This document shows positions 1 through 64,000 of a stretch of 64,000 bases of DNA, piece by piece (the stretch's first letter is position 1; each line of letters starts with the position of its first letter). The stretch comes from an uncultured Bacillota bacterium (GTDB lineage Bacteria > Bacillota_I > Bacilli_A > RF39 > UBA660): NCBI GenBank assembly GCA_946617625.1, contig CAMOKF010000001.1, forward strand, positions 22,064-86,063, in the 5' to 3' direction. A program made the translations under genes and the position numbers. The notes beneath the pieces were generated by a model. The model had not been told where the DNA came from and did no database searches. It saw only the letters and a program-made list of their open reading frames with translations.

Positions 1-8309: not shown

Positions 8310-10040
8310 TTATTCATAAGAAACAGTTGAAATTCTAGATTCATCTTTAGTTACTTTTAAAATAGAATCATATTTAATATCAACATTCTTCATATGACTT
8401 ATAACAAACATAGAGTCTATATCAGAAATTTGTGCTATCAAACTTGATACATTAGAAATTGCCGTTTCATCTAAGTTATCATATATCTCATCAAGCACCA
8501 ATAAATTACAATTCATTCCAGAAATACTTAAAGCTAAATCCCTTTGAGCAAATACCAAAGCTATATCAACTTTTCTTTTTTCTCCTCCGGACAATGTGTT
8601 ATATTCATATTCACCAACATAAATATTTAAGTTATCGTCAATATAAATATAATCAACTTCTATATTATTATATAACATTTTTGAATATTTGTATAATCTA
8701 TTATTCAAAAATTTTATAACATTAGTTAATAAGTATTCTCTAAAATCTTTTGTAGTTAATGATAAACAATGAGTAATAATCTCTACACTCTTTTCTATAT
8801 CTCCAACTTTATCTTTAGTATTTTGAACATTAGATTTTAAATCATCTAATGTGGATTCTTTATCACTAATTTCTTTCTTTATATTATCTATTTCATCTAG
8901 ATTTTCATAATCTTTATATTTATCTAGTATATCTTGTAGTGCTTTTACTTTAGACTGCAATTCATCATATCTTTCGTCTATTTCTATTTTTTCTTTTTGA
9001 TACTCAATTACTAACTCTTTACTTTTAGATAAACCCTTATTTAAATCTTGTAATTGTAATTCTAATAACTTAAGTTCTGAATCTATTTCTGATTTTAGTT
9101 CTTCCTGCTTATCATCTGTAATAGGTTGACCACAAGTATAACATTCTTTTGTAGTTTCTAATGTTTCCTTTTTATTCTTTAATTTTTCTATTTTCGATTC
9201 ACAAGAACTAATTTCAGATTTTAAAGCACTAAAGTTCTTATCAGCATCGCTAAATTTAGAATGAATCTCTGATTTTTTATCTGAGTAATCCATTAAATCT
9301 TTATGTCTAAAATCTAATTGTTCTCTAACTTCTTTTAAATCAGGAATATCTTCTGAAGCTTTTGATAATAATTCGTTTAACTCAATATTTAATTTATTTA
9401 TATCCTGTTCAACACTCTCTAATTGACCAGTAGCTTTTCCATATTCAAGAGTAGCATCACTCAATTCACTGTTTTTAGTACTCTTGTAATTTGAAAGTTT
9501 GTCTTTAAATGCCTCAATCATTATAGCACTTCCAGACAATCTCTCTAATCTATCTTTTCTGTTTGTAGGAGTTAAGCTAGTTAACTTACTAGAAAATCCT
9601 TGAGATAAAATAACTATTGAAGTAAATATATCTAAATCTACATCTAATAATTCTAATATGAGTTTATTACTATCAGTCTTATTTCTTCCTGAAATATCTT
9701 CTGAATTTTTTGTAATTATAACTTTATCTTTGTATGTCTTGTGTTTTTGAGCTCTTATAATTTTATAATCTACATTATCGATAGATAAGTCTAATTCTAC
9801 ATAGCACCCATCTTCAGCATAATGATTTTTAACATCTGATACTCCATTTGATGTTTTACCAAATAAACACCAAAGAATAGACTCAAAAATACTAGATTTA
9901 CCAGAACCATTTGATTCTGTAAATTCTTCGTATAAATTTTCTCCTTTAACATATACGATTCCAGTATTATTTAATTCTACTTCTGCATTACCTATACTTT
10001 GAAAATTATGTATACTAATATTTTTAAAATATAAATTCAT
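8310..10040 (-). CDS. sbcC: SbcC/Rad50-like recombination ATPase (T4 gp46 analogue)
   Basis: N-terminal Walker A GSGKSSIFESI, long coiled-coil middle, C-terminal ABC signature LSGGEKRKVDIAL and Walker B LLVLDEIYDNLD. Confidence 0.85.
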   Translation of the reverse strand: MNLYFKNISIHNFQSIGNAEVELNNTGIVYVKGENLYEEFTESNGSGKSSIFESILWCLFGKTSNGVSDVKNHYAEDGCYVELDLSIDNVDYKIIRAQKHKTYKDKVIITKNSEDISGRNKTDSNKLILELLDVDLDIFTSIVILSQGFSSKLTSLTPTNRKDRLERLSGSAIMIEAFKDKLSNYKSTKNSELSDATLEYGKATGQLESVEQDINKLNIELNELLSKASEDIPDLKEVREQLDFRHKDLMDYSDKKSEIHSKFSDADKNFSALKSEISSCESKIEKLKNKKETLETTKECYTCGQPITDDKQEELKSEIDSELKLLELQLQDLNKGLSKSKELVIEYQKEKIEIDERYDELQSKVKALQDILDKYKDYENLDEIDNIKKEISDKESTLDDLKSNVQNTKDKVGDIEKSVEIITHCLSLTTKDFREYLLTNVIKFLNNRLYKYSKMLYNNIEVDYIYIDDNLNIYVGEYEYNTLSGGEKRKVDIALVFAQRDLALSISGMNCNLLVLDEIYDNLDETAISNVSSLIAQISDIDSMFVISHMKNVDIKYDSILKVTKDESRISTVSYE

Positions 10041-10050
10041 AATAGCTCTC

Positions 10051-11088
10051 CTAATCTAATTCGTGTATTACATCTAAATAATCTTTTAATGGATGTTTTA
10101 ATGATTCTTGAGTATGTAAAAAATCTTCAAACTGTTTAGTAAGATTATCATAATCGATGTTTACTTCATCTAATTCCTCTTTTACAACATCACTATTTAT
10201 ACTGTTAGTAATAACTCTATAACTAATAAAAATATTACTATACTTATCTAATATATCTATTACCTTAGATTTATCTTCTGTTACTACTCTCAATACATAT
10301 TTGTGATGCGTATTCAGACATTTTTCAACAAACTCAATTAAACTATTTTCTCTAGTATCTAAACTTCTAAATAGTATTGAATGAGGATTCTCAAAACTTT
10401 CAGTTTCTTGTGTTTCAGAATCATAGATTATAAAACTAGGAATATAGTCTTGGTCATCGCTAAAGGAGTGACTAACGCAACTTCCTATATTCATAACATT
10501 TTCTGACAATACTTGTTGTGTATGAATATGACCATTAAACACTTTTTCGAAACCGTTAAATAAATTTGGTTCTACACCAAAATCTAATTTATATTTATTT
10601 CCTAATATTGAACCATATATATCAATATGTGATATAAGAATTTTATTACTAATATCTTTTATTAAATCTTCTGTAATCTTACTAAATGGCATATATGGAA
10701 GCACTGATAATTCATCGTCTATCTTTGTAGGTTTATTATAAATTGATACATTATCAAATAAATCTAACACTGAACTCGAATAGAAATTAGAATTATTATC
10801 TAGAATATCGTGATTACCAGTTATTATGATAAATGGAATCTTATTATTATAATACTTCATAGCATCTGAAAATGCTGTAATTTCTTCTGCTCTTAGTGTA
10901 TGAGCATTAAACATATCTCCTGCAAATATAATTTTATCCACATTCTCTTTTTCGGCAACTTCAAACATATGTTTTAATGTATCAATACACATTTGAAGTC
11001 TAGTAGTATAAATACTATTTTCACAAGATAATGGTAAGATACTAGAATTATAACTTAAGTGTAAATCAGTAAAAATTAAATATTTCAT
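10051..11088 (-). CDS. sbcD: SbcD/Mre11-like nuclease (T4 gp47 analogue)
   Basis: Calcineurin-like phosphoesterase motifs FTDLHL, FAGDMFN, ITGNHD, NGHIH. Confidence 0.85.
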   Translation of the reverse strand: MKYLIFTDLHLSYNSSILPLSCENSIYTTRLQMCIDTLKHMFEVAEKENVDKIIFAGDMFNAHTLRAEEITAFSDAMKYYNNKIPFIIITGNHDILDNNSNFYSSSVLDLFDNVSIYNKPTKIDDELSVLPYMPFSKITEDLIKDISNKILISHIDIYGSILGNKYKLDFGVEPNLFNGFEKVFNGHIHTQQVLSENVMNIGSCVSHSFSDDQDYIPSFIIYDSETQETESFENPHSILFRSLDTRENSLIEFVEKCLNTHHKYVLRVVTEDKSKVIDILDKYSNIFISYRVITNSINSDVVKEELDEVNIDYDNLTKQFEDFLHTQESLKHPLKDYLDVIHELD

Positions 11089-11096
11089 ATTTCCTC

Positions 11097-11342
11097 CTAT
11101 GATGTATATTGGCTAGAGCTTTCATTAGGCAATATCTCTACATTTTCTACAATAGTATCTACGGCCTTAATTAAAAACTCTCTTAGTTTTTCTTTAGATA
11201 TATCTAAAGGTACTCCTTGATTAAATTCATTATTGACATAATAACAAGCACAATAATCTACTAATGTTGAGCATTCATTTATTATGTCTAAAAATTCTCC
11301 TTCTATAAATAATAAATCTTTTGTACTATCTACTTTAATCAT
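11097..11342 (-). CDS. hypothetical protein
   Basis: ORF in minus-strand array. Confidence 0.4.
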   Translation of the reverse strand: MIKVDSTKDLLFIEGEFLDIINECSTLVDYCACYYVNNEFNQGVPLDISKEKLREFLIKAVDTIVENVEILPNESSSQYTS

Positions 11343-11352
11343 AATAATCTCC

Positions 11353-12291
11353 TTAATATAGACAATTTAATATTAAATAATCTAGTGCTATATCTTCAGA
11401 TAGCATTCCTAATTTAATACTTTTCTCTACGTCTTGACATATATTTATATTTCTAAGTAATTCTTTATTATTATATCCACCAGCATTTTTCTTAATTGCC
11501 CACATCTGTTTTTCTGATAAACCTATTCTATTAGCTGCATCTACTTTATTTTTTCCTAATCCTTGATATGCTAATAAATTTATGAAATTTTGATATAATA
11601 TAGAAACAATCCTTAAAACAGGTTCTCCTTTAATTTTTGCCTGTTCTAAATATTTTTGACTATTTTTTAAATCTCCATAAGTAATAGCATTAGTCAAATC
11701 AAATGTTATATCTCCTATCTCATTTATAAATAAATCATCTTCTAATAATTTTTCAAATGCTGCATTAGTAGAAATTTCTTGCTGCTTAGATAAATTATTT
11801 ATCTTATCTGATTCTAATAATAATTTTCCATAATCATTGTTACAAATACTATGTAATTTATATACGTATTCATCTTTTAATTTTGGTACCAATTTTATAA
11901 TATAATTTTGAAATACTTCATCTGACACATAATTAAATTCTACACACACATCTTTATTGTTTTTATAAAATTTTGAAGACTTTTTGATATTAAAATATCT
12001 TAATACTATTATATTTTTACCCTTAACTTCTTTCAATAAAGACCATTTACTTTCGTGTTTTAAAAAGTCTTCATCATTTGAAATTACAAATAATTTACTA
12101 CTTTCTATAAAACTTACTTTTTTGCTTTCTCTTAATGCTTCTGCAACAGTATCTTTATAAACTATAGAATATCCTAATTCACTTATTTTATCTATATACA
12201 CATCAATAATATTCTGCTCTTCTCCAAATAAAACAGAATACTTTAAAGGTTCTTTATTTATGATACAATTCATATAATCAACTAGTTGCAT
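11353..12291 (-). CDS. hypothetical protein, possible clamp-loader accessory (delta-like) subunit
   Basis: Position directly downstream of two clamp-loader subunits; no strong motif. Confidence 0.35.
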   Translation of the reverse strand: MQLVDYMNCIINKEPLKYSVLFGEEQNIIDVYIDKISELGYSIVYKDTVAEALRESKKVSFIESSKLFVISNDEDFLKHESKWSLLKEVKGKNIIVLRYFNIKKSSKFYKNNKDVCVEFNYVSDEVFQNYIIKLVPKLKDEYVYKLHSICNNDYGKLLLESDKINNLSKQQEISTNAAFEKLLEDDLFINEIGDITFDLTNAITYGDLKNSQKYLEQAKIKGEPVLRIVSILYQNFINLLAYQGLGKNKVDAANRIGLSEKQMWAIKKNAGGYNNKELLRNINICQDVEKSIKLGMLSEDIALDYLILNCLY

Positions 12292-13084
12292 TTAATTTTA
12301 CCTCGTTATACACATTTAATAGAAATGTTTCTAATAACATTTTTGAATTAATTGATTTGTTTTTTAATAATAGTGGTATATCATTTAAATTATTCAAAAA
12401 AGCTTTTTTTATATTAAAGTCTATATCTGAATAAGTAATCTCCTTAAATAATATAGACCAAAATAAATCATAATTTATACTTTTATCTTTATTACTTAAA
12501 TCTCTACAATATTTTATTAAAGTACTCCCTTTCTTCTCTTTTATACTTAATAGTATATTTTCAACTAAACCTGAAAGATTTGTGCATTCTATTCCATCTG
12601 TTTCTATACACATACCAGGAGTATTGCAATATCTTAATATTGTTTCGTTTGTATTAAATTCTCTTAATTCATCTTCTGTATATGGTTGCATATGTAATAT
12701 GAAAGCTCTACTTTTAACAGTATCTAAAACTAATTCTTCATTTTTAGATGTCATAATAAAATAGGCTTCATTTGGAGGTTCTTCTATAACTTTAAGAATT
12801 GAATTCTTAGCGTTTACACTCATCTCATCTATATCTCTTATAACATAACAAAATTTGTCTAAAATTTCATAAGAATTTGAAATTACTTTTCTAACATCAG
12901 AAATAGTTTTATCTAAAACTATCTGTTGTGCATTAAGACATTTAATAATTTCTTGAGATAATGTAAATCTTCCACTACCAAAATCGCCTATTATTAAAAT
13001 AAATCTAGGAAACTTATTATTTCGTTTCCAATATTCTATTGTCATTAAATTTTTATGCTGTCCTACCACGATTACTCTCCACAA
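12278..13084 (-). CDS. clamp-loader subunit (delta-prime/RFC small-subunit-like)
   Basis: NSILKVIEEPPNEAYFIMTS matches the LKxLEEPP box of DnaX/HolB/RFC; degenerate P-loop GDFGSGRFT. Confidence 0.6.
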   Translation of the reverse strand: MWRVIVVGQHKNLMTIEYWKRNNKFPRFILIIGDFGSGRFTLSQEIIKCLNAQQIVLDKTISDVRKVISNSYEILDKFCYVIRDIDEMSVNAKNSILKVIEEPPNEAYFIMTSKNEELVLDTVKSRAFILHMQPYTEDELREFNTNETILRYCNTPGMCIETDGIECTNLSGLVENILLSIKEKKGSTLIKYCRDLSNKDKSINYDLFWSILFKEITYSDIDFNIKKAFLNNLNDIPLLLKNKSINSKMLLETFLLNVYNEVKLNATS

Positions 13085-14103
13085 TATAATAAATATGTTA
13101 TGCTAAATAAAGTTTTTAAATCTGAATTAAATCTAGCTTCATAATTTAAGTCTTTTACTACACGTATTATATTTAATATAATTTCTTCTTTATCCTTAAA
13201 CTTATCTAATTTGCTTATAACATTATTGTCTTTAGGAAAATCTGTACTATCAATATTATTAAATATAATATAACTCATTACGTCTAATAAAAACTTCATA
13301 TAATCTAAATTGAATTGTTTTAAGTCTTTACCAGAATTATATAAATTATTTATAGTATTAATGCAATCTTTATCTTTATTTATTAATTTTTCTGTAAATG
13401 AGAAAAATGTATCGTAGTTAACAGTATCTATCACATTGATTACGACATCTAAATCTACAGATTTAGAAAATGATAAACATTTATCAAGATTAGTTATGGC
13501 AGTTCTTAAACCACCTCTAGCCAATTTTGAAATATAATCTAAAGCTTCATCAGATACAGTTATTTCGGAATCCTCTTCTTTTTCTTTATCGTATATATCA
13601 ACTAATCTAGATTTAATACCATCATTTGAAATCCGATTAAATTTAAATTGTTGCACTCTGGATATAATTGTTGCCGGTATTTTTTCAGGATTAGTCGTAC
13701 ATAAAATAAATATACTATACTTTGGTGATTCTTCGAGTAATTTTAATAATGCCTGCCACGCACTATTACTTAGTGAATGACACTCATCGATAATAAATAT
13801 TTTATATTCACTATCTAATGATTTCTTTTTACTATCATCAATAATATTATTTCTAATATTATCAACTCCACTATTACTCGCAGCATCAACCTCAATAGGC
13901 CTTCCTTTTCCATCATTTATCATATTTGCAAATATTCTTGCTGAAGTAGTTTTGCCAACTCCGGCAGAACCGATAAATAAATATGCGTGCTGAAAAGTTT
14001 TAGTTTCTACTTGATTAGTCAAAATAGAAACTATAGATTCTTGTTCACTTAAATCTTCAAAACTTTTAGGTCTATATTTTATAGCTAATGGTGTAACTGC
14101 CAT
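13072..14103 (-). CDS. clamp-loader ATPase (DnaX/gp44-like)
   Basis: Walker A GSAGVGKTT, Walker B IFIIDECH, sensor/SRC-like ISRVQ, ALLKLLEESP box. Confidence 0.8.
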   Translation of the reverse strand: MAVTPLAIKYRPKSFEDLSEQESIVSILTNQVETKTFQHAYLFIGSAGVGKTTSARIFANMINDGKGRPIEVDAASNSGVDNIRNNIIDDSKKKSLDSEYKIFIIDECHSLSNSAWQALLKLLEESPKYSIFILCTTNPEKIPATIISRVQQFKFNRISNDGIKSRLVDIYDKEKEEDSEITVSDEALDYISKLARGGLRTAITNLDKCLSFSKSVDLDVVINVIDTVNYDTFFSFTEKLINKDKDCINTINNLYNSGKDLKQFNLDYMKFLLDVMSYIIFNNIDSTDFPKDNNVISKLDKFKDKEEIILNIIRVVKDLNYEARFNSDLKTLFSITYLLYCGE

Positions 14104-14130
14104 AACTCCTCCCCTCTGATTTATATATAG

Positions 14131-14283
14131 TTATTTTTTTCTCTTTTTAATAATGAAATCCATAAACTTATGATACAAACTATTACCTAAACATAATATA
14201 ATCCATAATAAAACAGATGATATACCAATTAATATGAATATAAATAATATTTGTAAAGCGTAGAATACTATTTCTTTAATCAT
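14131..14283 (-). CDS. hypothetical small membrane protein (not in track)
   Basis: ATG overlapping stop of upstream gene; hydrophobic MIKEIVFYALQILFIFILIGISSVLLWIILCLG. Confidence 0.3.
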   Translation of the reverse strand: MIKEIVFYALQILFIFILIGISSVLLWIILCLGNSLYHKFMDFIIKKRKK

Positions 14284-14629
14284 TTTTTCCCAACTCTCTC
14301 ACATAATCTAAATAATCTAGAAATTGATTTTCGTCTAAAACGAAATAATTATCTCCACTAGGTTCAAACTGAAAAGCTAATATTCCTTCTGATTGTCCTT
14401 GTTCAAAAGCTTGTTCACTAACTTTATCAATCCATTCTTGTTTAATGCTAAATGATTTTTTTGGAGTAGTAGTTGTTTTAGCTTCAATTAAAATTGGTTC
14501 TGCTATTACGTCTCCTCCACTAAATTTAGTTCCACCTGAATTTGGTGTAACTTTTCCACCAGTTATTTTTGCTAAATATTTTTCTTGCAAATCACTAAAA
14601 TCTCTGGTACTCATTATACTACACTCCAA
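14276..14629 (-). CDS. hypothetical protein
   Basis: ORF in minus-strand array. Confidence 0.45.
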   Translation of the reverse strand: MECSIMSTRDFSDLQEKYLAKITGGKVTPNSGGTKFSGGDVIAEPILIEAKTTTTPKKSFSIKQEWIDKVSEQAFEQGQSEGILAFQFEPSGDNYFVLDENQFLDYLDYVRELGKND

Positions 14630-14964
14630 TCTACTATAGCAGTTTTAATAATCCAACCTGTCCAAGATTTGTTATCGGGTGTTTGAACTTTCATTCTATA
14701 CATACCACGAGTTTCATCAATCACTTTACCTCTAGCCACAACTCCTGGCATTGGAATATTATTATTCCATTTTAGCATAAAATCAAAATTACTATTAGAT
14801 TTTTTTGTCATATAATCCTTTACCCTAATATCATATATACCGTTAATTTGCATCTCTTTAGAATTTGTATTAAACTCAGGTTCTAATATGTATTCAAAAT
14901 AATCTCCATTCGATAAAGAATTATTAACATTTAAATTGTTAATATTGTTAAAAACTGTATTCAT
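14614..14964 (-). CDS. hypothetical protein
   Basis: ORF in minus-strand array. Confidence 0.45.
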   Translation of the reverse strand: MNTVFNNINNLNVNNSLSNGDYFEYILEPEFNTNSKEMQINGIYDIRVKDYMTKKSNSNFDFMLKWNNNIPMPGVVARGKVIDETRGMYRMKVQTPDNKSWTGWIIKTAIVDWSVV

Positions 14965-14968
14965 AATA

Positions 14969-16006
14969 TTACTCCGTTTGTAATTTATCTATGTCAGATA
15001 ACATCTTATCATACATAGAACTATTTTCTTTAAGATAATATAAACATTTAGATTTTCCTTGAAATTTAAGTGGTTCATCATTCTCTGATAGAATCTCTCC
15101 AGTTTCTGTATCAACTATGCTAAACCAAGCACCAGATTGATTTATAATACCTAACTTAACTGCTACATCAAAAGCATCTGATATATAATCTATACCATTT
15201 AAGTAGTTTAAAGTATAATAGCCAGTTTTTCTATCAGGTCTACAAACTTTACTTTTGATTAATGATACATTAACTAAATTACCAACTGGATTTTCACAAG
15301 ACATTGATAACTTATTACCCTTTTCATCTATATAATTACCACGTCTAAATTCTAATCTCATAGAACAACTATGTCTCCAATTCTTACCTCCAGTTGTAGT
15401 TGTTCCACCGTACATTGAATTCATATCATCTCTTAACTGATTTATTCCAATGAAAGCTGTCTTAGTCTTTGCTAATATAGGTGTAACTTTTTTAGCAAAT
15501 TCTGTTAAACTCATACTAATGCCACCATAAGTTCTTTCACCTATATTTTTTTCATTAGCTTGATTAGAAACCATAGCTCCAAGAGAATCTAAAATTCCTA
15601 AACTTATCTCATCGCTCTTCAATAATTCAATTAATGTATTAAATACTTCTTCTGCACCCATAGCATCTGGGTCAAAATATAAAATATTATCTATATCTAC
15701 TCCAAGTTTAGTAGCCCATACAGTATCAAAAGTATGTTCAATATCGCATATAAGAACTTTTTTATCAGGATATAATCTCTGTGCTTGTCCTGCTAAATCT
15801 AATGCTGTTGTAGTTTTTCCACTTCCATCGGCACCACTAAATTCTGTCATTCTTCCTATAGGAATTCCACCATAAGTCATATAATTTAATCTACAAGATG
15901 AAAATGGTATTCTTTCTAATTCTTGATATTCAACTCCAACTTGAATATTTCCCAACTTTAGTTTCTTATTTATATTTTTAATCGTAGCTTCTAAATTATT
16001 ACTCAT
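14969..16006 (-). CDS. recA: RecA recombinase (bacterial type)
   Basis: GSGKTT P-loop, KLGVDIDNIL (E. coli KLGVDIDNLL), FINQ, TTGG, GAWFS, QGK: collinear with bacterial RecA along its length. Confidence 0.9.
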   Translation of the reverse strand: MSNNLEATIKNINKKLKLGNIQVGVEYQELERIPFSSCRLNYMTYGGIPIGRMTEFSGADGSGKTTTALDLAGQAQRLYPDKKVLICDIEHTFDTVWATKLGVDIDNILYFDPDAMGAEEVFNTLIELLKSDEISLGILDSLGAMVSNQANEKNIGERTYGGISMSLTEFAKKVTPILAKTKTAFIGINQLRDDMNSMYGGTTTTGGKNWRHSCSMRLEFRRGNYIDEKGNKLSMSCENPVGNLVNVSLIKSKVCRPDRKTGYYTLNYLNGIDYISDAFDVAVKLGIINQSGAWFSIVDTETGEILSENDEPLKFQGKSKCLYYLKENSSMYDKMLSDIDKLQTE

Positions 16007-16529
16007 TTATTTTTTCCTCTTCTATGTTTGTTCCTATATATCTTGAATTAGATAATTCTAACTCTGATATTCTAGTTGTAAGTATTTTCTTTATTACATT
16101 AAGAACTTCATAACCAGCATCTATTTTACTCTTAGCTTGTTTATATGCTCTACTATAAACTGTAAGCACAACATCTTCTGACTGCGATGCCAATGTAGCA
16201 GCAGCTTCCTTATTAGCAACAGTTCCTTCTGTTTCTTGTTTAACTCTAGAGAAAACATCATTTTTAAGCTTTTTACTAACGTCTTCTTTGATGCCCAAAT
16301 TCTCTAATTGACTAACAGATGCATATAACATAGTAGCTAAATCTGCAATCATCTTATGTAGAGTTTCATTAGTCACAACTGTTATATCTTCCATAATTGC
16401 ACTTCTAATATCAAATACAATATTATCTAAATCTAGACAACATTTATCTACTGCCTCTTTAACTAATTTTTCTACATCTGATGATAAGTCAATAACTTCA
16501 TCATTAATTTTAATAATAGTTTCTTCCAT
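15999..16529 (-). CDS. hypothetical protein
   Basis: ORF in minus-strand array. Confidence 0.45.
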   Translation of the reverse strand: MEETIIKINDEVIDLSSDVEKLVKEAVDKCCLDLDNIVFDIRSAIMEDITVVTNETLHKMIADLATMLYASVSQLENLGIKEDVSKKLKNDVFSRVKQETEGTVANKEAAATLASQSEDVVLTVYSRAYKQAKSKIDAGYEVLNVIKKILTTRISELELSNSRYIGTNIEEEKINE

Positions 16530-16542
16530 AAAATTTTCCTCC

Positions 16543-17004
16543 CTAAAGATTTCTTCTTGCGTATTCAGCCATTAATAAAGCTTCAGCAATACCATCGTGG
16601 TCTTTTGTGCATCTCTTAGAACCCGCAGTTCTTCGTAAATCAACTTTTGGAAAAAGTCTTTTAGCAACTGCTATTGAAGTATTCTTATCACTAGTTACAC
16701 TAAATTCTTTCTTCCATTTTTGCGGTGTTACTAACTCAAATGGAATATCAAATGCTTTTAATAAACCTTGAATAAAACCAAAATTATTACCGAACGCAAA
16801 TGCACTTTTATGACTATCCCTCGGCATACTGTGTACGTGTTCTAAACAACAAACGCACGACTCACCTTGTAGCATTAGATTATGAATATGTCTTAAAGAT
16901 TCTAGATAATTTTCTTCTGAAAAAATTTGTCTAATCATTATATCTCTATTTTTAAGAACCACTAAAGCACCACTGTTACCTGGGTCAATACCTATAAATA
17001 TCAT
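16543..17004 (-). CDS. RuvC-like Holliday-junction resolvase
   Basis: N-terminus MIFIGIDPGNSGALVVL (RuvC IxGIDPG motif) taking the internal ATG at 17004; C-terminal acidic/His residues. Confidence 0.6.
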   Translation of the reverse strand: MIFIGIDPGNSGALVVLKNRDIMIRQIFSEENYLESLRHIHNLMLQGESCVCCLEHVHSMPRDSHKSAFAFGNNFGFIQGLLKAFDIPFELVTPQKWKKEFSVTSDKNTSIAVAKRLFPKVDLRRTAGSKRCTKDHDGIAEALLMAEYARRNL

Positions 17005-17006
17005 CG

Positions 17007-18104
17007 TTACTCTTCTTCCTCGTCGTCTTGTGATAAAGAAATTATGTGTACTATACTTCCACAATCAATCTTTATAACTGAATCATTGCCATAATAAATA
17101 TCTACTTCTGAAGCTGGTACTGATGATAACGCCTTTATAAATTCTGTTGCGTTTACTTTACAGCTAAATTCTAAATAATTCTCTGTATCTTCATTTGTCT
17201 GTAACTTCAACTCTTCATATGAACTATTATTTTTATTAGTTATTTTTACGAAATTACAATAAAAATCAAATACTAATTCATCATCGTCATATGGGTCTAT
17301 AAATAATCTTAATCTATCAATAGTAGATATATAATCATCGCAATCTATTTTACCACTATATTTAAATTCTGTATCTAATACCGATTTCAAATTTGTAATA
17401 GGATATTCATTAGAATTATGTAAACCTTTTGATGTTATTATAATATCACTGGATACAAATTGTAAACTATTATTTGATTTAATTAGTTTTACTTTATCAT
17501 CAGAACTTAAACAAATTAAATCTATAACTTTAGTAGGTATCAGCATAGGATTATCTTTTATAATAGATTTTTTATTAAATGTTGCTACAAAACCATTAGT
17601 TATTGTAGTATCTTCTAAGCCGCAATAATATGAAAATAAATAGTCTTCACTAGAATAATCGGAATTTTCACTTAACGATATTTTACTAAAATTTCTAATT
17701 GATTTAATATCAGATAATGGTATTTCACTTTCTTCACCTTGAATATCATTAGGTTCATCTATTGATACAATACCATTTTCATCTACAATTAAAGGAATTT
17801 TATATGTACCATTAGCCTTAACTACTAATGTATTATCCTCTACACTTAATTTAGTTTCGTCTGATGTTAGTTTTCCAACTAGTTTTGAAAATATATCTAC
17901 ATTAACAGAAACATCTAAATCTCCTTCAACATCATTAGTAATAACAGATGTTGTAGTATTAACATCAGATGTAATTAATCTAAATCTATTATTATCTACT
18001 TTTATGCCTAGCATAGATGTTAATACCACAACTGTACTAGAACCAGCACCTTTAATAGATTTATTCATCATTTCTTTTAGTTTACTTGTTTTTATTTTTA
18101 TCAT
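17007..18104 (-). CDS. possible sliding clamp (size and position only)
   Basis: 365 aa, located among clamp-loader/RecA/RuvC genes; no diagnostic motif. Confidence 0.35.
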   Translation of the reverse strand: MIKIKTSKLKEMMNKSIKGAGSSTVVVLTSMLGIKVDNNRFRLITSDVNTTTSVITNDVEGDLDVSVNVDIFSKLVGKLTSDETKLSVEDNTLVVKANGTYKIPLIVDENGIVSIDEPNDIQGEESEIPLSDIKSIRNFSKISLSENSDYSSEDYLFSYYCGLEDTTITNGFVATFNKKSIIKDNPMLIPTKVIDLICLSSDDKVKLIKSNNSLQFVSSDIIITSKGLHNSNEYPITNLKSVLDTEFKYSGKIDCDDYISTIDRLRLFIDPYDDDELVFDFYCNFVKITNKNNSSYEELKLQTNEDTENYLEFSCKVNATEFIKALSSVPASEVDIYYGNDSVIKIDCGSIVHIISLSQDDEEEE

Positions 18105-18116
18105 AATGATTACCTC

Positions 18117-18533
18117 CTATTCTCCAGTTGAACCAAATGCACCGGTACCGCGCTCATCTAGTTCATATTCTTCTACAAAATCTGCATATATTACGGGTCT
18201 AATTACAAGTTGTCCAACCTTATTTCCACTATACAATGTAAAATCCTCATCTGTAGTATTATACAATATTGCGTGAATTTCTCCAGTGTATCCAGCATCT
18301 ATTGGAGCATTTGCAGCCCATATACCTTTTTTACTTAAACCTGATTTACAATGAACTACTGCATCATATCCATCTGGTAATCTAAGTCCTATACCTGTTG
18401 GTATACATTCAACTGAATGAGCTTTAATCGTAACATCTTGCGTTGTAAAAATATCAGCTCCACTATCATTATGATAAGCTCTATCCGGCTTTCTAATTAG
18501 ATTATCATCAAATCTTATAATTTCAATTTTCAT
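18117..18533 (-). CDS. dut: dUTPase
   Basis: dUTPase motifs SGADIF, PIDAGYTGEI, RGTGAFGSTGE. Confidence 0.85.
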   Translation of the reverse strand: MKIEIIRFDDNLIRKPDRAYHNDSGADIFTTQDVTIKAHSVECIPTGIGLRLPDGYDAVVHCKSGLSKKGIWAANAPIDAGYTGEIHAILYNTTDEDFTLYSGNKVGQLVIRPVIYADFVEEYELDERGTGAFGSTGE

Positions 18534-18954
18534 AATTTATAATACCTCCTAAAGTAATTACTCTTGAAATTCCTGCGTTTCTAATCATACGTTCACATAA
18601 TGGACAAGGTTTTATATCTTCTATAACATTATCGTCTTCAGAACAAAATAAATATAAATCTCCACCTATCATATCACGTCTAGCAGCCGATAATAATGCA
18701 TTCTGTTCTGCGTGAACACTAGCACACACATCATAATCTCCAGAATTATGTTCTTTATCTAATCTAATACATTTACCTAAATCGCAGCAATTTAATTTAT
18801 TACGAACACTTCCATTATAACCAGTAGAAATTATCTCGTCATAATTTACTATTACTGCACCATACTGTCTTTTTAGACAAGTAGAACGTTTACTAACTGC
18901 CTGTGCGATATTCAAATAATAAGAATCTTTATCTAATCTCATAAATAACCTCAT
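18523..18954 (-). CDS. dCMP deaminase
   Basis: Zinc-binding HAEQNAL and PCPLCERMI (CDA-fold H-A-E / PCxxC). Confidence 0.85.
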   Translation of the reverse strand: MRLFMRLDKDSYYLNIAQAVSKRSTCLKRQYGAVIVNYDEIISTGYNGSVRNKLNCCDLGKCIRLDKEHNSGDYDVCASVHAEQNALLSAARRDMIGGDLYLFCSEDDNVIEDIKPCPLCERMIRNAGISRVITLGGIINYEN

Positions 18955-18956
18955 TA

Positions 18957-20117
18957 CTAAATAATTTTACTTAAACTATAAAATTTATCTTTACTATATT
19001 TAGCCAACTTTATATTATTTGGATTACATTGATTTATATAAATAATGTCATTATTATATAGTTGTTTACTACTAAATGCATTTTTTATTTGTTTTGATAT
19101 ATATCTTATAAAATTAACTGGAACACCTTGAGCAATACATTGAATAATTGGTGTTTTACATCTAGGTGTAAACTTAAAATCATTTGGATAACCCATCAAA
19201 GCAGCATACTCTCTTACGTAAAAATCTCTATTTTCTATTGGATGTATTATTTTAACGACAGACGCTAATGATGGAGCTCTATCATTTAATTTTGGTCTAT
19301 ATGGAGACTTGTCCCATATATTTTTATTATTATTAATCTTATCTTTAATTTTTATAATATCTTTTTTAACACTATCTGATAAATCTAAATCATCTAGATG
19401 TTCTACCTTAGATAATGCTACATATAAGCTCTCCTTTTCTTCTACCTTATCATAAAACTTAAACAACGATTCATCAGATTGTTCTGTAAAATTGCAATCA
19501 GTAGAAGAATAATCTATATTATTTAATACATTTTCTATATTGCAACGTTTACTATCTTGAACTATTTTAGGAATACCTGAAAAATTATCTCTGTTCCAAC
19601 CTATTATAAAAGTTCTACGTCTATGCATTGCAACATTATGATTACCGGCAATATCATTAATGATAGTAAATCTATAATTAGATAATAATTTTATCATATC
19701 TTTTAATATGGGCAAACCAGTAGTAGTCAATGTTGGAGCATTCTCTATTAAAAATGCTTTTGGATTAATTCTGTCTACCATTTTAAAAACATTATATAAA
19801 TATTTATTTACATCATTATCTACTTTAGCATTTCTATTTATAGAAGAAAGTCCTGAACAAGGTGGATTTGAAAATAGTAAATCGTAGTTTTCATCTTTTA
19901 ATTCATTTAAATAAGATTCATTATTTTCATATTCACTTGGAAGCTTTACTTCTATTTCTGGATAGTTTAACTTAAAATAGTGTGCATTTTGTTCTAACAT
20001 ATCATCGGTCATTTCAAGAATAGTATTTACATCCCATCCTTCTAGTAAATGACCTATAGTTTGACTTCCAGAAAATATATACATACCAATAGCTTTCATA
20101 ATTAGTCTCCTATGCAC
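18957..20117 (-). CDS. DNA (cytosine-5)-methyltransferase-like protein
   Basis: Motif I-like IFSGSQTIGH, motif IV FSNPPCSGLSSIN (Pro-Cys catalytic dipeptide), ENAP (motif VI ENV-like). Confidence 0.6.
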   Translation of the reverse strand: MHRRLIMKAIGMYIFSGSQTIGHLLEGWDVNTILEMTDDMLEQNAHYFKLNYPEIEVKLPSEYENNESYLNELKDENYDLLFSNPPCSGLSSINRNAKVDNDVNKYLYNVFKMVDRINPKAFLIENAPTLTTTGLPILKDMIKLLSNYRFTIINDIAGNHNVAMHRRRTFIIGWNRDNFSGIPKIVQDSKRCNIENVLNNIDYSSTDCNFTEQSDESLFKFYDKVEEKESLYVALSKVEHLDDLDLSDSVKKDIIKIKDKINNNKNIWDKSPYRPKLNDRAPSLASVVKIIHPIENRDFYVREYAALMGYPNDFKFTPRCKTPIIQCIAQGVPVNFIRYISKQIKNAFSSKQLYNNDIIYINQCNPNNIKLAKYSKDKFYSLSKII

Positions 20118-21370
20118 ATATTATATAGCTTTTTCATCATAATATCTCTATCAAAGACAGATTTATAATAATTATAAGCGTTATTTCTATACTCATCGTA
20201 TAAATCCATATTAGAATTAAGCTCATTCATAAGATTAAGTGTTTCTAAAGGATTATTTTCATCATACACAATTGTACCAATATCTTTTAGAGTATAATTA
20301 TCTAGTCTATCTCCACAGAAATTAGCACTATCATACAAATCTTTTCTAATAATTGGAATTGTACCACAAGCTACTATTTCTAATAAAGTTATTTCTAACT
20401 GTCCACCAAACTGTGGTCCAGTAAAAGTGAAAAACATACCAAATTTTGCTTTACTCAATCTCTCTAAAGCTTCTAATCTTACATATGGTCCATATATTTC
20501 CAAAGGATGATTACGATAATTTTCTATATTTTCTAAAACATCTTTTGGATTACCATTATCATTATAATTATTATCTTTTCTTAAGTCACCATATTTATTA
20601 GTTTTAGAATCATATTCCCATATAGCTTGCTTAGCATTTATAGAACGTTCAATTCCTTCAGCCACTGAAACATAATTATTATTCATAAGATATTCATAAT
20701 GAAATTCTCTAAAATACGTCCAACCCTTCCATAAAGCGGAACGTCCAATGAACCAACAAGTCTTATCTATCTTATCATTTGTCCAAAATCTATTTCTTAA
20801 ATCTTCGAAGTCTGTAGATATTAATTGTAACTGTTCTATTTTATAATTAGGTTTATCATTAATTAATGGTTTATTAATTAATGGCTTTACTTTTTTATTT
20901 ATAAACTTAGTACAAAAATCTGCTTGTTTATGATGAACAATAATTTTATCTAGAATACTAAAAAATCTCTTTATATAAGAACTATCTAAACAATAAAAAT
21001 TGCGATTAATGCTATGAATCTTATTATCTACTTGAAGATATACTAATTTTGTCCCATTATTATGCATATTTTCTAAAGTCAATAGAAAATTTTCAATAGT
21101 TTCTTCTGGATAATTTTTAGCTGGAACAGACATTATAATACATATATCTGGATTAAAACCAATTTTAGTATCTTCTAATAAACCTTCTTTAATAAAAGAA
21201 TGTTCCACAAAATCAGTTTCTTGCATATTTTTTCTACCCCAAGATTTGTCAGTTCCAGTAATAGTAATTACATTATTATTAATAGATTTTATATATTCTT
21301 CTAATTCAATAGTAATTCTAGTATTACCAGTACCTTCTGTACCTCTGGCTAATAGTAATAAAACGTTCAT
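20102..21370 (-). CDS. GT-B-fold glycosyltransferase (GT4-like)
   Basis: C-terminal FGMFFTFTGPQFGGQLEITLLEIVACGTIPII resembles the E-x7-E donor-binding motif region of GT4 enzymes. Confidence 0.5.
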   Translation of the reverse strand: MNVLLLLARGTEGTGNTRITIELEEYIKSINNNVITITGTDKSWGRKNMQETDFVEHSFIKEGLLEDTKIGFNPDICIIMSVPAKNYPEETIENFLLTLENMHNNGTKLVYLQVDNKIHSINRNFYCLDSSYIKRFFSILDKIIVHHKQADFCTKFINKKVKPLINKPLINDKPNYKIEQLQLISTDFEDLRNRFWTNDKIDKTCWFIGRSALWKGWTYFREFHYEYLMNNNYVSVAEGIERSINAKQAIWEYDSKTNKYGDLRKDNNYNDNGNPKDVLENIENYRNHPLEIYGPYVRLEALERLSKAKFGMFFTFTGPQFGGQLEITLLEIVACGTIPIIRKDLYDSANFCGDRLDNYTLKDIGTIVYDENNPLETLNLMNELNSNMDLYDEYRNNAYNYYKSVFDRDIMMKKLYNMCIGD

Positions 21371-21381
21371 AAATTAATTCC

Positions 21382-21612
21382 TTAGTCATTACTTTCTTTA
21401 AACTCTGGCATCTCTGTTCTAGGTCCAACATTAATGCTTATACTAAAATTGTTTACTCTGTAATTATTGCTACTTCCTTCTAGTGTTGATTGCATATTAA
21501 TATCAGTCTCAATTTCATCGTAATCTTCTAAATTTCTTAAGTTAGCATCCAATTCTTTTTTAAACTTTTTAATAATTACATCTTTATATCTCTTAATATC
21601 ATCTTTATTCAT
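21382..21612 (-). CDS. hypothetical protein
   Basis: ORF in minus-strand array. Confidence 0.4.
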   Translation of the reverse strand: MNKDDIKRYKDVIIKKFKKELDANLRNLEDYDEIETDINMQSTLEGSSNNYRVNNFSISINVGPRTEMPEFKESND

Positions 21613-21614
21613 CT

Positions 21615-22928
21615 TTAATTCTCCTTTATTATTTCTAATTCTATTAATTTATTTTTAAAATCTTTTTTAGATATAAATAAATCATCTACATAATTAACTA
21701 AAGCTGTTCTATATAAAAGTAATTTTTTAATGTTTAACACTTCATTACTTGATTCTAATGTACCATATGCAATATCTTTAAAAAATTGAATATCCTTATC
21801 ATATATATGTAGTGACATTGCATAATGATTATATGTTCCTACGTCTACATCTAACAATTCTGCTATATACTTTTGCAATGAAATGAAAAATCCTAAATCA
21901 TTAAGTACGCCATATCTCAAATCATTGCTACGCATAATTGTTGTACTATGTAATTTTTTATTTCTTATTTGATAGTTTAAACATATTGTACAAGGTTCAT
22001 CTTTAGTCTCTATTACTTTTTTATTAGGTATATTAATGTTTATAATAGCTCTTCTTGAATATGGGTCTTTTTTAAGCAATTCTACTATTTTTTCTATTTG
22101 ATTAAATCCATATTTTTGCTGTATTAAATACCCATAAGCCGAATTTGCAGTTAATCCATCATCTGAAACCTTTTCCCATAAACTAGCAAACTTACTAATA
22201 AATTTCAAATCATTTCTAGATGACCAATACCATAATAATTCTGCTGCTAAATATGTTAAATTAGTACCACCAGATTTCAAAGAAACATATTCATTATCTA
22301 AATCTGAAATAGAAAAACTATAATTACATAACTCTAAAGTGTGTCCTCTAGTATTTCTAGTTTCCATTGGATGTCCATTTTCTAAAACATCTCTGGCAAC
22401 TTGTCTATAAACAATGTTAGTAGTAGTTTTTCCATAATGACTATCTATCCAAGAATCTAACTTATCATAAGCATTATCTTCAGCTATATCGATAATATAA
22501 AAATTCTTATAATTATATTTATCTTTAAAATCCTTAGCTAATTTAGTAAAATGCTTATTTTGTGCTTCCATTATTGGAATAAAGCTATCTTCTCCACGTT
22601 CTTTGAGTCTTTTATTTATAATACTCATATCACTACTTATAAATACTATAAATAAATCATTATTATCTATAATTCTTTTGTTGATAGTTTCATATTCTTG
22701 AATACTTAACTTACAATCTCTATTATAAATAATTGGATATATCATTTCTCCAAAATGAAATCTTTCTAAAACTACATTATTTTGATAATCTAGTAAATTT
22801 ATATGATAGCCAAAATCATTTCTAGTTTTAGATGTAGAGTTAATTATAGACATATTATATTTAATTTTTAATTTATTCGATAATGTTGTTTTACCAGCTG
22901 CATCTAAACCTTCTAATATAATATTCAT
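21615..22928 (-). CDS. fusion: P-loop dNMP kinase domain + thymidylate-synthase/dNMP-hydroxymethylase-family domain
   Basis: N-term MNIILEGLDAAGKTTL (dNMP/thymidylate-kinase P-loop); C-term aligns with ThyA: ELLWYW, DPYSRRAIININ (RRIIVSAWN), DEPCTICLNYQI (catalytic PC), TIMRSNDLRYGVLNDLGF (QLYQRSCDVFLGLPFNI), SLHIY (THLY). Confidence 0.75.
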   Translation of the reverse strand: MNIILEGLDAAGKTTLSNKLKIKYNMSIINSTSKTRNDFGYHINLLDYQNNVVLERFHFGEMIYPIIYNRDCKLSIQEYETINKRIIDNNDLFIVFISSDMSIINKRLKERGEDSFIPIMEAQNKHFTKLAKDFKDKYNYKNFYIIDIAEDNAYDKLDSWIDSHYGKTTTNIVYRQVARDVLENGHPMETRNTRGHTLELCNYSFSISDLDNEYVSLKSGGTNLTYLAAELLWYWSSRNDLKFISKFASLWEKVSDDGLTANSAYGYLIQQKYGFNQIEKIVELLKKDPYSRRAIININIPNKKVIETKDEPCTICLNYQIRNKKLHSTTIMRSNDLRYGVLNDLGFFISLQKYIAELLDVDVGTYNHYAMSLHIYDKDIQFFKDIAYGTLESSNEVLNIKKLLLYRTALVNYVDDLFISKKDFKNKLIELEIIKEN

Positions 22929-22940
22929 ATGTAATTACTC

Positions 22941-23861
22941 CTATATCTTCATATACCAATTCTTCATAAAATCGCAATCACAGTTTAATGGTAAATCAAT
23001 TAAATCTGATGGAGCAGTTCTCATTAGATAAGATAATCTTTCTGCAACTTCTTTTTGATTTTCTTCAGGACACTCAACTATAACTTCATCGTGAACTTGA
23101 ATTATTAAATGCGCATCTAGTCTATTTAACTCTTCATCATTATTTATTTTAATCATAGCGAGCTTAGTCATATCGGCCGCGCTCCCTTGCACTCGCGAAT
23201 TAACACATTGTCTCTCTGCTTGTGATATAAATCCTGTATTATCTTTAATAACTATTCCATCATTTTTTCTTACATCTTGTATAAATTGATTTTTATTCTG
23301 CCAACCATAAATACTATTAAGTTCTTTAATATATGAATTCTTAATATTTATAGGTACCTCATTTGTATCTAAAGAAAAGTTTAATGGGTCAAATATTCTT
23401 GAATTTCCAGATAAATATTTAAAAGAGTATGGCTCTAATTGCATATCTGAAATGTGTCTTCGTCTTCCCCAAGCTGTAGTAACATACCCTTTCTCTTTAG
23501 CCATCTCTTGACTAGCTTCAATAAAATCTGCTAATTGTGGAAAAGCTCTTAACACAGCATCATATATCTCTTGAGCTTCTTTATTAGAAACATTTAATTG
23601 TTCAGCAATAGATGGAATCTGTCTTCCATAAAGAATACCTAATACAATACTCTTTGCCTGTGTTCTTCTTTCTTTACCTTCCACATTAGTTGAACCATCT
23701 TCATTGAACTCTAAGCATTCTTCATAACTTTTATGAAATGCTAAACTTGAAATAGTTGAATAAATATCTCTTCCATCGATAAATGCTTGCATCATCTTTT
23801 TATCTTGAGATAGATAAGAAGTAATCATTGGCTCCTGTTGTGACCTAAGAATAGTCAGCAC
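22941..23861 (-). CDS. family-A DNA polymerase, C-terminal part (motifs B and C); GTG start as drawn lacks motif A
   Basis: ITSYLSQDKKMMQAFIDGRDIY = PolI IMAHLSRDKGLLTAFAEGKDIH; motif B RTQAKSIVLGILYG; QGSAAD; motif C IQVHDEVIVE. Confidence 0.85.
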   Translation of the reverse strand: MLTILRSQQEPMITSYLSQDKKMMQAFIDGRDIYSTISSLAFHKSYEECLEFNEDGSTNVEGKERRTQAKSIVLGILYGRQIPSIAEQLNVSNKEAQEIYDAVLRAFPQLADFIEASQEMAKEKGYVTTAWGRRRHISDMQLEPYSFKYLSGNSRIFDPLNFSLDTNEVPINIKNSYIKELNSIYGWQNKNQFIQDVRKNDGIVIKDNTGFISQAERQCVNSRVQGSAADMTKLAMIKINNDEELNRLDAHLIIQVHDEVIVECPEENQKEVAERLSYLMRTAPSDLIDLPLNCDCDFMKNWYMKI

Positions 23862-23901
23862 CCACCATCACATATCTAGTTCTTGTTGCTAACTTTTTCA
23901 A
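23845..23901 (-). other. out-of-frame mini-ORF encoding polymerase motif A strand (TTG-KKLATRTRYVMVGADYS-TAG) with its own SD
   Basis: Minus strand AAAAGGGGGTGATAATAT-TTG...AGA TAT GTG ATG GTG GGT GCT GAC TAT TCT TAG; VMVGADYS = PolI VIVSADYS / T7 VLVGADAS; frame is -1 relative to 22941..23861. Confidence 0.4.
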
Positions 23902-23906
23902 TATTA

Positions 23907-24593
23907 TCACCCCCTTTTCCTATACCACTTTGGATATGTATATCTATTTCTTTTATAAGTATAATAACCTTGTTCTACACTTTGCTTAATTTTTCTTTGA
24001 TATACACACTCTGTTTTAGTATCAAATGGATTATCTATTTCTTTCCACCACTTCCAAGCATCTCTGTATGAATGAAATTCTAATTTTTCGCCTGTTTCCA
24101 TTATGCAATAACAACTTATTGACCTAGTATCACCAGTACCAAAATTATGGTTTCCTTTCATACTATTCGACAATCTTGCTCGGTGCTCATCAGTAAATAA
24201 TTCACCTAAAGCGGCTTTTCTCTTCATAGTTTCAGATATTTTCTTTCTTGTCTCTTCACTTCGCATACGTTTTTTATGTTTATCTCTAACATATGGTATG
24301 TCCATAACATTATTATCTCCGCCATCTACCATATTATAACCACTATTTATACTATCAAACTTATGTATGTAATAATTTTCTAGCTCATTTAATGTATCTT
24401 TATCTTCAGCAAAGCATATAACTTCCCAACTAAAATTATCTTCTCCATATTTTCTTATAGCACAATGAAATTGAACCTTACTACCATTTTTTGCGTCTCT
24501 AAGATGTCCTCTTTTTCTATCTAGTAATTTACGTCTTGTCTGTCCAATATACACTTTACCATTTATATTATTAGTAACCTTATATATTAACAA
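23907..24593 (-). CDS. GIY-YIG homing endonuclease (free-standing, inside polymerase gene)
   Basis: N-terminal IYKVTNNINGKVYIGQTRR...R..GH (GIY-YIG core), own SD GGAGGTG and TTG start. Confidence 0.85.
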   Translation of the reverse strand: MLIYKVTNNINGKVYIGQTRRKLLDRKRGHLRDAKNGSKVQFHCAIRKYGEDNFSWEVICFAEDKDTLNELENYYIHKFDSINSGYNMVDGGDNNVMDIPYVRDKHKKRMRSEETRKKISETMKRKAALGELFTDEHRARLSNSMKGNHNFGTGDTRSISCYCIMETGEKLEFHSYRDAWKWWKEIDNPFDTKTECVYQRKIKQSVEQGYYTYKRNRYTYPKWYRKRG

Positions 24594-24608
24594 ATAGTCA
24601 CCTCCAAT

Positions 24609-26126
24609 TTAATAATAAATTAATATATTATTATTGTCAGTAAGATTAACGATATTGGTGATAATAATCTCAAACTTGGCGTCGTTTTCGCTAACTAATA
24701 ATTTATCACCAACCACAAGATTACTAACGTATTTCCAGCCATCCGGCGTTTCAACCTCACTCCATTTTTTGACACAGAATGAATTATTAGACTCTTCTAC
24801 TATATCATCACTAGAATATGCTTTAAACATCGTTCTTATCTCTTTATTATGAGATGGAATATTCTGCATATTCGGGTCACTAGAACTAAATCTTCCTGTC
24901 TTAGCACCATATTGATTATAATTACAATGTATTCTACCATCATCATAAATAATTTCAGGCATCTTATCTATGTATGTAGACAACAATTTATCCGTTCCTC
25001 GTATATTTAAAATAGCCTCACATAAGTCTTTTTCTATATTATTTTGTGCAAAATGTTTAAGAATTTCTTCACCAGTACCTCTTGGAGATTTTTTAACTGG
25101 ACTTTCTAATTTTAAAATATCATAGAACAATATTGCAAGTTGTGTTGGACTTCCAATATTAATTGGGTCATTTAGTTTATGATTAGGATTATGTAGTTTA
25201 TATTGACTTATTTTTGAGTCATATTTATTTAGTATATTATTTATGACATCTGTCTGTTCTTCTCTAATTTTGTGATATTTATCTTTTAATTTATCACAAA
25301 CATCTAAATCAAGACAAACGCCTCTGTCTTCCATATCAGCACAAACATTTATAATAGGCATCTCAATATTTTTAAATACATTATATGGACCTTCCATATT
25401 ACTTTTTTCTAAAATATTCTTTTGATACTCATACAGCTCAAATGTTTTTATTGCATCTCCAGCTGCATATAAATATGCTGATGATATAGGAACTAAATCA
25501 AATGATACACCATTAAATAATTTATCAAATGTTAATGATTCTTTATCTAAACTATTACAATATTTTAAATGTAAATCTTTAAGTCCGTGTTTTTCGTTCT
25601 CGTTTATACAAAAACCAGCTAACATTGTATCCCAATAACATTCTAAATATAAATTCATAGTATGTCTTAATATTCTAATATCAAATTTAGCATTATGCAT
25701 AATCCATTTTCCATTGAATTTTTCTAATTCTAATTTAACATCATCAATATTTAACTGTGAATTTATTTTTTGACCAGTTATATACGATTTATGACCTATT
25801 GGAACATAAGCTGGTTTTTTGTTTGGAGTATAAAGACAAACACCAACTAAATCATCTCGCATAGTGTCTAATCCAGTAGTTTCTGTATCAATTGCACAAA
25901 TATTATTTTTAATAGCTTTCGAGATATATTCGCACAAATCATCTATGTTTTGAATTATTAGATATTTATCTTTATACTTACCAAGTTTATTTTCAGCACT
26001 AGAAACAATCTCCTGTATTTTAGCAGCAATATTATTAGTTCTTACGCTTTTAGGCTTAGCAGATTTAACTTTATTTAATAATTCCTTATCTGAAACTTTA
26101 GGTTTTTCAAATAAACCTCTCGCCAT
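24609..26126 (-). CDS. family-A DNA polymerase, N-terminal part (3'-5' exonuclease + first half of polymerase domain); last 55 codons Hint-like/intervening sequence
   Basis: Exo I ICAIDTETTGLD; pol region IIYDDGRIHCNYNQYGAKTGRFSSSDPNMQNIPSHNKEIRTMFKA = PolI [48 protein letters not shown]; homology stops at about residue 436. Confidence 0.9.
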   Translation of the reverse strand: MARGLFEKPKVSDKELLNKVKSAKPKSVRTNNIAAKIQEIVSSAENKLGKYKDKYLIIQNIDDLCEYISKAIKNNICAIDTETTGLDTMRDDLVGVCLYTPNKKPAYVPIGHKSYITGQKINSQLNIDDVKLELEKFNGKWIMHNAKFDIRILRHTMNLYLECYWDTMLAGFCINENEKHGLKDLHLKYCNSLDKESLTFDKLFNGVSFDLVPISSAYLYAAGDAIKTFELYEYQKNILEKSNMEGPYNVFKNIEMPIINVCADMEDRGVCLDLDVCDKLKDKYHKIREEQTDVINNILNKYDSKISQYKLHNPNHKLNDPINIGSPTQLAILFYDILKLESPVKKSPRGTGEEILKHFAQNNIEKDLCEAILNIRGTDKLLSTYIDKMPEIIYDDGRIHCNYNQYGAKTGRFSSSDPNMQNIPSHNKEIRTMFKAYSSDDIVEESNNSFCVKKWSEVETPDGWKYVSNLVVGDKLLVSENDAKFEIIITNIVNLTDNNNILIYY

Positions 26127-26127
26127 T

Positions 26128-26754
26128 TTAACCTCTTCTACTTCTTCTAGTTACTTGCTGTTCTGTATTGTCTTCACTACCATTTTCTGGAAATGCTCCA
26201 GTATCTATATAAGTATTAATTTCGTCTACAGTCTTATCTAGAATAAAACTTCCTAATAAATTAGGTCTTTCTACATCTTCAACATTTATTGGAGTAACAT
26301 CTGTAGCAGGTATTACTGTATATGTAGTATTTTGGTCACCTTTAGCTCCATTTCTAATTATTCTAAATGGTACTTTAGTAAAATCTGGATATTGAGTTGA
26401 ATAACCCTTCAATGTTTCTAAGAATTTTTTACCTCTTTGCCAAATCTTAACTTTCTTATCAGTGTGGTCGTAAAGACTCAAAATAATAACTGGCTTACGT
26501 TGGCTTCCTCTTTCACATAGTGGACATACATCTAATGGGTCATCATAATTTCTCTTACAATCTAAAAATCTAGTTTTAGATTGACCATTTTTGTACTTAA
26601 CTTCAACTTCGTGTACACTAAAAATATCTAAGTCATCTAAATCTTTAAATAAAAATTGTACTAGTGCACTATCATTGTTATTTTGAAGTTTAAACCAATC
26701 GTTACCAGTATTGTTTGAATAACTATCAACTTCATTAAAATTAATTCTTGCCAT
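26128..26754 (-). CDS. possible ssDNA-binding protein (T4 gp32-like zinc motif)
   Basis: H-x17-C-x10-C-x2-C (HEVEVKYKNGQSKTRFLDCKRNYDDPLDVCPLC) resembles gp32 His-Cys3 site; located next to polymerase and primase. Confidence 0.45.
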   Translation of the reverse strand: MARINFNEVDSYSNNTGNDWFKLQNNNDSALVQFLFKDLDDLDIFSVHEVEVKYKNGQSKTRFLDCKRNYDDPLDVCPLCERGSQRKPVIILSLYDHTDKKVKIWQRGKKFLETLKGYSTQYPDFTKVPFRIIRNGAKGDQNTTYTVIPATDVTPINVEDVERPNLLGSFILDKTVDEINTYIDTGAFPENGSEDNTEQQVTRRSRRG

Positions 26755-26805
26755 AGTTTTTCTCCCTTTCCTCTGTTTAATATTTTTTATAAAGTTTCTA
26801 TATGT

Positions 26806-26906
26806 GTGTATTTATCTCATTTTATAGCCTTTGTTTTACGTCCAATGCGTGAAAAACAAAATTGTAACATTTTTGTTTGATAAAAGGATAAATGAGATAA
26901 ATACAC
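26806..26906. repeat. 17-bp perfect inverted repeat (GTGTATTTATCTCATTT ... AAATGAGATAAATACAC) with 67-nt spacer in the SSB-gene leader
   Basis: Read directly; arms 26806..26822 and 26890..26906. Confidence 0.7.
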
Positions 26907-27161
26907 TTATTACAAAGAATAATTTAGTCAATATACAGTGGACGGTCTACTCTCTATTCCACAATTTAAGAGTTAATAATTCTACTTTTATAGGAGAGAT
27001 TCATAAAGAACTGACAACATAATAAAAATAAAATTAATAGACCTAGTGTTGCACAACTTTCTTTTAAGTTGGAAGTACGTCTTCCTAGACTCTTTTTCAT
27101 TTCTCTATGTATACTCGAAATGAAAATAATATATTATTATTCTTTATAAACTATAAATATA

Positions 27162-27190
27162 ATTATAATATACTTTTTACATATTGTAAA
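27162..27190 (-). promoter_or_regulatory. sigma-A-type promoter with TTTACA-N3-TGTAAA palindrome
   Basis: Minus strand TTTACAATATGTAAAAAGTATATTATAAT; 17-nt spacer; about 370-nt leader before the SSB-like gene. Confidence 0.55.
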
Positions 27191-27199
27191 CAGTAATAA

Positions 27200-28144
27200 T
27201 TAATATTTTTCATTAAGTACTAAAAAATCTTCTTGTAAATCATTTATGTCTTTATTTTTATCTACATATTCTATTTCTCTAACTATTTTATATTCGCTTA
27301 AATATTTCTTTAGTCTCTGTGTTCCCTTTCTTCCAGCCTCATCTGGGTCTAATGCTAAAATATATTTTCTTACTGGTAAATGTTGTAGCATTCTTATTTG
27401 ACTTGAACTTCCAGTACCCATTAATGCGACAGCTGGTAAACCTAACTTCCATAATGTAAGACAATTTAAAAAACTCTCTGTTATATAACATTTTTTATAT
27501 GAACCGAGTTGAAATTTCTCTGCACAATATATAGGTTTATCTTTTGTTTGTGGTATGTGAAAGAACTTACCTTCAACTGAACGTGTTGCAATCATTATTA
27601 CATCACCAGCATAATTCTTAACTGGAAAAGTTAAACATTTCTTTTCTTTGTCATAACCAATATCAAACTCTTCTATGATTTCGTCTGTTAGTCCTCGTTC
27701 ATACATATATGGATGAATGTATCTGTATTTATCTAATTCTTCTTCTGTTATGATTTTATCTTTTTCTTCTTTTTTAGAATTATTAAAAAATGACATTATA
27801 GGTTTTCGATTTTCTATTTCAGTAGAATTAAAATTTGTCACTAACCATTTTAATCCATACTGACCAAAATCTGTATGATGGCCGAATAATTCTGAAATCA
27901 TAGTTGTAATATCACCTGACCAATTACAACTAAAACAGTGTGCTTTACCATTATTTATATTTATTCCAAATGATGGTTTTCTCTCTTGACCATTCTTATG
28001 AAATGGGCAAGTACACTGAATATTTTCTCCATTAGGTTTTATATCTCTTAAATAATCTAAACCCTGATTATTAAGTTCTAACTTCAATGTATTAAGAACA
28101 TCTATCATCTCTGCTTGAATAACAGCACTCTCTAATTCAATCAT
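27200..28144 (-). CDS. dnaG: DnaG-type DNA primase
   Basis: Zinc-binding CTCPFHKNGQERKPSFGINI...CFSC; TOPRIM residues (YITESF..., LALDPDEAGRKG). Confidence 0.85.
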   Translation of the reverse strand: MIELESAVIQAEMIDVLNTLKLELNNQGLDYLRDIKPNGENIQCTCPFHKNGQERKPSFGININNGKAHCFSCNWSGDITTMISELFGHHTDFGQYGLKWLVTNFNSTEIENRKPIMSFFNNSKKEEKDKIITEEELDKYRYIHPYMYERGLTDEIIEEFDIGYDKEKKCLTFPVKNYAGDVIMIATRSVEGKFFHIPQTKDKPIYCAEKFQLGSYKKCYITESFLNCLTLWKLGLPAVALMGTGSSSQIRMLQHLPVRKYILALDPDEAGRKGTQRLKKYLSEYKIVREIEYVDKNKDINDLQEDFLVLNEKY

Positions 28145-28145
28145 A

Positions 28146-28400
28146 TTATTTAAATCCTAAAATTATACAATTATCTTTTAAACCAAAACCAGAATAAACA
28201 TATTCTATCTGAAATGTTCTGCCATTAATAGTATGGTCTGGAATTGCTATAGTTAAGTTATTAACAGCTTCAAATTGAATATTATCACCTATATTATAAT
28301 CTTTATCATTATAAACACCAATACATCGATATTGATTATCTAATATATTATCTGCGTAGCCCTCTGGTATTCTAATAATATGAATATTTGTATTTGTCAT
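28146..28400 (-). CDS. hypothetical protein
   Basis: ORF in minus-strand array. Confidence 0.45.
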   Translation of the reverse strand: MTNTNIHIIRIPEGYADNILDNQYRCIGVYNDKDYNIGDNIQFEAVNNLTIAIPDHTINGRTFQIEYVYSGFGLKDNCIILGFK

Positions 28401-28522
28401 ATATAATCCACCTCATTTCTATAACCAGTATATTATTATTTCAACTAAATATTGCAAGAAGTATAAGCATAAATATAATTGCTCCATAGTATATTAACTT
28501 CCATTTTGTTTCTTCTTTCATA

Positions 28523-28876
28523 TTAGTCTGCAGTATTATCTTTTGTATCTATGTCTTCTGTGTCTTCATCTGCGTCACACACATTCACAATATTTGGGTG
28601 AATAAGGCTGGCAGCTGACTGCGTTTCTGCTTCAAACCTTCCTAGTTCTTCACTAACTAAGCCTGAAAGATATACAAAATTCCCATTTAAATCTATTAAT
28701 CTTTTATATATAATATCTAATATGTCATACACTGTTTTAGAATTTAAACATTCATTATTATTCGATAATATATCAAATAATAATTTAAATTCTGATACTT
28801 GTTTGATAATGTCATCCTCAAAATCATAAAACTGTTTTTGTTTGTCTTTTATAATCTCTATTCTGTCTTTAAACAT
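28523..28876 (-). CDS. hypothetical protein
   Basis: ORF in minus-strand array. Confidence 0.45.
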   Translation of the reverse strand: MFKDRIEIIKDKQKQFYDFEDDIIKQVSEFKLLFDILSNNNECLNSKTVYDILDIIYKRLIDLNGNFVYLSGLVSEELGRFEAETQSAASLIHPNIVNVCDADEDTEDIDTKDNTAD

Positions 28877-28877
28877 A

Positions 28878-29087
28878 TTACTCTCCCTTTGTATGTTTTA
28901 GTGTTCCATAATAATGTCTGTCTTCTCCTTTACAGAGAAATACAGGTTCTCCTTCAATAAATAATCCCATATCTGCGCCACACTCTGGACACTTCTTTGG
29001 AACTGTTTCATCTTCATCTGTTAACCAAGGTTCTCCATCACTCTGTAATAAGATTTCTTCTTTATCTTCATTAATTATTTTCATCAT
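28878..29087 (-). CDS. hypothetical zinc-ribbon protein
   Basis: CPECG...C motif. Confidence 0.4.
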   Translation of the reverse strand: MMKIINEDKEEILLQSDGEPWLTDEDETVPKKCPECGADMGLFIEGEPVFLCKGEDRHYYGTLKHTKGE

Positions 29088-29488
29088 TTTTTTTCCTCCT
29101 GTGAATAATTATTTATTATATATTCTGCTAAATTATTAATGTTAGGTAATAGTTGATTATAAACATCAACCTTTTGTATATATCTAGGTGATTCTGAATC
29201 TCCTACATAAATCTCATACTCACATCTACTCCAAAAATAATAACTTATTTCTCGTCTTAATTTCTCGACAAAACTATTATATTGTAGTTCTGTATCTAAA
29301 AGTTTTTTAACATCTTGACAAAATTTCCAATTATTAAAAATGTTAAACATTACAGTTTCTCGTAAATTTACATCCCACATTAAAACATACCATTGAAAAT
29401 TTTCTTTATTGTCTTCGTGTTCAAAATGAATATGCCTTAAATTTATTGTTCCCATAATATCCTCCTTATTAAATAATCTATTTACCAC
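29084..29488 (-). CDS. hypothetical protein
   Basis: ORF in minus-strand array. Confidence 0.45.
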   Translation of the reverse strand: MVNRLFNKEDIMGTINLRHIHFEHEDNKENFQWYVLMWDVNLRETVMFNIFNNWKFCQDVKKLLDTELQYNSFVEKLRREISYYFWSRCEYEIYVGDSESPRYIQKVDVYNQLLPNINNLAEYIINNYSQEEKK

Positions 29489-30044
29489 TTCTTAACATAC
29501 AGAATAATAATTCTATAATTGAACGATGCCGATGTCCTGGACTACATTGTAGAGCAACTTTCAACTCATATCTTTTATCTGGTACTAATTCTGTAGGATT
29601 ATTAAACTCATCTTCTAACTGTCTGAACTCTGGAACTAAAACCATTATTCCGTAATTTAAACTACTTTCAGGATTAGTTTTTTCTAAATGCTTTCTAAAC
29701 TTATCAGACTGATTTATATCTAAAATTAGCTTTTTATAAACTTCCATAGTTGTAACAATATAATTCTTCTCGCCATAGAAGTTTAGTCCATTTCCACTAT
29801 ATACATCTTCATAGCAAGACTTGATTTCATAGCAAACAAAAGAACCAGCTTCTAATCCACTATTTGAATATTGATTAATCGGAATAAATTGCATCACATC
29901 TATTCTTTTAGGATGTGCCTTTGTATAATCAAGAGTTACTTCTGTAGCATAATATTTCCTATCATTAAGTCTTGTGTTGATTAAGGTATCTGTTAGTAAT
30001 TTTGTGATTTCTACTCTATTCATCATTACCTTTCTTGACATCAA
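29478..30044 (-). CDS. hypothetical protein
   Basis: ORF in minus-strand array. Confidence 0.45.
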   Translation of the reverse strand: MMSRKVMMNRVEITKLLTDTLINTRLNDRKYYATEVTLDYTKAHPKRIDVMQFIPINQYSNSGLEAGSFVCYEIKSCYEDVYSGNGLNFYGEKNYIVTTMEVYKKLILDINQSDKFRKHLEKTNPESSLNYGIMVLVPEFRQLEDEFNNPTELVPDKRYELKVALQCSPGHRHRSIIELLFCMLRSGK

Positions 30045-30903
30045 TAATTATTTGTTCAAACTCACATTGTTGAACTGCAAGTTTCTTTAATCTAATATCA
30101 TCAATGTCATTCCAACCATATAATCTAAATCTAGCATTTACTCTAATGTCAGTTAGTAATAAATTACTAAACTCACAATTTTTATTATTGCCGTCAAGAT
30201 AAACTAACTTTTCATCTTTATTAGGAAAATGTCCAGTATTCTTCCAGTAAATGTATTGTGATAAATAAGCATACCTATGTTCTTCTCCTACTTGTTTAGT
30301 TTCTTCATCAGTTAATCTGATTCTAGGTAACTTGCGACTATCTAAATAAATTTCGTGGTCATATCGTGATTGTGGTAAATAAGTTCTTCTGTCTTTAGGT
30401 TTAGCTAACCACTGTCTATTCTTTCTAGTACAAGTTGATGATATACATTCAACACTTCTATTCTCACCAAACTTTTTATTAAATTGTTTAGTTAATTCAT
30501 CTCTATAATATTTTGATGAATTTTCTTTCAACCAATTTAACTGTTCTTTAGAAAAATGTTTTCCTTGATTAACACCTAAACTTGTAGCTCTACTTCTTAG
30601 CTGAGCTGATGTTCGTTTTGTATTAAACCGTTCATTAAACAACTGTGCAAACTTATTACTATGTCCAACTTGTTTATAGTTATCTCTAATAAAATCTAAT
30701 TGTTCTTTTGTAAACTTCGTATATTCTGTTTTTTGTTTCTTTAATCCAAGTCTATTAACTTTAGAACTTACAGACTTTACAGTTTTACTGACATTAAATT
30801 TATTGTTAAGATTTTTAGTTAATTCTGAATAAGTCATTTTATCATAGTTAGACTCAATAAATTTAATCTCTTCGTCAGTAAAACTTTGATATACCTTACT
30901 CAT
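30016..30903 (-). CDS. HNH endonuclease with N-terminal repeated DNA-binding modules
   Basis: Three repeats (FTDEEIKFIESNY / FTKEQLDFIRDNY / FSKEQLNWLKENS) then C-terminal VYLDGNNKNCEFSNLLL (HNH-like). Confidence 0.5.
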   Translation of the reverse strand: MSKVYQSFTDEEIKFIESNYDKMTYSELTKNLNNKFNVSKTVKSVSSKVNRLGLKKQKTEYTKFTKEQLDFIRDNYKQVGHSNKFAQLFNERFNTKRTSAQLRSRATSLGVNQGKHFSKEQLNWLKENSSKYYRDELTKQFNKKFGENRSVECISSTCTRKNRQWLAKPKDRRTYLPQSRYDHEIYLDSRKLPRIRLTDEETKQVGEEHRYAYLSQYIYWKNTGHFPNKDEKLVYLDGNNKNCEFSNLLLTDIRVNARFRLYGWNDIDDIRLKKLAVQQCEFEQIIIDVKKGNDE

Positions 30904-30908
30904 ACAAA

Positions 30909-31142
30909 TTACCCAATTAATTTATCAATACGTTTATGTTTACCTTGCATTTTATCTGAACTCAAAACTACTTTTGCAATATTAATTGCTTGTTTCGATA
31001 GTTGTGACAAAACTTGAGATTTTTCAATTTCGTTCTGTCTTTCTGTAGGTGTCAGACCATCATCTAGTATTACATCTGCCTGTCCAGTTATTCTCCCATA
31101 AAGTTCTAATAATGATATTTGTTTCTTTGCTCGTTTCTTCAT
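30909..31142 (-). CDS. hypothetical protein
   Basis: ORF in minus-strand array. Confidence 0.4.
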   Translation of the reverse strand: MKKRAKKQISLLELYGRITGQADVILDDGLTPTERQNEIEKSQVLSQLSKQAINIAKVVLSSDKMQGKHKRIDKLIG

Positions 31143-31242
31143 AGTTTTTCTCCTTTTTTCTATTTCTTTTTATGTAGTTACAATTATATAACTAATAACT
31201 AATGACTCCAGGGTACTTACATTATACAATGGAGCTAAATGT

Positions 31243-31680
31243 TTAACAAATTTGGTCTACTATTTCTGTACAATTTTCCATTACATAATCTAAATCTTTT
31301 GTTGTTGGAGGATAATCATCCCATATAGGTCTACAACCTAAATCTAAATCTTGTAATCCTTTTATATATCTTTGTTGTTCTTCATCTGTAAAATATTTCA
31401 AAGCTGTTTCATAATCTGGTAAATCATCACAATGATTACAGTCAAAACCTATCCACCAAGTATCTTTATCATCTTGTCCTACTAAATAGTTTCTTGAGTA
31501 GGTTAAACCAAAGTGACATTGTATATCACATAATGGTTCAGACATAAAATCTTCAAGACCATAATACTTATGTTCTTTAGGTAGTCCTACATAACCACAT
31601 CGATGTCCCATTTTTTGAAACACGACAACACAAGGATAACCTTTATATTCAAATCTTGTTTCAACTTTCCAATCTTTCAT
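31243..31680 (-). CDS. hypothetical Cys/His-rich protein
   Basis: ORF; HRCGYVG...CHFG...FDCNHCDD. Confidence 0.45.
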   Translation of the reverse strand: MKDWKVETRFEYKGYPCVVVFQKMGHRCGYVGLPKEHKYYGLEDFMSEPLCDIQCHFGLTYSRNYLVGQDDKDTWWIGFDCNHCDDLPDYETALKYFTDEEQQRYIKGLQDLDLGCRPIWDDYPPTTKDLDYVMENCTEIVDQIC

Positions 31681-31681
31681 A

Positions 31682-32080
31682 TTATTCTCCTAAATATTTT
31701 TTAAGTTCATCATAATAACGTCCTCTATTACCTAGAATTTTCTTAGTGTAACACATAGCTAAACCTTTTTCTTTGTCATATTTTTCTCCGTCTTGAGTCT
31801 TTACTACTGTTTTAGTTCCATCTTTCCAAAGAACTATTGTAGCAGGGTCACTAAATATAACTTTTAAAGGTGTGATAAAATTAGAATAATGATTAGGTGT
31901 AAATTCACATAAATTAAAATCATCACCACATCTATAATAAAACTCTAACATAGTTTTATCTAAATCTGTTACATCACTAAATGTTACTTGAGCTGTTGGA
32001 CTACCTGATGAATGATAATAATTTAAACCTTGTCCCACATCAAACACATCAACACCACACTGATATTCAACTACTTTCAT
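31682..32080 (-). CDS. hypothetical protein
   Basis: ORF in minus-strand array. Confidence 0.45.
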   Translation of the reverse strand: MKVVEYQCGVDVFDVGQGLNYYHSSGSPTAQVTFSDVTDLDKTMLEFYYRCGDDFNLCEFTPNHYSNFITPLKVIFSDPATIVLWKDGTKTVVKTQDGEKYDKEKGLAMCYTKKILGNRGRYYDELKKYLGE

Positions 32081-32093
32081 AAATTATACCTCC

Positions 32094-33359
32094 CTAAAAT
32101 TCTTCATCTACATCGTCATATTGTTTTCTTAAATCTTCTGACCTTTGAACATCATTTACTCCACCCCTGTTTGATGGAATATAATCTAGTCTACCTTCAT
32201 CGATATTCCAAAGGTACGTTAATTTAGCATTAACACTTGAGTTTCTAGATTTCTTTAATGATAGATGTAATTCATTATTCTTCTGTTGTACTGCAATTAC
32301 AATACTAGCATTGTAAGCAATACCATCACTATCTCTAATATTAGTTAGTTCCAAATCTTCTGTAAGTGTACCCTCTCTATTTGATTGAGCAACTATGATA
32401 ACTGGAACTCCTAACTCAATAGATAATTCCATTAAGTCTTCACTAATATTTGTTAGTTGAGTAGTTTTATTATCTCCTCTTTCTTTTCTTTCATCCTTTA
32501 AGTAACTAATACCGTCAATAGCTAACATATCAAGTTTATTACTTTCTACAAATGTCTTTAATTTACTAACTGTTACTTTTCTTTGAAAATCTTTAGGATG
32601 AACTACATAAAGTGGTGTATCAGTTTCTTTTAAATATTGAATATATTCTTCATAATTTTCTACATCTTCACCACGAACTAATTTAGAATTTGATACATTA
32701 TTTTCCCAAGTATCAAATCTGTAACCAATTCTATTAGCACTCATTTCAGGTTCAAGTAAACCAACCCTCTTCTTCATTTTCCAAGCGTGATTCACCATTT
32801 TTAGAAGTACCCAAGATTTACCTTGATTAGTACGTGCAAATAAAACTACTAATTCTTCACCTGTATGAAAACCACCAATGATTTCATCTAATTCTTCGAA
32901 TCCCGAAGGAATAAATTTACTATCACTATTTTTCTTAACTTCTAAATATTCATCTAATCTACTTTGAGCTTCGTGAATAATATCTACACCTTGAACAAAT
33001 GATTTTAATTCGAGGTCTTCAATATGTTTCTGTAAATATCTCACAGCTTCATAAGAATTTTCTTGATATAAATCATCTACCTTCTTTAATATTGGAATAG
33101 ATTTAGAGTATAAATACTCTTCTTCAAAAGTTTTAGCTAAATACTCATCTGATTCATTCACTTGAATAATATCGAAATCTGAAAACTTATCTAGAAAAGA
33201 TTCTACATCTGGAATATTTCCATAATTATTTTTATGCTCTTTTATGAACTTCCATTCTTCAGCATACTCTGTAAAATATTCATCAGTAATGTTATAAGTT
33301 TTTATGATGTCATCATTACCGGTACTTAATATTTTATTTATTACTTGTAATTCTATCAT
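32094..33359 (-). CDS. DnaB-like replicative helicase
   Basis: Walker A LVVLFARTNQGKSWVLL, Walker B MLAIDGISYL, arginine-finger region VIIVAQSNREG (DnaB ALSQLNR). Confidence 0.7.
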   Translation of the reverse strand: MIELQVINKILSTGNDDIIKTYNITDEYFTEYAEEWKFIKEHKNNYGNIPDVESFLDKFSDFDIIQVNESDEYLAKTFEEEYLYSKSIPILKKVDDLYQENSYEAVRYLQKHIEDLELKSFVQGVDIIHEAQSRLDEYLEVKKNSDSKFIPSGFEELDEIIGGFHTGEELVVLFARTNQGKSWVLLKMVNHAWKMKKRVGLLEPEMSANRIGYRFDTWENNVSNSKLVRGEDVENYEEYIQYLKETDTPLYVVHPKDFQRKVTVSKLKTFVESNKLDMLAIDGISYLKDERKERGDNKTTQLTNISEDLMELSIELGVPVIIVAQSNREGTLTEDLELTNIRDSDGIAYNASIVIAVQQKNNELHLSLKKSRNSSVNAKLTYLWNIDEGRLDYIPSNRGGVNDVQRSEDLRKQYDDVDEEF

Positions 33360-34022
33360 TTAGTTTAGCCCCCTCTTATCAGTTTCTTTAAACTCGATAA
33401 CTTGGCTACAACCAAATAATCTACTTGCAAGTCTATCTCCTAATAATTGATAACTTTTATCTTTATCACAATTACCAGTAAAAATATTTGCTTTACCTGA
33501 ATTAATTCTATTATCTATATATTGAAGCATTATTTGATGTTCATAAGAAGTAAATTCTGAACTAGGTAAATCATCCCATATTACAAGTTCACAATTTTCT
33601 ATATTATCGCATAATTCTTCAAATCCATTAACATCTTTACTAATTGATTGTTTACAATTATAAAGAAATTTTGGGACATTAATGAATAATCCGTGACAAG
33701 TAAATCCAGCAATATTCCAAATTTTATCAAAATGTTTGATTAATAATCTTACAGACCAACTTGTTTTACCATTACCACAATTTTCTGAATAAATATATAG
33801 ATTTCTACCTTCATTTACAAATGTATCTATATTTGTTTCTATTTCTTTTAATTGCATAAAAGCTTCAGCATCTGTATTACCACAAGTTAATTGCTTATAA
33901 CTCCATAAATACTCTGGAAGATTACTATGTTCCATAAGAGATTTCATACAATTATATCTAATACAAGATTCTGTGCAAGTATTAGTACATATTTTTTTAT
34001 ACCAACAATTATTTATGTCCAT
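33360..34022 (-). CDS. AAA+ helicase loader (DnaC/IstB-like) with Cys-rich N-terminus
   Basis: Walker A SENCGNGKTSWS, Walker B LVIWDDLP; adjacent to DnaB-like gene. Confidence 0.5.
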   Translation of the reverse strand: MDINNCWYKKICTNTCTESCIRYNCMKSLMEHSNLPEYLWSYKQLTCGNTDAEAFMQLKEIETNIDTFVNEGRNLYIYSENCGNGKTSWSVRLLIKHFDKIWNIAGFTCHGLFINVPKFLYNCKQSISKDVNGFEELCDNIENCELVIWDDLPSSEFTSYEHQIMLQYIDNRINSGKANIFTGNCDKDKSYQLLGDRLASRLFGCSQVIEFKETDKRGLN

Positions 34023-34148
34023 TTTATAAATTCCTTTATATTGTAGAATGTAAATTTTAATTCATATTTCACTTTTTATTTATAAGATATATATTTTTAT
34101 AACTATTATATAAAAAATGAAATTTAATATTATTTTTTATCATCTAAA

Positions 34149-35045
34149 TTAGAATATATATTGCTCATTATCATTATTATCTATTCTCTGTTTAATTTCA
34201 GCAATTCGTTGATTATGTTCTTCTACTGTTTCAGTATCAGTTGTATCTAATCTATACGATTGTTTTTTAGAATTATTTTTATTTATAAATATACCTTTAT
34301 AACCTTGTTTAATAGAATTAGATATTGCTTCTAATTGTTTTTGTTCTGATACTTCAGATAATTCATTAAACATTACAGTAAGTTGATTATTTCCAGGATA
34401 ATCTTTATTATCTATTCTATCTTCATAAAACTCTAAAAGTTTTTCTTTTACTTTATCACTAAAATCATATTCTTCAAATTTAGCTATTACTAAATCAACA
34501 GCTTTATCCTTTTTAGATTTTTTACTAACACTAACACTCTTCTCATTTTTAGCAGTACTTATATTATTATCTATAGTACTTATATTATATTTAATAGTAC
34601 TTGTATCCTGCTTTGAACTAGTACCGTCTTGTACTTGTTCATTTGGGATATTGTTGCTTGTAGTATTATTTTCATTATCTACAGTTATTTTTATATCTTC
34701 TATGCTTTTAGGATTTATTATATATGATACTTTAACATACCAACCAGATATTTTGCCATTTTTTCTTCTTTGAACAATATCAATTAAACCATTTTCTTTA
34801 AGTGTTTGTTTAGTATTTCTTATTTTATTTATTCCCCACTTTAATGCTTTTTTAATATATGCATCATTAGCTTTAATTATATTAGTATTTTGCCATTTAG
34901 CAGTTTTATAGTAAAATACATATAAAGCAATACAATCTGCACAATTATCTAAGCAAAATAAATTATCTATAGTTTGTTTAGGTATAACTAATAAATCACT
35001 GGCTACATCTTTTAGTTCAATATTATTAATGTTATTATCACTCAT
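34149..35045 (-). CDS. possible replisome organiser (DnaD-like N-terminal winged helix)
   Basis: Position upstream of loader/helicase and next to iteron/IR region; weak similarity only. Confidence 0.35.
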   Translation of the reverse strand: MSDNNINNIELKDVASDLLVIPKQTIDNLFCLDNCADCIALYVFYYKTAKWQNTNIIKANDAYIKKALKWGINKIRNTKQTLKENGLIDIVQRRKNGKISGWYVKVSYIINPKSIEDIKITVDNENNTTSNNIPNEQVQDGTSSKQDTSTIKYNISTIDNNISTAKNEKSVSVSKKSKKDKAVDLVIAKFEEYDFSDKVKEKLLEFYEDRIDNKDYPGNNQLTVMFNELSEVSEQKQLEAISNSIKQGYKGIFINKNNSKKQSYRLDTTDTETVEEHNQRIAEIKQRIDNNDNEQYIF

Positions 35046-35242
35046 AATAAACTTTCTCCTTTAAGATATAAAAAAAAATAATCTATATAATAGGATGTAC
35101 CAACCGGACAGCAGTTAAAAATAAAAAATTAACCTAATAAGAAATTAGGGACCAAACAAAAATTTTTACTTTTTATAGGTGATACACCCTATTATATAGA
35201 CTATTCACTTAAGTATATTTTTTGTTTGGAATTTGTTTATTT

Positions 35243-35271
35243 ATTATAATAAATATTCTATGATTTGTAAA
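35243..35271 (-). promoter_or_regulatory. sigma-A-type promoter (no palindrome)
   Basis: Minus strand TTTACAAATCATAGAATATTTATTATAAT; 17-nt spacer. Confidence 0.5.
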
Positions 35272-35276
35272 TAATA

Positions 35277-35409
35277 AAATATACTACAGATAAGATTTTT
35301 TTAAAATTGAGGAAAAATTAATTCGATAGAGAATCAATTTTAAATATGTATAAAAATTACTATAAATGTGGTTATCATAATAATACAGTTACTTATCTGT
35401 AGTATATTT
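35277..35409. repeat. 18-bp perfect inverted repeat (AAATATACTACAGATAAG / CTTATCTGTAGTATATTT) flanking 97 nt
   Basis: Arms 35277..35294 and 35392..35409 read directly. Confidence 0.7.
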
Positions 35410-35439
35410 ATATATAAATAATGTATCTAGAAAGAGAAT

Positions 35440-35475
35440 ATCCTAACTATGGTAGTTATCCTAACTATGGTAGTG
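35440..35475. repeat. tandem direct repeat, 2 x 18 nt (ATCCTAACTATGGTAGTT/G)
   Basis: Read directly in the 468-nt AT-rich intergenic region. Confidence 0.7.
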
Positions 35476-35513
35476 ATAAAAAGCAGTAGATACATTAATT
35501 ATATCAAATTATT

Positions 35514-36011
35514 TTAATCTCCTTTAACTATATCATCAACTTGGTCATCTACGTCTTTATTTATTCTATTTATAAGTTTAGACTTTTCTTCCTGAATTTC
35601 AGATTCACTAGCATTTGGGTCAATCTTTCTTTTTTCTCCAATTTCTATTTTATACCAAATACTATTATGTTCTATAGATATTCCAGATATATAACTAATT
35701 TCTGATGGATATGAAATATTTTTAGAATTATCTGTATTAATCGTATATGTATTTGAGTTATCTTTATCATCATTAGTATTATTTAATGTTGATGTATTTT
35801 CTGATTTTAATACTTCATCTTTTAATGGGTCAACTGGATAATCTCTATAATCTACATCTTCATTAGATTCTACATAACCAGCACATTCTGTAGCTGGAAC
35901 TTCTTTATCTGCAACTACATAAGAAACTCCATTACATTCCTTACAATTTTTATCTGCTGCATCTCCTGCATATTTACATTTTTTCATATAATTGTACCTC
36001 CCTATAATCAA
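35514..36011 (-). CDS. hypothetical protein
   Basis: ORF in minus-strand array. Confidence 0.45.
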   Translation of the reverse strand: MIIGRYNYMKKCKYAGDAADKNCKECNGVSYVVADKEVPATECAGYVESNEDVDYRDYPVDPLKDEVLKSENTSTLNNTNDDKDNSNTYTINTDNSKNISYPSEISYISGISIEHNSIWYKIEIGEKRKIDPNASESEIQEEKSKLINRINKDVDDQVDDIVKGD

Positions 36012-36279
36012 TTAAATAAAATGTATCTTTTGGTATTGTAATATCTAATATGACTTCTAAATTACAAACAGTAACATTTAAAGGTATTCTCCATACACCT
36101 TTAATTCTAGGTACATTTGTATTACCTACAAGTGTTTTAGCAATATCAATACCAACATAAAATTTATAATCTTTAGAATAATAATACTCCATAAGTGTTT
36201 CTTGTAACTTACGTATTGAGTTTGACATATTATTTACTAATTTAAGTTGTTCATCTGTTAATTCTTCTATCTTCTGCAT
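35974..36279 (-). CDS. hypothetical protein
   Basis: ORF in minus-strand array. Confidence 0.45.
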   Translation of the reverse strand: MQKIEELTDEQLKLVNNMSNSIRKLQETLMEYYYSKDYKFYVGIDIAKTLVGNTNVPRIKGVWRIPLNVTVCNLEVILDITIPKDTFYLIDYREVQLYEKM

Positions 36280-36282
36280 ACA

Positions 36283-38055
36283 TTATTCATTAAATCCTAA
36301 TAATTGTTTTAGAATATTTTTTGGAACTTTACCCGTTTCACCATCAATTACGACATCAGATAATAGTCCTTTTTTATATACTATATCTTCAATTCGTTCA
36401 TCAATGGTATTCTTGGTTACTAATGTTATCACATTAACTGTACCTTTTGTACCAATTCTGTGAACTCTATCTTCTGCCTGGTCTTTCAATGCACGATTCC
36501 ACGGACTGTCTAAAAATATAACTGTTTGTGCTGCGGTTAAGGTTAAACCTGTTCCCATAGCACCAATAGTACCTATAATAACTTTACAAGATTCATCTTC
36601 CTGGAATTTATTTATTTCAGACATTCTCTGTTCAGGTTTAGTATTTCCTGTAATACAGGCTGGATTATACTTATTTAGTCTTAACATAACTTCATCTGTA
36701 ATACTTGTCCAATTACTAAATATTACACATTTTTGATTATTTTCAGCTAATTCTTGTACAAGTTCTTTCATTCTATCTAATTTAGCTGATTCGTGAATGG
36801 TATCACTTAATATACCAGTATAACCAGTTGCTTGTCTTAGTCTAATTAATAATGATAATGGATTATTGCTAAACTCTAATTTATTTGTATGTGTTTGAAT
36901 GTCGTTTTCAATCTCTTTATACAAAACATCTTGTTTAGCATTCATTTCTACATATTCAATTTGATGTAATTTCTCTGGTAAATCGAGAACTTCTGATTTT
37001 AATCTTCTAATCATTACTTTATTTACGTATTGACTTAATTGGTCTAAATTTCTATAGCCAACTATTTCTCGATTTTCATAACCACCCATTACACAATATT
37101 TATATTTAAACCTATACATACTATCAGTTTCATAACCTAACCAATACAGTGGAAAATAAACATCTAGTGGATTGTTCATAAGTGGAGTACCACTCATAGC
37201 AACCATATAATCTGATTGTAGAATCTTCATAGCTCTACCTTGCATAGATGTTATATCTTTTGCTTTATGACATTCATCAAATGCAATCATAGATATAGTT
37301 CCATTTTCACAAAGTTCTTTAATTTTCTCTGCAATAGGAAATGTATATGTAGTTTTAGATTTTTTTTCTGCAAGACCTCTTAATGTTTCTATGTTAGTAA
37401 TAATAAACTTATCTTCTGGAAGATTAGATAAATCTTCTAATTTATCTTTAGAACTTCCTTCATACATATTACCGTTTTTTCTATATCTAGTTCCAATAAC
37501 ATATCCTGTATAATTTGAATGAGTTTTAATCTCTTCTTGCCAGTTATATTTTAATGCATTAACACCACAAATTATCAAGACTTTATTTATCTTATTTTCT
37601 ACATCTAAACAACCAACTAAATCTATTATTTGTTTTGTTTTACCAAGACCTTGTTCATCACAAAGTAAGAAATGTTTTTTATTGAGTCCAAACTTGATTC
37701 CTTCCTCCTGATGCTTAAATGGCTTTGTTTTAAACTTATATGACTTAGGTATATTAATATCTAGCTCTTCATTAATACGCTCATATGTGCCACTTATTTT
37801 TATCTTGTACTTTTTTTGAAACTTATTACAAAAACCTACAACATCATTAATTGGTATTTCCCAAGTTTTAGTATCTTTTTCATAATATTTATTACTTAAA
37901 TTTCTAAAATAATCTACTATTTCTGGGTCATACTGTGATGTTATATATGCACTATGAGTAATTAAAATATTGTTTTTTAATTTATCGGGTTTGTCTATTT
38001 TTATATCTATCATATTAGTCTTCTTCTTTTTTCTTTTAAATGTTTTTTGTAGCAA
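36283..38055 (-). CDS. SNF2-family DNA helicase/translocase
   Basis: Motif I LLCDEQGLGKTKQ, motif II IAFDECHKAK, helicase-C GTGLTLTAAQTVIFLDSPWNRALKDQAEDRVHRIG. True start probably the internal ATG at 38013, which overlaps the stop of a small upstream ORF (ATGA). Confidence 0.85.
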   Translation of the reverse strand: MLQKTFKRKKKKTNMIDIKIDKPDKLKNNILITHSAYITSQYDPEIVDYFRNLSNKYYEKDTKTWEIPINDVVGFCNKFQKKYKIKISGTYERINEELDINIPKSYKFKTKPFKHQEEGIKFGLNKKHFLLCDEQGLGKTKQIIDLVGCLDVENKINKVLIICGVNALKYNWQEEIKTHSNYTGYVIGTRYRKNGNMYEGSSKDKLEDLSNLPEDKFIITNIETLRGLAEKKSKTTYTFPIAEKIKELCENGTISMIAFDECHKAKDITSMQGRAMKILQSDYMVAMSGTPLMNNPLDVYFPLYWLGYETDSMYRFKYKYCVMGGYENREIVGYRNLDQLSQYVNKVMIRRLKSEVLDLPEKLHQIEYVEMNAKQDVLYKEIENDIQTHTNKLEFSNNPLSLLIRLRQATGYTGILSDTIHESAKLDRMKELVQELAENNQKCVIFSNWTSITDEVMLRLNKYNPACITGNTKPEQRMSEINKFQEDESCKVIIGTIGAMGTGLTLTAAQTVIFLDSPWNRALKDQAEDRVHRIGTKGTVNVITLVTKNTIDERIEDIVYKKGLLSDVVIDGETGKVPKNILKQLLGFNE

Positions 38056-38147
38056 CTATTACCCATCTGTCTTTTGATTGAAATTGGGTCTTTAAGTTTT
38101 CTACCACATATTTTACATTTAACTATCTTATCTTTTTTATTCATCAT
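38010..38147 (-). CDS. hypothetical small zinc-finger protein (not in track)
   Basis: ATGATG start; MMNKKDKIVKCKICGRKLKD...NSCYKKH; stop overlaps internal ATG of helicase (ATGA). Confidence 0.3.
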   Translation of the reverse strand: MMNKKDKIVKCKICGRKLKDPISIKRQMGNSCYKKHLKEKRRRLI

Positions 38148-38385
38148 TATCTTCTAATACTGTTTTTATTAAATTTAGTTCATCCTTAGTAAATAATTCT
38201 TCTGCATTTTTTAATGCTATATCTAATAAAGTCTTTGCATCTTCTTTATATGTAGGACACAAATCACCTGATTTAGATAAATCTGCTTGTGTTATATAGA
38301 TATTTTTAGGTGCATTAGTGTGATGTCTAATGCACCTTTTATCTTTACAATTTTTATTTACACAAAATGTTATATCATAATTCAT
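38137..38385 (-). CDS. hypothetical Cys-rich protein
   Basis: First ORF after promoter 38403..38431; CVNKNCKDKRCIRHH. Confidence 0.45.
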   Translation of the reverse strand: MNYDITFCVNKNCKDKRCIRHHTNAPKNIYITQADLSKSGDLCPTYKEDAKTLLDIALKNAEELFTKDELNLIKTVLEDNDE

Positions 38386-38402
38386 ATTAATTATTATAAT
38401 AT

Positions 38403-38430
38403 ATAATTTACAATTTGTAAACCATATATT

Positions 38431-38431
<1 letters not shown>
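38403..38431 (-). promoter_or_regulatory. sigma-A-type promoter with TTTACA-N3-TGTAAA palindrome
   Basis: Minus strand TTTACAAATTGTAAATTATATATTATAAT; -35 abuts the GroEL stop codon. Confidence 0.55.
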
Positions 38432-40062
<1,631 letters not shown>

Positions 40063-40066
40063 TTAA

Positions 40067-40330
40067 TTATTTAATAATAGCAAGTATGTCATCTTCTTTT
40101 AAAATGACATAATGTTCTGCGTCAAGATGTATTTCTACACCAACATTAGTTGAATAAACAACTTTATTATCTACTGAAACATATTTAACATTTTTACCTA
40201 TTTCAAGAACTTTACCTTGATTAGAGTTCTCTTTTTGTTTTGTTGTTAAAATAATTCCAGATTTAGTTGTGTCTTCTTCAAATCTTAATTTTTGCACTAC
40301 TACTCTATTATCTGTAGGTACTATCTGCAT
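40067..40330 (-). CDS. groES: GroES co-chaperonin (Cpn10)
   Basis: 87 aa; VVQKL..EEDTTKSGIIL...GKVLEIG...HYVILKEDDILAII parallels GroES RVVIE...KTASGIVL...GKIVAVG...EYLILRESDILAVI. Confidence 0.8.
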   Translation of the reverse strand: MQIVPTDNRVVVQKLRFEEDTTKSGIILTTKQKENSNQGKVLEIGKNVKYVSVDNKVVYSTNVGVEIHLDAEHYVILKEDDILAIIK

Positions 40331-40563
40331 TATTTATCCTCCTTTAATATTATTTCTATATTTTCTAGGTTACTCCTTATATCTACAACATCATTTCTTA
40401 AAAATGTTAATACATCACTAGCAACTTTAGTATCTATTGTTTCGTGAGTTTTTAAAAAATGATAAGAAGTCATTAATTGTGTATAAGTTGATATTTTTTC
40501 TGCTAATATATAAGATAAATGAATACTAGTTTCAAGATATTTATCTAACTCTTTACTATTCAT
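40330..40563 (-). CDS. hypothetical protein
   Basis: ORF in minus-strand array. Confidence 0.4.
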   Translation of the reverse strand: MNSKELDKYLETSIHLSYILAEKISTYTQLMTSYHFLKTHETIDTKVASDVLTFLRNDVVDIRSNLENIEIILKEDK

Positions 40564-41209
40564 TATTAGTCTCCTCCTTAAATTTTTGTTTTCGTATACT
40601 TTTTTGTATACTTTTAATACTATAATTTACAGCCTGTCTAGTAATACCTAAACTTTCTGCAATATCTTTATCACTTCTACCATATTTTAAATGTTCTAAT
40701 AATTTCTTTCTATGAGTAGTCATAAGAAAATAATCTGAATTATCCATAAAGTATTTATAAAGTTCTTTTCTTTTATCTTCTTTATTTAATTTTCTTTCTA
40801 ATTTCTCTAACTCATATTTGCATTTTTTACAAATATTAGTTTTATTAGTACTTGCTTCATTGGGTTTTCTTGTTTTACAACCACAAATTTTACAAGTAAC
40901 ATATAAATCTTCATTTCTTTCAGAACTTATAACTAAATTATTAGGATTATAATTTTCTATATCTCCATCTTTGTGATAAACAAATTTATCATCTACATCA
41001 CCCAAAAATGTTCTAGCTACTATATTTTTATACACCTCATTTCTCTGTTTTCCGTGCTCTTTAGTTTGTAGATAATAATCTTTGTATCCATTAGGAAGTT
41101 CTCTTTTATTTAATTTTCTTTTAGTTAATGAATATGGATTACCATCTTTATCTATGTAGACATAATCATACCCATCTGCTTTATATAGTTCTATCTTTTT
41201 TGTTTTCAT
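40556..41209 (-). CDS. HNH endonuclease-like protein with zinc ribbon and C-terminal sigma-70 region-4-type HTH
   Basis: VYHKDGDIENYNPNNLVI (HNH), CKICGC...CKKC, C-terminal DKDIAESLGITRQAVNYSIKSIQK. Confidence 0.5.
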   Translation of the reverse strand: MKTKKIELYKADGYDYVYIDKDGNPYSLTKRKLNKRELPNGYKDYYLQTKEHGKQRNEVYKNIVARTFLGDVDDKFVYHKDGDIENYNPNNLVISSERNEDLYVTCKICGCKTRKPNEASTNKTNICKKCKYELEKLERKLNKEDKRKELYKYFMDNSDYFLMTTHRKKLLEHLKYGRSDKDIAESLGITRQAVNYSIKSIQKSIRKQKFKEETNNE

Positions 41210-41360
41210 CTTTATCCTTCCACATTCTTTTTGTTATTTTATTTCCTATATTCGAGATTACTTTACAAATACCTACAATTATTACAATTATAATTAGTAT
41301 AGCAAGTAATCCATATAATATAATATCTTCTATTGTATATATTAAAACACTATTTATCAT
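41181..41360 (-). CDS. hypothetical small membrane protein
   Basis: Internal ATG (MINSVLIYT...) chosen to avoid 80-nt overlap; hydrophobic core LLAILIIIVIIVGI. Confidence 0.35.
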   Translation of the reverse strand: MINSVLIYTIEDIILYGLLAILIIIVIIVGICKVISNIGNKITKRMWKDKDENKKDRTI

Positions 41361-41748
41361 CTTTTTTCTCCTTTTCTTCCCAATAAACTTTTTCCATCTC
41401 TTTATACTTATCTCTATAAAAAGAATCAAAGTCTTTTAGTATTGATTCTAGTCTAGCTCTTAAATCTGTATAGGCCTGTTGTTTAACTTTATATTCAATA
41501 CTTTCATATGGATTTAAAGATAAATTTGGTCTGAAATCATCTGGCATAATATTAAGAATAAGTTTATCTGATATTTCACTCATTACTTCATAAACATCAT
41601 TAATTTCCTTAAATATACTATTAATTAGTTTAGATAATAAATCGTGACCGTATTTTTGTACAACTAAAGCATCTATCTCTCCCCATAAATCCATATGCTG
41701 AAGTAATAATTGTTTTTTAAGTTCATATTCAAAATTTTCAGAAATCAT
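41350..41748 (-). CDS. hypothetical protein
   Basis: ORF in minus-strand array. Confidence 0.45.
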   Translation of the reverse strand: MISENFEYELKKQLLLQHMDLWGEIDALVVQKYGHDLLSKLINSIFKEINDVYEVMSEISDKLILNIMPDDFRPNLSLNPYESIEYKVKQQAYTDLRARLESILKDFDSFYRDKYKEMEKVYWEEKEKKDDK

Positions 41749-41751
41749 ATG

Positions 41752-42759
41752 TTACTCCTTGTTTAGTTCAGACAATAACGCATTACCACAAGTTATTCTA
41801 TCTTCATCTTCTTCTTTTGACGGTACGAAAACAATAACATCCCAACCGTCTTTAACTAACGGTTGTTCAAATTTTTCATATACATCATAATCTGTTACTA
41901 TTTCATAATCATTTTCAACAGCTGTATGTGTTTCGTGAATAGGAGTGATTTTGACAATACATTTTTCTTTGTCAAAATATTTATTCATTAAATCTACATC
42001 TAAATTAGATTCTGATGTAACAGCAAAATTTAATGTGTATTTTCTACCTTTTGGAACAGGAAGTGAATCAATAATATTTCCTATAGATTCTAATGACATT
42101 GATTTATTATTGAACATCTTATTTCTTTGTTCTTCATCTAAAGTATTTATAGAAAATTGTAAACCAACTCCACCATTCCATAATTTGTTTCCTAGTTTAT
42201 CCTCGTCACATTTAATCCACTCTTCTATAAAGTGTACAAAATCAACATAATTTTTAGGACACATTGTTGATACTACAGGATGATATTCATCGAAATCTAT
42301 AATTTTGAAACCATCACAGAGTTCTCTAGAATTTAAACATCCTATGTATCTTGCAGTTGTTATGACATCTTTATTTAGTGTAGGTTCTCCCATTCTTGCA
42401 AAATGAACATTAAGTCTTTTGCCCTTTTTTATTTCCGATAGAGCGATTGCTGAAACTATTTCATCTACCATTTCAGATTCACTCGCATTACCCTTAAATT
42501 CTAATTTAGGACAATCACAGAAATTACAACTCATAGGACAACCTTTTTGAGATGATACTGTTACAACTAATTTTTCAGTTAAATCAACATCTGTATGCTC
42601 TACTTTATCTATTCGTTTTGTATATCCAAGAAAATCAGCTTTTATATTATTTTCTTTTCCATAATCTCCAACATATAAATATTCAAGATGTTTATCTACA
42701 TCACTAATTATCTTACCTGTTCTAGTTTCTGTTATTTTCTTCATCATATTCTCCTTCAA
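41752..42759 (-). CDS. radical SAM enzyme, RlmN/Cfr-like signature
   Basis: VSSQKGCPMSCNFCDC (RlmN VSSQVGCALECKFCST; CxxxCxxC) and C-terminal ITCGNAL (RlmN AACGQLA). Confidence 0.7.
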   Translation of the reverse strand: MKENMMKKITETRTGKIISDVDKHLEYLYVGDYGKENNIKADFLGYTKRIDKVEHTDVDLTEKLVVTVSSQKGCPMSCNFCDCPKLEFKGNASESEMVDEIVSAIALSEIKKGKRLNVHFARMGEPTLNKDVITTARYIGCLNSRELCDGFKIIDFDEYHPVVSTMCPKNYVDFVHFIEEWIKCDEDKLGNKLWNGGVGLQFSINTLDEEQRNKMFNNKSMSLESIGNIIDSLPVPKGRKYTLNFAVTSESNLDVDLMNKYFDKEKCIVKITPIHETHTAVENDYEIVTDYDVYEKFEQPLVKDGWDVIVFVPSKEEDEDRITCGNALLSELNKE

Positions 42760-42761
42760 TA

Positions 42762-43409
42762 TTAATCTGTATAATCCTCATCTCCATCATATTCATCTTC
42801 ATATGGTGTTTCACTTTGTCTATACATTAAGTGTTCACACCAATTATGACTATTTTCATCTGACCAAGATGGCCTCTCATATAATTGACTATAAGGTTTA
42901 GGGTCATTTAATATAATTTCATCAAATAACTTAACTGTACACTCTTCATTATAACCTTCTTCGACAGTCAGATGTTTACCTTTTGGTGTTATAATATTAT
43001 TTCCATATATTCTTACGAATATATCTGTTATACCGATTCGTTTAACTAATCTACATAACCATTTCTGAAATTCTTTATTAGTTTCATATACAGTTCTATC
43101 TCTAAAATTACCTGTAAGTACAATATGGTAAATACATTTTGATTCAAAATCATCGAAATATCCTGTTCCTAAATTACTATGATTTCTGTATTCATCTGTA
43201 TTACTACTCATTGAATGTGTATGTTCTGGAATAATGTCTACAAACATATCTTCTTCAGAACCCGTTACTTTAGGTAAATGATTCAATACTTGTTTTAATA
43301 TATACTCTTTCTCATTATCACATCTTCCAAATGGATACACAGTGACAATTCCTTTAATGTAGCTCCATTTACTCATAATTATTCTCCTTCTTCTGAAATA
43401 TATTGCCAT
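42762..43409 (-). CDS. hypothetical protein
   Basis: ORF immediately downstream of radical-SAM gene. Confidence 0.45.
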   Translation of the reverse strand: MAIYFRRRRIIMSKWSYIKGIVTVYPFGRCDNEKEYILKQVLNHLPKVTGSEEDMFVDIIPEHTHSMSSNTDEYRNHSNLGTGYFDDFESKCIYHIVLTGNFRDRTVYETNKEFQKWLCRLVKRIGITDIFVRIYGNNIITPKGKHLTVEEGYNEECTVKLFDEIILNDPKPYSQLYERPSWSDENSHNWCEHLMYRQSETPYEDEYDGDEDYTD

Positions 43410-43747
43410 TTAATAATTTCAGTTAAAACATTATTATCATAATTAGCATTAACATTATACTCAATAAATTTATTGTCTGTGTAGTATGCAAGAAAGCAGC
43501 AATCATTTTTGTCAACAACAACTACAAATGAATCATCGTTTGGAAATCCATTATTATTTTCTGTGTACTTCCATTTGTATTCATTCTCTACTGTATCTAA
43601 AGAACCTATAATCATTTGTAAATAAAATTGTACCTCATAAGCAGGTACATCTTTACCTTCTTGCGCTAATTTCATATAATCTTTTTGTCTTTTTTGTATA
43701 TTTTCTTTAAGTATTTTAAGTTCTGACATCTTACTCTCCTTAACCAT
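43379..43747 (-). CDS. hypothetical protein
   Basis: ORF in minus-strand array. Confidence 0.45.
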   Translation of the reverse strand: MVKESKMSELKILKENIQKRQKDYMKLAQEGKDVPAYEVQFYLQMIIGSLDTVENEYKWKYTENNNGFPNDDSFVVVVDKNDCCFLAYYTDNKFIEYNVNANYDNNVLTEIIKWQYISEEGE

Positions 43748-44219
43748 AAATACCCCACTTCACACCTTTATAATCATTACTATAATCTCTTATAACTGTA
43801 ATGAGTTTAGTTATAATTCTTGATACTTTCTTTGTGCCTGATGAAGCACATTTAGTTAAATCTTCTATAGTTAATTTTTTAAGATTTTTATATGATAGGG
43901 GTTCTTCCTTACCAAATCTATATCTATAACACGATATAAAATCTACAAATAATGATTTTGATTCAAATGTAATATTCATAATCAATTCAAAATCTCTAGT
44001 ATCTATCTTTTCACCATCTTTTTTATAGATATACTTAGCAGGAATTAATTTCTCTCCAGTTTCTTCATCTATAACAGCTTCAATGACTTTATTATTGAAC
44101 ATTCTCCAAATATCACCACCTGATATTCCATATAACATACTAACCACTTCAATAGAATAAGCGGGTTGTAATAAAGTTTTAGGAATTCTAAATCTAGGTT
44201 TAATATCAATATTTATCAT
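43740..44219 (-). CDS. hypothetical protein
   Basis: ORF in minus-strand array. Confidence 0.45.
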   Translation of the reverse strand: MINIDIKPRFRIPKTLLQPAYSIEVVSMLYGISGGDIWRMFNNKVIEAVIDEETGEKLIPAKYIYKKDGEKIDTRDFELIMNITFESKSLFVDFISCYRYRFGKEEPLSYKNLKKLTIEDLTKCASSGTKKVSRIITKLITVIRDYSNDYKGVKWGIYG

Positions 44220-44620
44220 ATATTACTCCTTACTGTATTCCATATGTATATTTTTTGTGACCAATGAATAATTCTACGATAAAATAGATAATCTCCTTGG
44301 GTTTTCTTAATATTTTCTGGATATACTTTTAATATCAGTGTAAGGTTTAGGCCCGCGTGTTCAACATCTGATTTAAGTAATTTAATTATTAGTTCATCTA
44401 CAACTTTTAACTTATCATTGATACCATCTCTAGCTTTCATTCTAGGATTAACCTTATTTTCATAATATGTATTTAATTCACTAAATATTTTATGAATCTT
44501 TTTTAATATCTTACCTTCTTCACTAGATTCATCTAAATTATGTTTTACTATCTCAATCTCTTCTTCAGACATTCCGTGAAGTTTACCAAACAACTCAATA
44601 TAATCATTTGTACTAACCAT
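44216..44620 (-). CDS. hypothetical protein
   Basis: ORF in minus-strand array. Confidence 0.45.
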   Translation of the reverse strand: MVSTNDYIELFGKLHGMSEEEIEIVKHNLDESSEEGKILKKIHKIFSELNTYYENKVNPRMKARDGINDKLKVVDELIIKLLKSDVEHAGLNLTLILKVYPENIKKTQGDYLFYRRIIHWSQKIYIWNTVRSNI

Positions 44621-44622
44621 AT

Positions 44623-44751
44623 TTACTCCTTATCATCAAATAATTGTGCTAAGTCTACATCAGAATATGACTCTTTAACACGTTCTTCTAGTTCCTCTTG
44701 ATTTTTAATTTCATTTTCTACTTCTTTAAACGTAAATCTTTCTTCTTTCAT
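44623..44751 (-). CDS. hypothetical small protein (not in track)
   Basis: 42-codon ORF MKEERFTFKEVENEIKNQEE... filling the gap. Confidence 0.3.
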   Translation of the reverse strand: MKEERFTFKEVENEIKNQEELEERVKESYSDVDLAQLFDDKE

Positions 44752-45240
44752 TTATTTCTCCTTATTTTTATCTTTCTCAATAATTTTAACTGTGTCTGTA
44801 ATTCCGTAATAAATAATTACTCTCTTTCCCTGTTCGTTTTCAAATTTTAGTTTTCTTTCATCAACTTCTTCTTGTTCTTGAATATCACATTTGCCCGTAT
44901 AGTCATAAATAACTTTTCCATCATCATTTGTGATTGTTATTTCTCGGTATATTCCATTGTTCATATTTGATTTAAAATCTTTATAATGTCTTATTCCATT
45001 TGCTGTTGATGTGTTATACCAATTTATTCCAAACATTATTCCTAGCGTTATTGCTACTCCTAAAAATATTGCAACGAAACAACCTATACGCAATTTTTTT
45101 ACATTTGTAGTTTCTTTTCCTGTTGTATAATCTGTAATTGTTTGTTCTTCGTCCCACCAACAACAAAACAAAGTCACTCCAATCAAACAAACCAAACCTA
45201 TAAAACATACAAATACCCAATTTCCTATTGTTAAACTCAT
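44752..45240 (-). CDS. hypothetical membrane protein
   Basis: Two predicted TM helices (NWVFVCFIGLVCLIGVTLFCC; IGCFVAIFLGVAITLGIMFGI). Confidence 0.5.
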   Translation of the reverse strand: MSLTIGNWVFVCFIGLVCLIGVTLFCCWWDEEQTITDYTTGKETTNVKKLRIGCFVAIFLGVAITLGIMFGINWYNTSTANGIRHYKDFKSNMNNGIYREITITNDDGKVIYDYTGKCDIQEQEEVDERKLKFENEQGKRVIIYYGITDTVKIIEKDKNKEK

Positions 45241-45253
45241 AGTTTTTCTCCTT

Positions 45254-45445
45254 TCAATCTTCTTCGAATCTTTCTATATCTCTAATAATTTCATCATAAG
45301 TGTCAACAGTAATTTTAGTATAATTATCTTTTTCTTTAGATAATTCCCAAATATTATCTCTTTTTTTCTTCAAATGTTTTAATATTCTCTGTTTCATATC
45401 TTTCATATAATTATTTACCTCGCATTTCATCAATTTTAAGGTCAA
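45254..45445 (-). CDS. hypothetical protein
   Basis: ORF in minus-strand array. Confidence 0.4.
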   Translation of the reverse strand: MTLKLMKCEVNNYMKDMKQRILKHLKKKRDNIWELSKEKDNYTKITVDTYDEIIRDIERFEED

Positions 45446-45884
45446 TCATAAAATCTCTTGCACGTTCTTTTTGTATCTCTTCAGATTCTTCTTCGTCTTC
45501 ATTTAACATTTCTTCTTGTATACGTTCTTCCCAAGCATAGTAATCTTCATAACCACTAACGATTGGTTTTACCCTTGTTTTTACACCATCAATAATCTTA
45601 TAATGTTTACAATAACCACTTGATGCACGGTCCCATTTAAACTTTAATTCTAGTTTTAAGAAATCGATTACTGACTCTAATTCTTTAATTGGAAAGTTTA
45701 TAGTGTGATAACCCTTATTTCTTTCTAGTAAATCTTTATATACATCTTCTAACCAATCAATAACAACTCTATCCATTGTTTGTATTGTTTCTTCTTTTTT
45801 ACAGATAATTTCATCTCGCCAATCTTCATAATTAGTGTATGTTTTTTCTGCTTGTTCTTCTAAAAACTCTTTATATGTTTTCAT
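45411..45884 (-). CDS. hypothetical protein
   Basis: ORF in minus-strand array. Confidence 0.45.
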   Translation of the reverse strand: MKTYKEFLEEQAEKTYTNYEDWRDEIICKKEETIQTMDRVVIDWLEDVYKDLLERNKGYHTINFPIKELESVIDFLKLELKFKWDRASSGYCKHYKIIDGVKTRVKPIVSGYEDYYAWEERIQEEMLNEDEEESEEIQKERARDFMIDLKIDEMRGK

Positions 45885-45899
45885 AGTTTCTCTCCTCTC

Positions 45900-46163
45900 T
45901 TATAATTCATCTTCATTTTCCCGTTTCTCTATTTTTCTCTTGTGTTTAATTGTAGTAGTAATATATTCAGTATCCTCAATAACACTTTTAACTTCTGTTA
46001 CATCTATTATGGTAGAAGAGTTTTTAGTTTTAAAATATTTATCACTCTCTCCAGATGATTTTAGATAAATACCAAATAATATTCCAATAATAACTAAACT
46101 AAAATCTAAAATTGAAATTGCAATAAAGACTGTGAAATCTGTAAATTCTATAAAATCCAACAT
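45900..46163 (-). CDS. hypothetical membrane protein
   Basis: N-terminal TM segment FTVFIAISILDFSLVIIGILFGIYL. Confidence 0.45.
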   Translation of the reverse strand: MLDFIEFTDFTVFIAISILDFSLVIIGILFGIYLKSSGESDKYFKTKNSSTIIDVTEVKSVIEDTEYITTTIKHKRKIEKRENEDEL

Positions 46164-46166
46164 AGT

Positions 46167-46649
46167 TTAATCTCCGTTCTTAATTTTAATTTTTAAGTAT
46201 TTCACACCAAATCTTTTTGCATCTTTATGATGTTTAAAATAAATGTCTATGCATTTATTCTTTATAGCACTACCACAATCTTCTGCAATATATTCTTTAT
46301 TATTAATTATGACTATAGAACCATAAGGAATAACTTTAGGGTCAACCGCAATAGTTCTACCTTCTTTAGCTCTTACACCAATTGCAGTCATATCTTTAAA
46401 GTTTCCAGAACATTTTTTACAAGGACAATATGCTGTACATTTGAACTTGCCTAAATCTTGATATGGAAGTTTAACTAAATTTAGTTCTGTGGTAGGTTCT
46501 TGTTTAATAACTTTATGTTCAACTTTTCTATTACTCGTGTTTAAGAAAATTAATGACATTAAGATTAAATTTATACATATTGATATTATAAATATTTTAT
46601 TTACCATTTTCTTCTCCATATTCATATAGTTCTTCCACAGTTCCGTCAA
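46167..46649 (-). CDS. membrane-anchored 3D-domain protein (MltA-type cell-wall hydrolase-like)
   Basis: TM anchor then CTAYCPCKKC...TAIGVRAKEGRTIAVDPKVIPYGSIVII...YIAEDCGSAIKNKCIDIY (3D-domain Asp pattern). Confidence 0.5.
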   Translation of the reverse strand: MTELWKNYMNMEKKMVNKIFIISICINLILMSLIFLNTSNRKVEHKVIKQEPTTELNLVKLPYQDLGKFKCTAYCPCKKCSGNFKDMTAIGVRAKEGRTIAVDPKVIPYGSIVIINNKEYIAEDCGSAIKNKCIDIYFKHHKDAKRFGVKYLKIKIKNGD

Positions 46650-46842
46650 AGTAATATATATTTGTTCTTATCCAATTATTCTTTTGACAAGTTACAGTTT
46701 TCCATATTAACTTATTATCATCATCTACTCCTGCAACAGTCACAACTACAATTTCACCATTTTCGGATGTAGTAGTTAATGGTAAATCTTTGATTGCATA
46801 TCCTTCTTTAGTCAATGCTTTTTCAAAATCATCATAGGTCAT
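46597..46842 (-). CDS. hypothetical protein
   Basis: ORF in minus-strand array. Confidence 0.4.
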   Translation of the reverse strand: MTYDDFEKALTKEGYAIKDLPLTTTSENGEIVVVTVAGVDDDNKLIWKTVTCQKNNWIRTNIYYFDGTVEELYEYGEENGK

Positions 46843-46844
46843 AT

Positions 46845-47087
46845 TTATTTACTCCTTCTATGTCTTTTACTATTTCTTTTTCTATCTATTCTCAATGCCC
46901 ATCTATAAATACTTATTAGTATTGACATAATTACTATGAATAATAATATAGCAACAACTATTATTCTAAAGATTGAGAAATTATCAATTTTCATATAGTA
47001 GTACATATTAGGATTACCAAAGAATAGATAATAAACTAATAATAAATCTGTTAGTATAAAACTTCCAATTATAACATTCTCTTTCAT
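46845..47087 (-). CDS. hypothetical membrane protein with basic tail
   Basis: Two hydrophobic segments, C-terminal RKRNSKRHRRSK. Confidence 0.45.
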   Translation of the reverse strand: MKENVIIGSFILTDLLLVYYLFFGNPNMYYYMKIDNFSIFRIIVVAILLFIVIMSILISIYRWALRIDRKRNSKRHRRSK

Positions 47088-47121
47088 AACTGCTCTCCTT
47101 TATATTATTTATTATATAAGT

Positions 47122-47150
47122 ATTATACCATAAAATAAATAATTTGTAAA
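47122..47150 (-). promoter_or_regulatory. sigma-A-type promoter (no palindrome)
   Basis: Minus strand TTTACAAATTATTTATTTTATGGTATAAT; 17-nt spacer; TGn. Confidence 0.55.
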
Positions 47151-47161
47151 TACTTTTATTA

Positions 47162-47488
47162 TTAAAAATTATAAATTTTTTCTATTTCGTTAATACTTCT
47201 TGTTATCATTATATCATCGTTAGATTTTAAAAACACTATATTATCTTTAATCCTAGTAACCTCAAACTCTTTATTCAATAAATCTGGACTTTCATTATTT
47301 TTAGTATTTGCAAGTTTAGCTTTGTCTCCAACTTTTATGCTAGGTTTATATTCATAATCAATAATTTCTAAATTATTAGTTAAACTGTATATGTTATTTA
47401 TTAGAACAAAAGCTACTATACTCCATAGTATTAAAAATATAATAAATATAAATATTATCATATACTCATACACTCCATATTTCTTCAA
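47162..47488 (-). CDS. hypothetical membrane-anchored protein
   Basis: N-terminal TM IIFIFIIFLILWSIVAFVLI. Confidence 0.45.
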   Translation of the reverse strand: MKKYGVYEYMIIFIFIIFLILWSIVAFVLINNIYSLTNNLEIIDYEYKPSIKVGDKAKLANTKNNESPDLLNKEFEVTRIKDNIVFLKSNDDIMITRSINEIEKIYNF

Positions 47489-47660
47489 GTATATCTAATA
47501 TAGATTTTGCACACTCTTCACATAATCTATATTCTTTCTTTGGAAATTGTTGTTCTACATAGTCCCTTTTCCAGAATTTCATATCTTCATCCATATCAAC
47601 AGTTATTATATAATAACCTTCGCTTTGTGCTTCTTTAAAGCATTTATCACATACTATCAT
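47466..47660 (-). CDS. hypothetical zinc-ribbon protein
   Basis: CDKC...CEEC. Confidence 0.4.
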   Translation of the reverse strand: MIVCDKCFKEAQSEGYYIITVDMDEDMKFWKRDYVEQQFPKKEYRLCEECAKSILDILEEIWSV

Positions 47661-47663
47661 TAT

Positions 47664-48161
47664 TTACTCCTCCACTCCAAATATATATTTTTTAATTCTA
47701 TTTTCGCCGACCTTCTCTATTGCTTTTTCCATAATTTCTTTTGTTTCAAAATATATACTATCTCTTTGTATCCAATGACTTATACAATAACCAATTTCAT
47801 TCATACTGTGACTATATGTAATAGTATAGTTATTTTGGTTTCTATCTTCCCAGTTAGGTTCAAATGCGAACTCTTTTAGTTCTGCAATAACTTTTAATCT
47901 CTCAACTTCAAACTCTGCTTCTTCTTTAGTTTTGAAACAGTTGCCAATACTAATTATATTTTTGTAATATGTGCCGTCATCGTTGTAACTACGAATAGCT
48001 TCTCCATCAGAATCGATATAATAATATTGTTCGTTCCGTTCGGGTATCCATCTGCCTTCTGTCTTATTAAGTTGTTCCTCCAGATTGTTTATAGTTTCCT
48101 GTAATTCTGTTATCTGTTCTTTTGCTTCCTTGATTTTGTTTTTAATTTTCTTTTTATTCAT
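47664..48161 (-). CDS. hypothetical protein
   Basis: ORF in minus-strand array. Confidence 0.45.
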   Translation of the reverse strand: MNKKKIKNKIKEAKEQITELQETINNLEEQLNKTEGRWIPERNEQYYYIDSDGEAIRSYNDDGTYYKNIISIGNCFKTKEEAEFEVERLKVIAELKEFAFEPNWEDRNQNNYTITYSHSMNEIGYCISHWIQRDSIYFETKEIMEKAIEKVGENRIKKYIFGVEE

Positions 48162-48519
48162 CTTCTATCTCCTTATCTTTTGTTAGTGCATTATTATGTC
48201 TTAACTCATATAATGCTTTAATTCTTTTATCATCATAACCTAAATCGTGTAGAACACCTTTAGCCTCTTTTAGTTCTTGTTTTGTTTCATCTAATTGTTT
48301 TTCTGTTGACTCTAACTGTTCATACATAATAGCTTCTTGTGGAGTACTAAATGTTTCTATATAGCACTTTTTACAAAAGTATTCTATGGTAGGTTCTATA
48401 TGAATAGTTGCTCCATTTACATAATCAGGAGCTGGTTGAATAGCACTAGTTCCATAAATATCATTTGTATTTAATTCTTTATGACAACCGCTGCAATATA
48501 TTTTTTCGTTAATATGCAT
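48154..48519 (-). CDS. hypothetical zinc-ribbon/coiled-coil protein
   Basis: CSGC...CKKC. Confidence 0.4.
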   Translation of the reverse strand: MHINEKIYCSGCHKELNTNDIYGTSAIQPAPDYVNGATIHIEPTIEYFCKKCYIETFSTPQEAIMYEQLESTEKQLDETKQELKEAKGVLHDLGYDDKRIKALYELRHNNALTKDKEIEDE

Positions 48520-48836
48520 TATTGTTTATCTCCCTCATTTAAATATTCTATTTCTTCTTGTAAGCTTAGAATCTCATTTTCATATGAATCAATTTCTTCA
48601 TATAAATCGCGGTTTTCTTCTTCTAGTGCAGAAATTTTTTCCTCTAACATTTCTATATTTTGCATATCGTGTATAGCTTTGTCTAGAGATTTTATAATTT
48701 TTTGACTACTGCAAGTTACGTTACTTTTTCTGTCTTTTAAATTTTTATTCCACGCATCTTCTTCTAATTTTAAATATTTTATGTGTTCTTTTATTATATT
48801 AATAGTGACTTCTTGTTCTTTGCTTAATGTACTCAT
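48519..48836 (-). CDS. hypothetical coiled-coil protein
   Basis: ORF in minus-strand array. Confidence 0.4.
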   Translation of the reverse strand: MSTLSKEQEVTINIIKEHIKYLKLEEDAWNKNLKDRKSNVTCSSQKIIKSLDKAIHDMQNIEMLEEKISALEEENRDLYEEIDSYENEILSLQEEIEYLNEGDKQ

Positions 48837-48841
48837 TTTTA

Positions 48842-49210
48842 TTATCCTTCTTTCTTTAAAAATCTAAACTCTGTCTTGCACAAATGACAATAGTATGTAT
48901 TATCTTTTATTTTTTCTAATAGTATTTTATTTGTATGTCTCGTTTTATTACATACAGGACAAGATTTAACCTCTTTTGCATCTAATTTTTCTAAATACTT
49001 AAACAACTCTGATAATTCCAGTTTTAAAACCTCTGCACTCTTTCTAAAAATATTAAATCTTATATCGGCATCTTCTCTGGCTCTACCTTTTGTATGTCTT
49101 TTTATGTAACCATTAGTAGTACCAATTCTTTTTTCAAAATCTTCTAAAGTAAACCCTCGCATTTTAGCAAGAATTATTAAATTTTCCATTAGTTTATAGT
49201 TTGGTATCAT
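48842..49210 (-). CDS. hypothetical protein (HTH-like N-terminus, zinc finger)
   Basis: CPVC...CHLC. Confidence 0.4.
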   Translation of the reverse strand: MIPNYKLMENLIILAKMRGFTLEDFEKRIGTTNGYIKRHTKGRAREDADIRFNIFRKSAEVLKLELSELFKYLEKLDAKEVKSCPVCNKTRHTNKILLEKIKDNTYYCHLCKTEFRFLKKEG

Positions 49211-49213
49211 AAC

Positions 49214-49516
49214 TTACTCCTCTACTTCCATTATTTCTCCACAATTCTCACAAATATCTTCTGTTCCATCACTACTAATTATGCCACAATTACTACAACG
49301 ATAATAAGGTGCTTCATCTTCATCTGCACTATAAAGCCACTTTGCTTTCGGTGTCTCTAACTCGTCTAACATAGATAAAATTACAACTAATTTTTCTATT
49401 ATTTCACCAGTGTATGTTTCCCCTATAATTTCACCTTTATTGTTATAAACATACTTGTTTAAATTTGTGGCTTTTATTGCTTTCTTAACATACTCTTTTA
49501 TCTCTGCTACTGTCAT
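49214..49516 (-). CDS. hypothetical zinc-ribbon protein
   Basis: CSNCG...CENCG. Confidence 0.4.
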   Translation of the reverse strand: MTVAEIKEYVKKAIKATNLNKYVYNNKGEIIGETYTGEIIEKLVVILSMLDELETPKAKWLYSADEDEAPYYRCSNCGIISSDGTEDICENCGEIMEVEE

Positions 49517-49534
49517 ATCTATTCACTCTCCTTA

Positions 49535-49732
49535 TCATCTAAGTATTATCCTATTATCTATGTAATAATCTAAACCTAAAAAATCATAAAGTTGTTTTAA
49601 GCAATTTTCACACAAAAAGTATTTCTTACACACATAACCTTTTGCCCATAATCGCCTATTGACGTCTAAATCAACACAGCCCATATCAACTCTACGTTCT
49701 ACTATTCCACATCTTTCACATCTTTTTCTCAT
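49535..49732 (-). CDS. hypothetical zinc-ribbon protein
   Basis: CERCG...CENC. Confidence 0.4.
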   Translation of the reverse strand: MRKRCERCGIVERRVDMGCVDLDVNRRLWAKGYVCKKYFLCENCLKQLYDFLGLDYYIDNRIILR

Positions 49733-50087
49733 TCTTCATCACTCCCCCCCCATTCATTGTTTCATCATAAACTCTTCTACCACATTCTGGACAATATTTA
49801 AGTTCATATTGATAATGTAATTCTTCTCCATCGTCTTCATCAATTTCTACTCTTACCCATTCCATTAAATGTAAACCACATTTTCTACAAACAAATTCGT
49901 CAACTTCGTTGTATCTTTGATTTACATTTTCTGTAAAAATATCTTCTTTTGCTATATCAACTATTACCCATTTTGGTATACTTTTAATATCTTGATAATT
50001 AGATATTCTTCCTGTCTCATATTTTTTTAATTTTATCTTTCTTTTTAGATGGATAGTTTTTAGCAGAATTACCTGCACTATAGCCAC
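49716..50087 (-). CDS. hypothetical zinc-ribbon protein
   Basis: CRKCG...CPECG. Confidence 0.4.
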   Translation of the reverse strand: MAIVQVILLKTIHLKRKIKLKKYETGRISNYQDIKSIPKWVIVDIAKEDIFTENVNQRYNEVDEFVCRKCGLHLMEWVRVEIDEDDGEELHYQYELKYCPECGRRVYDETMNGGGVMKNEKKM

Positions 50088-50132
50088 TTCTATATATTTC
50101 CCACTCTCTATCTGTTCTTAAGTCTTCTCGTT

Positions 50133-50300
50133 TCATTCTTCATCACCTTCCTCTATTTCTTTATCAAGCCAGTCTAATAACTCATAAGAATTTTTCCATT
50201 CTTCATCGACATAAACCATACCCGTATCTTCGCCTATCTCATATAAAAATCTGCATAAATCTCTATTATTCATTTTTCTAATTTTATCGCCATTCGTCAT
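50133..50300 (-). CDS. hypothetical small acidic protein (not in track)
   Basis: ATG with SD AAGGAGTGA; MTNGDKIRKMNNRDLCRFLYEIGEDTG... Confidence 0.35.
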   Translation of the reverse strand: MTNGDKIRKMNNRDLCRFLYEIGEDTGMVYVDEEWKNSYELLDWLDKEIEEGDEE

Positions 50301-50318
50301 TCTTTATCACTCCTTATC

Positions 50319-50549
50319 TTAAAAATATTTTGTTGTCCACGCATCTGGTCTATCAACTATTAAATCTATAAATTCCTTAACATCTTCTACGCTAGTTATA
50401 GGTTTATATACATAATGTTGATAAATCGGCATAATCGTTCCGTTTTTAATAGCCTTTATTGAAAAATGTCCTGCGTGATTTCCGAGAGTCATCATTTTTT
50501 GTGAAAATTTATAATTTCTGTACTCGTACTCTTTTATGTAATCTTTCAC
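50319..50549 (-). CDS. hypothetical protein
   Basis: GTG start overlapping upstream stop (GTGA). Confidence 0.4.
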   Translation of the reverse strand: MKDYIKEYEYRNYKFSQKMMTLGNHAGHFSIKAIKNGTIMPIYQHYVYKPITSVEDVKEFIDLIVDRPDAWTTKYF

Positions 50550-50713
50550 TCTTTATCACTCCCTTGTTCTAATTCATCTAACATTTCCCATATTGTATAT
50601 AATTTGTTTCTTGCATAGCACAGGTTTCCAACATACATTATTTGTGTATGGTCTAATGTAAATGAAACTAATTCTTTTATTTCTTTTATCTTTTTTGCTT
50701 CTTCTCTAGTCAT
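50546..50713 (-). CDS. hypothetical small protein (not in track)
   Basis: MTREEAKKIKEIKELVSFTLDHTQIMYVGNLCYARNK...; start overlaps upstream stop (ATGACTAG). Confidence 0.3.
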   Translation of the reverse strand: MTREEAKKIKEIKELVSFTLDHTQIMYVGNLCYARNKLYTIWEMLDELEQGSDKE

Positions 50714-50831
50714 TCTTCATAATGCCTCTTTTTCTTTTTCTCATAAACCTAATTGCAAGTCTATTTATATCCAACATATTTAAGTTCTCCCACCATAATT
50801 CTTTAGCCTTTTTAATCTTATCATAATTCAT
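50706..50831 (-). CDS. hypothetical small basic protein (not in track)
   Basis: MNYDKIKKAKELWWENLNMLDINRLAIRFMRKRKRGIMKND; ATG overlaps upstream stop (ATGA). Confidence 0.3.
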   Translation of the reverse strand: MNYDKIKKAKELWWENLNMLDINRLAIRFMRKRKRGIMKND

Positions 50832-51100
50832 CTTTTATTCTCCTTTTCGTAATCAACTTCAAAAATCATTTTGTCATAATCTATATAATCTCCGTCAATA
50901 ACTAATTTTGGTATGGTGTGGTAAAATTCAATTTTGGTTTTATCATCTAACCACACATCATCTGCTAAATCAATTCGTGTAGGTTTATCATCTAGTTCAG
51001 CAATAATTCTATTGTCCTTAAAAAATTGTATTTTACATACTCCTATATCTTCTAGTTTTCCAAATACTTTTAATGCGTCTATTGTTGCTTTATCGCTCAT
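50828..51100 (-). CDS. hypothetical protein
   Basis: ORF in minus-strand array. Confidence 0.45.
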   Translation of the reverse strand: MSDKATIDALKVFGKLEDIGVCKIQFFKDNRIIAELDDKPTRIDLADDVWLDDKTKIEFYHTIPKLVIDGDYIDYDKMIFEVDYEKENKR

Positions 51101-51127
51101 TCTCCATCATTCCTTTATATACTTAAT

Positions 51128-51340
51128 CTATTTTTTCAAGTCTGTTGTAAATCCATAAGTTATTCTTGGGAAGTTATTATCATACTCATAATCTTTACAG
51201 TCTTTAGCATAAGTAATAGTATCTTCAATAACTTCTCCATCATAGTATTCATCGGCATCCCAATGACATAATACTTTCCCATCATCAGTTAAACAATTTC
51301 CCCATTTACAAAAATGACAATCTCTTTTAAATTCATTCAT
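51128..51340 (-). CDS. hypothetical Cys-rich protein
   Basis: CHFCKWGNC...C. Confidence 0.4.
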   Translation of the reverse strand: MNEFKRDCHFCKWGNCLTDDGKVLCHWDADEYYDGEVIEDTITYAKDCKDYEYDNNFPRITYGFTTDLKK

Positions 51341-51439
51341 TCTTCGTCACTCCCATAAATTAATATTTAATAATTTCGCCAATTGTTCTATCTGTTCTAA
51401 TATTTCTTTATAATTTTTTATTACTCTATAATTCAAATT

Positions 51440-51670
51440 TCATCGCTCCTTAACTTTTTGTATTATATAATCTTTCATTTCTTCTAAACACTTATCACAC
51501 AGCATAAGCTCTCGTCTATTAAAAGATGTTTTAAGTTTATATTTTTTAGTATATGTAATAAAACTTTTGTATTTAATTGTGTTAATTTGATTTTTATTTT
51601 TTCTATAGAATTTGCGTTCACAAATATCACACTGATAATATACTTCTTTAGGTTGAACACATTTACCCAT
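51440..51670 (-). CDS. hypothetical zinc-ribbon protein
   Basis: CDICERK...CDKC. Confidence 0.4.
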   Translation of the reverse strand: MGKCVQPKEVYYQCDICERKFYRKNKNQINTIKYKSFITYTKKYKLKTSFNRRELMLCDKCLEEMKDYIIQKVKER

Positions 51671-51687
51671 TTTATATCAACTCCTTT

Positions 51688-52035
51688 CTATTCTTTATCT
51701 GAATATAGTGGGTCACTTGAACAACATAATCCTGTAAGTTCTTTTTTGCATTTTGGACATATAACACTTAATGCTGTACCTAATTCTGTTTTAGTAAAAA
51801 TATAATCTATATATCTATTTCTACATTCCATATTATGTTCTGTTTCCCATTCAAGTATTTTTTCTTCGCTTTTTTCACTAATAGCAAAACCTCTATAGAT
51901 ATAATCGCAAAGTAAATCTTCAGTTGTTTGTTTTTCCTTTTTAAGATTTTTTATGCGTTCTTGCCAATATTCTATTGTAGATTCAGCCTTCTTAATCTCT
52001 TCATCGATATTCATAATTGTTTTTGTAGGTAACAC
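51688..52035 (-). CDS. hypothetical zinc-ribbon protein
   Basis: CPKCKKELTGLCC. Confidence 0.4.
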   Translation of the reverse strand: MLPTKTIMNIDEEIKKAESTIEYWQERIKNLKKEKQTTEDLLCDYIYRGFAISEKSEEKILEWETEHNMECRNRYIDYIFTKTELGTALSVICPKCKKELTGLCCSSDPLYSDKE

Positions 52036-52047
52036 TTTTATTCCTCC

Positions 52048-52329
52048 CTAAACTGTTATTTTATTAGGTGTCCCTAGAATACAGTGACATATTCCACTTC
52101 CACCATTACTAGGATGATTAGAACAGGTCTTACAAGGTTCTGGTATAAAACTTTCTGTACGATTATAATCATATTCAAGTGTTTTATATCTATACCAATT
52201 AGGTTCTATATAATCTAGTTTTTTATTTATCTTATTCAGCTCTTCATATAAATTATTAATTTCTTTATGTAATTTATCTATTTGTTTATCATATTCTTTT
52301 CTACTTACAAATAATTTATTAAACATCAT
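52048..52329 (-). CDS. hypothetical Cys-rich protein
   Basis: Internal ATGATG start chosen to avoid 83-nt overlap; CKTC...CHC. Confidence 0.4.
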   Translation of the reverse strand: MMFNKLFVSRKEYDKQIDKLHKEINNLYEELNKINKKLDYIEPNWYRYKTLEYDYNRTESFIPEPCKTCSNHPSNGGSGICHCILGTPNKITV

Positions 52330-52636
52330 AATCTCCTTTATATGGTATAAATATATTACTACTGAGAACTCTTTTATCAGTCCAGTTTTTACTATGACCA
52401 TATACCAATGTATATTTAATATCAGGATTTCTAACTTCTAATGTTTTATAATCTACTTCTACCCACAACTTTTTACCATCTTTAGTTACTTCTCCTGTAG
52501 GTAGTGCATAAATATATCCAAAATAACCACCATATCTATCTCGTAGTTTATTTACTCCTTCATCATATATAGGACCAAATCTAGTGTGTGGTCTACTCGG
52601 CTTTTTCTTTTTAAATAATTTTTTAAGTATTTTCAT
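52319..52636 (-). CDS. hypothetical protein
   Basis: ORF in minus-strand array. Confidence 0.4.
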   Translation of the reverse strand: MKILKKLFKKKKPSRPHTRFGPIYDEGVNKLRDRYGGYFGYIYALPTGEVTKDGKKLWVEVDYKTLEVRNPDIKYTLVYGHSKNWTDKRVLSSNIFIPYKGDYDV

Positions 52637-52648
52637 AATTATTTATCC

Positions 52649-52840
52649 TTATCTATTATACCAAATTACAAAATGTGTGTCTGACTTACTCCTTAAAAAA
52701 TTTATATCTTCAATATCATTAATATATGATATATTTTTAGTATTGTTGAAAGATACTAATTTTCCATAACCATCATAATTTATAATACCTCCACACTCTA
52801 CGTGTTCTATCATTTTTTCTATTAGCATTTTTTTCACCAA
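52649..52840 (-). CDS. hypothetical protein
   Basis: ORF in minus-strand array. Confidence 0.4.
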   Translation of the reverse strand: MVKKMLIEKMIEHVECGGIINYDGYGKLVSFNNTKNISYINDIEDINFLRSKSDTHFVIWYNR

Positions 52841-52898
52841 TATCTTCTTGATAATAATTTAATATTCTTAATTTATCTTTTCTTTTCATAATATATAC

Positions 52899-53186
52899 CT
52901 ACCATAAATCTTCTGAAAATAATTCAGTTTGTTTTTTCTCATAATATCTATCTCTAACTCTTTTATTAACTTGTCCAATAGTAACTGCGTGAGCTATTGC
53001 TTCTTCTCTAGTTAAAAATCTATTATCGTGAGTCATAAAACCTTGTTCTATCTCTTCATAACCTTTTTTAGGTTCAAAACCTAATTCACTTAATTGTGAA
53101 AAACAATCTCTGTGTCTTACTCCACACAATATTGTTTCTTGATTAGTTTTTTCTATTTTAAATTTAATTGATGCACATACAATCAC
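52899..53186 (-). CDS. hypothetical protein
   Basis: ORF in minus-strand array. Confidence 0.4.
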   Translation of the reverse strand: MIVCASIKFKIEKTNQETILCGVRHRDCFSQLSELGFEPKKGYEEIEQGFMTHDNRFLTREEAIAHAVTIGQVNKRVRDRYYEKKQTELFSEDLW

Positions 53187-53503
53187 TATTCTACTATCTC
53201 CGTTATTATTTCTTTGATATTATCATTTTTAATATAGATTGAATCTCCACCCTCTATGATAACAACAAAATTGTTTAAGTCTTTAATTCCGTCTACACCA
53301 AGAAAGTTTCTTGTACTTACATAATCATTTACTGCAAAATCAAACTGTGGAGAATCAAAAATAATTTTAACATCTAATTTAGTTTTATGATTTAAAATCG
53401 TTTCTTTTAATTCTTCTAGATGTTCTTTAGGTGTTTTACCACTAGATAAATCATTTGCAATTTTATCTTCTATTATTCCTATTAATGTTGCTGTTAGTAT
53501 CAA
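53186..53503 (-). CDS. hypothetical protein
   Basis: ORF in minus-strand array. Confidence 0.4.
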   Translation of the reverse strand: MILTATLIGIIEDKIANDLSSGKTPKEHLEELKETILNHKTKLDVKIIFDSPQFDFAVNDYVSTRNFLGVDGIKDLNNFVVIIEGGDSIYIKNDNIKEIITEIVE

Positions 53504-53904
53504 AGTTCTTCTCCTTCTATAACATCGAGTTCTTTAATTGAATCTCTTAAATCTAGTACCTTTATTGCACCTGTCAGATATATTAAACCATCCATACCAT
53601 CTTTTGACGGTGTAAATTTTATTAGTCCTTGTTCTAATAGTTCTAGTCCTATGTTTTCAGCAACCTGTTCTTTTGTAAAATCAACTATACCTGTAGTATC
53701 TTTTCTTATAGGAACTATGTGTTTGTTTTGTACATCTACAACTTTAACTTGTTTCTTTGTAACTTCACAGTAGTTATTCCATTGTTTAAATGGGTCATAG
53801 TCAAAGTTTTTACTTTTCTTTTTTAATTTTCTTTCATATAAAAAATTTTTAATCTTCTTCTTTATATTCATTTCTCTCCTTTGTTTGAACTTTACCTGAT
53901 ACAT
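53500..53904 (-). CDS. hypothetical protein
   Basis: ORF in minus-strand array. Confidence 0.45.
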   Translation of the reverse strand: MYQVKFKQRREMNIKKKIKNFLYERKLKKKSKNFDYDPFKQWNNYCEVTKKQVKVVDVQNKHIVPIRKDTTGIVDFTKEQVAENIGLELLEQGLIKFTPSKDGMDGLIYLTGAIKVLDLRDSIKELDVIEGEEL

Positions 53905-54025
53905 ATGTTTTCATCTCGTAAAAACAAGACTGACATATTATATATTTATCAGTTGCCCAACCTTCACTTGTTATGTGTGAGTGGTATCTAATTTTAAACT
54001 TTCTTAATCCACCCCAATCACATCA

Positions 54026-54088
54026 GTCAAAAAATTTTCTTCTACAAAAATCACAAGAATAATATTTACGACTTCTATGTTTTGACAT
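54026..54088 (-). CDS. hypothetical zinc-ribbon peptide truncated by in-frame TGA (21 codons; second CxxC knuckle lies after the stop)
   Basis: SD TAGGAGAATAACA-ATG; MSKHRSRKYYSCDFCRRKFFD-TGA-CDWGGL...IICQSCFYEM in the same frame. Confidence 0.3.
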
Positions 54089-54187
54089 TGTTATTCTCCT
54101 ATAATTCTATTCCTAATAAATCTAATAATTCTTCTAACTGTCTTAATTTCTCTTTATAATTATATATTGGTCTAATTCTCATTATTA

Positions 54188-54424
54188 TTACTCCTTCTCA
54201 TCTTCGACATTAAAATACTGTTCATCAATCGTATTTGGAATACGACTAATAGTTAATTTCATACCTTTTTTATTTTCTGTGTCTATTTCTAACTGGTCTA
54301 TATTCTCTAAAATATAAACTACGTCATCTAATGCACGTATTTCACTATCTCGTATGATGTATGATGCTTTTAGACTATATGATTTCTCTTCTGTTAAGTT
54401 ACTTTTGTATTTTTTAATCAACAT
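54188..54424 (-). CDS. hypothetical protein
   Basis: ORF in minus-strand array. Confidence 0.4.
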   Translation of the reverse strand: MLIKKYKSNLTEEKSYSLKASYIIRDSEIRALDDVVYILENIDQLEIDTENKKGMKLTISRIPNTIDEQYFNVEDEKE

Positions 54425-54488
54425 ACTCTCTAATACATTTTTTTATTCTGAATAAATCATCTCTATTAATTATCATATTTATTCTCCT

Positions 54489-54854
54489 TTAATACATAAA
54501 ATGTTCTAAATTTATAATTCCTTTTTTGGTAATAAATTGTTTTGGTATACATATACTTTTTAATTGGTGTGGTGGATGTGGAATACCGTGTCTTTCAAAA
54601 TGTTTAAGTCTTGAATAATACTTTGGATTATAAAAGTTTTCTTCAACTGCTGACATCGATTCCATTTGTGTGATTGAATAAGCAAAATTTATACAACAAT
54701 TTTTAAGTTCATCTACCCACCAAGTTTCTATTACTGTATCATCGCCTAAACTTGGATAAATATAAGTACAATTTTCTGCATTTTTAAGTTTCTTTTTAGT
54801 AGGGTTACATTCTAATACACCATCAATTACAACCCATTGTTTCTTATTTGACAT
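54489..54854 (-). CDS. hypothetical protein
   Basis: ORF in minus-strand array. Confidence 0.45.
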   Translation of the reverse strand: MSNKKQWVVIDGVLECNPTKKKLKNAENCTYIYPSLGDDTVIETWWVDELKNCCINFAYSITQMESMSAVEENFYNPKYYSRLKHFERHGIPHPPHQLKSICIPKQFITKKGIINLEHFMY

Positions 54855-54918
54855 AAATAGTTTAATCCTTTAAATTATATTCTATTATTTTATAAATAGT
54901 CTTAAATGTATTTTAATA

Positions 54919-55182
54919 TTACTTACTACTATTGAATAAATCTAGTTGTATTTTTCTTAACTTACTATTTGTTTCAGCTAAATCATTATCGAATGAATCA
55001 ATTATTTCAAGGTATTCTCCACCTTCTTCTTCATCTTCGATAACTAATTCTGCCCAAACACATAAACGGTTTTCTTTGAGTTTATTGAAAAGATTTCTTG
55101 CTTTTCTTTTAGTTAAATCACATTCACAGTTAATATATGGACCATTTCCATCCTTATCATAATCACAATATCTAACTCTCAT
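54919..55182 (-). CDS. hypothetical protein
   Basis: ORF in minus-strand array. Confidence 0.4.
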   Translation of the reverse strand: MRVRYCDYDKDGNGPYINCECDLTKRKARNLFNKLKENRLCVWAELVIEDEEEGGEYLEIIDSFDNDLAETNSKLRKIQLDLFNSSK

Positions 55183-55216
55183 AATTACTCCTTTTTGTAT
55201 TTATAATTATTATACA

Positions 55217-55711
55217 CTAACTCCAACCAATTGACCATCTTGCAATTCCAACTGACCAACTTCCCGTGTCTTTACAATCAGTTTTCCAACCATATTTTAG
55301 TTTTTTAAGTGTTACTAGTTCTCTATTTTGATTACTCCATAGATTAGTTTCAGTTCCTTGATATGGAGCATCTGCTTTTGCATCTAATCGTCTTACAACT
55401 ATTTTCTTATCACTAATAACTTTAACTATCTCATATGGATAACAATCTGTGAATGGAGAATATGTAACTCCCATTCCGACTACAGGTGTAATCTCTTCGT
55501 CATTCTCTAACTTATCTAGAATTTCATCGTGGTCATAGTTGAAAAATCTTCTCTTATTATCGTTTTCATCATCAAACAAATAATCTATAACTTCCATATA
55601 TTCATCTTCATTATTAAATCTTTCAGTATTTACTACTTCAGCAATAGATTCATCTTTGTTCAAATCATACTTAATGATAAAATTCATAAATTCTTTTTGT
55701 TTGTTTGTCAT
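55217..55711 (-). CDS. hypothetical protein
   Basis: First ORF after promoter 55740..55768. Confidence 0.45.
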   Translation of the reverse strand: MTNKQKEFMNFIIKYDLNKDESIAEVVNTERFNNEDEYMEVIDYLFDDENDNKRRFFNYDHDEILDKLENDEEITPVVGMGVTYSPFTDCYPYEIVKVISDKKIVVRRLDAKADAPYQGTETNLWSNQNRELVTLKKLKYGWKTDCKDTGSWSVGIARWSIGWS

Positions 55712-55739
55712 AATATATAACCTCCTTTTTTATTATGTA

Positions 55740-55768
55740 TATATTATAACACATATTATTAATTTTGT
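55740..55768 (-). promoter_or_regulatory. sigma-A-type promoter (no palindrome)
   Basis: Minus strand TTTACAAAATTAATAATATGTGTTATAAT; 17-nt spacer; TGn. Confidence 0.55.
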
Positions 55769-55778
55769 AAATACTTTT

Positions 55779-56012
55779 TTAATAACCTTCAAATTCAGGT
55801 TCTTCTTCATTATTCGATTCTTTATCATTTTTGATTACTTGTTTCATTCTAAATCCATAAGATTTATTGTAATCAGACTCATCAAATATTTTTCTTATAC
55901 TGTTAAGATATTCTTCATCTTCATACTTTTCTTTAGTTAGATATACAATAGGAATACTTCCATCTATCTCTACATCTAAACCCTTTTCTTTTAAAACTTC
56001 AATAATATCCAT
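55779..56012 (-). CDS. hypothetical protein, paralogue of 59646..60011
   Basis: Shared EEYLNxIR...SYGFR core; SD AAAGGAGGAATAAA before ATG. Confidence 0.5.
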   Translation of the reverse strand: MDIIEVLKEKGLDVEIDGSIPIVYLTKEKYEDEEYLNSIRKIFDESDYNKSYGFRMKQVIKNDKESNNEEEPEFEGY

Positions 56013-56052
56013 TTTATTCCTCCTTTATATTTTTATTATTTATTATATAAAT

Positions 56053-56081
56053 ATTATACCATAAAATTAATGATTTGTAAA
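56053..56081 (-). promoter_or_regulatory. sigma-A-type promoter (no palindrome)
   Basis: Minus strand TTTACAAATCATTAATTTTATGGTATAAT. Confidence 0.55.
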
Positions 56082-56092
56082 TACTTTTTTAA

Positions 56093-56129
56093 TAAAAAAT
56101 TAGAGCATTATTTTATTAATGCTCTATAT
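56093..56129 (-). terminator. rho-independent terminator
   Basis: Minus strand TAGAGCATTA-ATAAAA-TAATGCTCTA (10-bp stem) followed by ATTTTTTATT. Confidence 0.6.
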
Positions 56130-56132
56130 AAA

Positions 56133-56402
56133 TTAACCTAAAAGTCTTTTTGTCTTATTATTATTTTTCTTCTTTATTTTATTTTTAATTCTATTTATAC
56201 TCAAAATAATTATAGCAATAATAAGTAATGTGATAATAGTTAATATTATACAGGATAAAACAAACTGAAATAAAAATATACCCCTAGTATTTGAGAATAT
56301 TAAGACATTATACTTCACTAGAAGGTGAGTGATTAGTATACTACACAACCATACTTGAATAAATAATAATAGTTTATAAATAAAATTATCTTCTTTCATC
56401 AT
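56133..56402 (-). CDS. hypothetical membrane protein
   Basis: Two TM segments, basic C-terminus KIKKKNNNKTKRLLG. Confidence 0.45.
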   Translation of the reverse strand: MMKEDNFIYKLLLFIQVWLCSILITHLLVKYNVLIFSNTRGIFLFQFVLSCIILTIITLLIIAIIILSINRIKNKIKKKNNNKTKRLLG

Positions 56403-56794
56403 ACATCAATACTCCTTAAATATTTTATTCTAATAAGGTCTAAATATTCCCTTGGATTCTCTTCAAAGGTTATTGTTTCTGTCCACCTTTTTTCTTCATC
56501 ATAATCTTCTACTTGCACCATTTCTAATTGTGGCACTCTGTTTTCATCTATGCCTTTATCTATAAGTTCTCTATGACTTCCGTAATATTTAAATGGTTTA
56601 TATCTCTCAACTTCTAAAGGCTTAAAGCCTTTCTTCTTGGCTATCTCTAGCAATTCTTTATCTAAATACTCGACTTTTTTAAGTTTAGTAATTTGCTCTT
56701 TTAGGTCTTCATTTTCTTTCTTTTGATATTTGATTTCTTTATCTAGTTTTATGAGCATATTTTCTAATTGTTTTATATATTTTCGTTTACGCAT
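56399..56794 (-). CDS. hypothetical protein
   Basis: ORF in minus-strand array. Confidence 0.45.
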   Translation of the reverse strand: MRKRKYIKQLENMLIKLDKEIKYQKKENEDLKEQITKLKKVEYLDKELLEIAKKKGFKPLEVERYKPFKYYGSHRELIDKGIDENRVPQLEMVQVEDYDEEKRWTETITFEENPREYLDLIRIKYLRSIDV

Positions 56795-56836
56795 TTTTAT
56801 TCTCCTTTGACTCAGTATCTTCTGATTGTAACTTAT

Positions 56837-57088
56837 CTAGCATAGACAAAACTTCTCGCAATACTTCGTCTGCTTTTTCTTTGCGTTTGGTGCTAACATA
56901 TTATCAATTTTTACTTTGCTATCTTGTATGTAATTTTTTATATCTGTTACTACTATTTCTTGATAAATGATATAATCTATTAAAACATTTGTCACTTCGC
57001 AAATTGCATTTGCTTGTATTCCTGTTTCACATTCTGCTAGTGCTTGTTGTAATTTATTTTTATATTTTTTCTTGAATTTATCTGTCAT
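56837..57088 (-). CDS. hypothetical protein
   Basis: ORF in minus-strand array. Confidence 0.4.
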   Translation of the reverse strand: MTDKFKKKYKNKLQQALAECETGIQANAICEVTNVLIDYIIYQEIVVTDIKNYIQDSKVKIDNMLAPNAKKKQTKYCEKFCLC

Positions 57089-57103
57089 AAATCTAACTCC
57101 TTT

Positions 57104-57397
57104 TTAACAATTTCCATTCCCACTCATAAGATATTTTCTTTTGTTTTCGGCAATTTCTTCTTCTCGTTCTCGTCTTTGTTTTTCTTCGATTTTTTCTTCT
57201 ATAACTTTTTTTACTTCTTCAAAACATTCTTCACACAACTCATAATTCTTCGTTGCTTTAGCGCTTAAATATTCTCCCCTATCTTTATATTCTAAAGTTA
57301 TATTGAAATCATCATTTAATAATTTTAATCTGCATTTATCACATACTTTCATTCTGCTACTCCTTTCTTTCATATGCATTAATTTCTCTCCACGCAA
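57104..57397 (-). CDS. hypothetical zinc-ribbon protein
   Basis: CDKC...CEEC. Confidence 0.4.
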   Translation of the reverse strand: MRGEKLMHMKERSSRMKVCDKCRLKLLNDDFNITLEYKDRGEYLSAKATKNYELCEECFEEVKKVIEEKIEEKQRREREEEIAENKRKYLMSGNGNC

Positions 57398-57779
57398 CTA
57401 CTTTTGGTGTAATGTTAAGACTATCTCTCATAGCAATCCATTTATTATCTTTATAAACAGCCCATTCAATATTTTTTATAACATCAACTTCCCACTGAAC
57501 TAAATATTCACCATCTTTAATTGGTGGTTTACTAATATTAGTCCACTCATTAGATTTCTCTAAATACTCGATTTTATCTTCTAGTAGACCAATATTTTGT
57601 AGTTCATAAATAGTTATGTCCATACCTCGTATTCTGTCTTGTAAACTACTTAATATTTTTAATGCAGAACCAGTATTTTCTCTACCTTTCCAAATTTCTT
57701 TCTGTGATTCTAATTCAGACTGTAGTTCTAATTTCTCTTGTTGTATTGTACTAATTAATTCTTCTCTATTTATTATCAT
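57357..57779 (-). CDS. hypothetical protein
   Basis: ORF in minus-strand array. Confidence 0.45.
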   Translation of the reverse strand: MIINREELISTIQQEKLELQSELESQKEIWKGRENTGSALKILSSLQDRIRGMDITIYELQNIGLLEDKIEYLEKSNEWTNISKPPIKDGEYLVQWEVDVIKNIEWAVYKDNKWIAMRDSLNITPKVVAWREINAYERKE

Positions 57780-57784
57780 ATTAA

Positions 57785-58048
57785 TTACTCCTCTATAACT
57801 GCAAGAATATCGGGTTCTCTCATAATATACAATGTATCTTCTCCATCTTGAATCTTGTTTGGATTAAACGATGTAAATAATACATTATCACCAACTTTAA
57901 TATTTTCTACTAAATCGCCAATAGCTAATACTTCACCTGTCTTATTAACGTTCTTTGAGTTATAAGTTTCAAGTAGAATAACTTCACTTTTAATATCTAG
58001 CAGGTCTTTCTCTTTAATTACAATTTTGTCTTGAATAGGTTTATACAT
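57785..58048 (-). CDS. second GroES-like co-chaperonin paralogue
   Basis: 87 aa; DKIVIKEK...KTGEVLAIG...DTLYIMREPDILAVIEE; same length and mobile-loop/roof pattern as 40067..40330 and bacterial GroES. Confidence 0.6.
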   Translation of the reverse strand: MYKPIQDKIVIKEKDLLDIKSEVILLETYNSKNVNKTGEVLAIGDLVENIKVGDNVLFTSFNPNKIQDGEDTLYIMREPDILAVIEE

Positions 58049-58049
58049 T

Positions 58050-58520
58050 TTAATTCTCCTCTCTATACTTTTCTACATAATCTATAGTATTTTTGTAAAA
58101 CAAATTCTTATTAAAACATTTAAACTGATTAATGTGATTACATATACGATTCATATACGTAATAGTAAAATCTTCCATTTCGTGTACTAGAGATAATCTA
58201 TCTTTATCTGTATAATCTAATACACACATACAATACACGAATCCTATATCATAATAATTGACTATTAACCAATTCTTTAGATACCTATTTATAGTTCTAG
58301 AATCTATGTATCTATCTTTACCTGATATTGTAACGTAGTTTAAATCACATAAGTAACCACATAATCGTTTTGTAATGTTATCTATATGACTATTATCTAT
58401 TTCTCTAGATGAACAAACTTCATCTAAATATAATTCGAAAATCAAATAAACAATATCTAATCTATCATCTAATAATTTTTGTTTTATTCTATTTTTAGAT
58501 ATTTTATAATCACTAAACAT
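58050..58520 (-). CDS. hypothetical protein
   Basis: ORF in minus-strand array. Confidence 0.45.
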   Translation of the reverse strand: MFSDYKISKNRIKQKLLDDRLDIVYLIFELYLDEVCSSREIDNSHIDNITKRLCGYLCDLNYVTISGKDRYIDSRTINRYLKNWLIVNYYDIGFVYCMCVLDYTDKDRLSLVHEMEDFTITYMNRICNHINQFKCFNKNLFYKNTIDYVEKYREEN

Positions 58521-59226
58521 TTTGTTTATTATACTCCTTTAATTTTCTTCTATCATCTTTCTTAGTTTTATCTACCCTAACAACAATCTCTTCAAGTTCA
58601 TTGATTCTATCTTTGAGTTCTCTAATCTCATTTTCTATAGAAAATAGATAGTGTTTAATATCACCATTAATTTTCTGTCTATATGTAGTTTTAAGCTTAT
58701 ATGATTTCTTTTCATATCTAGGTTTAGACTCATAACTACTCATTGTTCTATGATAGTTTCTTACTGGTGGTATTTCAAAATTGTTTATTTGATTTTCATC
58801 TTTAGCTATTTCAACAATAGTTGAAATCCTACATCTTAATCCTGTAGAACCCTGACATAGCTTATAAATAGTTCTATAGGTTATATTATCGTAATGTTCT
58901 GTACATTTTAATTTTGATAAAAATGTTCCGTGTAATCCTGCACCTTTGCATATTTGCATATGATTAGTATTATAAGTTCTACATACATCTTCAGCTCTTT
59001 TAAGTATTGCTAATCTAATTAATTTTGGATTATCAATAATAAATACATAATCTTCTGCAATATCTCTAGGCACATAATAAACATTATCTTTTAAATGTGT
59101 ACCTCTTAGCAATCTAGCCTTAATGACATTCATTACTCGTTGTGTGCTTAAATTTTTAGACATTGCTACAATTTCTTTTACAGTTACAAATTCATTCTTT
59201 TCTCTTTCAGTGTTTCTCATCAACAT
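58513..59226 (-). CDS. hypothetical DNA-binding-like protein, paralogue of 60305..60937
   Basis: Shared block ICKGA...LSKxK...DNITYRTIYKLC..S.GLRC.IS..V..AK plus C-terminal coiled coil. Confidence 0.45.
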   Translation of the reverse strand: MLMRNTEREKNEFVTVKEIVAMSKNLSTQRVMNVIKARLLRGTHLKDNVYYVPRDIAEDYVFIIDNPKLIRLAILKRAEDVCRTYNTNHMQICKGAGLHGTFLSKLKCTEHYDNITYRTIYKLCQGSTGLRCRISTIVEIAKDENQINNFEIPPVRNYHRTMSSYESKPRYEKKSYKLKTTYRQKINGDIKHYLFSIENEIRELKDRINELEEIVVRVDKTKKDDRRKLKEYNKQNV

Positions 59227-59467
59227 AATTTTTCTCCTCCCTTTTATTAATTACATTGTTTACTATTAACAAAGAATCTGTACAAAGCTTTAACAATTCT
59301 ACAAAATATTCATTTATTGCTATTAAAAATTCTCTAAATCTCTTTTCATTTATTTGATTATCTGTGTCTTCTTTTAATTTTTCAACATATTCATTAATTG
59401 TTGTTTCAATATCTGATTTAGAAATAATTAATTTAGCAATCAATTCATAGTATTCATTATCATTCAT
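59207..59467 (-). CDS. hypothetical protein
   Basis: Start taken at internal ATG (MNDNEYYELIAK) with SD AAGGATG, downstream of promoter 59496..59524. Confidence 0.45.
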   Translation of the reverse strand: MNDNEYYELIAKLIISKSDIETTINEYVEKLKEDTDNQINEKRFREFLIAINEYFVELLKLCTDSLLIVNNVINKREEKNYVDEKH

Positions 59468-59495
59468 TTTGTACATCCTTAAAATTTGTAATTGT

Positions 59496-59524
59496 ATTAT
59501 AACATAAAGTTTACTTAAAGTAAA
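59496..59524 (-). promoter_or_regulatory. sigma-A-type promoter with palindrome variant GTTTAC-N5-GTAAAC
   Basis: Minus strand TTTACTTTAAGTAAACTTTATGTTATAAT; 17-nt spacer; TGn. Confidence 0.55.
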
Positions 59525-59532
59525 CACTTTTT

Positions 59533-59580
59533 TTGAAAAAAAATAAAAGTACTCATTATTTAAATGAATAACGAGTACTT
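59533..59580 (-). terminator. rho-independent terminator
   Basis: Minus strand AAGTACTCGTTATT-CATTTA-AATAATGAGTACTT (14-bp stem incl. one G-U) followed by TTATTTTTTTTC. Confidence 0.7.
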
Positions 59581-59645
59581 AAAATTAATCTATTTATTAT
59601 TTTGTATTATTTATTATACTTTTTAGAGTCACTACTATCTTCTGA

Positions 59646-60011
59646 TTATTCTTCAGAATCCACGGACTCTTCTTCATTCTCTCCCACATACTCATCGGTG
59701 TCATCTCCGGCATCTTCTTCAGTTGTTTCTGTATTAGATTCTTCATTTGAAGGTTGCTCTGATACTGAAGTATCTTCTTGAGCATCATCATCTGAACTTG
59801 TTGAGCTAACTTCTTCTGCATTTCCGGAGTCATTTGGTCTAACTCTGAATCCGTAAGATTGACTATATGGTAGTTCTCGTATTTTTGCTCTGATTCCATT
59901 TAAATACTCCTCATCTGTAAACTGTTCTTCTGTAAGTAAAATTATGGGCAAATTATTTTCTATAATTACTTCATATCCCAATTCTCTCAAAGCTTCCTCA
60001 AATGTTTTCAT
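59646..60011 (-). CDS. hypothetical protein with acidic Ser/Asp/Glu tail, paralogue of 55779..56012
   Basis: EEYLNGIR...SYGFR core; ORF 59597..59899 in track is the overlapping alternate frame. Confidence 0.5.
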   Translation of the reverse strand: MKTFEEALRELGYEVIIENNLPIILLTEEQFTDEEYLNGIRAKIRELPYSQSYGFRVRPNDSGNAEEVSSTSSDDDAQEDTSVSEQPSNEESNTETTEEDAGDDTDEYVGENEEESVDSEE

Positions 60012-60012
60012 A

Positions 60013-60312
60013 CTAATCCATCTCCTTTATATCTATTCCATATGATTCACATACTTGATGTTCAATCTTACATCCTCTAGCGTCTTGCCACCCTTTACAG
60101 AATATTGCTAAATCTGCTTGTGATAAAAATTGAATAGACATAGCTAAGAAAAATACAGGTTTTGCATTATGAGGTAAATCTTCAATAAAACTATCTATGA
60201 TTTCATATTCATCATAATGTTTATCTAGATATTTTTTAGCCTCTTCTCTTTCTGCCATTATTTCTTCATTTGTCTTATCCTTCATTGGTTGTGAAATAAA
60301 TACTTTAGTCAT
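60013..60312 (-). CDS. hypothetical protein
   Basis: ORF in minus-strand array. Confidence 0.45.
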   Translation of the reverse strand: MTKVFISQPMKDKTNEEIMAEREEAKKYLDKHYDEYEIIDSFIEDLPHNAKPVFFLAMSIQFLSQADLAIFCKGWQDARGCKIEHQVCESYGIDIKEMD

Positions 60313-60937
60313 TTTTTCCTCCTTTATTTAATTTATTATATTTTCTTAATTTTCTCTTGCTTACTTTAGAGATAAATTTAAGTCTATCTATTTCTGAACG
60401 TAACCAGTTTAAATTATCTCGTTGTTCTGAAATAATTCGTTCAAGCTTAATTATTTCTTGTTCTGTTTTATCTGTAGTAGAAACTAAACTACAATCTGCA
60501 GATTTAGATTTACTGCTATCTTTTGCAAGTTTTACTAGTTTAGATATTTTGCAACGTAATCCAGCAGATTTTTTACATAATTTATAAATTGTTCTATAAG
60601 TAATATTATCTGCTTTATTATTTTTTATTTTAGATAATATTGAAATATCTACATCTGCGCCTTTACATATTTGCGTATTAGAAATATCATATTTCTTATT
60701 AACCTCTTTAGCTCTTATAGCTATTGCATCAATGATTTCTTTTTTATGGTCAATTATATAAATGTAATTTTCTGCAACACTCTTAGGTATTAACCACGAT
60801 GTTTGATTTTCAATGTAAAATGCTCCATCAATAAAACCATCTTTTACTAACATTAATAAACTACTATAATTACCATTTCTAGTTTTCCTAATTACTTCAT
60901 TTGGTGTGTAATAGTATTTACCATTAACTTTTTCCAT
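60305..60937 (-). CDS. hypothetical DNA-binding-like protein, paralogue of 58513..59226
   Basis: Shared ICKGA/DNITYRTIYKLC/GLRCKIS block; SD GGAGGTTATTTAAT before ATG. Confidence 0.45.
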   Translation of the reverse strand: MEKVNGKYYYTPNEVIRKTRNGNYSSLLMLVKDGFIDGAFYIENQTSWLIPKSVAENYIYIIDHKKEIIDAIAIRAKEVNKKYDISNTQICKGADVDISILSKIKNNKADNITYRTIYKLCKKSAGLRCKISKLVKLAKDSSKSKSADCSLVSTTDKTEQEIIKLERIISEQRDNLNWLRSEIDRLKFISKVSKRKLRKYNKLNKGGKND

Positions 60938-60968
60938 ATTAAATAACCTCCGAACTTCATTTTAATTA

Positions 60969-60997
60969 AATATATCATATTATTTACAATATGTAAA
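60969..60997 (-). promoter_or_regulatory. sigma-A-type promoter with TTTACA-N3-TGTAAA palindrome
   Basis: Minus strand TTTACATATTGTAAATAATATGATATATT (-10 TATATT). Confidence 0.5.
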
Positions 60998-61013
60998 TAG
61001 TAATTTATGAATA

Positions 61014-61050
61014 ACTATAAAATAAAAAGGGATTCTCGTAAGAATCCCTT
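61014..61050 (-). terminator. rho-independent terminator
   Basis: Minus strand AAAGGGATTCT-TACG-AGAATCCCTTT (perfect 11-bp stem) followed by TTATTTTAT. Confidence 0.75.
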
Positions 61051-61255
61051 TAATCTTAAGGCTTCGCAAGTTTCTTAAGACAAATGGTCGACCCCTATAT
61101 AATTCGACCATATTCACATATTATTTACCAATATTAATTGCGAAAGGAGGTGAATAATATGTAGATTTAAAATTGTCCACTAAGGCAGGACCTCTCCATA
61201 CTATGAAAAAAATATATTTGTGTCAAAAGTATAAACACACAAACTTTTGACATTT
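61051..61255 (-). ncRNA. candidate small non-coding RNA (promoter-to-terminator unit without an SD-led ORF)
   Basis: Bounded by promoter 61258..61286 and terminator 61014..61050. Contains internal hairpins (TGTCAAAAGT/ACTTTTGACA, ATGGTCGA/TCGACCAT, TCTTAAG/CTTAAGA) and the anti-SD-like run UCACCUCCUUUC. Only tiny ORFs lacking an SD. Confidence 0.4.
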
Positions 61256-61257
61256 TG

Positions 61258-61286
61258 ATTATAATACAAAAGTTACTAAATGTAAA
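61258..61286 (-). promoter_or_regulatory. sigma-A-type promoter (partial palindrome)
   Basis: Minus strand TTTACATTTAGTAACTTTTGTATTATAAT; 17-nt spacer; begins 1 nt after the stop of 61290..63989. Confidence 0.55.
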
Positions 61287-61289
61287 CCT

Positions 61290-63989
61290 TTAATCTTCAT
61301 CTCGCATTATATGAATTATATCACCGCTGAAATCTCTGTATTTTCTGTCATCAGCATAATCACTATCAGGATGATTATCTGATTCATTTACGATTGTAAG
61401 ATTATCAGATTCATCTTCATTAATCATCGTATCATATAAATCTGAATTATGATTAATTATATAAGTATTATCTAATGATTGTGTTGATTGTATATGTAGC
61501 CCATATGCCATTTCAAAATTAAAGTATCTAATAAATTCATCAATATCTAATGTTTTTGTAAATTCCCAATTAGATAATGCAAAAATAAATTCTACATACT
61601 TAATCTGTGTCATATCGATATAACTGAAACTAAATTCGTGTGGTAGTACATCAGTTATTGATATTGTATTTAATTCTGTAAATATTAAATTACTCTTATC
61701 AGATGAATCATAGAAATTAACTGATATGTCTATACTAAGATTTAATGATTCAGTGTATGTGTTAGTATATGTGTAATCTGTTTTTGCTGTATGTACATAG
61801 TTACTCAAAAAGTTTAATTTTAATTTTAACATATCATCATAGTTATTAAACCCGCCAGTCTCAAACTCATAAGTATGAATAAGAACACTAGCACCTTCAC
61901 TATTTACATATTCAAGAAATTCCATAGTACTACCATACGGTATTAAAGTTGATGATATTATTTGTCTTTGATTTAATAATCTTTTTTGTGGAAATACATA
62001 TTCATCATCAGTATTATAAGTCATTAATTCTTGTTTTAACTTTGAAATTTGTAATGTTCTATTATTCCAATATGCATTAGAAACACTAAAGTCATAACCA
62101 GAAGTCTCTGTAAAATTATCTAATTCTACATACATAGCTTTTGCTTTTTGAATGCTATTAACTGCGTGAGTATTAGAATCTGTTAAATAGAATTTATATT
62201 TCAAAAAATAATTATTTGACGATGTATCGGAAGTTATCTTTTCCCAAATTCCAATACCACTATCATCAAATTCGATATTAGCATTTCCAACTTTAACTCT
62301 GGAAGTATCATTAATAGATGAAATATCATATCTATATACATTTGTAGGATTATTCAATAAAGAATTTTCTACTTCAGATGTAATATTAGCACTAGGAGTA
62401 CCATTTAATATACCGATATATTCTATACTTCTGTTCATTATTACCTTTACAAGTGTCTCTTTGTTCTTTAATTCAGTATCTATAATAAATGTTAATTGAT
62501 GTTTATCGTCTGATATTGTGCCAACACTAGAATTAGACAGTTCGATATTATCATCAAATCTTATTTTAAGAACATTTTCTAAATTTGAACCTACACTTTC
62601 TGTAACAGTAGATACATTTTCTAGTATAGAATTAGAAAAATGAACTTTATATAAGCCTTCCTTATAATAATTTCTAGTAGTAATTATATTATGTGTCTCA
62701 TTCCAGTTTATACTTGTATAATGACTAGGTTCTAAACCTTCTCCAAATCTATTATAAATAGCTATGTTATGGATTAAACCTGTATTATCCATAATTTTAA
62801 AATAATTAACCTGTTTTGAATTATCAGAAAGTTTAACTTTAATAACATTCTCTAATTCTCTTGCAGGAATAGATATATCAGAAAATACATTTGTATCTAT
62901 ATCTAAATAATAGAATCTACTATAATGAGTAAAGTTTTTAGTAACTTTATTTTTAAATATAATATAAAATTCCTTATCGAAATCTTCTCCATACTCTTCA
63001 TTAGAATCAACTGAAACTAATGAGAACTGGGTAGAACTATCATTAAAATCATAACCTTTTAAATTATTATTATTCTTATAAGTAATACTACTTTGATAAT
63101 CTAAATAATCAATGACTGGTAATATATTATACTTATTATCATTATTATGATAATTTGTAGAATTTAAATATAAATATCTCTTACTTATATTTATTATATT
63201 ATGTTCATAATCTACCCAACTAGCAAAACCATAAGGAATTGAAAAATAATTATACTTGATTAATTCACTTACATTATATACCTTTAAACTATATAGTAAT
63301 ATATTTTTAGTTACTCCACTTGAAGTTCTAGTTGATTGAGTTGTGATTATCTCTGTATTATCATCTAGTTTAAGTAATCTTGCAACATTTTGATTAAAGT
63401 TAATAATGAATGTGTCAGAAGAAGAATCATATTCAACTGAACTAACATAATCATTATTACTTACAGAAGTATACAACATATAAATTTTATTATCTCTAGT
63501 AAATGATAAATATTTTGAAGAGTCACTCCAAATTGTATTATCTTTAAAAGTAGTAGGATATAATCCAGGAACACATCCCCAATCTACATATGTATGATTA
63601 GATGAATCTATAAATGATAAATCATTATAAGAATCATCACTAAATCCTATAAAGTAATATTCATCTTCAGTTATATCAACATCTGTATCATACTTTTCTT
63701 CATAATTAAATGTTATTACAACTTGATTAGCTTTAATGTTTTTAAAGTTGAAAGTTTTAATGTTTAAACAATCTTTATTAAAATCACTAAATGTAATAAT
63801 ATTACCGTCAGAATCTGTTATATATTGATAATTAGACTGTTCACTACTTTTATATTGAACTTGAATAAAATAATTACTTCTTTTTCTCGTTTTAACCGTT
63901 AAAGTGTTAATTACCTTATCTTCATTATAAGTATATCTAATAGTATCTGAGATATTTGAGGGACTCCAAGAATCTGTATTATCTTCCAT
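61290..63989 (-). CDS. large Asn/Ser/Thr/Tyr-rich hypothetical protein (possibly structural/adhesin-like)
   Basis: 899-aa uninterrupted ORF; composition typical of fibre/receptor-binding proteins; no catalytic motif recognised. Confidence 0.5.
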   Translation of the reverse strand: MEDNTDSWSPSNISDTIRYTYNEDKVINTLTVKTRKRSNYFIQVQYKSSEQSNYQYITDSDGNIITFSDFNKDCLNIKTFNFKNIKANQVVITFNYEEKYDTDVDITEDEYYFIGFSDDSYNDLSFIDSSNHTYVDWGCVPGLYPTTFKDNTIWSDSSKYLSFTRDNKIYMLYTSVSNNDYVSSVEYDSSSDTFIINFNQNVARLLKLDDNTEIITTQSTRTSSGVTKNILLYSLKVYNVSELIKYNYFSIPYGFASWVDYEHNIINISKRYLYLNSTNYHNNDNKYNILPVIDYLDYQSSITYKNNNNLKGYDFNDSSTQFSLVSVDSNEEYGEDFDKEFYIIFKNKVTKNFTHYSRFYYLDIDTNVFSDISIPARELENVIKVKLSDNSKQVNYFKIMDNTGLIHNIAIYNRFGEGLEPSHYTSINWNETHNIITTRNYYKEGLYKVHFSNSILENVSTVTESVGSNLENVLKIRFDDNIELSNSSVGTISDDKHQLTFIIDTELKNKETLVKVIMNRSIEYIGILNGTPSANITSEVENSLLNNPTNVYRYDISSINDTSRVKVGNANIEFDDSGIGIWEKITSDTSSNNYFLKYKFYLTDSNTHAVNSIQKAKAMYVELDNFTETSGYDFSVSNAYWNNRTLQISKLKQELMTYNTDDEYVFPQKRLLNQRQIISSTLIPYGSTMEFLEYVNSEGASVLIHTYEFETGGFNNYDDMLKLKLNFLSNYVHTAKTDYTYTNTYTESLNLSIDISVNFYDSSDKSNLIFTELNTISITDVLPHEFSFSYIDMTQIKYVEFIFALSNWEFTKTLDIDEFIRYFNFEMAYGLHIQSTQSLDNTYIINHNSDLYDTMINEDESDNLTIVNESDNHPDSDYADDRKYRDFSGDIIHIMRDED

Positions 63990-64000
63990 TGTAGGAATAA

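Follow-up and report, generated by a model that had tools for sequence, protein, structure and literature searches.

A large, strongly AT-rich phage that has not been cultivated carries, in the space between two of its genes, a minus-strand unit that is most likely a standalone gene for a non-coding RNA, and we describe it here as a putative one. The explanation we favour is that this gene would specify a structured RNA of ~235 nt (~175 nt if transcription began at a second candidate promoter, P2) that would block the Shine-Dalgarno (SD) sequences of target mRNAs. Taken whole, as a standalone gene together with this mechanism, the explanation seems to us evenly poised between right and wrong. 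Its parts can be graded separately: that a real structured non-coding RNA gene is present is highly probable, and the specific SD-blocking mechanism has nearly an even chance of holding. The initial annotation had already proposed a discrete minus-strand, non-coding phage sRNA gene, and this prediction is well supported by a promoter belonging to a family, a strong terminator, the lack of a conserved ORF and compensatory base changes. The analysis concerns a 64-kb stretch of DNA, hereafter the window, and two diverged relatives from other metagenomes, L002 (an ENA contig) and L003 (a Logan contig).

Genomic context of the unit

The window is phage-like, has a GC content of 26.8% and carries every ORF of at least 130 aa on its minus strand. 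It codes for GroEL, an SNF2 helicase, a family A DNA polymerase, DnaB and an SbcC-like protein, and also for a thymidylate-synthase-like protein, an alpha-glucosyltransferase and a C5 methylase. The nearest relatives of the DNA polymerase (~43% identity) belong to phages of Clostridium, Bacillus and Streptococcus; a Firmicutes host using the UCACCUCCUUUCU tail is therefore plausible, and the host of the phage is probably a member of the Firmicutes. Among GenBank phages, neither megablast nor blastn returned a DNA match for the region, and tblastn returned none for the protein encoded upstream of the unit.

The unit lies directly behind the stop codon of a giant gene (TAA, 61292..61290, minus strand) and ~80 nt ahead of an SD-led gene of 210 aa (60937..60305, minus strand) whose product shows a weak match to Cro/C1-type helix-turn-helix proteins. 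What had been described as an 899-aa gene upstream is really the C-terminal part of a longer one: the gene runs past the edge of the window, and in an identical 136-kb scaffold it encodes at least 3215 aa. The unit had also been called unusually GC-rich; its GC content is indeed raised, but the wording was too strong, since the enrichment is modest (30.8% against a window mean of 26.8%, 86th percentile).

Promoters and terminator

The putative promoter of the unit, P1 (61286..61258, minus strand), combines TTTACA (61286-61281), a 17-nt spacer and TATAAT (61263-61258), with 11 of 12 consensus matches. It is the top promoter-like site within 58-64 kb, its sequence is identical in L002, and it predicts a transcription start near 61252-61251. 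A consensus promoter just past the upstream stop codon had been noted before; the promoter stands, although its -35 hexamer begins 3 nt past the TAA rather than 1 nt. A generic consensus promoter scan of the window returned 57 sites against 54.6 expected in shuffled sequence, which is the chance level for AT-rich DNA, so that the support for P1 comes from its membership in a promoter family and not from the scan. This family, TTTACA-N3-(T/A)GTAA(A/C)-N8-TATAAT, has seven sites in the window, all of them intergenic and on the gene-sense (minus) strand. Five copies contain the perfect palindrome TTTACA-N3-TGTAAA with TATAAT 8 nt later (TATATT at 60983), and P1 is one of the two degenerate copies. 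That P1 belongs to the phage's own promoter class is the main argument for a transcript starting near 61251. The second candidate, P2 (TTGACA-17-TAGTAT, 61226..61198, minus strand, 10 of 12 matches), overlaps the 3' arm of the first hairpin, H0, and would give a start near 61191; its status is uncertain and it may be a chance match. Two other long promoter-to-gene gaps in the window, located at ~27 kb and ~38 kb, turned out to contain small ORFs; neither is a sister RNA unit.

At the other end, ~235 nt from P1, lies an intrinsic terminator (61051..61016, minus strand) whose 11-bp stem is capped by a UACG loop and followed by a U-rich tail, and which does not vary among the three sequences; positions 61051..61026 read AAAGGGATTCT-TACG-AGAATCCCTTT and are followed by TTATTTTATA. 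A scan of the whole window for terminator-like hairpins placed it second on the minus strand and third overall, in agreement with the earlier description of an 11-bp stem with a U-tract among the strongest terminators of the window. The next promoter had been placed close behind it, and one does begin ~29 nt past the terminator: a separate family promoter (TTTACATATTGTAAA...TATATT, 60997..60969, minus strand), outside the RNA, which serves the 210-aa helix-turn-helix gene and has a promoter-like counterpart at the same position in both L002 and L003. As the downstream gene has a promoter of its own, the RNA unit stands alone.

The location of the unit, directly behind the stop codon of one gene and ~80 nt before the next, would also suit a cis-acting RNA, either a structured 3' UTR or terminator of the giant gene or a leader or attenuator of the helix-turn-helix operon, with a loop that pairs with an SD in cis. 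The block of high identity between the window and L002 takes in the last 135 nt of the giant gene, the icaR 3' UTR provides a precedent, and UCCUUU is able to pair with AAAGGG in the 5' arm of the terminator, as read from the sequence. Against this reading, the unit has P1 as a family-type promoter of its own, and past the terminator a separate promoter serves the downstream gene. No credible antiterminator was found, the best alternative pairings being of 5-6 bp against the 11 bp of the terminator; pairing with the SD of the downstream gene, likewise read from the sequence, is limited to 6 bp; and the SD of the giant gene is more than 9.6 kb away, outside the window. A cis-acting function thus appears rather improbable to us. 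The more particular case of a riboswitch or attenuator leader was rejected on the 5-6 bp of the best alternative pairings and on the promoter of the downstream gene, which lies past the terminator.

Homologues and family searches

The RNA unit is carried at the matching position by L002 and L003; two further contigs, L004 and L005, are identical to the window, and the family thus comprises three distinct sequences only. Their value for comparison is uneven. The window and L002 form a mosaic: across 61425..61030 their identity is 92-100%, probably as a result of recent exchange, with the consequence that much of the conservation is not independent. The window and L003 share 78% identity within the unit, and the flanking gene and spacer are conserved at least as well. 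An argument from conservation above the flanks was dropped on these grounds: raw conservation proves little here, and the evidence lies in the pattern of substitutions.

Further relatives were sought by several routes. Among 5.8 billion sequences, relatives of the downstream protein numbered only two, with identities of 68% and 61%, and their contigs are L003 and L002. Searches through the giant, helix-turn-helix and 156-aa proteins led only to L002, L003 and identical copies. The 99-aa protein gave no new homologue: it led to a close relative, L055, whose contig ends inside the helix-turn-helix gene, and to L056 and L057, whose contexts are unrelated. At the DNA level, the patterns ATTATTCACCTCCTTTCGC and ATGGTCGA..TAGGGGTCG matched only GC-rich coding sequences or reverse-complemented ribosome-binding sites (RBSs) in viral contigs, and TTCACCTCCTTTCGC..ATGGTCG matched only GC-rich coding sequences in JGI metagenomes. 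The terminator core had no match in viral contigs and was found only in Limnoglobus MAGs among GTDB genomes.

An Rfam search, which the initial annotation had suggested, was run on the unit with Rfam 15 (4227 models, among them RsaE, c4, phi29 pRNA, 6S, riboswitches and tmRNA) using permissive filters and E values up to 10, and nothing overlapped 61014..61286; a scan of the whole window at gathering thresholds returned a single tRNA and nothing else. A covariance model of the unit, R1, finds a single copy in the window and hence no paralogue. We regard the unit as a new RNA family of a known kind, comprising the three sequences only.

A probable structured RNA with compensatory changes

Fold prediction, another analysis suggested at the outset, gave -62.2 kcal/mol for the unit (z = -4.4 against shuffles), and the unit is thus more stable than shuffled sequence; its two strands fold equally well in the window. 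A consensus structure was obtained with RNAalifold from the window, L002 and L003, the last of which starts at H1 and lacks the 5' third. Where three internal hairpins had been counted earlier, five precede the terminator, all on the minus strand. The 5'-end hairpin H0 (61252..61221) has 10-bp arms, UGUCAAAAGU and ACUUUUGACA, and a 12-nt loop; it is predicted only, since the window and L002 do not differ over this stretch and the L003 contig does not reach it, which leaves no covariation to examine. H1 (61191..61175) is a small hairpin, GUCC(U)GC...GU GGAC, in which two one-sided changes, U-A to U·G and G·U to A-U, retain pairing. H2 (61163..61115) has a 14-bp stem and a 19-nt apical loop (61148-61130); all its pairs are retained and two single changes are wobble-compatible. 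The 8-bp stem of H3 (61111..61084; AUGGUCGA and UCGACCAU) includes a pair that changes from U-A to U·G in both L002 and L003, and its loop is 12-19 nt long, depending on the homologue, yet in every case closes with an invariant UAGGGG (61097-61092). H4 (61081..61053) is a two-part helix of 8 bp and 3 bp.

The substitutions follow this structure closely. All 50 predicted pairs are standard in all three sequences. Four double-sided changes preserve pairing (A-U/G-C, U-A/C-G, U-A/A-U and G-C/A-U), three of them in H4 proper and one in its inner extension, and six further pairs changed on one side only, in a wobble-compatible way through G·U. Variable positions make up 14 of the 99 paired columns and none breaks a pair, while indels between homologues are confined to loops and linkers. 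When the pairing partners were slid by 1-3 columns as a control, no double-sided change was left and pairing fell to 33-46%; in a column-shuffle control the observed value was reached in 8 of 500 shuffles, which makes it moderately extreme only. The variable pairs include 10 G·U cells and no A·C cell, which argues for a constraint on the minus-strand RNA rather than on the plus strand or on duplex DNA. We read this pattern as the mark of selection on an RNA structure of the minus strand, in which H4 is supported by compensatory changes, H1-H3 by wobble-compatible changes only and H0 by prediction only.

The same pattern bears on the suggestion that the selected element is DNA, such as a set of operator palindromes, a replication or packaging site or a mosaic recombination boundary, with the RNA fold incidental. 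Hairpins are palindromes and can fold on both strands, the unit lies at the mosaic boundary between the window and L002, and the promoter family has a palindromic, operator-like -35 region. The G·U-compatible changes are strand-specific, however, and would be meaningless for duplex DNA; the compensatory changes keep pairing and not sequence, unlike those expected of protein-binding sites; and the half-sites do not recur elsewhere, a search for repeats of the H0 half-sites having found none. We regard a DNA-level element as very improbable.

Coding potential

The ORFs of the unit are limited to three small frames: a 28-aa ATG frame (MSKVCVFILLTQIYFFHSMERSCLSGQF, 61253..61167) and a 45-aa GTG frame (61117..60980) on the minus strand, and a 25-aa TTG frame within the unit on the plus strand. 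The earlier observation that its ATG-started ORFs lack an SD holds, none of the three listed frames having one. Comparison of the homologues disrupts each minus-strand candidate in a different way. Loop insertions, of 2 nt in L002 and 7 nt in L003, disrupt the 45-aa frame; a 19-codon GUG frame behind a GGAGAGG run meets a stop after 3 codons in L003; and the 28-aa frame, comparable only in part, ends 15 codons later in L003. No ORF appears to be conserved between the homologues, all small frames being broken or altered in L002 or L003.

The 28-aa frame could still be translated if the transcript were a leaderless mRNA for a hydrophobic peptide, with the downstream structure serving as a stabilising 3' UTR. 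Its ATG lies 5 nt past the -10 hexamer, so that the transcript could start at the AUG; the N-terminal half of MSKVCVFILLTQIYFFHSMERSCLSGQF is hydrophobic; and the window and L002 share 99% identity over the 5' third of the unit. A start at the optimal position, 61251-61252, would nevertheless drop the AUG, which in addition lies inside the H0 stem, and the frame runs 15 codons further in L003. This reading would moreover leave the covarying helices H2-H4 and the invariant loop motifs unexplained, and we give it very little credence.

A sequence identical to the 16S rRNA tail

The unit contains AUUCACCUCCUUUCGC, and within it the initial annotation had pointed to an identity of 11-12 nt with the anti-SD tail of 16S rRNA. 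The match is 12 nt long: UCACCUCCUUUC (61153..61142, minus strand) is identical to the Firmicutes 16S rRNA 3' tail, which in B. subtilis and C. acetobutylicum reads GAUCACCUCCUUUCU (PMC5427494, PMC1904277). Neither strand of the 64-kb window contains a longer stretch matching the 16S tail or its complement; the real RBSs (~100) reach at most 10 nt, and the complement of the 12-mer, GAAAGGAGGTGA, is the longest ideal-SD match in the window.

This complement lends itself to a plus-strand interpretation, in which GAAAGGAGGTGA, followed after 7 nt by ATG, would be an RBS for a tiny ORF, a start-stop element or one half of a type I toxin-antitoxin-like pair; the minus-strand RNA would then be a cis-antisense partner or a by-product. 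The SD is the strongest in the window and ideally spaced from its ATG, there is a promoter-like site at 61075..61103 on the plus strand, H0 followed by a U-rich run could terminate plus-strand transcription, and in L003 the ATG opens a frame that reaches the end of the contig. In the window and in L002, however, a TAG stands directly behind the ATG although all else is conserved, and a 2-nt indel in L003 (ATG TAT...) means that no frame is shared. In L003 the plus-strand site no longer has its -35/-10 spacing, the 10 G·U pairs of the minus strand would turn into A·C mismatches in a plus-strand RNA, and all ORFs of at least 130 aa in the window are on the minus strand. The candidate peptides are basic and not hydrophobic as toxins are. 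Both forms of the plus-strand interpretation, with the minus-strand RNA as partner or as by-product, therefore seem quite unlikely. The initial annotation had offered a relic of a plus-strand RBS with ATG-TAG as its alternative; this does not agree with the absence of ATG-TAG in L003, the loss of promoter spacing and the fact that every wobble pair favours the minus strand. A type I toxin-antitoxin locus was also rejected, given the plus-strand ATG-TAG in the window and L002, the unconserved frames and the basic read-through peptides.

On the minus strand, UCACCUCCUUUC is divided between the stem and the loop of H2: its UCACC forms the upper end of the stem, apart from C61151, which bulges out as a single unpaired nucleotide, and its UCCUUUC belongs to the loop. 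The first nine bases of the H2 loop, UCCUUUCGC (61148..61140, minus strand), are invariant in all three sequences and have an unpaired probability of at least 0.82 in each homologue, while among the other 10 loop bases five differ in L003 (50% diverged). Invariance of UCCUUUCGC within a diverged loop would be the behaviour of a base-pairing seed, and we regard this segment as a candidate seed. With this CU-rich segment and the G-rich UAGGGG of H3, the unit has two distinct loop motifs that do not vary.

It had been proposed that a mimic of the 16S tail could titrate or occlude SD sequences. The invariant UCCUUUCGC, predicted to be unpaired, lends only indirect support to a functional role of the tail-like sequence, and no target was found in the window. 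Only 7 of the 12 tail-identical bases are exposed, and they lie within an internal loop and not at a free 3' end. Such an internal, partly exposed site fits an SD-targeting seed better than a 16S-tail mimic or a global SD titrator. That the RNA is a true anti-SD mimic or decoy is, in our judgement, improbable. One specific version would have a functional anti-SD-tail mimic made early, which would compete with the 30S subunit for leaders with a strong SD, and thereby change the set of translated mRNAs, or act as a decoy for a host factor or toxin, and this we hold to be quite doubtful. The same low grade goes to its corollary, in which the factor or toxin recognises or cuts the 16S 3' tail and the UAGGGG loop would be a built-in SD-like gate.

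A broader class of decoy or sponge functions would have the tail-like segment titrate SDs globally or capture a factor or nuclease directed at the 16S tail, or have the invariant purine motifs UAGGGG and AAAGGG soak up a C-rich host sRNA of the RsaE/RoxS type. The 12-nt identity exceeds what any RBS complement in the window needs, and the CU-rich and G-rich loops are both invariant. Precedents exist as well: AAGGGG-type motifs are known targets of RsaE, and the prophage sRNA SprY titrates RNAIII. The tail-like sequence is nevertheless internal and partly paired, with its UCACC in the upper H2 stem, whereas the 16S tail is a free 3' end; its flanks are unlike 16S helix 45; and global SD titration would also hit the SD-led genes of the phage itself. 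We consider a decoy or sponge unlikely.

Proposed mechanism and targets

In the SD-blocking explanation that we prefer, a host-type RNA polymerase would start at P1 and stop at the strong intrinsic terminator, activities that we infer from the sequence features of both elements. The RNA would fold into the 5' hairpin H0, helices H1-H4 and the terminator hairpin, and the 19-nt loop of H2 would display UCCUUUCGC, presumably the first contact with the purine-rich SD region (GAAAGGA...) of one or more target mRNAs. Pairing may then extend into the H2 stem (UUCACC) to give 12-15 bp. The resulting duplex would block binding of the 30S subunit and might also create a substrate for RNase III, the mode of action of C-rich-loop sRNAs from staphylococci and Bacillus and of the P1/P7 c4 RNA. 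The UAGGGG of H3 might provide another point of contact or else act as the partner of the CU-rich loop.

Duplex scans against all translation-initiation regions of the window gave no more than generic SD complementarity, and blastn-short with the whole RNA together with a search for GCGAAAGGAGG gave nothing beyond chance in the window. As no extended target occurs there, the targets would have to be host mRNAs or to lie in the unseen half of the phage genome, and they are probably host mRNAs or phage mRNAs from outside the window. Nearly every RBS would be open to pairing with a seed of the GGAGG type, and specificity is thus left without an explanation.

Comparison with known systems

The closest functional parallels are RNAs that occlude SD sequences. 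RsaE/RoxS RNAs bind SDs through single-stranded, anti-SD-like C-rich motifs, prevent the formation of initiation complexes and create RNase III sites (PMC6158497). Like them, and like the hairpins of S. aureus RNAIII, the unit is a candidate standalone sRNA running from promoter to terminator, with a conserved, pyrimidine-rich and predicted single-stranded motif complementary to the SD, from which a block of the 30S subunit, with or without RNase III cleavage, would be expected. It differs in having no sequence or structure match to the Rfam models, in being phage-encoded, ~2x longer and composed of five helices, and in its motif, which is CCUCCUUUC, identical to the 16S tail and single, instead of a duplicated CCCC/UCCC.

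Among phage RNAs, the loop sequences of the c4 RNA of phages P1 and P7 bind around the ant RBS and cover it (PMC12197685). The unit resembles c4 as a small structured RNA encoded by a phage, with a loop that may likewise pair around an RBS and block translation, and adjoining a regulatory gene of the helix-turn-helix type; unlike c4, it has no Rfam c4 match, belongs to a different host clade and phage type, has no complementary target downstream in its operon and is not antisense to an annotated gene. P22 sar and lambda OOP are further phage riboregulators.

In the icaR 3' UTR of S. aureus, a UCCCCUG motif pairs with the icaR SD, UAGGGGG (PMC3868564). The unit likewise places a pyrimidine-rich anti-SD motif a few hundred nucleotides past a stop codon, in a structured region ahead of a terminator, and it conserves UAGGGG in H3, similar to the icaR SD. 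The icaR 3' UTR contrasts with the unit, which has its own promoter and whose internal CUCCU:AGGGG pairing is of 5 bp only. As for the 16S rRNA 3' tail of B. subtilis and C. acetobutylicum, the likeness is the 12-nt identity; unlike the tail, the copy in the unit is internal, has 5 of its 12 bases in the stem region, differs in its flanks from helix 45 and has no Rfam SSU match. On these comparisons the unit appears to resemble SD-occluding riboregulators and to be a member of no described RNA family.

The unit remains a good candidate rather than a discovery, with three sequences and no target found in the window. It is nonetheless readily testable, having defined ends, a structure backed by compensatory changes, a short invariant loop that can be mutated and no known family. 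To our knowledge, the sRNAs of virulent phages infecting Gram-positive bacteria are almost uncharted. A review of phage sRNAs covers mainly prophage and enterobacterial examples (PMC12197685). If SD blocking proved true, the RNA would offer a large Firmicutes phage an RNA route to translational take-over or to the switching of gene classes, in parallel to the effect of T4 RegB. This phage T4 nuclease cuts GGAG in SD sequences.

Promoters with a palindromic -35 region

The window contains a family of phage promoters in which the -35 region, TTTACA-N3-TGTAAA, forms a perfect palindrome followed 8 nt downstream by TATAAT. Perfect sites are found on the minus strand at 2737-2751, 4962-4976, 27176-27190, 38407-38421 and 60983-60997, the last with TATATT in place of TATAAT, and degenerate sites on the same strand at 59510-59524 and 61272-61286. 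Every site is intergenic and lies on the gene-sense (minus) strand, and the five perfect 12-base palindromes far exceed chance expectation. A phage regulator, perhaps the 210-aa helix-turn-helix protein, may also use the palindrome as its operator.

The 3' arm of H2, the 14-bp hairpin stem of the candidate non-coding RNA, reads GUAAAUAAUAUG (61126-61137), and an exact second copy occupies the spacer of the promoter downstream of the RNA unit (60976-60987). Both copies carry an identical A-to-G change (..AAUGUG / ..UAUGUG) in L003, a Logan contig from a diverged relative. The repeat may have arisen by chance in AT-rich DNA, or it may be a sign that H2 originated from a duplicated promoter.

A second terminator-then-promoter junction consists of a 14-bp hairpin with a T-run (59547-59580) and a promoter, TTTACT-17-TATAAT (59496-59524). 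Just upstream on the minus strand, GC content rises to as much as 41% in the interval 59600-59950, the peak for the 58-64 kb region; here, 100-aa and 121-aa ORFs overlap in different frames. Of all hairpins in the window that carry a T-rich tail, the most stable is located elsewhere, at 38308-38337 (AGGTGCATTAG...CTAATGCACCT, -16.2 kcal/mol). Its orientation is that of a terminator for the plus strand, which carries no genes, and it falls within an 82-aa minus-strand ORF (38385..38137) between the GroEL and SNF2 genes.

Mosaic relationship with a diverged phage

Comparison of window positions 60000-62174 with positions 1-2200 of L002, an ENA contig from another diverged relative, revealed strong mosaicism: stretches with 92-100% nucleotide identity (61425-61030 and 60416-60160) are interspersed with others at 30-70%, a pattern that suggests frequent recombination. 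Mosaic boundaries fall at or close to the terminator of the RNA unit.

Upstream of this unit, the last 45 codons of the giant gene are far better kept in L002 than the rest of the C-terminal part compared. The initial annotation listed this gene as 899 aa, a size that must be revised: the minus-strand ORF (61290-64000) is open at the window edge, and its product reaches at least 3215 aa in an identical 136-kb ENA scaffold (L004, 1-5648). The protein had no match in Pfam or PHROG and no relative among GenBank phages.

Putative DNA modification genes and a tRNA

A cluster at 18957-22928 encodes a 437-aa protein fusing a thymidylate-synthase-like to a thymidylate-kinase-like domain, a 422-aa T4-type alpha-glucosyltransferase and a 386-aa C5 cytosine methylase, which suggests that the phage DNA is hypermodified. 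The sole Rfam match in the window at the family gathering score is a single minus-strand tRNA-Gln gene (anticodon UUG) at 1093-1163.
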